NCBI GenBank assembly: GCA_031414955.1
Contig: JANOQV010000142.1
Location: 1 to 43,393, forward strand
From: Pedosphaera sp.
Lineage (GTDB): Bacteria > Verrucomicrobiota > Verrucomicrobiia > Limisphaerales > SIBH01
Direction of reading: 5' to 3'
Length of the DNA stretch: 43,393 nucleotides
In this document: positions 1-43,393 of the stretch, piece by piece
Layout: the number at the start of each line of letters is the position of its first letter
How positions within the stretch are numbered: position 1 is the stretch's first letter
Program-made: the position numbers and the translations under genes
The notes under the pieces: generated by a model
What the model was told of the DNA's origin: nothing
What the model saw: only the letters and a program-made list of their open reading frames with translations
The model's database searches: none

Positions 1-54
1 GGGCCGGGGCTTGGGCGCGGGACTGGGTTGACTTGGGGGCGATGCTTTTTTCAT
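1..54 (-). CDS. Possible 5' end of a gene divergent from secA, truncated by the window edge (MKKASPPSQPSPAPKPRP...)
   Basis: Minus-strand ATG at 54-52 is open to the window edge; an alternative ATG at 73-71 in another frame is also open. TTGACA on the minus strand at 130-125. Too short to assign. Confidence 0.3.
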   Translation of the reverse strand, partial: MKKASPPSQPSPAPKPRP

Positions 55-166
55 GTGACGACACGACAGCCATGTTCTTGTTTTTGCCGGTCGAGGAACC
101 GTGACCACCTCACTTTAAGAACAGTGTCAAGATGCACCCTCCTCACGGCACCCACCCGCAAAGTCT

Positions 167-195
167 TTGACCTGCCAAATGGCCTCCCGTAGCTT
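167..195 (+). promoter_or_regulatory. Putative sigma70-type promoter of secA
   Basis: TTGACC (167-172), 17-nt spacer, TAGCTT (190-195), ending 15 nt before the secA ATG. Confidence 0.55.
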
Positions 196-210
196 CGGCC
201 CACTTTTCGC

Positions 211-3273
<3,063 letters not shown>

Positions 3274-3478
3274 GCAGGGGTTTTCAATCCTTCGAGGCTG
3301 GAGAGATCAGCACCGGGGCAACCCGGCACGCCCACTCTTTACCAGCCTGGGCGGCGGGACAAATCTGAGCCTGCGCCTCAGGGAGAACAGCATGGAGTAA
3401 TCAGGGTCCGTTCTGTTCACATGAGAAGCCCCAGGGCACGGTCGATGCGCGGCGGTCGTCCAACTCAGCTTCCTCCCC

Positions 3479-3595
3479 GGAGATTCCTCATGGGATGAAA
3501 CCAACTCCAGGATCGCGCTTCTGTCTGTGGCCAAACCACTTGGCCTCGCGGCCGCACCAGTTGGCGTGTGGATTTTTGGGTTTGGAGTTTTCTCC
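3479..3595. repeat. Degenerate heptamer-repeat hairpin remnant
   Basis: Four degenerate 7-mers TTGGCGT/GTGGATT/TTTGGGT/TTGGAGT at 3561-3588, partly complementary to AACTCCA near 3503. Resembles the clearer element at 36076-36211. Confidence 0.35.
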
Positions 3596-3621
3596 CGCCA
3601 GCCTGTCCGTATTCTCATCGT

Positions 3622-4866
3622 GTGTCCGAGACTGACCGCACAAAAATCACCTACTGCTATGAGCGGTGGCGCGCGCTCAGCACGGGTGTCATCGAGACGG
3701 CGGGCACTACTTTTCTCCTGCTCATAGCGGTGCGAGCCTATGAATCGGGCGCGCTCTGGAAGTCCGCCCTGGCCGCCGGCAGCAGCCTGGGACTGCTCCT
3801 CACGCCCGTGGTGGTGTCGGTGGTGACGCGGCGACGGCTGCCGCCGGCCCGGGCCGCGTCCTGGTTGTTCTTTTTTGGAGCGGGTGCATTTCTAGTTTCA
3901 GCCGTGCTCCCACATCTGCCGATCTTTGCGCTGGGGTCGATGTTCGGCCTGGCCGCTGCCGCCTCGGCCATTCCGCTCTTCACCCACATCTATCAGGAGA
4001 ATTATCCCGAAGCCCAGCGCGGCCGTCTCTTCTCCCGTACGGTCATGATCCGCATCGCCGCCGCCGCGATCTTCAGCCACGCGGCGGGTTGGGCGCTTTC
4101 GCACTACTTCGACTGGTTCCGCCTGCTGCTGGTCTTCTTTGCCGGGGCGCTGGCCTTGGCCGGTTTCTGTCTGGCGCAGATCCCCTCGAATCCCATCCAT
4201 GACGACGGCGGCGCACACCCATTCCGCGCCATGCGCTTCGTGCGCGAGGATAAACTTTTTCGACGGACGCTCGTGTGCTGGATGTTCATGGGCTTCGCCA
4301 ACTTGATGATGCTGCCGCTGCGGGTCGAGTATCTGGCCAATCCAAAGTACAAACTCAGTTTCAACGATCTGCCTCTTACGGTCGGCATGGTGGCGCTGCT
4401 CACCGGCGTGATCCCCAACCTCGCCCGGCTGGTCCTCAGTCCGATCTGGGGGCATCTGTTCGATCGGATGAACTTTTTCACGCTGCGGGTGACGCTCAAC
4501 TGCGGTTTTGCCCTCGGAATATTCACCTTCTTTGTCAGCGACAGCTTCGGAGGGCTGGTCCTCGGAGCAATTATTTTCGGCATCTCCAATGCGGGCGGCG
4601 ACGTGGCCTGGAGTTTGTGGGTGACGAAGTTTGCTCCGCCCGCGCGCGTGGCCGATTACATGAGCGTCCATACATTCCTGACTGGCGTTCGTGGCGTGGT
4701 GGCCCCGATGGCTGCTTTTCTCCTGGTGCAAAGGTTTTCGCTCGGTTTGCTCGCTGGATTCAGCGCCCTGCTCATCTTGGTGGCGACTTTGCTGCTGGTG
4801 CCGGAAATCAAGTTCGGTCGCCGCGCGCGCAAGGGCGTGGCCTTGGTGGAGGAGATTTCGGAATAG
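3622..4866 (+). CDS. Major facilitator superfamily transporter
   Basis: About 12 hydrophobic segments in two halves; ENYPEAQRGRLFS and IWGHLFDRMN loop motifs. GTG 3622 preferred because the ORF-track start at 3568 lies in repeat-like sequence. Confidence 0.85.
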   Translation: MSETDRTKITYCYERWRALSTGVIETAGTTFLLLIAVRAYESGALWKSALAAGSSLGLLLTPVVVSVVTRRRLPPARAASWLFFFGAGAFLVSAVLPHLPIFALGSMFGLAAAASAIPLFTHIYQENYPEAQRGRLFSRTVMIRIAAAAIFSHAAGWALSHYFDWFRLLLVFFAGALALAGFCLAQIPSNPIHDDGGAHPFRAMRFVREDKLFRRTLVCWMFMGFANLMMLPLRVEYLANPKYKLSFNDLPLTVGMVALLTGVIPNLARLVLSPIWGHLFDRMNFFTLRVTLNCGFALGIFTFFVSDSFGGLVLGAIIFGISNAGGDVAWSLWVTKFAPPARVADYMSVHTFLTGVRGVVAPMAAFLLVQRFSLGLLAGFSALLILVATLLLVPEIKFGRRARKGVALVEEISE

Positions 4867-4870
4867 CCGG

Positions 4871-5107
4871 GAGCGCGTTTTCAAATTCAGCCGCAGCGCG
4901 GCGGAAGAAAGTAGCCCACGGCGCGAGCCGTGGATTGGCGGGCGGAGATCAGCCAGCCCCAGCGGGGCGAAAGACAGCATCCCTGACCGCGCCGGGTTTC
5001 TGCCGCCCTGCTGGGGCTGGCTTGTTCCCGAACGCCTCGCCCAATGGCTCACGCCGTGGGCTACTGTCTTACGCGCCTCCGGCACTGGCGCATTTTGAGA
5101 ACACGCC
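4871..5107. repeat. Nested REP/REPIN-like palindromic element between convergent genes
   Basis: GTAGCCCACGGCGCGAGCCGTGG (4911-4933) pairs with 5041-5064. Inner arms 4951-4969 and 5004-5022 match 18/19. Outer imperfect inverted repeat GCGCGTTTTCAAA / TTTGAGAACACGC. Confidence 0.85.
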
Positions 5108-7051
5108 TCAGACGCCCGCGATGAAGGGGGGCATCGGGCAGCCCAGCGACTCGGCCACGGCGCGGAGCAACTCCGCCTCGTAGGCGCTCACCGTCCCGTC
5201 GCTGGCCACGGTCGCGGCGCAGGCTTCGAGAATCGCCTTTTTGACATAAGGCACGGACTGGCTGGCGCGAGTGAGCGCGGCGTCAATCTTCTCCACGCCG
5301 CACTCGGCGAGCGGCAGCAGCCGCGGTGTGGCGGCGAAGGGGAGCCTGGCGAAGCCGCGCGCGAAGGCGTCCCGGATGGCCCCAGCTTCCATGCTGCCGA
5401 TTTGGGCCAGCGCCGAGAGGAGCAGGGCGCAATCTGCCGCCAGCGGACCGAAGGAGTAGTAATTCACCACGCCCGCCGACTGGGGCGCGAAATTGGCCTC
5501 CAAGTGGCGGGTGATGATGCGCTTCACCACGAATTCAAACAGCTCGACCTGGCCGTCGCAGGTGATGATCTGGTCGAGCCGATCCGCCAGACGTTCCCAG
5601 CTCTCGCGGGACAATGTTCGCAGCGCCGGCAGGCTCAACGAGAGCAACGGCAGCCATGCCGGGCGATCACACTGCGTGAGTTCATCCGCGAGGCGCGCGG
5701 CTGCACTTGCGAGGCGCGCGTCCGCAGATTGAAGAATTTCCTTCTGGAGCCGGCGCGTGTCCGGTTGCGCGCTGAACACGAGGGCCAGCGCCAGCGCCGA
5801 GGCGTCGAAGGCATCGTGGGTCGCCGCCCTCAGTGTGTCCGGCACGGCGGCGATCACGCCGCGCGCGAATTCGACCGGGATGGTCGTGCCAACTTGCGCC
5901 GGCAACTCCTCGATATGAATTCTCCGCGGGGTTGCGCTGGCGGCGGCAAAACCGGCGAACGGAATCGGTGGCGGGGTGCTGGCAAGAAAATCCGGCCGCT
6001 CCACCACCGGTTCCCACGAGTCCTCCGCGACCGCCCGCAAGTTTCCATCGAATGCCGGTTCGATGCGGCGGATGCGTTCCTCCAGCGGCGGATGCGTGGC
6101 CGTAAGTCCGAACCACGACTCGGACAAGCCGTTGGCGAAGAAGAGATGGCTGGCCGCATCCGCCTGGGGTGATCCAAGCTTGGAGGCGAAGCCGCCGATT
6201 TTTTTGAGCGCCCCCGCCAGGCCGTTTGGGTTGCGGGTAAACTGCACCGCCGAGGCGTCAGCCAGGAATTCACGCTGCCGGCTGATGGCCGCCTGAATGA
6301 GATGGGCGAAGAACACACCGACTCCGCCGAGGACGACCAAAGCCAGGCCGAAGAGGGGCAGGGGATTGCGGTCCTTGCTCGAACGTGAACGCATGCTCAA
6401 CAGGATGCGCCCGACGATGTAGAGGCAGAGGATGCCGTGCAACACGCCGATGAGCTTGATGTTCAACCGCGAGTCGCCATTGAGCATATGGCTGAATTCG
6501 TGGCCGATGACGCCCTGCAGTTCGTCGCGCGATAATTTTTCCAGGCAGCCGCGCGTCACGCCCACCGCCATGTCTTCGTTGGAATAGCCGGCGGCGAAGG
6601 CATTGATGCCCGCTTCGTGCTCGAGCAGAAAAATTTCCGGCACCGGCGTGCCCGAGGCGATGGCCATCTCCTCGACCACGTTGCGCAGCATCTGCTCGCG
6701 CTCGTTGTCGGGACTGAGTTCCACCCGCCGGCCGCCGAGCATCTCGGCCACCGCGCTGCCGCCGCTCCGCAGTTGCAGCACGCGCCAGAGCGAGCCAAAG
6801 CCAACGATGGTGAGCGTGCCGAGGGCCGAGGCGGCGAAGATGGGAAAATTCCAGACCGCGAAGTTTTCGGGCGCGGCCACCCGGCTCCGGTTCCCCCTCC
6901 GTTCCGGCTGCAGTTTCTCCCGGCCCACGCCCAAGGTGATCAAGGCCGCGGCATAAGTGCCCAGCACGAGGAAGAGGACGGCGAGGACATAATAGAACAG
7001 CAGCAGCTTGGTGCGCCGCCGCGCCGCGTCCTGGTGGCCGAAGAAGTCCAT
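5108..7051 (-). CDS. M48 (HtpX-like) membrane zinc metalloprotease with C-terminal extension
   Basis: NVVEEMAIASG, INAFAAG, ELQGVIGHEFSH (HExxH), SRQREFLADA and THPPLEERI motifs; TM helices; directly downstream of lemA. Confidence 0.93.
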   Translation of the reverse strand: MDFFGHQDAARRRTKLLLFYYVLAVLFLVLGTYAAALITLGVGREKLQPERRGNRSRVAAPENFAVWNFPIFAASALGTLTIVGFGSLWRVLQLRSGGSAVAEMLGGRRVELSPDNEREQMLRNVVEEMAIASGTPVPEIFLLEHEAGINAFAAGYSNEDMAVGVTRGCLEKLSRDELQGVIGHEFSHMLNGDSRLNIKLIGVLHGILCLYIVGRILLSMRSRSSKDRNPLPLFGLALVVLGGVGVFFAHLIQAAISRQREFLADASAVQFTRNPNGLAGALKKIGGFASKLGSPQADAASHLFFANGLSESWFGLTATHPPLEERIRRIEPAFDGNLRAVAEDSWEPVVERPDFLASTPPPIPFAGFAAASATPRRIHIEELPAQVGTTIPVEFARGVIAAVPDTLRAATHDAFDASALALALVFSAQPDTRRLQKEILQSADARLASAAARLADELTQCDRPAWLPLLSLSLPALRTLSRESWERLADRLDQIITCDGQVELFEFVVKRIITRHLEANFAPQSAGVVNYYSFGPLAADCALLLSALAQIGSMEAGAIRDAFARGFARLPFAATPRLLPLAECGVEKIDAALTRASQSVPYVKKAILEACAATVASDGTVSAYEAELLRAVAESLGCPMPPFIAGV

Positions 7052-7072
7052 GTTGATGGACGGTGACGCTGG

Positions 7073-7669
7073 TCAGGAGAAGCTGACCTTGGGCGCTTCC
7101 TTCTGCTGCGGTTCATCCACCACGAACAACTCGGCGGAACCAAAATTGAACATGCCGGCGAGGATGTTGGTGGGGAACTTTTCTCGCGAGGTGTTGTACT
7201 CCGTCACGCTGTCGTTGAAGGACTGACGGGCGAAGCCGATGCGATTCTCGGTCGAACTGAGTTCCTCCATGATGCGGTTCATCGAGGCGTCGGCCTTGAG
7301 GTTCGGATACGCCTCGGCCAGGGCGAAGAGGCGGGAGAGACTGCCGGTCAGGCTGGCCTCGGCCCCGACCAGCGCCTTCATGGCGGTGGCATCGCCGGGA
7401 TTGGCTGAGGCGGCCACATTCGCCGTGGACGCACTGTTGCGCGCCGCGATTACGTTCTCCAGGGTTTCGCGCTCGTGCTTCATGTAGCCCTTGGCGGTCT
7501 CGACGAGATTGGGGATGAGGTCGTAGCGCCGCTTCAACTGCACGTCGATTTGCGCGAAGGCGTTCTTGTAGCGGTTGCGCAGCGTGACGAGGCCGTTGTA
7601 GCCCCCGATGAGCAGGAAGCCGAGGACGAGCACGATCCCCGCGATGACGATTAATGGAATGATGAACAT
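7073..7669 (-). CDS. lemA: LemA family protein
   Basis: N-terminal TM, YNGLVTLRN, QIDVQLKRRYDLIPNLVETAKGY, AEAYPNLKA, ENRIGFARQSFND, FPTNILAGMF. Confidence 0.96.
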   Translation of the reverse strand: MFIIPLIVIAGIVLVLGFLLIGGYNGLVTLRNRYKNAFAQIDVQLKRRYDLIPNLVETAKGYMKHERETLENVIAARNSASTANVAASANPGDATAMKALVGAEASLTGSLSRLFALAEAYPNLKADASMNRIMEELSSTENRIGFARQSFNDSVTEYNTSREKFPTNILAGMFNFGSAELFVVDEPQQKEAPKVSFS

Positions 7670-7820
7670 AATTTGCCTTTCGTTGCGGGCAGGTTGCGGG
7701 AACGAATCCAGTGCGCCAATTGGAATTTTTTGGAATCAATTCCAGAATCTGATCGCCGCACTGCTCGTGCAGTCAGCACCTGCACCAAACTTCACGCCCG
7801 ACCAAAGACTGGCGCTCCGA

Positions 7821-9884
7821 TCACGCGGGCTTCAATTCCGGCGTGGACTTGGGCGAATTGGACGGGCCGGAGGGTGGAAGCTTGCCGCGAAAACTTTGCC
7901 AGTAACGCGATGGCAGCAGACCGAGCGCGATCAGGGCAAGCTGGCTGCTCACGAAGAGCATGAGCCACACGAACGCCGAGTCCATGAAGCCGTAGCTGTG
8001 CAGGCCGATGCCGAGCATGTTCACGCCGAACCAAGACCAGCTCGTGACGATGTTCCCGACGATGGCCATGTTCATCAGCCCGCGTTCCTTGATCAGACCG
8101 CCCCAACGCGCGTGCAGAATGAGCACGTTCCAGAGCACGATGATGAGTGCGCCGTTCTCCTTCGGATCCCAACCCCAGAAGCGGCCCCAGGATTGATCAG
8201 CCCAGATGCCGCCGAGCACCGTGCCGACGAAACTGAACAGCGTGGAGAAGCAGACGATGGCATAGACCATCCGGGCCAATCCCTTGGCCGTGGCTTCGCC
8301 GAGAGTTCGAGTGAACACACCGCGGAAAATGTAAACGATGGCGAGGAAGCCCGCGATGAACGTGCTCGCGTAACCCAGCGTGATGATCACCACATGCGTC
8401 GCCAGCCAGATGTTCGTGTCGAGCACGGCGCGCATCATCTCCATCGTATCGCCGGCCTGGGCCAGATTGTGGGCCACGATGAGCGAGAGGAAGCCGACGG
8501 CCGAAGCCACGGCGAGACCAATGCCATCACGGTAAAATTTCTCCAACACCATGCCGAGCACGAGCGCCGCCCAACCGATGAAGATGGCGGAGGAATAAAG
8601 GTTGGTCACGGGCGGACGTCCCTCCAGCACCATGCGAAAGACAAGCCCCGCCGTGTGAACCACGAAGCCGATGACGAGCAGACGCTTGGCCGTGATGCGC
8701 CAGACTTCCCTCTGATTGGCCCAGTAAAGCAGGATGAGCAGGAAGGCCATGAGATAGACATACATGCTGCGCTTGAAGGCGAGCATCCGGTTGTAGAACT
8801 CCTCCCATTTGCTTTTGCCCAATTGTTTCGTCAGCCCGGCCTGCTCCAGAGAACCGCGATAGTCCGCGAGCGCCTGGTTGAATTTCGCGGCGTCATTCGC
8901 GCGGTAGGCGCCCGAGAGTGTCGCGAACTGGCGGATCGAATCCGGCAGGCCGTGCTGGGGCGCGCTGAGCAGCACGTCGCCGGTGCGCTGCCAGTCGTGC
9001 TGATGCTCGCCGTGGGTTTGCGGCGGCACCATCAGCGGCCCTTCAAAGCGCGACATGGCGTCATAGCGGCCCGCGAGGCGTTGAACCGGCGCGATCAGCG
9101 CGTCGATTCTTTCCTCGGACAACTGCTCGCCCTTGGCTTGGGCCGACTGAATCGCCGTCCGCGCCGCCGTCGCCAGCGACATGTAATCGTCCAGTTCCTT
9201 GCCGAAGTCCGTCGTGTCCTCCGGCTGCAAAGTGTTCTTCAGCCGCATGTAAAGAACCCACGAGTGATGCAGTTGCAGTGCGGCGCGGTCGAAGGGCGAG
9301 CGCAGTGAGGCATCCATCTTGTCCACCCGCATCGCCTCGGTGCGCAGGCTGTCCAGACGATCGCGCAGGTCATTGAAGCGGAAAAAGTGCAGCCCGCTTT
9401 TCTCCACCCCGCCTTCGAGCTTCAGCAAACTACGCAAGTCGGGATGATTGATGACGAAGAGGTAGCGGTTGTCCGCCTGCTCCCGGTTCATGAACACTTC
9501 CATCAGCCACTCGGCGGGCTTGAGCTTCTTCGGGTGCTTGCCGAATTGATGCCAGCGGCGCTCGCTGAGTTCGCCGCCTTTGGCGCTCAGTTCCTCCCAC
9601 GTCCCCCACGCGCCGTCCGCGCCGTTGCCCTCCAGCGGCACCTCGGTGATGCCGCGAATCTGGAGCAGCGCGTTGCGAGCGAGCGAATCCATCGGTTGCA
9701 CGCGGCCGTTGAAGACCAGCGGCAGCCTGGCGAATTGCGAGACGGCGAAGGTCTTGTCCTTGCGCGGCACGAACAGCGCGGCGGTGATTTCGCCGGCGAA
9801 CAGGATGACGAGAAACCACGAAACCCACACGCGCCAGCCGCCGCGCTTGGGTTCCGGAGTTTGGGGTGACTTCGATTGGCTCAT
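7821..9884 (-). CDS. ccsA: Cytochrome c biogenesis system II heme-handling membrane protein (CcsA/ResC-like) with a large soluble domain
   Basis: WWD motif GGIWADQSWGRFWGWDPKE, conserved His in WLATHV and GLHSYG, GRPPVTNLY. ATG 9884 overlaps the upstream stop (ATGA). Confidence 0.93.
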   Translation of the reverse strand: MSQSKSPQTPEPKRGGWRVWVSWFLVILFAGEITAALFVPRKDKTFAVSQFARLPLVFNGRVQPMDSLARNALLQIRGITEVPLEGNGADGAWGTWEELSAKGGELSERRWHQFGKHPKKLKPAEWLMEVFMNREQADNRYLFVINHPDLRSLLKLEGGVEKSGLHFFRFNDLRDRLDSLRTEAMRVDKMDASLRSPFDRAALQLHHSWVLYMRLKNTLQPEDTTDFGKELDDYMSLATAARTAIQSAQAKGEQLSEERIDALIAPVQRLAGRYDAMSRFEGPLMVPPQTHGEHQHDWQRTGDVLLSAPQHGLPDSIRQFATLSGAYRANDAAKFNQALADYRGSLEQAGLTKQLGKSKWEEFYNRMLAFKRSMYVYLMAFLLILLYWANQREVWRITAKRLLVIGFVVHTAGLVFRMVLEGRPPVTNLYSSAIFIGWAALVLGMVLEKFYRDGIGLAVASAVGFLSLIVAHNLAQAGDTMEMMRAVLDTNIWLATHVVIITLGYASTFIAGFLAIVYIFRGVFTRTLGEATAKGLARMVYAIVCFSTLFSFVGTVLGGIWADQSWGRFWGWDPKENGALIIVLWNVLILHARWGGLIKERGLMNMAIVGNIVTSWSWFGVNMLGIGLHSYGFMDSAFVWLMLFVSSQLALIALGLLPSRYWQSFRGKLPPSGPSNSPKSTPELKPA

Positions 9885-11134
9885 GCGATCCTCCGTTTCA
9901 AAAACTTGGTGAGATGGAACATGAATTGAGTGATGAGTCCGGCGGCGACGATGATGCAGCCGGCGTAGGGCGTGATCCAACCCGGGTTGCGCACCACTTG
10001 GAGCACGGTCCAGGGCGTCTCGCCGGCATCGACGAGGTGTTTCTCGATCATCCCGGACTGGAAGAAGGTCAGCCCGCTGTAGCGCAACGGATTGTTCATG
10101 TAGATTTCAACTTCGCGATCCTCGTTCTTGCCCAGGTTCTTGATCCGCACCCGGCTGCGAAAATCCTTGGGCGTGTCGGTGCCCGGATAGACGGCGTGCG
10201 TGGCCTTGAGCAGCGTGAAGGAGAACGGCTTGTACGCCCGCACCGGGCGCAGCGCGAAGGCGAATTCCTTGCCGTTCACCGACACGGCCTGTTCCTGCAT
10301 GAGCCGGCTGCGAATGGTCTCGGCCAACTGCGGTCCATACTCGCGCTTGTAGAATTGATGGAGGCTGAAGGCCATCGTTTCATCCGTGGGCCAGCCCGAG
10401 GCGACCCACGTTCCGAGCGAGCCGGCGGGGCCAATCAATTCAATCGTCGCCGTCGGCACGTTCTTGCTGTTCATGTCGTGCGTGATTCTGAGCGGACGAA
10501 AATCGAAGGAGTTGGCGATGCCGTTGGTGGACAGTGGCGGCGCCGCATTCGTATCCATCGGCGCGCGGAAGGCCGGATCGGAGTTGGGCCAGATTTTCTT
10601 GATGCGCACGGTGAAAGGCAGCTTCTCGTGCTTCACCTCGCCGCCAGTCGTGAGCAGCTTCTGCGGAATGGCCACGACCTCGCTGGTGCTGGCATCCACG
10701 TCGGTCATGAAGGCCAGTTCGTAGTCCATGCTGTTTTCGGAGTAGGATCGGGTCTGTCCTTCCAGCACGCGCATCTGCGTTTCGCGAGAGAGCAAGTCCG
10801 TGGCGAGTTGTCCGGTGAGCAGCAGGATGATGCCGATGTGCGTGAGGTGGATGCCGATCTTTGAGGTCGTCCATTGAAACCGTTTGATGAACGCAGCCGT
10901 GAGATTGCACAAGAGCAGCGTTCCGATGAGATAACCGCCCGGAAGCGGCAGCGGCACCTTGTGGCCGAAGAACGAGATGCCAAAAACGAACCAGTGTTTG
11001 AAGTATCGCTCCTGCGCCACGTAAAGCCCCTCGTCCGCCTGGGCCACGGTGCCGACGAAGACGAGCAGGATGCCGAAGGCCAGCAGCGTGACGGTGAGGC
11101 GCAGCGAGGTAATGGTTTTCCAGAAGCGGTTCAT
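9881..11134 (-). CDS. ResB/CcsB-like cytochrome c biogenesis protein
   Basis: SLRLTVTLL...GTVAQ N-terminus, IGIHLTHIGIILLL, YPGTDTPKDFRS, IYMNNPLRYSGLTFFQS and NPG plus C-terminal TM; translationally coupled to ccsA. Confidence 0.9.
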   Translation of the reverse strand: MNRFWKTITSLRLTVTLLAFGILLVFVGTVAQADEGLYVAQERYFKHWFVFGISFFGHKVPLPLPGGYLIGTLLLCNLTAAFIKRFQWTTSKIGIHLTHIGIILLLTGQLATDLLSRETQMRVLEGQTRSYSENSMDYELAFMTDVDASTSEVVAIPQKLLTTGGEVKHEKLPFTVRIKKIWPNSDPAFRAPMDTNAAPPLSTNGIANSFDFRPLRITHDMNSKNVPTATIELIGPAGSLGTWVASGWPTDETMAFSLHQFYKREYGPQLAETIRSRLMQEQAVSVNGKEFAFALRPVRAYKPFSFTLLKATHAVYPGTDTPKDFRSRVRIKNLGKNEDREVEIYMNNPLRYSGLTFFQSGMIEKHLVDAGETPWTVLQVVRNPGWITPYAGCIIVAAGLITQFMFHLTKFLKRRIA

Positions 11135-11135
11135 G

Positions 11136-12185
11136 TCAAAGTTCGGTGGTGGCGAAGCGGATGAAGGCTTCCTTTTGCGCGGCGACGGCGGGCACGTTGC
11201 CGATCAGCTTGTAGAAGAACCACTGCGAGCCGCGCGGCACGATGGCTCCGAGAAGCTGGAGGTTTCCATTGGTCAGGTTGACCAGTTTCGAGCCGGGAAT
11301 CTTGGCATCAAGCGACGTCGCTGCTGCGGCCAACTGACTCTCGGGGAGTTCGTCGGTCAATCCGATCTGTCGCCGCCAGCGAACCACGTTCTGCACGGTG
11401 CCGCCGCTGGCTGTGGGGAACACGCTGACCGAGACCACCCCTGTCGCGCCTTGCACGGTTGGCACGGCAAACTTGGCCAGTTGCAGTTCTCCCGGCGGCA
11501 AAACCTTCCAGCTTTCGGGAGCGGCCTTTGTGAAACCGTCGGGAGTCGCCGCGACGCTGGCCGTCGCGGCTGGAGGGGAGCCGGACTCATCCAGGCGCAC
11601 GGACTTGATGAAGTCGATGAAGGCGGCGCGCTGCGCTTCGACGGGCGCGGCATCGCCCTGCAATTTGTAGAACCAGCTTTTGCCGGGGCGGTGAACCATC
11701 ACGGTGAGGATCTTGTCCGGCTTGGAGGGATCGGTGCCGGTCAGCTCAAACAGTTTGCCCTGCTCGTCATTGATCTGGAGATCCTTCAGTTGCTCGCGCG
11801 CCTGATCCGCGTCGAGCTGGCTGAGGCCGAGTTGACCGCGCCACAAGTTCACGATGTCGGTCTCGCGGCCCGCCATCAGCGGCAGCGAGGCGACGGTGAC
11901 CTGAGCTTCCTTCCCGCCCTCGGCTTCGATCTTGAAGGCCGCCAAATTGATCTGTCCCGGCGGCACTTCGCGCCAGCCCGCCGGCAACGTCCAGGTGATC
12001 CTGGGCCGGGCCATCGGCGACGGAGCCTCGTGCCCGGCGTGGGGGTGAGCGTCGCTTCGGTTCAGCTCCTTGGCGACCCGATAGGTCGTGATCTTAGGTT
12101 CGTCACAAGCCGTCAGCCCGGCCATCAGGAGGCCAGCCACGACTGCATTTCGGATGCCGATGCTCGTTTTCAATTTGTTTCGCAC
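11136..12185 (-). CDS. Putative lipoprotein with two internally repeated domains, first gene of the cytochrome c biogenesis operon
   Basis: Lipobox-like LTAC, His-rich linker DAHPHAGHE, and two homologous repeats (P..W...PPG....A.F; V..WR.Q.GL; (W/F)FYKL.G....V.AQ..AFI.F). Ends 1 nt from the resB-like start. Confidence 0.8.
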   Translation of the reverse strand: MRNKLKTSIGIRNAVVAGLLMAGLTACDEPKITTYRVAKELNRSDAHPHAGHEAPSPMARPRITWTLPAGWREVPPGQINLAAFKIEAEGGKEAQVTVASLPLMAGRETDIVNLWRGQLGLSQLDADQAREQLKDLQINDEQGKLFELTGTDPSKPDKILTVMVHRPGKSWFYKLQGDAAPVEAQRAAFIDFIKSVRLDESGSPPAATASVAATPDGFTKAAPESWKVLPPGELQLAKFAVPTVQGATGVVSVSVFPTASGGTVQNVVRWRRQIGLTDELPESQLAAAATSLDAKIPGSKLVNLTNGNLQLLGAIVPRGSQWFFYKLIGNVPAVAAQKEAFIRFATTEL

Positions 12186-12230
12186 TGTATGGGACGGCTT
12201 GGACGTGACGAATGAAAAGTTTATTCCTCC

Positions 12231-12264
12231 AGAAACAGAACAGGGCCTGACATGTCAGGCCCTG
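12231..12264 (-). terminator. Intrinsic terminator downstream of rho
   Basis: Perfect 24-bp palindrome CAGGGCCTGACATGTCAGGCCCTG (12241-12264) followed on the minus strand by TTCTGTTTCT, 21 nt after the rho stop. Confidence 0.75.
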
Positions 12265-12285
12265 CGTTGTTCTGGAACACTTGAT

Positions 12286-13944
12286 TTAACCCACGCTCAT
12301 CCCCAGCAGGAACTCGATATTCGTCTTGGTCTTCTTGAGCTTGCCCAGCACCAGTTCCATGGCTTCGACCGGCGGCACGCCGGTGAGGGCGCGGCGCAGG
12401 ATGACCACGCGGCTGTGTTCCTGCGGATGATAAAGCAACTCCTCCTTGCGCGTGCCGGAACGCTCGATGTTGATCGAAGGGAAGATGCGGCGGTCCACCA
12501 GCGCGCGGTCGAGATGCACCTCCATGTTGCCGGTGCCCTTGAACTCTTCAAAGATGACTTCATCCATGCGGCTGCCGGTATCGACCAGCGCGGTGGCGAT
12601 GATGGTCAGCGAACCGCCCTCCTCAATGTTGCGAGCCGCGCCGAAGAAACGCTTCGGCTTGTGCAGCGCGTTGGCGTCCACACCGCCGGAGAGAATTTTC
12701 CCGGAGTGTGGCTGGATGGTGTTGTAAGCGCGGGCCAGGCGCGTGATGGAATCGAGCAGGATGACGACATCCTTCTTGTGCTCGACCATGCGCTTGGCCT
12801 TTTCGATGACCATCTCGGCGACCTGCACATGGCGCTCCGGCGGCTCGTCGAAGGTTGAGCTGATCACCTCGGCGCCCACGCAAGTGCGCTCCATGTCCGT
12901 GACTTCCTCGGGGCGCTCGTCGATGAGCAGGATGAAGAGATACGACTCGGGATTGTTCTTGAGGATGGCGTTGGCCAGCTTCTGCATCAGCACGGTTTTG
13001 CCCGTGCGCGGCGGCGCGACGATGATGCCGCGCGAGCCTTTGCCGACAGGGCAGACAAGGTCCATGGTGCGCGTGGAAAGCTCCTCGGGGTTGGTCTCCA
13101 GAATGAACCGCTTGGTCGGGAACAACGGCGTGAGGTTGTCGAAGTGCGTCTTCTCCTTGGCCACGTCCGGGTCCGCGCCATCGACGCCTTCCACCTTGAG
13201 CAGCGCGAAGAAGCGTTCCTTGTCCTTGGGCGGACGAATCTGTCCCGCGACGAGATTGCCCGTCTGCAAATCAAACCGGCGAATCTGCGAGGGCGAGACG
13301 TAGATGTCCTCGGGGCAGGGGAGGTAATTGAAACTCTGGGAACGGAGGAAGCCGAAGCCCTCGCCCAACACTTCGAGCACGCCTTCCGAAAACAGCGCGC
13401 CGCTGCGCTCGGCGTTTTTCTGGAGGATGTGGAAAATGATCTCGTGCTTGCGCATCGTGCCCCAGTTCTCGATGCCGAGATCCTTGGCCATGTTGTTCAG
13501 GTCTGTCATCGACATGGCCTGCAGCTCGGCAATGTTGATCTTCAGCGCGGGCGCGGTCTCAGCCCCGGTGATGCGGCGGTGCTCGCGGTCGCGATCCTCG
13601 CGCTCCTCGCGGTCGGTGTCGTGTTCGCCTGAAGGTTCAATCGGCTTGGTCGGCGGGCGCAGCACCATGTCGGTGTCGCTTTCGGTGTCGCCGCTCCTGG
13701 GCGATTCCTCCTCGGCGGCCTGGCGGTCGGAGAGGCGCGCGCGTTCCAGCAGGTCGGTGTCGGAAAGCGTGGAGGGCTCGGGTGCCTTCGGGCGCAAATC
13801 CGATTCTGGCGCGGCCGTTTCAACGGCTGTTTCCAGCGCTGCTTGTTCTGCTGCCACCGGAGCCTTGGCCGGCGGGGAAGGTTTGACCACTTGCTTCTTC
13901 GGGGCCTTGGTCTTGGCCACTTTCGGTTTCGCTACTCTTGCCAT
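12286..13944 (-). CDS. rho: Transcription termination factor Rho with a long N-terminal low-complexity extension
   Basis: [91 protein letters not shown]. Start taken at ATG 13944 (MARVAKPK). Confidence 0.99.
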
Positions 13945-14105
13945 AAAATTCGTTTTGTTGTCAGTGCCGAAGCTGCCCACCATCAACATGATTTCGGCGC
14001 AGGAGCACTGGTCGAACTGGGCGGGAATCACCTGGACGGCTGGCATCCGGGGAAAGAACACAGCCACGGATGTCGGAGGAAAAACGCACGCTCAATTCGG
14101 TTGAG

Positions 14106-14134
14106 ACGTTGGCGAACGACCACGATGGTGTCAA
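14106..14134 (-). promoter_or_regulatory. Putative rho promoter
   Basis: TTGACA (14134-14129), 17-nt spacer, CAACGT (14111-14106). Perfect -35, weak -10; implies a leader of about 150 nt. Confidence 0.45.
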
Positions 14135-14303
14135 GGCATGTGCCGCGAAAATTCCCACGCGTTGACGCCTAAGTTTTGCGCCTACACTGGTGGGTTGGCC
14201 AGCCAGGCTCCGGCCCGTGTCGATCCGCCGGCCGGCCGGTTTGTTCGCCCGGCCGGTTCAGCGCGCGCTTTCCTTCCCCGCGGAATCTCGGTACTTGAAG
14301 CCG

Positions 14304-15392
14304 GTGCATGTCAGCCATCTACGTCTTCGCGACTTCCGCAATTACGCGCGGCTCGACCTCGATTTCCCCCCCGGCCTCCACGTCCTGATTGGCGACAACG
14401 CCCAGGGCAAGACCAACATCCTCGAAGCGATTTACCTCCTGGCCACCCTCCGTTCCTTTCGCGGTGTGGGCGGGGCGCAGATCATTCAGCACGGGAAGAA
14501 GGGCTATTTCATCGGCGCGCAAATTACCGGGCAGGGCGAGCGCGAGATCAAAATGTACTGGTCCGCCAGCGAGCGGAAACTTTCCCTCGACGCCCAGCCG
14601 GTGAAGAAGCTCACCGATTATCTGGGTGCCCTGCGCGCCGTGGTCTTCTGCACCGAGGACTTGCAACTGGTCAAGGGCACCGCGCGTGGACGCCGCCGCT
14701 TCCTTGACCTCCTCCTGGCCCAGACTTCTCCCGCTTACCTGCCCACGCTCCAGCGCTACGCCCTCGCGCTCCGCTCGCGCAACGCGCTGCTCAAGCAACG
14801 CGCCTTTGATCCCGTGGCGCTGGAAAGTTTTTCGCAGGAACTGGTCAAACTGGGCGAGGAAATCATCCGGCAGCGGCGCGAACTGCTGCCCAAACTCTCG
14901 CCCCTGGCCCGTCTCGCCTATCGCCGCATCTCCAACGCCGCCGAGGAATTGCGCCTCGAATATCAACCGAGCGTCAAGCGCGACTTCGCCGTCGAACTGG
15001 CCCAGGCCCGCGCCCGCGAACTCTCCTTCCGCATGACGGTGGTGGGGCCGCATCGCGACGAAGTGCAGTTGCTGCTCAACGACCAATCGGCCGCGCATTT
15101 CGGCAGCGAAGGCCAAAAGCGATCCCTGGCCATTGCCCTCAAGATGGCCCAGGCCGAATACGTCACCGGCCTGCACGGCACGCCCCCCGTCCTCCTCATC
15201 GACGACGTGATGGGTGAGTTGGATGCCAAACGCCGCAGCGGACTGCTGCCCCTGCTCGAACGCGCCCAGCACGCCCGGGGTCAGGTCTTCATGACTTGCA
15301 CCGACGAAAACTGGCCGCGCGAACTGGGTCGCGAACTGCAACGCTGGACCGTGGCCGGAGGCGCACTGGTCAAGGGAGGGCCACTTTCATGA
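14304..15392 (+). CDS. recF: DNA replication/repair protein RecF
   Basis: LRDFRNY, GDNAQGKTNILEAIY, RRRFLD, GPHRDE, GSEGQKRS and PVLLIDDVMGELD motifs; likely GTG start at 14304. Confidence 0.97.
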   Translation: MHVSHLRLRDFRNYARLDLDFPPGLHVLIGDNAQGKTNILEAIYLLATLRSFRGVGGAQIIQHGKKGYFIGAQITGQGEREIKMYWSASERKLSLDAQPVKKLTDYLGALRAVVFCTEDLQLVKGTARGRRRFLDLLLAQTSPAYLPTLQRYALALRSRNALLKQRAFDPVALESFSQELVKLGEEIIRQRRELLPKLSPLARLAYRRISNAAEELRLEYQPSVKRDFAVELAQARARELSFRMTVVGPHRDEVQLLLNDQSAAHFGSEGQKRSLAIALKMAQAEYVTGLHGTPPVLLIDDVMGELDAKRRSGLLPLLERAQHARGQVFMTCTDENWPRELGRELQRWTVAGGALVKGGPLS

Positions 15393-15496
15393 AGAGACCA
15401 GGCGGCAGCACCGGGGCAATTTAACGACGGCCGGGCGGTAATGATCATCGTAGCCGCTCCTTCAGCCTCGTCGGCCTGGTGCCGACATTAAGAGGC

Positions 15497-16447
15497 ATGA
15501 AACATTTCAGATGGTGGGCGTTGTGCCTGGCTTGGGTGCCCGCACTCGGGGCGCTGGCGGCCAAGCCGGAGTTGCATCTGGATCGCGTTCACGTCGGCAA
15601 GTCAGAGTACTCGAATGCCGTGTTCACGGCCTCCGGCACGAACCGGGTTGCGGTCGAGCACTCCTTGGGCTTGGCCACGATCAAGACGGCGGCCCTCGAG
15701 ATTGAACTCGCTCATCAGTTGCTTGCGGCGGGGGTCATTCAGGAGAGCGCGCTCCAGGGCAATACGAATTTTCAGGCGTTTCTCAAGCAGGAGAGGCTGT
15801 CCGAGAAGCAGCGCCAACGTGCCGCCAACCCGCAGGGCTTACTGGCCCAGCACGCGGGCATGGAAGGCTCGCTGGGGGCGCGCTTGGGCGAACTGCTGGA
15901 GCAGGAAGCCCGGGCGCGCGGAGGAGCCGACCCGGTAAGTTATGTGGAAAGTTTTGGACCGAAGGTGGCCCTGGCCATTCTGGGCGGGTCGGTGTTCTTC
16001 TACTTTTTTCGCTGCTGGGGTTTCTCTCGCCTCGTAAAGAAATCGACCGGGCGCGGCTCGTGGCTGGTCATTCTTCCGTTGTTGCGCTGGCTTCCTTTGT
16101 TGCGCGCGGCCGGGATGTCGCTGCACTTGCTTTGGCTTCCTCTGCTCGGGTTGGCCATGCTCTATTGCCAGCCGCCCCTCCCGGAGCAAGTCCCGTGGGC
16201 GGGCGCGGCCTACCACTTCCTGACCCTGGGCATCTGGGCCCTCACCGCGCTGCTCTTCGCGGTTTGGTGCGTGAAGATTTGTGGCAAAGCCGGTGGTAAT
16301 CCGCTCCTGGGCTTGTTGTTCATCATCCCGGTGCTGGATTGGGTGGTGCTGCTCTACCTCGCCTTCAGCGGCGGTGGTGAAGCGAAGCCCTCGACCCCAC
16401 GCCCAGGCCAGTCCGGCTCGGCTCGTCCGGTCTTCGCCCTTGTTTAA
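15497..16447 (+). CDS. Hypothetical membrane protein (signal peptide, soluble N-domain, multi-TM C-domain)
   Basis: Signal-like MKHFRWWALCLAWVPALGALA; C-terminal hydrophobic helices ending in LLYLAFSG (DUF5684-like, tentative). Confidence 0.75.
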   Translation: MKHFRWWALCLAWVPALGALAAKPELHLDRVHVGKSEYSNAVFTASGTNRVAVEHSLGLATIKTAALEIELAHQLLAAGVIQESALQGNTNFQAFLKQERLSEKQRQRAANPQGLLAQHAGMEGSLGARLGELLEQEARARGGADPVSYVESFGPKVALAILGGSVFFYFFRCWGFSRLVKKSTGRGSWLVILPLLRWLPLLRAAGMSLHLLWLPLLGLAMLYCQPPLPEQVPWAGAAYHFLTLGIWALTALLFAVWCVKICGKAGGNPLLGLLFIIPVLDWVVLLYLAFSGGGEAKPSTPRPGQSGSARPVFALV

Positions 16448-16448
16448 G

Positions 16449-16474
16449 GTCCGCAGCGTTTCGACGGACTTTTT
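16449..16474 (+). terminator. Possible weak intrinsic terminator
   Basis: GTCCG...CGGAC stem followed by TTTTT immediately after the stop at 16447. Confidence 0.35.
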
Positions 16475-16558
16475 GGTCGCCCGGCCGACGATCACGTCGT
16501 GCCTCCGTTAGCCACCGCCGGCCGCAACTCCAGCGGTGTGAGGTGCGGGCACCGTCCG

Positions 16559-16607
16559 GCCGAGCGATGCTCGGCGCTCCATTTCCTACTCTGCGTTCTC
16601 TCGCGGC
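16559..16607 (-). repeat. Single GGAG-type REP plus half of a nonamer-repeat element (remnants)
   Basis: Minus strand reads GGAG-C-GCCGAGC-ATC-GCTCGGC (16580-16559). CTCTGCGTTCTCTCGCGGC (16589-16607) resembles the right arm at 20670-20688. Confidence 0.55.
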
Positions 16608-16685
16608 CAATCGCCTTTTCCTCCTCGCCTGAAAAACTTTTTGGCCCAAACTCCGTCCGCATTCCGCATGTCTCGGTAGAAAGAC

Positions 16686-19600
16686 ATGATTATGAACACG
16701 AACCAACCGCCCGACCGCGAAAAGGAACTCTTCGAGCAAGCCGTCGAGATTACTTCGCCCCAAGAACGCGCCGCCTTCCTCAACATCGCCTGCGCTGGCC
16801 AGCCTGCCTTGCGCGAACGCCTCGACAACCTCCTCCGCGCCCACGACGAAGCCGCCTCCAAATTTCTCGGCGATCGGCCCGCCGCCGCCCCCGCCACCAT
16901 CCGCCTCACCGTGCCCGACGAAGAAAAACTCGGCACCATGATCGGCCGCTACAAGCTGCTGGAAAAAGTCGGCGAAGGCGGATTCGGCAGCGTGTATGTC
17001 GCCGAGCAACGCGAACCGGTGAAACGCCGCGTCGCCCTTAAGGTCATCAAGCTCGGCATGGACACCAAGGAAGTCGTGGCCCGCTTCGAGGCCGAGCGCC
17101 AAGCGTTGGCCATGATGGATCACCCGAACATCGCCAAGGTGCTTGATGCCGGCGCGACGGAGAGCGGCCGCCCCTACTTCGTCATGGAACTCGTGCGCGG
17201 CATTCGCATCACCGACTATTGCGACCAGAACCAGCTTCCCACCCTCGACCGTCTCAAGCTCTTCATCCAGGTTTGCAACGCCGTGCAGCACGCGCACCAG
17301 AAGGGCATCATCCACCGCGACCTCAAGCCCTCGAACATCCTCGTCACCCTCCACGACGGCGTGCCCGTGCCCAAGGTCATTGACTTCGGCATCGCCAAGG
17401 CCACCCAGCAGGAACTCACCGACAAGACGGTTTACACGCAACTCCAGCAATTCATCGGCACGCCCGCCTACATCAGCCCCGAGCAGGCCGAGATGAGCGG
17501 ACTCGACATAGATACCCGCGCCGACATCTACAGCCTCGGCGTGCTTCTCTACGAACTGCTCACCGGCCAGACGCCCTTCGACGCGCGCGAACTGCTCAAG
17601 GCCGGACTCGATGAATTGCGCCGCACCATCCGCGAAGTCGAGCCGATGCGGCCCAGCACGCGGCTCACCCTGCGTCTCGCCCGCTCCGCCGGTCCCGGAG
17701 CGCCGGCGTCCTCGCCGGCGTTGGACGGTACAGCGCGCAAAGCCAGCGAGGACGCTGGCGCTCCCCCCTCGCCTCGCTCCCGCAAGGAAGTCCAAAACCT
17801 CCAGCACCTTATCACCCTCGTCCGCGGCGACATTGATTGGATCGTGATGAAGTGCCTGGAGAAAGACCGCACCCGCCGCTACGACACCGCCAACGGCCTC
17901 GCCGCCGACGTGCAACGCCACCTGAGCAACGAGCCGGTCATCGCCCGCCCGCCCAGCACGCTCTACCGCCTCCAGAAAATGGCGCGGCGCAACAAGCTCG
18001 CCTTCGCCGCCACCACCGCCGTCCTCACCGCGCTCGTGCTGGGAATATCCGTCAGCGCCTGGCAGGCCGTGCGCGCCAGCCGTGAATCCGCCACGGCACG
18101 ACGCGCGGAAACCGCCGCCCGCTGCGCCGAAACTCTCGCCCAAACCGAGGCCCGCCGCGCCGATGACGAAGCCCGCCGCGCGACCACCGCCACCACCGCC
18201 GCCCGCCAGTCCCTCGCCGCCGCCGACTTCTACCAGGCCACCCGGCTGGTGGACGCCGACAACACCTCCGAGGCGCTCCCCTTCCTGGCCCGCAGCCTGT
18301 CCCTAAACCCGACCAACCCCGCCGCGCGCACGCGCCTGTTCACTTTGCTCAACTACCGGACATGGATGATGCCGAAGCTGGTGCTGACCAACGCGGGCCA
18401 CACCGAGCATGCGGCGTTCAGTCCGGATGGCGCGCGGATTCTGACCGTATCAAGTAATGGTGAGGCGAGACTCTGGGACGCTTGGACTGAGAAACCGTTG
18501 ACGGCAACCATGACATGCGAACCATTTCCGAATTTCTGGAGTGACGAGCTGCCTTTTGAATTCAGTGCTGACGGAAAACGACTTCTGACCTTCCACAACA
18601 ATCATGTCAAAGTTTGGGATGCTCTCTCGGGTCGTCTTTTGACAGAGCTAGGTGACGTTCTTGACAGGGCGCGCCAATCGGGCCGCATTACACTTGCTCA
18701 CTTCAATCCTGCCGGAACACGGTTCGTTGGCGTCACGAAGTATTGCGCCCAAGTGTGGGATGCTCAGAATGGCAATCCCATCGTCGGCCCGTTTGGCGAC
18801 GAGGCCATCGAGTCGGCTCGATATACCTCAGATGGAACAAAGGTTCTGACCATCTCTATGACCAGCCACGGTCGCGTTTGGGACGCGCAGACAGGACAGC
18901 CGTTGACAGCGCTGTTTGCCCGCCCAGACGTCGCGGAGATTTTTTGGAGTCCTGACGGTTCCCGGATTGCGGCTGCTCACGGGAAACCACCGCGATGGGA
19001 TGAGAGTAAGTCGGAGATTGAATGGTATTTTAGCAATGATGATTCGACAGCACGAATTTGGGACGCGAAGACGCTCCAGCCACTTGGATCCAGAATGCCC
19101 TTCAGCTACCAATATCGGAGTTTGAATTTCAGCCCAGACGGAAGCCGAATCATCGCCGACGAAGACGGTAGTGTGTGGGACGCGAAGAGCGGTGAACCGG
19201 TCCCTGCGCTTCAACCTAAGAACGGGTGGTGGGCAACCAGTTTCAGCCGGGATGGAAAAAGGATCCTTGCCGAGAGCATTAGGAGTGAGCGGCGGGTTTT
19301 GGATGCTTTTTCAGGCCAGCCTGTAACGGAATCGTATCCAGAGAGAGGGCACGCTCAGTCCGAAGTCAGCCCCGATGGCAATCGCGTAATGTACCTGATG
19401 GAGGATGGACATCTCTGGATGCTTGATACACGCCCAGCCACAGAACCATCCCGCTTATTTGGCGAAGCACAGAGCATCGCGTCGGCAAGGATTTCACCAA
19501 ATGGTCGATTGCTTGCCACCGTCACGACCAACGCCGTCACGCTCTGGGATGTGGAAAGTGGAACAAGCTCCGTGTTGGCCACCGAAAAGTCAGGCAAGGC

Positions 19601-20561
19601 GAAGGCCGAGTTCAGCACAGACGGTGAACAACTCATCGTCGTATCGGGTGCAAAAACCGCGCAAGTGTGGAACGTCAGAACCCGACAACGCCTAACCCCA
19701 CCGAGAAGTTTCGGCGCAGCGACCAAATTGCTAGTCGTCAGTCCCGACGGCAAATGGATCGCCACCGTGACCACCAATCAAATTCTAGCCGTTGTGAATG
19801 CGCTCACGGGCGAGGAAGTTTGGAATAAGGTGGGGCGTTGGTACGGAGCTTGGTTCAGTCCAGATAGTCGATGGCTCTCGGCCTCGGGACAAACCACCAA
19901 CGGAGCCACTGCGTCGGGAGCCTTCGATACCAAGACTGGTGATCGAAAACCGATTTCTGGTCAGAACGGGGAGGTTTCGCGCGCACCTCGGTTTAGTCCA
20001 GAAGGTGACCACTTTCTTGGCGGAGCCGGCAACAGCGTCGAGATGTACGAAACTCACAGCGGTGCGCTATTGCTTAGAGGACTGGAGGCAGAGAAGGAAA
20101 TTCACAACTTCGCTTTCGGACGAGAAGGACAGCAAATCATCACACAGTCCGTGCAGGCTGACGGGTCAGCAAACCTACGCCTCTGGGACGCAAACAGCGG
20201 TCTGCTCATCGCCGACCCTTTCCACGAACACAGAAGAAATTATCCACAAACGGCAGGTGCTTTAACCCTTGATGGCCGTTGGCTGGTCACGGTGTCCACG
20301 AATGGGCAGGCGTGTTTGTGGAACCTCAGCCCGCCGCCCGGCGCGCTGCCGGGGTGGATGGCGGACCTGTTGGAGGCGTTGAGCGGGAAAGTGCTGAACG
20401 CCCACGGCGTGCTGGAGCCAACCCAGCGCGACCCCGCCCAACTCCTCGCCACCCTCCGTACCCAGTCCGCCGCCGCCCCGCCCACCGACGAGTGGGGCAC
20501 CTGGCTCCGCTGGTTCCTCGCCGACCGCGCCACCCGCGGCCCCTACCCGCTCACGCCGTAG
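16686..20561 (+). CDS. Hanks-type Ser/Thr protein kinase with TM helix and C-terminal WD40 beta-propeller repeats
   Basis: GEGGFGSVY, VALK, HRDLKPSN, DFG and GTPAYISPEQ motifs; TM LAFAATTAVLTALVLGISVSAW; more than 10 repeats of FSPDG...(L/V/I)WD type. Confidence 0.96.
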   Translation: MIMNTNQPPDREKELFEQAVEITSPQERAAFLNIACAGQPALRERLDNLLRAHDEAASKFLGDRPAAAPATIRLTVPDEEKLGTMIGRYKLLEKVGEGGFGSVYVAEQREPVKRRVALKVIKLGMDTKEVVARFEAERQALAMMDHPNIAKVLDAGATESGRPYFVMELVRGIRITDYCDQNQLPTLDRLKLFIQVCNAVQHAHQKGIIHRDLKPSNILVTLHDGVPVPKVIDFGIAKATQQELTDKTVYTQLQQFIGTPAYISPEQAEMSGLDIDTRADIYSLGVLLYELLTGQTPFDARELLKAGLDELRRTIREVEPMRPSTRLTLRLARSAGPGAPASSPALDGTARKASEDAGAPPSPRSRKEVQNLQHLITLVRGDIDWIVMKCLEKDRTRRYDTANGLAADVQRHLSNEPVIARPPSTLYRLQKMARRNKLAFAATTAVLTALVLGISVSAWQAVRASRESATARRAETAARCAETLAQTEARRADDEARRATTATTAARQSLAAADFYQATRLVDADNTSEALPFLARSLSLNPTNPAARTRLFTLLNYRTWMMPKLVLTNAGHTEHAAFSPDGARILTVSSNGEARLWDAWTEKPLTATMTCEPFPNFWSDELPFEFSADGKRLLTFHNNHVKVWDALSGRLLTELGDVLDRARQSGRITLAHFNPAGTRFVGVTKYCAQVWDAQNGNPIVGPFGDEAIESARYTSDGTKVLTISMTSHGRVWDAQTGQPLTALFARPDVAEIFWSPDGSRIAAAHGKPPRWDESKSEIEWYFSNDDSTARIWDAKTLQPLGSRMPFSYQYRSLNFSPDGSRIIADEDGSVWDAKSGEPVPALQPKNGWWATSFSRDGKRILAESIRSERRVLDAFSGQPVTESYPERGHAQSEVSPDGNRVMYLMEDGHLWMLDTRPATEPSRLFGEAQSIASARISPNGRLLATVTTNAVTLWDVESGTSSVLATEKSGKAKAEFSTDGEQLIVVSGAKTAQVWNVRTRQRLTPPRSFGAATKLLVVSPDGKWIATVTTNQILAVVNALTGEEVWNKVGRWYGAWFSPDSRWLSASGQTTNGATASGAFDTKTGDRKPISGQNGEVSRAPRFSPEGDHFLGGAGNSVEMYETHSGALLLRGLEAEKEIHNFAFGREGQQIITQSVQADGSANLRLWDANSGLLIADPFHEHRRNYPQTAGALTLDGRWLVTVSTNGQACLWNLSPPPGALPGWMADLLEALSGKVLNAHGVLEPTQRDPAQLLATLRTQSAAAPPTDEWGTWLRWFLADRATRGPYPLTP
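17697..17764. repeat. GGAG-type REP doublet inserted in-frame in the kinase CDS
   Basis: GGAGCGCCGGCGTCCTCGCCGGC (17697-17719) and its inverted copy at 17742-17764 match 21/23; translated as GAPASSPALDGTARKASEDAGAP. Confidence 0.85.
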
Positions 20562-20738
20562 GACACGGCTTCCAGCCTGTCCCACCAACTGAATTGGAGG
20601 CGGAAAGAAAACCGCATCGCCACAAAGAACGCAGAGAGCGCAAAGAAACGGCACTTCACCTCTCTGTGTTCTTTGCGTTCTCTGTGGCAAACAATTCAGA
20701 AGTTTGATTGGTGGGACAGGCTGGAAGCCATGTCCTAC
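20558..20738. repeat. GTAG-type REP doublet with a nested nonamer-repeat hairpin
   Basis: 31-nt arms 20558-20588 and 20708-20738 match 30/31. Inner arms 20619-20646 and 20661-20688 match 23/28, all differences A/G. The leading GTAG contains the kinase TAG stop. Confidence 0.92.
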
Positions 20739-20832
20739 GCCGCCGCCCCCACCCACCGACGAATGGTCCGCCTGGCTCCGCTGGTTCCTCGCCGACCGCG
20801 CCACGCGCGGCCCCTATCCGCTCACGCCGTGA
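20739..20832 (+). pseudogene. Displaced copy C' of the kinase 3' end (..PTDEWSAWLRWFLADRATRGPYPLTP*)
   Basis: About 90% identical to 20469-20561 (9 substitutions and 1 indel by hand alignment); several changes are synonymous and TAG becomes TGA. Confidence 0.9.
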
Positions 20833-20855
20833 GCGGAAACTGAGCACCGAAACGA

Positions 20856-21067
20856 CAAGCCCGGAGGGCTTGAATGTGAATAGCCTCCGGTGCAACCGGG
20901 GGTAAAGCCGTCAAAGCAAACCCGACCCCGGAGGGGTCGAACCGTGTGACCAGCGAACGTGGTCGGTTTCAACCCCATCCGGGGTTGTAACCGCAGTGAC
21001 CACGCAACCCCGGGTTCGCTCGTGCCTCGCGACCCGGGGCTATTCACGTTCAAGCCCTCCGGGCTTG
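20856..21067. repeat. Multi-hairpin palindromic (REPIN/MITE-like) element
   Basis: 30-nt terminal inverted repeats 20856-20885 and 21038-21067 match 29/30; inner arms GACCCCGGAGGGGTCGAA / TTCAACCCCATCCGGGGTT. Same architecture as 4871-5107. Confidence 0.9.
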
Positions 21068-21071
21068 GCCT

Positions 21072-21114
21072 AACTCCTCGCCACCCGCCGCACCCAGTCC
21101 GCCGCCGCCCCGCC
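21072..21114 (+). pseudogene. Displaced copy B' of the kinase tail
   Basis: 41/43 identical to 20440-20482. Confidence 0.85.
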
Positions 21115-21139
21115 GACCAGCGGGTTCCTCATCCTCGCG

Positions 21140-21385
21140 TCAAACCACTTCTTCGCCGTTCGCAACTTGTCCGGGTTGCAAAAAAGTTCTGATGAGTTCG
21201 CCTTCACCACAGACGGTCATGGCGGAAAACTTCTTGAACCAACGGCCTTCCGGCACTTCCGGTTCCAGAGCCAGCCAGTCGGCCAAGAGTCCGAGTTGAT
21301 CGGCGGAGATGTGCCGGCTGCCCACGCGGTCGAGCAGGTGATCGAGCAGGCGCGGGGGCAGGCCGTGGCGGCGGATGCGCGGCCT
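21140..21385 (-). CDS. Small putative toxin-like protein; canonical start apparently lost (AGG at 21385) or later GTG start at 21325
   Basis: Open frame RPRIRRHGLPPRLLDHLLDRVGSRHISADQLGLLADWL...TVCGEGELIRTFLQPGQ starts 3 nt after the upstream gene's stop. H-x-x-x-R-x-x-x-R-x-I-S loosely resembles DUF4258/BrnT-like RNases. Confidence 0.5.
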   Translation of the reverse strand, partial: RPRIRRHGLPPRLLDHLLDRVGSRHISADQLGLLADWLALEPEVPEGRWFKKFSAMTVCGEGELIRTFLQPGQVANGEEVV

Positions 21386-21388
21386 GGG

Positions 21389-21598
21389 CTACTCGCCGTA
21401 AAACCCGCGATGAATTTCGTCGCGCAGTTTCGACACTTCGGCGGGGTCGTTCGTGTTCGCCATGCTCTGGGCGAGACCAGCCAGCTTTTCACCGGACAGT
21501 TGGCGTTCACGCGCCAGCTCGAAGGCGAATTGAATCACACGCGACTGTTCCGCGCGCGGCAGATGCTTGATCTCTTCAATGACACCCGTGGCAGTCAT
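21389..21598 (-). CDS. Small helical protein, putative antitoxin/addiction-module component (69 aa)
   Basis: MTATGVIEEIKHLPRAEQSRVIQFAFEL resembles addiction-module antitoxin N-termini; promoter-like motif immediately upstream. Confidence 0.65.
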   Translation of the reverse strand: MTATGVIEEIKHLPRAEQSRVIQFAFELARERQLSGEKLAGLAQSMANTNDPAEVSKLRDEIHRGFYGE

Positions 21599-21604
21599 GG
21601 CTGC

Positions 21605-21633
21605 ACCGTATCGGAGGATGCGTCGGCGCTCAA
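21605..21633 (-). promoter_or_regulatory. Putative promoter giving a leaderless mRNA for the TA-like pair
   Basis: TTGAGC (21633-21628), 17 nt, TACGGT (21610-21605), 6 nt, then ATG at 21598. Confidence 0.5.
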
Positions 21634-21689
21634 AGAAAATGTCACGGTGGAACCGGGCAGAAAACTGCCAGAGTGAAGTGCCGGAAGCC

Positions 21690-21761
21690 TGAGCGGGAAA
21701 GTGCTGAACGCCCGCGGCGTGCTGGAACTCACTCAGCGCGACCCAGCCCAACTCCTCGCCA
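21690..21761 (+). pseudogene. Displaced copy A' of the kinase tail (LSGKVLNARGVLELTQRDPAQLLA)
   Basis: 66/72 identical to 20380-20451; three of five changed codons are synonymous. Confidence 0.9.
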
Positions 21762-21957
21762 GCCGCCGCCGCTCGGTGCATCGCTGTTCATGGCGGGAAA
21801 GGATTGAGACCGGAGCACGGAGCATCGTTCGCCCAGCGGGCCAGCGGTGTTCACATGGCCGGGCATCGTCCGGCACTCCGTCCACGGCTGGACGAATTGT
21901 TGGAGGGCCTGATCGGCGCGGCCAGTGGCCCGGGGCGGGCGTGGTTTCGGTCCGTGC

Positions 21958-23502
21958 TCAGGCGAACACGATCCGGCACACGATGACGGAGGCGACGATG
22001 CCGGCCACGTCGGCCAGCAGCCCGGCGGCCACGGCGTGGCGCGCGCGCTTGACCGCCACGGAGCCGAAGTAAACCGCCAGCACATACAAGGTCGTCTCGG
22101 TGCTGCCGATGATGGTGCCGGCGGTGCGGGTGATGAGGTGGTCGGGGCCGAAGCGGTTGATCAATTCGATGAACAGGGCGGTGGTGCCGCCGCCGCTGAT
22201 CGGGCGCATCAAGGACAGGGGGAGCAATTCGCCGGGGAAATGGATGAGATCGAGCAGGGGGCGGGCGGCCTGTGTGATGACGTCGATGCAGCCGGCGGAC
22301 CGAAACATGAAGACGGCCACGAGCATGGCCACGACGTGCGGAATGATGGTGAGCACGACTTGGAAGCCTTCCTTCGCGCCTTCCACAAATTCCTCGTACA
22401 CCTTGAGTCCGCGCAGCGCGCCATAGAGCGGGAAGAAGGCCAGCAGCAGTGGAATGGCGAGGATGGAAACGGAGTCGATGGCCCGGAGTCCGCCGGATTT
22501 GTGGCGCTCCACTTTCTCCGCGTGAACGAGCGCGCCGACGGGACCGGCGGCTTCCGCCCGCAACTGGGACGTGAGGTCGCCCGCCTTGGGGCAAGATGGG
22601 GGATGGGCCCGGGCGATGACGCTGGTGGTGCCGTCGTCGAGGAGCAAGGTCAGGTTGGTGGCGCTTTCCGCGAGCACGCGCGCCTGCACGGTCGGGCCAG
22701 TCCGGCCATGGTCACAGAAGACGACGCGGGCCTGGCCCATCGGTACCTGGCCGCTGGGAAAAGTCATGGCGTAGAAAATCCAAACTGCGACCGCAGCCAG
22801 CGCGAGCAGGAGCAACCGGCCCGGCCAGCCGAGGGGGCGAAGGATGGGGGCCGCTTCCAAGGGCGATGATTCCTCGTCCGGGGCTGCGTCGGTGGAGGTG
22901 GCGGCGGGCGATGGTGGCAGCCGGAACCAGCGTAACTTTTCCAGGGTCTTCACGGAGATCAACCCCACGAGGGTGGAAACCGTGGTGGCCACCAGGGCCG
23001 TGCCGATGATGGCGGTGGGGCGCACGGAACCGGCGGCGGCCAGCATGGCGATCTGGTTGGCGGGGATGAGCTGGATGGAACTGGTGTTGATGGCGAGGAA
23101 CGTACACATGGCGTTGCTGGCCGTGCCGGGATGGGGATTGAGGCGCTGCAAGTCGCGCATGGCGCGCAGGCCGAGCGGGGTCGCGGCGTTGCCGATGCCG
23201 AGCATGTTGGCCGCCATATTCATCATCATGGAACCCATGGCGGGATGGTCGGGCGGGACATCAGGGAACAGCCGGCGCATGAGCGGACGAATGCCGCGGG
23301 CCAGCAACTGGATCAGCCCGGCCTTCTCGGCCAGGCGCATGACGCCGAGCCACAGGGCCATGACGCCGATCAGTTTGAGCGCGATCTCGACGGCTTTTTC
23401 CGCGCCCTTGATTCCTTCCTGAGCGACTTCATCCATGTGATGGGTGAAGCCGCCGAAGAGGACCGCGCAAAGAATCAACCCAAGCCAGATGTAGTTGAGC
23501 AC
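21958..23502 (-). CDS. Fused SpmA/SpmB-like nucleoside-recognition (Gate) domain membrane protein
   Basis: MLNYIW, LFPDVPPDHPAMG, ANMLGIGNAATPLGLRAM (SpmA half); YEEFVEGAKEG, RPISGGG, GSTETTLYVLAVYFGSV (SpmB half). Confidence 0.93.
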   Translation of the reverse strand: MLNYIWLGLILCAVLFGGFTHHMDEVAQEGIKGAEKAVEIALKLIGVMALWLGVMRLAEKAGLIQLLARGIRPLMRRLFPDVPPDHPAMGSMMMNMAANMLGIGNAATPLGLRAMRDLQRLNPHPGTASNAMCTFLAINTSSIQLIPANQIAMLAAAGSVRPTAIIGTALVATTVSTLVGLISVKTLEKLRWFRLPPSPAATSTDAAPDEESSPLEAAPILRPLGWPGRLLLLALAAVAVWIFYAMTFPSGQVPMGQARVVFCDHGRTGPTVQARVLAESATNLTLLLDDGTTSVIARAHPPSCPKAGDLTSQLRAEAAGPVGALVHAEKVERHKSGGLRAIDSVSILAIPLLLAFFPLYGALRGLKVYEEFVEGAKEGFQVVLTIIPHVVAMLVAVFMFRSAGCIDVITQAARPLLDLIHFPGELLPLSLMRPISGGGTTALFIELINRFGPDHLITRTAGTIIGSTETTLYVLAVYFGSVAVKRARHAVAAGLLADVAGIVASVIVCRIVFA

Positions 23503-23588
23503 GCCCCGAGGTACGCAACCCGCTCCTGAATGGCGAGCCGATTCTTCCGGGGTCGCCGTGTGCGTTCCGGACCCGCCACTTTCACTCG

Positions 23589-23794
23589 CACCCGCCTCTG
23601 GTCAGCGCGTTGGAGGTGGCGGGCACGAAGCCGTCCGGCCGGAGTGTGCCCGTCCCGGGCGCAGCCACGTCCGATCGCACGATGCCTTGGGGACAACCCC
23701 AGCACCTCGCCACGCTCGAGCTTGCTGCGCCCGAGGACGGGCGCACTCCGGGCCCGCCACGAATCAATCCCACCCGCCTCTGGTCAGCGCGTTG
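23589..23794. repeat. GGAG-type REP doublet flanked by a perfect 24-bp direct repeat
   Basis: CACCCGCCTCTGGTCAGCGCGTTG at 23589-23612 and 23771-23794. Between them are inverted arms 23639-23665 / 23724-23751 and GTGGCGGGC / GCCCGCCAC (23616-23624 / 23752-23760). Confidence 0.9.
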
Positions 23795-23835
23795 ACACCC
23801 GCGCGGCTTTGCTGTTTTCTCGCCGCGCTTTCAGA

Positions 23836-24999
23836 ATGAGTTCATCAGCTATGGGCAATCGACCAGCGGCCATCCTTCCCGGCGCGACCATTGGCGTTCT
23901 CGGGAGCGGCCAGCTTGGCCGCATGTTCGCCCTCGCGGCGCGCGAACTGGGCTATCGTATCCAGATTTTTTCCCCGGATCGCGACACGCCCGCCGGCTCC
24001 ATCGCGGATCACGAGTGGACGGCCCGTTATGACGACCTGGAACAGGTGCGGGCGTTCGCGCGCGGCGTGGCGGTGGTCACGTTCGAGTTTGAGAATGTGC
24101 TTTCGCTGACCACGGAGGCGGTGGCGGCTTTCGCGCCCGTGCGTCCGGACGGACGGGTGCTGCACCTCACGCAGCAGCGACTGCGGGAGAAATCCTTCCT
24201 GCACGAGAACGGTTTCCCGGTCACGCCCTTCCGCCGCGTCACCACGCTGGCCGAACTGGAGTCCGCCGCCCGGGAACTCGGCCTGCCCGCGGTGCTCAAG
24301 ACCGCGAGCTTCGGCTACGATGGCAAGGGGCAGACCAAATTGCGCGCCGGGACGGAACTGGCCGCCGCCTTCGCCGCGCTGAACGGGGCCGAGGGCATCT
24401 ACGAGGCGTTCGTGGATTTCGAAAAGGAAGTTTCCGTGATTGCCGCGCGCACTTGGAGCGGTGAGTGCAAGGCGTTTCCGGTGTTTGAGAATTTGCACGC
24501 GAATCACATCCTCGACCTGACCTTCGCGCCCGCCGCGCTGCCAGCCACCTTGGCGCGCGCCGCGGAGGATCTGGCGCGCGGCATCCTGGAAAAACTCGAA
24601 GTCGTCGGCCTGCTCACGGTGGAGTTGTTTGTCACCCGCGATGGACGCCTGCTGGTCAACGAACTCGCGCCGCGCACGCACAACTCCGGGCACCTGACCA
24701 TCGACGCCTGCGTCACGAGCCAGTTCGAGCAGCAGGTGCGCGCGGTCTGCGGGCTGCCGCTCGGATCGACAGAACTGAAACGCCCCGCCGCCATGGCGAA
24801 TTTACTCGGTGACGTCTGGGGCGGCGGCGAACCCAACTGGTCCGCCGCGCTCGAAGACCCGCTGGTCAAGCTGCATCTCTACGGCAAGGCCGAAGCCCGC
24901 GCGGGCCGTAAGATGGGCCACCTCACGGCGACCGGGGCGACGATTGAGGAAGCGATCCAGCGCGTGACCCAGGCGCGGGAGCGTCTGGGGCGGCGCTGA
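23836..24999 (+). CDS. purK: N5-carboxyaminoimidazole ribonucleotide synthase
   Basis: IGVLGSGQLGRM, VVTFEFENV, KTASFGYDGKGQ, NELAPRTHNSGH, SQFEQQVRA, HLYGKAEARAGRKMGH. Start at ATG 23836 or 23851. Confidence 0.97.
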   Translation: MSSSAMGNRPAAILPGATIGVLGSGQLGRMFALAARELGYRIQIFSPDRDTPAGSIADHEWTARYDDLEQVRAFARGVAVVTFEFENVLSLTTEAVAAFAPVRPDGRVLHLTQQRLREKSFLHENGFPVTPFRRVTTLAELESAARELGLPAVLKTASFGYDGKGQTKLRAGTELAAAFAALNGAEGIYEAFVDFEKEVSVIAARTWSGECKAFPVFENLHANHILDLTFAPAALPATLARAAEDLARGILEKLEVVGLLTVELFVTRDGRLLVNELAPRTHNSGHLTIDACVTSQFEQQVRAVCGLPLGSTELKRPAAMANLLGDVWGGGEPNWSAALEDPLVKLHLYGKAEARAGRKMGHLTATGATIEEAIQRVTQARERLGRR

Positions 25000-25075
25000 T
25001 CTCGATTCGATTTGCTTCGCTCGGACATTCCACTCCCGCCTCGACTTTCGAGGTTGCCCACGGACAATCCCGCGC

Positions 25076-25663
25076 ATGGCAAGAACCAATTCTACGATGC
25101 TGCTGCTGGGCACGGCCGCGCCGGACTTCGCGCTCCCGGACGCAGTCACGGGCCAGACCGTCGTCCTCGGCGCTTTCAAAAATTCCTCGGCGCTTCTGGT
25201 GGCGTTCCTTTGCAACCATTGCCCGTACGTGAAGCATGTGCAGGCCGGATTGGTGGCGCTGGCCAAGGACGTGCAATCGCGCGGCGTGGGGGTCGTGGCC
25301 ATCAGTTCGAACGACGTGGCGAACTTTCCCGACGACAGCCCGGAGAAGATGCGCGACGAGGCCCGGCGCGCGGGCTACACCTTTCCCTATCTCTACGATG
25401 AGTCGCAGTCCCTGGCGCGCGCCTATCGCGCGGCCTGCACCCCGGATTTCTTCCTCTTCGACGGAGCGATGCGCCTGGTTTATCGCGGGCAGATGGATGA
25501 TGCGCGTCGGGGCAACGATCTGCCTGTGACCGGAGCCAGTCTGCGCGCGGCGGTGGAGGCGGTGCTGATGGGCCAGCCCGTGGCTCCGACTCAAGTCCCC
25601 AGCCTGGGTTGCAACATCAAGTGGAAGGCTGGCCACGAGCCGGAGTATTTCAATTTGATCTAG
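25076..25663 (+). CDS. Thioredoxin-fold redoxin (AhpC/TSA-like) family protein
   Basis: APDFALPD, CNHCPYV, FPYLYDESQ, ACTPDFF, YRGQMDD and SLGCNIKW motifs. Confidence 0.93.
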   Translation: MARTNSTMLLLGTAAPDFALPDAVTGQTVVLGAFKNSSALLVAFLCNHCPYVKHVQAGLVALAKDVQSRGVGVVAISSNDVANFPDDSPEKMRDEARRAGYTFPYLYDESQSLARAYRAACTPDFFLFDGAMRLVYRGQMDDARRGNDLPVTGASLRAAVEAVLMGQPVAPTQVPSLGCNIKWKAGHEPEYFNLI

Positions 25664-25737
25664 CAATCAGGGATCGGTGCGGGGTGCTCCGTCGTATCAA
25701 CTCCCGTTCACTCCCACCAATTGTTCGCTCTCTCACC

Positions 25738-26682
25738 ATGAACTCTCATCTCCGCCACCATCTCGCCCTCGAAATCGGCGGCACCAAGCTGCAACTCTTT
25801 GTCGGCGATCACACCGGGCAGATCCTCCAACGCTGGCGCTATGACGTGGACGCGGCCTGCGGCGGGGCCGGCATCCGGGCGCAGATCGAAACCGCCTTGC
25901 CGGACATTCTCCGGGCGCACGAAATTGGGGCCGTCGGCGTGGGTTACGGCGGGCCGGTGGACTGGCGGACCGGCCGCATCTGCTGTTCGCACCAGGTCGA
26001 AGGCTGGGCGGATTTCCCCCTTGGAGACTGGCTGCGCGAGCGCACGGGCCGGCCGGTGTTCATCGACAACGATGCGAATTGCGGTGCGCTCGGCGAAGCG
26101 GTCCGCGGCGCAGGGCAGGGGAGCAATCCCGTCTTTTACGTGACGCTCGGGAGCGGCGTGGGCGGAGGGCTGGCGGCCGACGGGAAGATTTTTCATGGCG
26201 CGAAACCCGGCGAATCTGAACTCGGCCATGTGCGGCTCGACAAGAGCGGCACGATTGTGGAGCACCGCTGTTCAGGTTGGGCGGTGGATAAAGCCGTGGT
26301 GGCCGCCGTGGGTGACAATCCAGCCTCGGCCCTGGCGCGCGCCGCTGTCGGGATGGCGCAAGGCCAAGCCCGCGCCTTGATCCCGGCCTTGCGAGCGAAT
26401 TGCCCCTGGGCCCAGCGCATCCTCTCGGCCCTGGCGGACGACCTGGCCTTTGGCCTCTCCCACGTCACGCACTTGATTCATCCGGAGGTGATCGTGCTGG
26501 GCGGCGGCCTCTCGTTGATGGGGGAACCGCTGCGCGAGGCCGTGGCGGCGGCCCTGCTTCAATACCTTATGGAGGCGTTCGCGCCCGGTCCACGCGTGGC
26601 GCTGGCCGCTTTGCGGGAAGACGCCGTGCCGGCGGGCGCATTGCTCCTCGCGGAAGGGAGCGCGGACATCCGGGCCTGGTGA
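25738..26682 (+). CDS. ROK family sugar kinase
   Basis: LEIGGTK, GVGYGGPVD, DNDANCGALGE, TLGSGVGGG, ELGH and VIVLGGG motifs; no HTH. Confidence 0.92.
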   Translation: MNSHLRHHLALEIGGTKLQLFVGDHTGQILQRWRYDVDAACGGAGIRAQIETALPDILRAHEIGAVGVGYGGPVDWRTGRICCSHQVEGWADFPLGDWLRERTGRPVFIDNDANCGALGEAVRGAGQGSNPVFYVTLGSGVGGGLAADGKIFHGAKPGESELGHVRLDKSGTIVEHRCSGWAVDKAVVAAVGDNPASALARAAVGMAQGQARALIPALRANCPWAQRILSALADDLAFGLSHVTHLIHPEVIVLGGGLSLMGEPLREAVAAALLQYLMEAFAPGPRVALAALREDAVPAGALLLAEGSADIRAW

Positions 26683-26740
26683 TCGTTGGTGAAGGGAGAA
26701 AAAAATTTTCCGACGGCGCGGTGAGTCCGCCTGCGCCGGC

Positions 26741-27565
26741 TCACAGCCCGGCAAACGTCTTCAGATACTTCACCGCGACAATCATGTCTTTTGGCCACGG
26801 GGCGGTGATGTGGATCATCTCGCCCGTGACGGGGTGAGGAAGGGAGAGTTGTTCCGCGTGCAAGGCCACGGTGGAGATGAGCGGGCGCTCCTCCCGATCT
26901 TCGCGGCCTCGGTACTTGCGCTTGATCGCGGAGAGCAAAAGTTTTTCACCGTGGTAAAGGACATCGCCCAGGATGGGCGTGCCGGCGTGGCGCAGATGCA
27001 CTCGAATCTGGTGCGGGCGGGCGGTGAGGGGTTGGCATTTCAGCAGCGTGTAGCCGCGCCAGCGCGTGAGGACCGAGAACCGTGTCCGCGACTGCTTGCC
27101 GCGCTTTGACTCCACGCGCATCAGTCCGGGGATGGAGGGGTGGGGGGCGATGGACTCATCCACCTCAAACTCATCCGTCGCCGGGCTGCCCTGCACGAGG
27201 GCGATATAAAGCTGATCCGGCTGCTCCGCGCCAAACATGTCGGCCACCGTCACCAGGGTTGGCTTGTTCTTGGCCAGCAACATCACGCCGGTGGTTTCGA
27301 AATCGAGACGATGGGCGTTGGCTAGATAAGTCAGGCCGCGCTGGCTCGCCCAGGGCTTGGCTCCCGCGATGCCTTCGTGCAGGAGTCGCATGAGGTTGGG
27401 GCGGTGGGCGTCGTTGCGATCCGGCGAAGCGAGCAAACTGGCCGGCTTGTTGAGGGCCAGCAGGTGCTCGTCTTCAAACAGAACCGGAATCTCCCAAAAC
27501 TCCTTGGTGGCCGGAGCGGAGAGTTTGATCGGCGGAGCAGGCGGATTGGGTGCGGGAAGGTTCAT
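26741..27565 (-). CDS. RluA-family RNA pseudouridine synthase
   Basis: LFEDEHLLALNKPA, HRLDFETTG (catalytic Asp), HQIRVHL, PILGDVLY and LHA motifs; no S4 domain. Confidence 0.93.
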   Translation of the reverse strand: MNLPAPNPPAPPIKLSAPATKEFWEIPVLFEDEHLLALNKPASLLASPDRNDAHRPNLMRLLHEGIAGAKPWASQRGLTYLANAHRLDFETTGVMLLAKNKPTLVTVADMFGAEQPDQLYIALVQGSPATDEFEVDESIAPHPSIPGLMRVESKRGKQSRTRFSVLTRWRGYTLLKCQPLTARPHQIRVHLRHAGTPILGDVLYHGEKLLLSAIKRKYRGREDREERPLISTVALHAEQLSLPHPVTGEMIHITAPWPKDMIVAVKYLKTFAGL

Positions 27566-27608
27566 GCCGCGTTCAAAGTGCAATCATTCCGCCCGGCCCA
27601 GAGCCGAT

Positions 27609-29300
27609 TCAAGCGCCCGGACGGCGGGGACTGGCCTGCCGGAGCGGCAGTTTGGCCCCCTCGATTTGCTTGTTAAACCAGATGTCGAACAGCTCGTTCT
27701 GCTTCTGGTAGCGCAACTGGGAGGTGAACTTGGGCAGTTCAACGCGCAGCTTGGCTTCATCGAAGGGGATTTTGGCCCGCACATGCAGGAGATAGCCACC
27801 CTCGGGCGGGTTCATGATGTAATCGCTGATCTTGCCGGGTTCGAGCGAGAGCGCCACGCCCTTGAGCCGGCGGATGTCGAGTCGCTCCTCGAGATTGGTG
27901 ATCGACTCGGTGGCCCGCGAGATGGGCGGCAGCGCCTCGGCCTTGAGGTTCGCCTGCTGGGCCAGTTCGGCGAAGGACTTGCCTTTGGCCAGATCGTTGG
28001 TGGCGCGGGCCACGAAGTTGGTCGCATCGGTGCGGGTCAGGCTGAAGGCGTTCATGCGGCGATAATCCTCTTCGACCTGTTTCTTCACCTCGTCGAAGGA
28101 CTGGGCGCGTCCGGGGATCATGTCCTTGAGCGCGATGAGATACATGGCGTGCTGGCCGGGAACGGGCTGGAAGGAAATCGGATTGTTCGTCGCGTTGAGC
28201 GAGAAGGCGATGCGGGTGAACATGGGCGAGACATCGAGATTGGTCGGGCCTTGCTCCATGTCGAAGGGAACGGTGATCTGAGTCTTCAGACCTTCCGCCG
28301 CCGCGACATTGTCCAGCAAGGTGGCCAGGATTTGGCGGCCCGGGTCATTGCCCTTCGTGGCTTCGTCATAAACCTTGTTGGCAAACTCGTTGGCCCGCTT
28401 GTTGGCGAAGCCGAGAGCCATTCGCTCCCGCTGATCGTCCTTGATCTGCGCCAGGGCGGCGCTCTCCGACAACGGCACCCCATTGGTGTCCTTGAAGGCA
28501 TTCGTCCCGCCGGACTTGATGTACATCTCCCGCAACTGCAACTCCAAGTTGGTCACGGTCGCAAACTGCTTGTCCGCCTCGGCGTAAAAGTTCGTCTTGG
28601 GAAACTCCACGTAGCTCACCCGCAACCTGTCCGGCACGCGGTAGGTCGATTGGCGCAGGGTGAAGAAGTTCGACAGCGCCCCATTGGTGATGGCGACCTT
28701 GCCAAGATAGTTGGAGATGTTGAAGAAGATGATGTCGCCGCCGACTTCCTGATGGTCGCGGCGATACAGCGCCTCGGCTTCGGCCGGGGTGATGAGCCGG
28801 CCCGCCGCGCCCACTACCGTGCTCAGTTGTTGAATCACGGCGTCGTGGCGGACAAAACGCTCGAAGTCATCCGCCGAGAGGCCGTTCGGCTGGAGCACTT
28901 CCTTCTCGAACTTGTCGAGCGGAAAATCGCCCAACAGGCGCTTGGCCAGCGTGGCCACCGTGTCGGACGACACGCGCACGCCGGCTTCCTCGGCTTTGGC
29001 CACGCGCAGCAAGCGCAGCCAGGCCTGGTTGTCCTTGTCAAAACCCATCTGCTGGGCGCGCTCGGAATCCTGCTCGGGCCACTTGCGGAAATTCAGGAAG
29101 TACAACAGGTCCACTTCGCGCAGCGCCTCCTTGAGCATGGTCGGCGTCACCGTCTTGCCATTCAACACCGTCGCCTGCTCGCCCATTTGAGACCCCCCAC
29201 CGTTGGGGCGTTGATCAACCCAGTAGAGCAGGCTGATAATCATCAGCACGACGATGATGGCCCAGAGCCAGCTTTGGTGACGGCGAATCGTTCCGAACAT
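27609..29300 (-). CDS. SurA N-terminal domain / PpiD-like periplasmic folding chaperone
   Basis: MFGTIRRHQ plus N-terminal TM anchor, LNGKTVT, SFDEVKKQVEEDY, GKSFAELA and PGKISD patterns typical of PpiD/SurA-like proteins. Confidence 0.8.
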   Translation of the reverse strand: MFGTIRRHQSWLWAIIVVLMIISLLYWVDQRPNGGGSQMGEQATVLNGKTVTPTMLKEALREVDLLYFLNFRKWPEQDSERAQQMGFDKDNQAWLRLLRVAKAEEAGVRVSSDTVATLAKRLLGDFPLDKFEKEVLQPNGLSADDFERFVRHDAVIQQLSTVVGAAGRLITPAEAEALYRRDHQEVGGDIIFFNISNYLGKVAITNGALSNFFTLRQSTYRVPDRLRVSYVEFPKTNFYAEADKQFATVTNLELQLREMYIKSGGTNAFKDTNGVPLSESAALAQIKDDQRERMALGFANKRANEFANKVYDEATKGNDPGRQILATLLDNVAAAEGLKTQITVPFDMEQGPTNLDVSPMFTRIAFSLNATNNPISFQPVPGQHAMYLIALKDMIPGRAQSFDEVKKQVEEDYRRMNAFSLTRTDATNFVARATNDLAKGKSFAELAQQANLKAEALPPISRATESITNLEERLDIRRLKGVALSLEPGKISDYIMNPPEGGYLLHVRAKIPFDEAKLRVELPKFTSQLRYQKQNELFDIWFNKQIEGAKLPLRQASPRRPGA

Positions 29301-29325
29301 AAAGAGTTTAGAAAATTGAGCGCGC

Positions 29326-29355
29326 ACCGTAGCCACCCTCGCAACCGTGGGTCAA
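29326..29355 (-). promoter_or_regulatory. Putative promoter of the SurA/PpiD-like gene
   Basis: TTGACC (29355-29350), 18 nt, TACGGT (29331-29326), ending 25 nt before the ATG. Confidence 0.5.
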
Positions 29356-29655
29356 ACGCAAAATCGGGAAGATTGGCTTGTCGGGCGTACCGCAGGGGCT
29401 GTTGGTTGACTCCCCGCCTCTTCCGGAATGCGAATCTGTCCTGGGCCACGGCGCTCGAATTGGGAAAACGCACCGGATGTCAGCGAGCCTTCGGACTGGC
29501 TTGGCCTGCTTTCGGGACAAAACCAAACCGACCGGCCGCAGCTTGGGCCACACTTCCTCCACTTGCCCCCTTGGTCCTAGCCCGTCCCGACCAGTGTGAT
29601 TTGGCCGTGCCTGGCGGGTCCTCCGGGTTGGAGTCGTTCCTTCGAGGCTGCCGGC

Positions 29656-30036
29656 TCAGGCGGTGCCGTTCGTGTTGCGTTCGATCATCGCCACAATCTC
29701 CTCCACCGTGGCTGGCTTGGTCAGGCAAGGGCGGCCGGAAATAATTCCGTCCATTTCTTCCAGGCGCCGGCGTTGCACGGCGGCGGTGAGGAAGACGATG
29801 GGCACATCTTTCAACGCCGGGTCAGCCTCGAACTGGGCCGCGACATTTCCGCCCGGCAGGCGGGGCATGATGATATCGAGCAGCATCAGGTCAGGCCGGA
29901 ATTCCTGCCCATTGGCCAGCGCGTCCTCGGGCCAGTTCACCACCCGCACTTCGTAGTTGCCGGTCTGCTCCAGGTTCAGTTTCAACAAGGTGGTGAAGCT
30001 CTTTTCATCATCCACCAGGAGGATTTTCTTTTTCAT
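29656..30036 (-). CDS. Single-domain response regulator (CheY-like)
   Basis: KILLVDD, PDLMLLDIIMP, PIVFLTA and LTKP motifs; overlaps the 3' end of the kinase. Confidence 0.93.
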   Translation of the reverse strand: MKKKILLVDDEKSFTTLLKLNLEQTGNYEVRVVNWPEDALANGQEFRPDLMLLDIIMPRLPGGNVAAQFEADPALKDVPIVFLTAAVQRRRLEEMDGIISGRPCLTKPATVEEIVAMIERNTNGTA

Positions 30037-32008
30037 AAGGTGATTCTGCCTTGAGCAGGATGCTGACGCGCACCCCGCCGCCGGGGCGGTTGGCGATGTC
30101 CAGGGCGCCGCCGTGTAACTCAATGATCTTCTTGCTCACCGGCAGGCCCAGTCCCGTGCCCACGCCGGTCGGCTTGGTGGTGAAGAAGGGGTCAAAAATC
30201 TTGGCCAGGTTCTCCTCGCGAATGCCCGGCCCGGTGTCGTCGATCTCGGTGGCCACGGTCAGGTCGCCGAGGAAGAACTGATTGCTGGAGCGCGAGCCTT
30301 CGTCGTGCCGGCTATGGACCAGCCGCTTCGAAAAAGTGCGGATGGTGAGTTTCCCGCCTCGGTCCATGGCTTGGATCGCGTTCATGAAGATGTTGACGAA
30401 GACCTGCTGAATCTGACTCTTCTCCATTTGGACCGGCGGCAGACCGGGGGCGAATTCCGTGGTCAATTCGATCTGCTGCAGGTTCATCTCGTGCCGCAGC
30501 AGCACCAGGGTTTGCTCCAACATCTGGTTTATGTCCTCCCCTCGCACATCAAGTTGATGGGCGGCGGCGAAGTCGAGCAGGCCGCGGGAAATCTTGTCCG
30601 CGCGGCCGATGGCGTCGCGCATCTCGGTCAGCACCAAGGCGATGTTTTCGTCCGCACGGGAGGTGTTCTTGTCGAGGTAGTTCAAGCCCATGGTCAGGGT
30701 GGCGAGTGGGTTTTTGACCTCGTGAGCCACTCCAGCGGCCAGGGTGCCGATGGATTCCATTTTCGCCGCCTGGATGAGTTGCAACTGGGCGGCCTTGAGT
30801 TCCGCGTGGGACTGGCGCAATTCCTCGTGGGCCCGGCGTAACTCTTCCTCGGCGCGCATCCGCTGGGTGATGTCCCAGAAAATTCCCTGGATGCCGATGA
30901 CGCGGCCCTGCGCGTCGTGGATGGGCGACTTGATGACGTTGACGAAATGCTTTTCTCCACCCGGCGTCTGGTTCACTTCCACGGTCTCGAAGAGCTTGCC
31001 GGTCTTGATCACCTGGCGATCGTCCGCTTGATATTTCGAGGCCAGTTCGGGATGGAAGAAATCGAAATCCGACTTGCCGATGATCTTTTCCAGCGGCTGG
31101 CCGAGCAACTGGCAGAACTTCTGGTTGGCGAAGGTAAAGCGTTCGTTCACGTCCTTGCGCAAGATGTGCTGCGGCAGCGATTCGACCAGCGAGTGATAAA
31201 ACGCCTCGGACTTGACGAGCTGTTCCTCGGCGGACTTGCGGACCGTGATGTCGCGGAGCAGACCGTCGTATTCCGTCACCTCGCCCAGTTCGTCACGGCG
31301 CGGCACGGCCGTGTTCCGCGCCCAGCGGAGCGACCCGTCCCGGTGGAAAATCCGAAATTCGATGGAGCGGGTGGCCTCGCCCTCGGCCGCGCGCCGGGCC
31401 TGTTCGACGAAGGCTTCCTGATCGTCGGGATGAATCATCCTCCGCCACAAGCCGGGATCGTGGGCGTAATCCTCCGGCGCGTAGCCGGTGAAAGCCAGGC
31501 AGGCCGGGCGGTGCGTGGTGCCGGTCACCGTGCCTTGGCTCACCCGGACCGAGTAAACGTGATCGGTGATCGACTCGAGCAGGTGACGGTAGTGCGCCTC
31601 GCTGGCCTTGAGCGTCTCCTCGGCGCGATGGCGTTCGATGGCGTAGTTGACGGCGCGGCGCAGGCCCGGCGCGTCAAACCGGCCCTTGACCAAATAATCC
31701 TGCGCGCCTTGGCGCACCGCCTGGAGAGCCAACTCTTCGTCGTCCGTGCCGCTGATGACGATGATGGGCAGGTTGCCCGCCACGGCCTCCAGCCGGTTGA
31801 AGGTGTCAAGCCCCTGACTGTCCGGCAGCGTCAGGTCCGAGATGATGACGTGGCAGGCATCGCAGGCCAGCTTCGGCAGCGCCTCGGCCAGGCGCGTGGC
31901 GTGGACGATTTCAAAACCGTCGTCGCCCCGGCGGAGCATGGTCGCGAGGAGGCTGGAGTCCATCGCGTTGTCTTCAATGATGAGCAGGCGTCTTTTTCGC
32001 GAAACCAT
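30008..32008 (-). CDS. Cytoplasmic hybrid sensor histidine kinase (REC-PAS-PAS-HisKA-HATPase)
   Basis: N-terminal REC (LLIIED, SDLTLPDSQG, GAQDYLVK), two PAS/PAC domains (IHPDD..DIT; ..WDIT), H-box AHEVKNPL, and N/G1/F/G2 boxes (NAIQAM, DTGPGI, FDPFFTTK, GTGLGL). Confidence 0.95.
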   Translation of the reverse strand: MVSRKRRLLIIEDNAMDSSLLATMLRRGDDGFEIVHATRLAEALPKLACDACHVIISDLTLPDSQGLDTFNRLEAVAGNLPIIVISGTDDEELALQAVRQGAQDYLVKGRFDAPGLRRAVNYAIERHRAEETLKASEAHYRHLLESITDHVYSVRVSQGTVTGTTHRPACLAFTGYAPEDYAHDPGLWRRMIHPDDQEAFVEQARRAAEGEATRSIEFRIFHRDGSLRWARNTAVPRRDELGEVTEYDGLLRDITVRKSAEEQLVKSEAFYHSLVESLPQHILRKDVNERFTFANQKFCQLLGQPLEKIIGKSDFDFFHPELASKYQADDRQVIKTGKLFETVEVNQTPGGEKHFVNVIKSPIHDAQGRVIGIQGIFWDITQRMRAEEELRRAHEELRQSHAELKAAQLQLIQAAKMESIGTLAAGVAHEVKNPLATLTMGLNYLDKNTSRADENIALVLTEMRDAIGRADKISRGLLDFAAAHQLDVRGEDINQMLEQTLVLLRHEMNLQQIELTTEFAPGLPPVQMEKSQIQQVFVNIFMNAIQAMDRGGKLTIRTFSKRLVHSRHDEGSRSSNQFFLGDLTVATEIDDTGPGIREENLAKIFDPFFTTKPTGVGTGLGLPVSKKIIELHGGALDIANRPGGGVRVSILLKAESPYEKENPPGG

Positions 32009-32079
32009 GCGCGGGCAGTGTTCGCTGAATCGAAGGCTGGCGCGAGGAAATTTCCGCCGTCAGCCAGGCGCGGGAGAAG

Positions 32080-33744
32080 TCAAAGCCCTTTGAGCGCCTC
32101 GGCGAAGAGCTTCGTTTCCTCGGGCAGCATGGAAACTTTCTCCATGCTGGTCAGGTGCGCGCGGGCCTGTTCCTTCTGTCCTGCCGCCGCCAGGAGCAGA
32201 CCGTAATAACCCGCCACGGCAGTGTTCTGGAGGTCGGTGGCGGGCAGCGTTTCGAGGAGCTTCAGGCCCGCCGTCGTCTGGCCCTGCAAATGGAGCGACC
32301 AGGCATGGGTTGAGACATATCCGGGGTTGCTCGGGCCCAGGGCGTAAACCTGCCGCGCCAGTTCGTGGGCCTTGGCCATGTTCGTCTGGAGCAGCAGGGC
32401 GAGCGTGGCCCAGTTGTTTTGCACGATGGGATTGGACGGCTGGCGTTCGAGCAGCACCGTGTTCACTTCGTAAAGCCCGCGGGCATTTTTTGTGCGCACG
32501 TAAAAAGCCTGCAACGAATCGAGCGGCCAGCGTTCCCTTGGGAACTGCCGGGCTGCGCGCCAGAACACAGTCTCGGCCTCGTTGGTCCAACCCCACGACG
32601 CAGCCAGCGGCGCGAGCAGCCCGAGCAGTTCCGCACGGGCCGAGGCTTCGCGCACCGCCCCGTTCCAGTGCGCCGTCGCGATGTCCGTCACCTTCTGGTT
32701 GCGCAAGGCGTAGGCCAGCAGTGCCTGCCGCAGGAAATCCCGTTCGCGCCAGCGTTGCCCGGTGAGGAACTCCTCCATCTCGCGCCATTGGGCCAGGCCC
32801 GCCAGGCTGTCCGCGACGGACATGGGCAACGGCAGTTCGTTCCGCACTTCGTTGGCCAAGGTCTTCGTCCATATCACCGCCTCGCCGCCCAGGCCGAGGC
32901 CGGACAGGCGCGTGACCAAATCCGCCGCGAGCAGGGCGTTGGTCGCAGCCTCGCGCTGCGTATGGCCAAGGAACATTCGGAACGAGGCATCCTTCGCGCC
33001 GTGCAGCACGACGAGGTGTTCCAGCCGATCCGCGAACGTGGCGCGGGGGCTTTGCAACAAGGTGGTGGAATAGCTCTGGGCCGCGGTGAATTGCTTCCGC
33101 CCCGCGTGATGCACGACCAGCGCGCGCAAGGCCGCCGGCCCAAAGGCCGCGCTCTTCTGGAGCTGCTCCAGATCCTGGCGGGCCTGGGCCGAGGCGGCTG
33201 CGTCCCGCGATTCAAGCCGCACCACGGCGAGGTTTAACTGATGAAGCTGGTTGGTCGGCTCCAGCCGGATGGCCGCTTCAAAATGTTGCGCCGCCTCGGC
33301 CCACTGGTTTTGGCGCAGCGCCAATTGGGCCGACACGACCTGGAACGGCACGGAGGTGCGCGCTTCCTCGCTCAAATCCCGCAAGGCCTGGCCGGCGATG
33401 GGGAAGGGCGGCTGCTCGTAGCGCAACGCGCAGGCGGCAAAGGTCAGGCGGTTCTCGAACGAGGGCTGGAGCTCGGCCACGCGCCGCCGCCACAACATGG
33501 CGTGGGAGGAGCGCGAGGCATCGGCCAGGTCGGCCATGACCCGGCAGGCAGCGAGGTTGTTCGAGTTGAGGACCAGCGCCTGTTGCGCGTTTAGGAGCGC
33601 CGGGCGTAGCTCATTCTTGGCCAGCGCGGCGCTGGCCTGGCGGGCGAAGCGCTGCTCCTTGTGCGCGCGGTAGGCTGGCCGGCCCAGCCAAAGACCCAGG
33701 CCCGTCAGCACCGACAGCAGCAAAATAATGGCAAATTTTTTCAT
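32080..33744 (-). CDS. Exported/membrane-anchored TPR-repeat protein
   Basis: N-terminal signal/TM MKKFAIILLLSVLTGLGLWL; helical TPR-like repeats (EAAIRLEPTN, PSNPIVQNNWA, PSNPGYVSTHAW). Confidence 0.82.
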   Translation of the reverse strand: MKKFAIILLLSVLTGLGLWLGRPAYRAHKEQRFARQASAALAKNELRPALLNAQQALVLNSNNLAACRVMADLADASRSSHAMLWRRRVAELQPSFENRLTFAACALRYEQPPFPIAGQALRDLSEEARTSVPFQVVSAQLALRQNQWAEAAQHFEAAIRLEPTNQLHQLNLAVVRLESRDAAASAQARQDLEQLQKSAAFGPAALRALVVHHAGRKQFTAAQSYSTTLLQSPRATFADRLEHLVVLHGAKDASFRMFLGHTQREAATNALLAADLVTRLSGLGLGGEAVIWTKTLANEVRNELPLPMSVADSLAGLAQWREMEEFLTGQRWRERDFLRQALLAYALRNQKVTDIATAHWNGAVREASARAELLGLLAPLAASWGWTNEAETVFWRAARQFPRERWPLDSLQAFYVRTKNARGLYEVNTVLLERQPSNPIVQNNWATLALLLQTNMAKAHELARQVYALGPSNPGYVSTHAWSLHLQGQTTAGLKLLETLPATDLQNTAVAGYYGLLLAAAGQKEQARAHLTSMEKVSMLPEETKLFAEALKGL

Positions 33745-34010
33745 CAACATCAGGGCGCGGAGATTTGCTCAGGCCCCGCTCATTTGCAACAGCCCCGCGC
33801 CGGGCGCGGTTTGATTCGAGTTGAACCGCCCCCGTTCTGGCCGGAAGAAGGGCGTTGAAGACCAAGGCGCGCGGGCTGCTCACAACACACCGAGCAGGCC
33901 AAGCGTGCGGATGGCACCCGCCACCGCGCACGGGATGGTGAGGATGATTATCAACGATCACCGCAGCCTCGGTTCACTCGTGGCTGCTCGTCCATCCGGT
34001 CCACTGTTCC

Positions 34011-36068
34011 TCACGCCGCCGCCGCGACCCGCCGCGAAAGCCGCGCTGCGACCCACGTCTCAAAAATCAACACCACTAGCGTGGCGACGATGATCCAGCG
34101 CCAAAGCTTCTGATGGTTCTCCAGTTCCGTCGCCTTGAGCTGTTGCTCGCGCCGGGCGATCTGCTCGGTGGTCCCCACCGGCTGCGGCTTCACCGGCACG
34201 CCCAGTTGCTCAAATTGTTCCAAGGTCAGCGGCGCGGTCTTGGATTCCTCGCCCGCTAGGTTCACCGCGAAACGCCACGGCGGCTCCACCCCGGTCACGC
34301 TGTACACGCCGGGCAGGTCGGTGGCGGTAAAGGATTTCACCCCCGCCTCGATGGACGCCGTGGTGCCGTCGGGCTTGCGCACGGTGAGGGCGTTGGTCGC
34401 GTGCAGCGTGGAGACATCCACCGCCTCGTCCACGGTGAAGGCGAGCGACTGCGCCTTCATCGCGCCGCCGATTTCGAGCAGCGAGTAGAGCAGGGGCACG
34501 AACTTGGAGGAGAGCGCGAGCTGGCTGTCGCCCGGCTGCCAGCCCGCCGCCAGCACGAAGAGCGTGCCCTTGCCGGTGAGGAACTGCGCCACGGCGGGAT
34601 CGCCATTGTCAAACCGCGCGAGCACATGCGCGTTGGTGGTGCCGAAGTTCAACTTGCGATGTTTCCAGAAATGAATCTTGGTGAAGTCGCTGAAGCGCGC
34701 GTCGGCAAAGGAGGCGAAGAGCGGATGACTGAACTCGATCTCCGAGAGCATCTGGTAGCCGCCGCCCGAAGCCTCTTCGGCGGTGATGTTGTAACCGGTC
34801 AGCCCCGCAATGGTGTCCGCTTCCGCCGGGGAGCGCAGCGCGCACAAAATGGTCGCGCCATTGGTCAGCGCGGCGGCGACTTCACGCATCGCACCGGCGG
34901 GCAAGGCGGCACCGAGCACGACCAGGCTGGCGTTGCGCATCGTGTCGGCGAGATCCCCGGCGGGTTTCACGGGCTTGATGTGGACTATTTGGCGCGCAGT
35001 CTCGGGGAAGGCACGCTTGAGATAGAAGAGCAGGTTTTGCGTGTTCGTCTCCTCGTCGTTGCCGATGAAGGCAACTTCGATTTGCTCGCGCGGCGGCGTG
35101 ATGACATTCAGGCTGTTGTCGAAATCCTGCTCGTCGCCGGTGAGCACGAGCGTGTCCGATCCGGCGGCGCGGGGCAGGTCGAGCATGCGGTTCTGCCCGG
35201 CGGGCACGTAGAGCGAGGTTGGATTGGAGAGGCTGTTGCTCCAGCGCAGTTCGAACTGCTCACGCTTCGCGTCGCCGGCATTGTGGACGCGGATGCGAAC
35301 CGTCTCGACCGCTTGAACCGTGTTCGCCGCCTGCGCGAGCAATTGCGCGCCGGCATTGCCCGGGCGTTTGACCTTCACCGGCGCGAGTGTGACCTGCGTT
35401 TGCTTGGGCCATTGCAAACCTTGCAGCCCGTCGAGCCGCGCGCCTTCCTGCAGGTCGGAAACGATAATGATGCGACGCTCGGCGGTGGCGAACTCGCGCT
35501 CGGCATCGAGTGTTTCGTTGGCCGCGATGAGCGCGTGGCCCAAATGCGTATTGTTCCAACTCGGCTTCAACAGGCGCAGCCGTTGCTCGGCCAGGACCTT
35601 GCGTTCGTTCGCCGAAGCGAGGGTCCAGTCGCGGAACGGCAACACGGTGCGCGCACTCCGGTCGAAGGCGAGAATGGCGATTTGATCCGCCGGCGCGGCC
35701 CGGCGCGCAAGGTCGAGCGCCTTGTCCACAGCTTCAGTCCAGAGATTGTCGCGGCGCATGCTCGCACTGGTGTCGATGAGGATGACGGTGCGCGTGACCG
35801 CACCCTTCGTGGGCGAGGCATGGAGCGGGTTGCGCAAGAACGGTCGCGCGAAAGCCAGCGCCAGCAGGGCCAGCACGGCGCAACGCAGGATGAGCAGAAG
35901 AATATTCTCCAGCCGGCTCTTGCGCGTGACCCGCGGCGGCGTGGGCTGAAGGAACATGAGCGAACTGAACAGGGTCTTCTCCCGCGACGTGCGCCGGATG
36001 AGATGGAAGAGGATCGGCGCGGCGACGGCCAGCGCACCGAGGACGAAGAGTGGGGCGAGAAAGCTCAT
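34011..36068 (-). CDS. BatA N-terminal / von Willebrand A domain membrane protein
   Basis: MSFLAPLF...PILFHLI...FSSLMFL...LAFARP (BatA), MIDAS DTSASM, SDLQ, NLAGEES and C-terminal LWRWII TM. Confidence 0.92.
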   Translation of the reverse strand: MSFLAPLFVLGALAVAAPILFHLIRRTSREKTLFSSLMFLQPTPPRVTRKSRLENILLLILRCAVLALLALAFARPFLRNPLHASPTKGAVTRTVILIDTSASMRRDNLWTEAVDKALDLARRAAPADQIAILAFDRSARTVLPFRDWTLASANERKVLAEQRLRLLKPSWNNTHLGHALIAANETLDAEREFATAERRIIIVSDLQEGARLDGLQGLQWPKQTQVTLAPVKVKRPGNAGAQLLAQAANTVQAVETVRIRVHNAGDAKREQFELRWSNSLSNPTSLYVPAGQNRMLDLPRAAGSDTLVLTGDEQDFDNSLNVITPPREQIEVAFIGNDEETNTQNLLFYLKRAFPETARQIVHIKPVKPAGDLADTMRNASLVVLGAALPAGAMREVAAALTNGATILCALRSPAEADTIAGLTGYNITAEEASGGGYQMLSEIEFSHPLFASFADARFSDFTKIHFWKHRKLNFGTTNAHVLARFDNGDPAVAQFLTGKGTLFVLAAGWQPGDSQLALSSKFVPLLYSLLEIGGAMKAQSLAFTVDEAVDVSTLHATNALTVRKPDGTTASIEAGVKSFTATDLPGVYSVTGVEPPWRFAVNLAGEESKTAPLTLEQFEQLGVPVKPQPVGTTEQIARREQQLKATELENHQKLWRWIIVATLVVLIFETWVAARLSRRVAAAA

Positions 36069-36075
36069 GTGGGGA

Positions 36076-36211
36076 AAGATCCAAAATCCAAAATCCAAGA
36101 TCCAGAGAAGCTCCCAACATCAAACACCATTGGCGTGATCCCGTCAGAGCTTTCTCTTGGAGCTTGGAGCTTGGTGTTTCTTTGGAGCTTGGAGCTTGAA
36201 GCTTGGATCTT
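36076..36211. repeat. Heptamer tandem-repeat hairpin element filling the DUF58-BatA intergenic space
   Basis: Left arm CCAAAAT-CCAAAAT-CCAAGAT-CCAGAGA; right arm (TTGGAGC)n...TTGAAGC-TTGGATC; termini AAGATCCAA / TTGGATCTT are complementary. Confidence 0.85.
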
Positions 36212-37143
36212 CATGTCAGCGTGTTGCGGCGAATCAGTTTCCCGCGCTGCATCCGGCCGCGCATGAAATCAAACAGCGCCAGTTCCAGAGGACGGTCCGT
36301 GGTCAACCGGTGATAGGCCGCGCCCAGTTTGCGGCAGGTGGATTCAATCCCGGCGTTGTGCGCGGTGAACTGGCGCAGGTAATCCTTTCGCGCCGCCACG
36401 GGGTCGAGGTAAATCTCCCGCCCCGTCTCCACGTCGAGAAAGAGCGAGGCCTTGTCGAATTTGAAATCCATCTCCGCCGGATCGAGCACATGGAACACCA
36501 CTGTCTCATGGCCGCAGGCCGCCAGTGCCGCGAGGCTGCTCTCCATCCGCTCCACCGGCGCGAGCAGGTCGGAAATCAAAACCATCAACGCGCGGCGGCG
36601 GGTGAGTTCCACCGCGCGGGTCAGCGGCGCGATCAAATCCGTGCTCGTCCCCGCCGAGGCTTTCTCCAGGGCCAGCATGAGGTGGCGGAGGTGGCCGGGG
36701 CGATGGCGGGCCGGCAGATAGTCGCGCACTCCTTCGTCAAACGTCAGCACGCCGACCGCATCGCCTTGCTTGGAAAGAAAATGCGCCAGCGTCGCGGCCA
36801 GCGTGTTGGCGTAATCGCCCTTGGTGTAGCTCAACGAGCCGTAGCCCATGGAGCGGCTCGCATCCACGAGCAACTGGCAGCGCAGATTCGTTTCATCCTC
36901 GAACTTGCGCAGGTAATGCCGGTCACAGCGCGCGAACAATTTCCAGTCCACGTAGCGCGGATCATCGCCCGGGGTGTACTGGCGATACTCGGTAAACTCG
37001 ACCGAGAAGCCGTGATAAGGACTGCGATGCAGGCCGTTCCAGAAGCCCTGCACCACGATGCGGGCGCGCAACTCCAGGTTGCGAATCCGCATCAGCGTCT
37101 GCGGATCAACCAAGGACTTCGCACTGGGTTTCTCGACGGCCAT
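36211..37143 (-). CDS. DUF58 family vWA-like protein (MoxR-associated)
   Basis: GLHRSPYHGFSVEFTEYRQYTPGDDPRYVDWK, KFEDETN, DASRSM, ISDL and VLDPAE motifs. Confidence 0.95.
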   Translation of the reverse strand: MAVEKPSAKSLVDPQTLMRIRNLELRARIVVQGFWNGLHRSPYHGFSVEFTEYRQYTPGDDPRYVDWKLFARCDRHYLRKFEDETNLRCQLLVDASRSMGYGSLSYTKGDYANTLAATLAHFLSKQGDAVGVLTFDEGVRDYLPARHRPGHLRHLMLALEKASAGTSTDLIAPLTRAVELTRRRALMVLISDLLAPVERMESSLAALAACGHETVVFHVLDPAEMDFKFDKASLFLDVETGREIYLDPVAARKDYLRQFTAHNAGIESTCRKLGAAYHRLTTDRPLELALFDFMRGRMQRGKLIRRNTLT

Positions 37144-37270
37144 GTGCGGAGCCTACCGGACTGCGATCCGGAATGGTGCAAAAATCTCTCACGAATAAGG
37201 TGGCGTGTGACCAGGAATACGGGATTCGAGTGGCGTCAAGGCGAGCGGTTCGATACCTTGGATCGTAGCC

Positions 37271-37585
37271 ATGATTTTTGCCGCGTTCATCCTGACCGTT
37301 GCGCTGGCCTTGCTGGGCCTCAGAGACCTGTGCCGCAAGCTGCGTCGCCGGTTGGCGGATCGGCTGGCCCGCGGCGCGGAACCGATGGCAGGTCATGGCC
37401 TCGACGCCCGCGCGGTGACTCCCCGCATCTCCGCCGTGCGCCAGGATTACCTGGCGGCAATCCACGCCCGCGAGCACGAGTCGGAATATCATCAGGAGTT
37501 GCTGGACTCAGCGCGCGCGATGGTGTCGCAGATGGGGTTTTTCAAAAAGCCCACCGACGGAAACACGTCCGCCGCGCCCGGCTGA
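37271..37585 (+). CDS. Hypothetical small membrane-anchored protein (104 aa)
   Basis: ATG ORF with hydrophobic N-terminus MIFAAFILTVALALLGL; no recognised family. Confidence 0.5.
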   Translation: MIFAAFILTVALALLGLRDLCRKLRRRLADRLARGAEPMAGHGLDARAVTPRISAVRQDYLAAIHAREHESEYHQELLDSARAMVSQMGFFKKPTDGNTSAAPG

Positions 37586-38016
37586 TGCGCTGAGCATTGC
37601 CGCCCCGCCTTCGTCCAACCCGGTTTTGAAAACGATGCTCAACCTCCCGCTCCGGATCTTCATGTTCCTGGCGAGGTCCAGATCGTAGTGCAGGCGGTGA
37701 CGATGCAAACCAGCAGCGCAGCAAACCCGACCGATAGAAAAATTCGCAGTGCCTTGTTCATGCCGGCGCGACAAGAGGCGGCCGCGTGGTGGAGAATGGC
37801 GGGCCACCTCTGGGAAGGAACACCCTGGCTCGCCTTGGCCCGAGGACGCAGGAAAGCGTCGTCACCTGCCCACAGCAACGGCACTGCGTCGCTCCCGCCT
37901 TCCAGTCTCGCTTGGGTGGGATTTCTAAGATGCGACCGAAACGACGCGCGCATCTGCCATTGCCACGGGTCGGCAAAACAGCGTAGCTGCGCGGCAACAC
38001 TAACCAGGAGTTCAAT

Positions 38017-38112
38017 ATGGCCAAAGGAAACCGCAGTCAGAAGAAGGAAGTCAGGAAGCCGAAGAAGGAAAAGCCCAAGGCCGCGTCCGCGCCCTCGCGC
38101 CGGGTTCCCTGA
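38017..38112 (+). CDS. Small Lys-rich protein, 31 aa (MAKGNRSQKKEVRKPKKEKPKAASAPSRRVP)
   Basis: AGGAG at 38006-38010, 6 nt before the ATG; below the ORF-track cut-off; read by hand. Confidence 0.65.
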   Translation: MAKGNRSQKKEVRKPKKEKPKAASAPSRRVP

Positions 38113-38197
38113 CCGGACACCCGATGAGAATCCAGCGCTCCATGAGGCCGCCACTCGCAACCAGGGCGGAGGACTTGAGGGAGTAGGAAATCATCCC

Positions 38198-38419
38198 ATG
38201 TCCTCACCCTCCTCCCATCCGCGCGATCCCCTGCACGGCATCACGCTGGAGAAGATCCTCAATGATCTCGTCCAGCGGCATGGCTGGAGGGAATTGGGGC
38301 GGCGCGTTCCCGTCCGCTGTTTTCAGTTCAACCCGAGCATCAAGTCCAGCCTCACCTTCCTGCGCAAGACCGCCTGGGCACGCCAGCGGATCGAGGCGTG
38401 GTACATCGGGGAGCTTTGA
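38198..38419 (+). CDS. VF530/DUF2132 family small putative DNA-binding protein
   Basis: DPLHGITLEKILNDLV..HGW..LG, CFQFNPSIKSSLTFLRKTAWAR..IE..Y signature. Confidence 0.92.
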   Translation: MSSPSSHPRDPLHGITLEKILNDLVQRHGWRELGRRVPVRCFQFNPSIKSSLTFLRKTAWARQRIEAWYIGEL

Positions 38420-38524
38420 TCTTTAGCTGACCGTGGTTTGAAGATTCCGGCCACGCTTACGCCGATGGAGTGCATCGCTTGGGCTTTGACGGGACAGTGT
38501 TTGCAGGCGCAACATCACGACATC

Positions 38525-38938
38525 ATGCGTGGACAGATTAATACCAATCTCGATTGGTGGCTCGCGGCGGTTTGCATTCGGATTGAACCCGTTGGCTGCG
38601 ATTTACGCGATGGCCGCAAGCGGAACTTGACGTGGGTCAATCACCATCTGGTTCATGCCAAAACGCTGGCCGAGGCTTACGACAAGGCGGTGGTGATCGG
38701 GCGAAAGTCTCAATCGAAATACAAAGCCCGGCGTGGTTGGCTGAGACACCGGTTCGTCGGCATCTGGCAGATTCTCCTCATCCAAGATGACATCGCTGAC
38801 GGTGAAGAATTGCTGTGGGAAGATTACGGGGCCATGACCGCACTGGTGGCGAAGCGCCGATGCCGCTCGAAGCGACAGGTTCTCGCGGATTATCAACGTC
38901 CCTGCGGAAAGGCCAAGCGTTCGGGGGCGAAACCGTGA
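38525..38938 (+). CDS. DUF4288-like hypothetical protein
   Basis: WWLA...LVHAKTLAEAYDKAVVIG...FVGI...DGEEL pattern; start uncertain. Confidence 0.65.
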   Translation: MRGQINTNLDWWLAAVCIRIEPVGCDLRDGRKRNLTWVNHHLVHAKTLAEAYDKAVVIGRKSQSKYKARRGWLRHRFVGIWQILLIQDDIADGEELLWEDYGAMTALVAKRRCRSKRQVLADYQRPCGKAKRSGAKP

Positions 38939-39002
38939 ACGGCTGATCGAATCGAACTTCTCCCTGCGCCGTCCATTCCGCCGTGTTAAACATCTCGCAG
39001 CC

Positions 39003-40433
39003 ATGAAAGAACTCAGCGCGCCCTCGGCTTGTCCGGGTTTCAATGCCTTGCGTCACTCGCGCCGTCATGCGCTCAAGGTCGGCGGACTGGGCCTGCTGGG
39101 TTTGACCATGCCGAACCTGCTCAAGGCCGCAGCCGCCACCCCAGACCCCAGACGCCAAACCCGAAACCCCATTCGCGCGCGGGCGAAGTCCGTCATCTTC
39201 CTCTTCCAATACGGCGGCCCGAGCCACGTCGATATGTTCGACATGAAACCGAATGCGCCCGAAGGCATTCGCGGTCCGTACAAGCCCATCTCGTCAAACG
39301 CCGACGGCATCCAAGTGTGCGAGAAACTGCCCAGGACGGCGAAGGTCATGGACAAGGTCACGCTCATCCGGTCCATGACGCACACGATGAAGAACCACAA
39401 CTCGGCGGGCTATTACGCGCTGACCGGCCACGCGCCGCCGAGCGACGACCAGCGCCTGCGCGATTCGTTCGAGTTGTTCCCTGGCTACGGTTCCATCGTG
39501 GACAAGCTCGCGCCACTGAAGGGCGCGGAGATGCCGACCTACGTGTCGTATCCCTACGTGATTCGCGATGGGTCGATCACGCCGGGGCAGCACGCGAGCT
39601 TTCTCGGCAAGGAGCACGACCCGTTTTTTTTCACGAACGATCCGAACGCGCCGGACTTCGCACTGCCGGAGTTGAGCCTGCCGTCGAACTTGAGTTACGA
39701 GCGGTTGGAAAGCCGGCGCGAGTTGCAGAAGATCGTGGATGCGCAGTCGCGGTTGCTCGACCACTCGGCGGCGGCGAAGGGGCTGGATGCGTATTACGAC
39801 AAGGCGCTGGGGATGTTGAACTCCACCAGGCTGCGCAATGCCTTCAATCTCAGTGCGGAGCCAGCGAAGGTGCGCGAGTCGTACGGCCGCTCGACCTACG
39901 GGCAAAGCTGCCTGCTGGCCCGGCGGCTCATCGAGGCGGGATCGAAGTTCGTCACCGTGTATTTCTCGGACAGCATCGGCGGGCAGAGCACGACCAGCGG
40001 CGGGTGGGACACGCACGGGTTCAACAACACGCGCATGTATCCGATCATCGAGAAGTATCACCTGCCCATCCACGAGCAGACGCTGCCCACGCTGCTCACG
40101 GACCTCGACGAGCGCGGGATGCTCGAGGACACGCTGGTGGTGTGGATGGGTGAATTCGGGCGCACGCCAAAGATCAACGAGAACGTCAGCCGCGACCACT
40201 GGCCGCAGTGTTACACCACGCTGCTGGCCGGTGGTGGCGTGAAGAAGGGTTTCGTGTACGGCGAGTCGGACAAGAAGGGCGAGTATCCGGCCAAAGACCC
40301 GGTGAAGCCCGACGATCTGGCCGCGACGATTTATCACCTGCTCGGCATCGACCCGCACACGGAGATCAAGAACGCCGTCAACCGCCCCGTGCTCATCAGC
40401 GACGGCCGGCCAGTGATGGGAGTGATCGCGTAA
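39003..40433 (+). CDS. DUF1501 domain-containing protein
   Basis: SRRHALKVGGLG leader, AKSVIFLFQYGGPSHVDMFDMKP, YGQSCLLARRLIEAG, GWDTH, WMGEFGRTPKIN, RDHWP, LAGGG, ATIYHLLGIDP. Confidence 0.95.
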   Translation: MKELSAPSACPGFNALRHSRRHALKVGGLGLLGLTMPNLLKAAAATPDPRRQTRNPIRARAKSVIFLFQYGGPSHVDMFDMKPNAPEGIRGPYKPISSNADGIQVCEKLPRTAKVMDKVTLIRSMTHTMKNHNSAGYYALTGHAPPSDDQRLRDSFELFPGYGSIVDKLAPLKGAEMPTYVSYPYVIRDGSITPGQHASFLGKEHDPFFFTNDPNAPDFALPELSLPSNLSYERLESRRELQKIVDAQSRLLDHSAAAKGLDAYYDKALGMLNSTRLRNAFNLSAEPAKVRESYGRSTYGQSCLLARRLIEAGSKFVTVYFSDSIGGQSTTSGGWDTHGFNNTRMYPIIEKYHLPIHEQTLPTLLTDLDERGMLEDTLVVWMGEFGRTPKINENVSRDHWPQCYTTLLAGGGVKKGFVYGESDKKGEYPAKDPVKPDDLAATIYHLLGIDPHTEIKNAVNRPVLISDGRPVMGVIA

Positions 40434-42076
40434 TGGCCGGTTCCTCGCAGGTCGCCCGGCCGCGCAGTTCTGTCACCGTCGGGCGGTGCTGGTGGACGGG
40501 CGTGATCGGATTGAGTGTGCTCACCCGCCTCTCGCTGGTCGCCGCCCCGGAGATCGATTCCATTTCGCCCTTGGGCATCCGTCCGGGCGTGCCCACGGAA
40601 ATCACGCTGAGGGGCCGCGAGCTTGCCGATGCGCACCAGCTCTGGACGAGTTTTCCCGCCAGGGTGGAGCGAATCGGCGAAGGGCGCTTCCGCATCACCC
40701 CGGACGCGGCGGTCGGTCCCGGGCTGCTGCGGGCCTACGGATCCAATGGCGTTTCCAATCCGACCTTCCTCCTGGTGGATGACTTGCCGACGGTGGTGGG
40801 CGCGAAGACAAACCACACGCTCGCCTCAGCTCAACCGGTCGCCTTCGGTCGCGCGGTGGAAGGCGTCGGTCCGGAACTGGGCTTCGCCTGGTTCAAGCTA
40901 CGGTTGAGCAAGGGGCAGCGCGTCTCCTTGGAAGTGGTGGCCGCGCGGCTCGGCTCGAAACTGGACGCCGTGCTGCGGGTGGTAAACGCGTCCGGTCGCG
41001 AAGTCGCGCGCAACGACGATGCTCCGGGGCTTTTTGGCGACAGTCATGTGAGCCTGACGGCCGCGGGCAGCGGCGATTACTTCGTCGAATTGCGCGATGT
41101 GAACTATGGCGGTGGGCCGGCCTTTTTCTACCGGTTGCGCATCGGAGATTTCCCCCTGGTTACCGCAGCCTTTCCGGCGACGGCAGAGCAGGGGAGGGCG
41201 ACCACTTTTCAACTGGCTGGTCCCGGCGGCGAGGTCGGGCGGGTGAAAGCCAAGATCCTGACCGACTCTCCGACCGTGCGGCTTGCGATCCAAGGGCGCG
41301 AAGGCTCCGCGTTCGCGCGCGCCATTCCACGGCGTACCAGGGAGGTGGTGGAGAAGGAACCCAACGAGGTGCGGGCGAATCCATTTGACCTCGCCGCAGG
41401 CATCAACGGCCGGTTTGACCAGGCGGGGGATCGCGATAGTTACGAATTCACCGCGCGCCAGGGGGAGCGGATCGAGTTCCGCGCTGCCACGCGCAGTCTC
41501 GGTTCCGCCTGTGATGCGGTGCTCACGCTGGAGTCCGCGCGCGGGAAACGGCTGGAGCGTTCCAATCCGTCCGCGGCGGATGAAGGTGTGCTGGCTTATT
41601 CGATCCCGAGCAACGGAACCTACCGGCTGGTGGTTGAGGAAGGGGCGGGCGCGTTTGGGCCGCATCTGGTTTATCACGTCGCGGCGCGACCGGGGGGCCT
41701 CGCCCTGACCCTCGAAACGGAGCATGTGAGCGCCGCGCCGGGGAAGTCATTTGATCTGAAAATTTCCGCCGGACGCGGGGAATTCAAGGGAGCCATCACC
41801 CTGGCCGTGGCTGGCCCCGCCGGACCGTTGATGCTCACCAACCACATCCTGGCGGAAGGGAAGAGCAACGTGACGATGAAAGTGACGGTGCCGGAATCTT
41901 TCGCGCCGGGCACGTTGCACGAACTGACGGTGCGCGGCACGGCCCGTCGCCAGGGGAAGGACGTGAGTGTGCCAGTGAGCACGGCTCCGGCCTGGCGCCG
42001 GCACTTGCCATTGATGCTGCACGCGCCGCCGGAATTCGAGGGAGTGCTGGTGCTGGGAGTCACGCGGACGAAGTGA
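40433..42076 (+). CDS. Exported PPC (pre-peptidase C-terminal) domain protein, DUF1501 partner
   Basis: Signal-like region, P.G.RPG Ig-like start, two PPC-like repeats (AARLGSKLDAVL..NDD; EKEPN..INGRF..GDRD; TRSLGSACDAVL); TAATG coupling to DUF1501. Confidence 0.85.
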   Translation: MAGSSQVARPRSSVTVGRCWWTGVIGLSVLTRLSLVAAPEIDSISPLGIRPGVPTEITLRGRELADAHQLWTSFPARVERIGEGRFRITPDAAVGPGLLRAYGSNGVSNPTFLLVDDLPTVVGAKTNHTLASAQPVAFGRAVEGVGPELGFAWFKLRLSKGQRVSLEVVAARLGSKLDAVLRVVNASGREVARNDDAPGLFGDSHVSLTAAGSGDYFVELRDVNYGGGPAFFYRLRIGDFPLVTAAFPATAEQGRATTFQLAGPGGEVGRVKAKILTDSPTVRLAIQGREGSAFARAIPRRTREVVEKEPNEVRANPFDLAAGINGRFDQAGDRDSYEFTARQGERIEFRAATRSLGSACDAVLTLESARGKRLERSNPSAADEGVLAYSIPSNGTYRLVVEEGAGAFGPHLVYHVAARPGGLALTLETEHVSAAPGKSFDLKISAGRGEFKGAITLAVAGPAGPLMLTNHILAEGKSNVTMKVTVPESFAPGTLHELTVRGTARRQGKDVSVPVSTAPAWRRHLPLMLHAPPEFEGVLVLGVTRTK

Positions 42077-42231
42077 ATGGTGGCCACTTGACGCGCTGGC
42101 CAGTCCGAGGATGCAGCGGTTCAGCCCCAGGTCGGGAAGCCGCTCCGTTGCAACAGCCCGATGCGCCCAAATTACACCTGAAGCTGCGTCCGGGCTTGTG
42201 ACCCAGTGTCGGCACTGGTTACGCTGGCGGC

Positions 42232-43251
42232 ATGGAAACAGCCGGGTGGATCAATCTCAGCGACGAGGAGTTGCTGGAGAAGAGGATTGCCCAACTCGGT
42301 CTCACGCTGGCTGGCAGTGAGATTGAGCCGCTCATCAAACAACTCTACGAGGAACTTTCCCAGAAGGGGCTGGCCTTTCATCCGCCTTGTCACATCGGGG
42401 ATGAATGGTTTGTGCCCGTGGGCATCCCGGCCATCTTTGTGCCGTTCTTCCTCGTGCAGGAAAGGCTGCGCAAGCTGGAGCGCAGGATGATCCTCGAAGT
42501 GGAAGGGGAGACTGCGGAGTGGTTTCTGCGCCTGATGCGCCACGAAGCGGCCCACGCCTACGCTTACGCCTTTCAGCTCTACCGAAAGAAGAAGTGGCAG
42601 CAGACCTTCGGACTTACTTCGACCGAGGAGACGCCGCAGTTTTACCGCCCGCGCCCCTACAGCCGTTCTTACGTGGTGCATCTCGACGACTGGTATGCGC
42701 AGAGCCATCCCGACGAGGATTTTGCCGAAACCTTCGCGGTGTGGCTGACGCCGGGACTTGATTGGCGCGAGCGTTACAAGGGATGGAAAGCGTTGCAGAA
42801 GCTGGAGTATCTCGACGAGCTGATGCGCTCGCTGGCCGGGAAAGCGCCGACGCATCAGCCCGAATACCGCGCGGCCGATCACGACTGCCTCAACATCAAG
42901 CTCAAGACCTATTACACGCGCAAGCGGAAGCTCTTCGAGGATTCGTATCCTGACTTCTACGACAATGACCTGAAGCAGCTCTTTGCCGCCGGCCCAGAAG
43001 TCGCGGATCGCTTGAAAGCCTCGGCATATTTGAAGCAGCGGCGGCGGCAGTTGCGGGATTCCGTCTGCCAGTGGACCAACGAGAAGAAGTTCAGCATCAA
43101 CAAGCTGCTGGTCCGGCTCATCGAGCGATGTGATCAGCTCGACCTGCACATCAAGCACGACGACGCGCAGCAGAACCTGCAATTGTCGGCCTACATCACC
43201 ACCCTGGTGATGAACCATCTCTTCACCGGCAAATTCAAACGCACGAAATGA
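42232..43251 (+). CDS. Putative zinc-binding metallopeptidase
   Basis: LMRHEAAHA (HExxH) and YAQSHPDEDFAETFAVWLTP motifs. Confidence 0.88.
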   Translation: METAGWINLSDEELLEKRIAQLGLTLAGSEIEPLIKQLYEELSQKGLAFHPPCHIGDEWFVPVGIPAIFVPFFLVQERLRKLERRMILEVEGETAEWFLRLMRHEAAHAYAYAFQLYRKKKWQQTFGLTSTEETPQFYRPRPYSRSYVVHLDDWYAQSHPDEDFAETFAVWLTPGLDWRERYKGWKALQKLEYLDELMRSLAGKAPTHQPEYRAADHDCLNIKLKTYYTRKRKLFEDSYPDFYDNDLKQLFAAGPEVADRLKASAYLKQRRRQLRDSVCQWTNEKKFSINKLLVRLIERCDQLDLHIKHDDAQQNLQLSAYITTLVMNHLFTGKFKRTK

Positions 43252-43393
43252 AACGCCACTCAGACACGCTGCCCATCCCTGAATCGGAGCGCGACGCACC
43301 GACGTCGCCTGGCGGCCCCATGGTCGAGAACGGGTTTGAGCCTGGTGATGCGGCCACCGCCGCGAGCGCGCCTCACGCGACGTCGGTGCGTCG
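43248..43393 (+). CDS. Possible 5' end of the next gene (truncated), running through a palindromic element
   Basis: ATGA overlap with the peptidase stop; frame is open to the window end. Confidence 0.35.
   Translation, partial: MKRHSDTLPIPESERDAPTSPGGPMVENGFEPGDAATAASAPHATSVR
43286..43393. repeat. GGAG-type REP doublet truncated by the window edge
   Basis: GGAG-C-GCGACG-CACCGA-CGTCGC left unit; perfect 17-bp inverted repeat 43292-43308 / 43377-43393. Confidence 0.8.

Follow-up and report, generated by a model that had tools for sequence, protein, structure and literature searches.

Stacked gene-tail scars with palindromic and toxin-antitoxin-like cargo behind a kinase-WD40 gene of Pedosphaera sp.

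Results

Organization of the locus

The window, the whole 43,393-nucleotide stretch of Pedosphaera sp. DNA analysed here (assembly GCA_031414955.1, contig JANOQV010000142.1), carries a kinase-WD40 gene followed by two palindromes, a two-gene toxin-antitoxin-like module and three partial copies (scars) of the kinase gene end, named C', B' and A' after the overlapping tail segments C, B and A (Table 1). As the original prediction stated, the scars lie in direct orientation in the order C', B', A' and share 12- and 11-mers. BLASTN of the tail against the genome aligned C' (20738-20830) with 20468-20559 at 91.4% identity over 93 columns (E 2e-30; earlier estimate about 90%), B' (21068-21118) with 20436-20486 at 92.2% (E 4e-14) and A' (21690-21768) with 20380-20458 at 89.9% (E 6e-24), and the earlier counts of 41/43 for B' and 66/72 for A' were reproduced exactly. 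Decayed A' sequence probably reaches some 25-35 nt further upstream.

Table 1. Features of the kinase tail region and its right flank
Feature	Position	Strand	Remarks
Ser/Thr kinase-predicted membrane segment-WD40 propeller gene, 1291 aa	16686..20561	+	Mosaic: conserved GC3-rich anchors, divergent lower-GC3 propeller region
Conserved tail block	20262..20561	+	Holds segments A, B and C (20380-20561); 90% DNA identity to G004 over ~300 bp
REP1, 181-bp GTAG...CTAC REP-doublet-like hairpin	20558..20738		Second multicopy palindrome nested at 20616-20690; supplies live TAG
C' scar, old gene end terminating in TGA	20739..20832	+	Same position as live gene end in G004
Spacer, 23 bp	20833..20855		Homologous to G004 spacer behind stop codon
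REP2, 212-bp dispersed composite palindrome	20856..21067		Same element at the equivalent location in G004 (83%)
B' scar, 3'-truncated remnant of B+C copy	21068..21118	+	B+C complete in G004; Gln>stop change
Toxin-like gene, 81 aa	21140..21385	-	Start codon lost here; unnamed family, >2400 homologues; predicted fold nearest RelE/ParE
Antitoxin-like partner gene, 69 aa	21389..21598	-	Directly upstream of toxin-like gene in other copies
A' scar	21690..21768	+	Decayed extension probably from ~21664; 24-bp repeat (22/24) with B' across the module
189 bp between A' and spmAB-like stop	21769..21957		300 genomes of the order searched, none with a convincing match
Fused SpmA/SpmB-like Gate-domain gene	21958..23502	-	Convergent right neighbour

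Both palindromes of the original prediction are real (DNA folding z of -13.3 and -10.6), as is the toxin-antitoxin-like pair before A'. In REP1, GTAG-tagged hairpins form an inverted pair, the trait of GTAG REP dimers or REPINs; its inner palindrome has five copies in the genome and its outer arm, at the threshold used, occurs at this locus only. GTAG-tagged hairpins are described in Verrucomicrobia, where their termini often supply the TAG of the adjacent ORF (PMC3733652), and REP1 does the same, its first bases providing the stop codon of the live kinase gene. The main text of PMC3733652 does not contain the word 'duplication', and long direct repeats flank none of the 12 other REP2 copies and none of the four other inner-REP1 copies here. 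The REP2 count led to rejection of the idea that REP2 caused the duplications.

The kinase gene and its scars

Between the kinase gene and its homologue in the same-genus relative G004, the proportion of differing four-fold sites is 0.09-0.26 in the anchors versus 0.62-0.77 in the WD40 region. A further homologue, P0002, matches G004 in a kinase insert (99% versus 45%) and the window's kinase in the membrane/coiled region (91% versus 32%). By sequence comparison the gene is a recombination mosaic with conserved anchors and a saturated WD40 region, the tail forming a conserved block inside it; this mosaic points to sensor domains being swapped between strains. When the tail was searched by BLASTN and TBLASTN in its own genome, the matches at the DNA level were only the window's gene and one orphan 67-bp piece, so that the tail-sharing paralogues originally expected did not appear; other kinase tails in the genome reach at most 37% protein identity. 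An exact degenerate DNA pattern built from the tail had no metagenome match, and a protein search with the tail region retained only P0001 and P0002 among 651 candidates.

Compared with the live tail, the scars show 10 synonymous and 9 non-synonymous changes, the Gln>stop of B' included, and C' carries a 1-nt indel. The original prediction listed synonymous changes only, and others are about as numerous; pN/pS at the locus is 0.34 (p=0.018). Residues 'SA' of C' and residue S of A' also occur in the live homologue P0002. Because of this ratio and these residues, descent of the scars from once-coding kinase tails is supported; the earlier view of them as tails of paralogous alleles holds in that they were once coding, but no paralogue here shares the tail. 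C' differs at 5/89 positions from the downstream copy in G004 and at 7/92 from its own gene, both small numbers. The reported change from TAG to TGA is correct in that C' ends in TGA, but the live TAG belongs to the palindrome and the G004 gene itself ends in TGA.

Synonymous bias alone is no proof of a foreign donor, since synonymous changes also build up in a live copy that diverges from a duplicate made locally.

Each of C' and B' starts within 0-1 base of a REP end: C' right after the CTAC of REP1, B' right after the last base of REP2, the latter likewise in G004. Flush starts of this kind are not predicted by a target-duplication model.

The two-gene module

The structural model of the toxin-like protein, made for a 92%-identical homologue, has a pLDDT of 90.7, and the top eight VIA-align rows are RelE/ParE toxins, the best with a middling Z of 5.4 (rmsd 3.0 over 63 residues). 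The gene matched no family above cut-off in Pfam, NCBIfam or PADLOC, and Foldseek returned no match to the model at E 0.001. The small upstream partner is adjacent in 8 of the 10 module copies examined; of the other two, one is cut by the locus end and one is a toxin match only. In five of nine other copies, including one at the rmuC tail in this genome, the module family lies between direct repeats of 78-318 bp, and module ends differ between copies. The repeats around the module at L052, L053 and C106 may be intergenic rather than gene tails.

Comparison with other genomes and assembly

In G004 (contig C102) the kinase homologue, at another chromosomal site, is followed by spacer, REP2 and a complete B+C copy with an identical REP2|B junction; both the REP1+C' layer and the module+A' layer are missing. 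Because of this simpler layout, the array appears to have grown in layers, B' having been cut later. A wholly empty site was not found among 13 family genomes, which hold no close orthologues of the flanking genes (SpmAB matched in 1/13 at 36-38%, the upstream gene in 3/13 at 29-35%). Of 49 homologous loci, 36 of them distinct and with 500 bp or more of downstream sequence, 4 are followed by tail copies; L078 has a tail copy with the same two-gene module, and L094 a palindrome between tail and copy. Orphan tail pieces occur in G000 (C184, behind an ECF sigma gene) and G007 (C206).

Logan contigs from the possible source (X1, 21042-23600) and from a second sample of the same study (X2, 21042-22246) show no differences from the window. 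Both bridge B'|module, module|A' and A'|spmAB, and X1 additionally tail|REP1. No listed Logan piece spans REP1|C' by 31 bases, and REP2|B' is covered by 26 bases only on one side, the latter junction being found independently in G004. The contigs agree with the assembly over B'-module-A'-spmAB, but REP1|C' is not bridged by those listed. In runs X3 and X4, C'-type letters lie over the tail, where contigs cannot separate the live allele from the scar. No RNA data set covering the region was listed.

Gene-tail scars across the genome

A downstream direct copy of the last 300 bp was found for 32 of 3620 genes, against 12 upstream, 12 mid-gene and no inverted copies in the controls. Similar scars, mostly with toxin-antitoxin cargo, lie behind at least 16 unrelated genes (lepA, ispH, gcvP and rmuC among them), the host gene products including LepA, IspH/LytB, GcvP, pyruvate carboxylase and RmuC. 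In 18 scar pairs at 16 other genes, chosen by eye from the 32 with tandem paralogues dropped, 85 synonymous changes stand against 54 non-synonymous ones (pN/pS 0.21, p=4e-20), and several scars differ at synonymous sites only. A Pfam match was obtained for 11 of the 12 cargo ORFs tested (ParE, RelE, MazF, four PIN, HNH, DUF433, DUF6883, AAA_14). The footprint is genome-wide and not kinase-specific: such copies follow 1/44 kinases versus 41/3349 other genes of this genome (p=0.42), so that kinases are not enriched, and homologues outside the window's own lineage (2/32, set against this genome's background only) give a non-significant p of about 0.06. None of the genome's eight tyrosine-recombinase matches (PF00589) lies on this contig. 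ComEC and DprA are both present, a weak indication, since 10-11 of 14 control genomes also have these genes.

Discussion

Comparison with known systems

In integrative islands at tRNAs or gene ends, and in Rhs/CDI orphan C-terminus arrays, duplication of a gene end leaves the gene whole. In contrast, the present locus has no integrase, variable scar ends and repetition of the conserved tail only. An integrase island at the gene end was rejected, since the contig carries no integrase and module ends vary; the suggested likeness to tRNA integration sites finds no integrase in the window either. A Rhs/CDI-type array was rejected as well, the scars consisting of conserved tail with no downstream propeller sequence, and the orphan-cassette array of the original prediction does not fit scars that hold no swappable alternative sensor modules. 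A diversity-generating retroelement was rejected because in neither copy are the codon differences restricted to adenines.

Insertion with long target duplication was reportedly described by Nobusato et al. in 2000. The insertions presented by Furuta, Abe & Kobayashi (2010; PMC2853133) are shorter than 20 kb, have imperfect direct repeats above 30 bp and no integrase, and often place the repeats at a gene start or stop, the gene staying intact. At the kinase locus, the duplications measure 93, 79 and 51 bp against the live tail, although the repeat directly around the two-gene module (B'/A') is only 24 bp, and the stack of about 1.2 kb contains no integrase or transposase, its ORFs being the two small genes only. 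Restriction-modification genes, the cargo screened for by Furuta et al. in 2010, are absent from the stack, which instead carries REP doublets and a RelE-like pair; it further departs from the insertions described there in its three stacked layers, two truncated scars and reverse tiling of the tail. The locus works like, but is not, a restriction-modification-type case of long target duplication.

Homology-facilitated illegitimate recombination is an experimentally observed route of DNA gain in naturally competent species (PMC2884548). Its combination of a homologous anchor with an illegitimate junction would produce a gene end from the new allele, the cargo and a scar from the old one, but stacked tail duplications are absent from the description given there. 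Complex class 1 integrons, as described in PMC3934969, have an ISCR, a duplicated 3'-CS and circles formed by recombination between the copies, and there too the cargo is bracketed by incomplete direct copies of one conserved segment. The duplicated segment here is instead the end of a protein-coding gene, and no ISCR or integron integrase was found, for which reason an integron was rejected. In the literature available outside subscription papers and supplements, no account was found of stacked or reversed tail scars or of toxin-antitoxin cargo at Verrucomicrobia gene ends.

Origin of the array

C', B' and A' are real leftovers of repeated DNA insertions, each of which left a piece of the old gene end. 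The likely explanation is a series of insertions with long target duplication, stacked at a single gene end and made without an integrase, and the process probably belongs to a known general kind of gene gain, a kinase-specific exchange system not being likely. DNA of a related strain would bring its own allele of the kinase tail together with the sequence that followed it, either a REP doublet or a toxin-antitoxin pair. Homology would guide recombination at the side facing the gene, and the opposite side would be joined illegitimately within the resident tail. The gene would gain a new end and remain whole, and its previous end would persist downstream as a scar, later trimmed. The originally proposed replacement of the gene end, with the former end pushed downstream with its cargo, is therefore plausible, G004 having no REP1+C' layer.

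The first layer, common to G004, comprises tail, spacer, REP2 and the B+C copy. The second, which G004 does not have, would have arisen by gain of REP1 and a new C end in this lineage, C' being left behind. In the third, module and A' may have joined inside the B+C scar, most simply through a small circle or fragment with a longer tail piece and a crossover in B; the sequence behind A' would have been lost afterwards. We suggest that reversed, barely overlapping scars reflect nesting and survival: long scar overlaps would collapse harmlessly by recombination, while the kinase would lose its C-terminus if excision ran through a truncated scar. In a toy simulation with three random pieces, reversed order with near-tiling arose by chance in only 0.2-0.7% of cases; with overlaps of at most 25 bp, tiling was 19-100% likely and the order still 1 in 6.

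As it stands, the locus is a clear-cut case, built up in layers, of genes gained at gene ends without an enzyme. In this verrucomicrobium, toxin-antitoxin pairs appear to spread mainly with long, allele-like target duplications, which would help to explain how small modules of this type move without transposases. A bolder and rather unlikely extension is that small circles of toxin-antitoxin pair and host-gene tail excise via their long repeats and, guided by homology, insert again into other copies of that tail, old scars included, the kinase tail serving in Verrucomicrobia as landing pad and as right arm for swaps of WD40 sensor regions between strains. The reversed order B'-module-A', which would be the footprint, is compatible with an excised circle having integrated again. 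That such inserts are released and re-invade by way of their repeats is hypothesised in PMC2853133, without evidence there, and such circles would supply it.

Alternative explanations

It seems unlikely that a single-strand (HUH) transposase cut at the REP ends and mobilised gene tail and REP together, the cut end becoming the scar start, in the manner of ISCR-type circles, by which part of an integron's 3' segment is duplicated. The flush starts of C' and B' and the palindrome between tail and copy at L094 would agree with such capture, as would five ORFs of the genome that are putatively RAYT-like by motif. However, the other REP2 and inner-REP1 copies without long flanking repeats argue against it, no common REP end precedes the other scars of the genome (by eye), and flush junctions could equally come from REP-adjacent deletion.

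Quite unlikely, too, is a dedicated receptor-kinase exchange, in which the tail would serve specifically as the anchor when kinase ends or sensors are swapped and the scars would be the record of such swaps. What survives of this part of the original prediction is the tail as a conserved block in a mosaic gene. The mosaicism relative to G004 and P0002, the tail copies at homologous loci (with the same module at L078) and the orphan pieces in G000 and G007 are in line with it, but the genome-wide footprint, the unenriched kinases and the non-significant excess among homologues are not; nor do the scars contain alternative sensor sequence, a paralogue sharing the tail or a nearby recombinase being equally absent.

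Purely local tandem duplication of the tail, by slippage in GCC-rich DNA and with no foreign allele, followed by REP and toxin-antitoxin invasion and erosion by deletion, is improbable. Exact removal of REP1 does give an in-frame C-C' tandem, the spacer behind C' has a weak likeness to the beginning of A (173/5000 shuffles are as good), and the live copy alone could yield part of the synonymous bias. Yet residues specific to the scars are found in the live homologue P0002, C' lies no further from the G004 downstream copy than from its own gene (on the small numbers above), and several scars elsewhere differ at synonymous sites only.

Collapsed or mis-ordered repeats are extremely improbable even in an assembly of 313 contigs (95.9% complete, 5.8% contamination) with REP1|C' unbridged, since the copies are 8-10% apart, two samples agree without differences on B'-module-A'-spmAB and the REP2|B junction recurs in G004.

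Layered tail scars behind the kinase gene

The array of tail copies behind the Ser/Thr kinase-WD40 gene is real and represents a layered form of an already-known kind of insertion. The final 180 bases of the gene, comprising segments A, B and C, recur downstream, all in direct orientation, as the diverged copies, or scars, C' (91% identity), then B' (92%), then A' (90%). On recount, the identities given in the original prediction for B' (41/43) and A' (66/72) were reproduced, and both of its palindromes were confirmed, with folding far above that of shuffled sequences (z -13.3 and -10.6). The source genome (G000) comprises 6.5 Mb in 313 contigs, of which C142 is the window. From B' through the two-gene module and A' to the fused spmAB-like gene, two samples from a single study have contigs that show zero differences; no piece bridging the REP1/C' junction occurs among the sample contigs listed. 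An assembly artefact is an unlikely source of the scrambled copies.

Features of the kinase locus, in window positions
Feature	Position	Description
Ser/Thr kinase-WD40 gene	16686-20561	1291 aa; Pkinase domain and WD40 repeats
REP1 (palindrome preceding C')	20558-20738	GTAG...CTAC hairpin pair
REP2 (palindrome preceding B')	20856-21067	dispersed repeat; 14 copies examined
Two small genes (module between B' and A')	21140-21598	toxin-like gene and partner; family without a name, >2400 homologues

Comparison with relatives

A search for the tail in 400 genomes of the order returned strong matches in two members of the same genus, G004 and G007, only. G004 carries a homologous kinase at another site, followed by a spacer, the same REP2 and a complete B+C copy, and it shares its REP2/B junction with the window. 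It follows from this layout that C' occupies the position of an older gene end, that REP1 and the new C end are one added layer, and that B' is what a later cut left of a B+C copy. In G007, an orphan A piece sits among toxin-antitoxin (TA) genes; the helical anchor of the kinase was searched for in this genome and was not found. Paralogues sharing the tail had been predicted, and the window's own genome holds none. At G000:C184:146683-147527 (L142 and adjacent), an ECF sigma gene lacks a kinase behind it, and an 82% orphan B fragment follows after ~190 bp; a kinase has probably been lost here.

Probable mechanism of insertion

Stacked insertions with long target duplication are the best-supported reading and probably account for the array. 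Insertion with long target duplication, in the form described in PMC2853133, resembles the window stack in size, repeat length, stop-codon position and lack of an integrase, but carries restriction-modification cargo, which is absent from the stack. A clean empty site for the window insertion was looked for in related genomes and none was found. DNA from a related strain would pair with the kinase gene, bringing a new end and the adjoining cargo, while on the other side an illegitimate join within the resident tail would leave the old end as a scar. In the terms of PMC2884548, such a one-sided route is homology-facilitated illegitimate recombination, and we infer that this process acted at the window locus. 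ComEC and DprA, both common, are encoded in the genome. The reversed B'-module-A' order would require an extra step, in which a piece with the module plus a longer tail stretch crosses over in the B of the shorter scar, giving exactly B'-module-A', after which a deletion would have to take away whatever lay behind A'. Simulated random placement gave the reversed tiling in 0.2-0.7% of trials; assuming that overlaps >25 bp are purged by recombination, its likelihood rises to 19-100%, with an order probability of 1 in 6, and such purging may have acted as the filter.

Re-integration of a circle combined with a sensor swap is an improbable alternative explanation of the array. An integrase island was rejected, a search of the window contig having revealed no tyrosine recombinase, as were a diversity-generating retroelement and an orphan C-terminus array as identities of the locus. 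Among the papers listed in a literature search, none dealt with stacked or reversed tail scars.

Origin of the scars

The predicted synonymous bias is present at the locus (10 synonymous versus 9 non-synonymous; pN/pS 0.34, p=0.018), but it cannot alone decide for a foreign origin because the live copy drifts synonymously too. The G>S and T>A changes in C' and the T>S change in A' are all present in the live homologous kinase P0002, and C' differs at 5/89 positions from the G004 downstream copy and at 7/92 from its own gene, although these numbers are small. Such sequence comparisons are better evidence for foreign alleles than the synonymous bias. The remaining scar changes (Gln>stop, an indel) are decay. 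One change common to A' and B' is missing from live tails and falls at the uncertain end of A'.

A genome-wide footprint at gene ends

The tail-scar footprint is general to the genome and is not kinase-specific. Our own simple gene caller gave 4416 genes, and the 3620 of at least 150 aa were searched for copies, within 4 kb, of any part of their final 300 bp. A direct downstream copy occurs at 32 genes, versus 12 with an upstream one, 12 in mid-gene controls and 0 inverted. By eye, 17 of these were retained as non-tandem-paralogues (the window kinase and 16 others). The 18 scar pairs at the 16 other genes hold 85 synonymous versus 54 non-synonymous differences (pN/pS 0.21, p=4e-20). Genes hosting tail scars include LepA, IspH, GcvP, pyruvate carboxylase and RmuC, and 11/12 cargo ORFs tested were identified as ParE, RelE, MazF, PIN, HNH, DUF433, DUF6883 or AAA proteins. 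A looser method yielded 42 genes with tail-copy hits, some of them tandem-repeat noise. A weaker bias in the opposite direction exists at gene starts (22 with direct copies upstream versus 13 downstream), possibly the same process in mirror form.

Further stacked scars, with at least two tail copies and TA cargo, occur at G000:C280:4681-6323, C165:33074-37109, C159:3162-5857 and C106:4803-7046. At G000:C67 (two sites) and C149, scar pairs end 30-82 bp short of the stop codon, and a different C-terminus seems to have come in with the inserted DNA. At G000:C267:10019-13428, a 139-bp tail repeat lies behind a 498-aa gene, its downstream copy having A at nearly all differing sites. With one ORF in between and another that probably encodes a reverse transcriptase, the locus looks, judged from this pattern, like a candidate diversity-generating retroelement.

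Kinase mosaicism and probable allele exchange

Four-fold site differences between the window's gene and that of G004 are 0.09-0.26 in three blocks (kinase, helical, tail) and reach saturation, at 0.62-0.77, in the propeller, and GC3 of the WD40 region (window 18370-20260) is 0.56-0.59 against ~0.9 in flanking blocks. Propeller swapping between kinase alleles is probable on these sequence statistics. P0002 groups with G004 in one block of the gene and with the window's gene in the next. Within the kinase CDS, window 17690-17770 belongs to a dispersed repeat of palindromic form, for which 9 copies were found. It is translated in frame, forming an insert; the insert at this position in G004 and P0002 is a different one.

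Of 49 homologous loci, 42 of them distinct and 36 of those extending at least 500 bp downstream, 4 have a tail copy behind the kinase; these four include the G004 locus and one low-complexity hit, and one has the same two-gene module. Once the window's lineage is excluded, the excess does not reach significance (2/32 versus the own genome's rate, p ~0.06), and with the looser genome-wide method 1/44 kinases has a tail-copy hit (p=0.42). From the mosaic and the homologue-locus counts, therefore, the proposal that the tail is a recombination anchor stands, whereas the dedicated kinase-exchange system is thinly supported. At L079:1-1680, a WD40-kinase tail is followed by a probable TA pair together with a palindrome, with one copy of a different C-terminal tail on either side; this duplicated tail possibly records another gene end that existed earlier.

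REPs and the two-gene module

The TAG stop of the live kinase gene is formed by the first bases of REP1, and supplying the TAG of a neighbouring gene is among the habits documented for GTAG REPs in PMC3733652. Both C' and B' begin oddly close to a REP end, at a distance of 0-1 base. Long flanking repeats are absent at 12/14 of the REP2 copies. Across window 20558-20832, exact REP1 excision would produce an in-frame tandem C-C' C-terminus, which could be chance (1 in 3).

No curated family matched the two-gene module above the cut-off. The predicted model of a close homologue of the toxin-like protein resembles RelE/ParE toxins with a middling score (Z 5.4), and the module represents a widespread, uncharacterised candidate TA family with a RelE-like predicted fold. 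The start codon of the toxin-like gene has been lost in the window copy. Repeats of 78-318 bp, some of which may be intergenic, flank the family in 5/9 other copies. At L078:3589-4672, a C-type copy lies behind a distant kinase-WD40 homologue, as does a module of this two-gene family, oriented as in the window.
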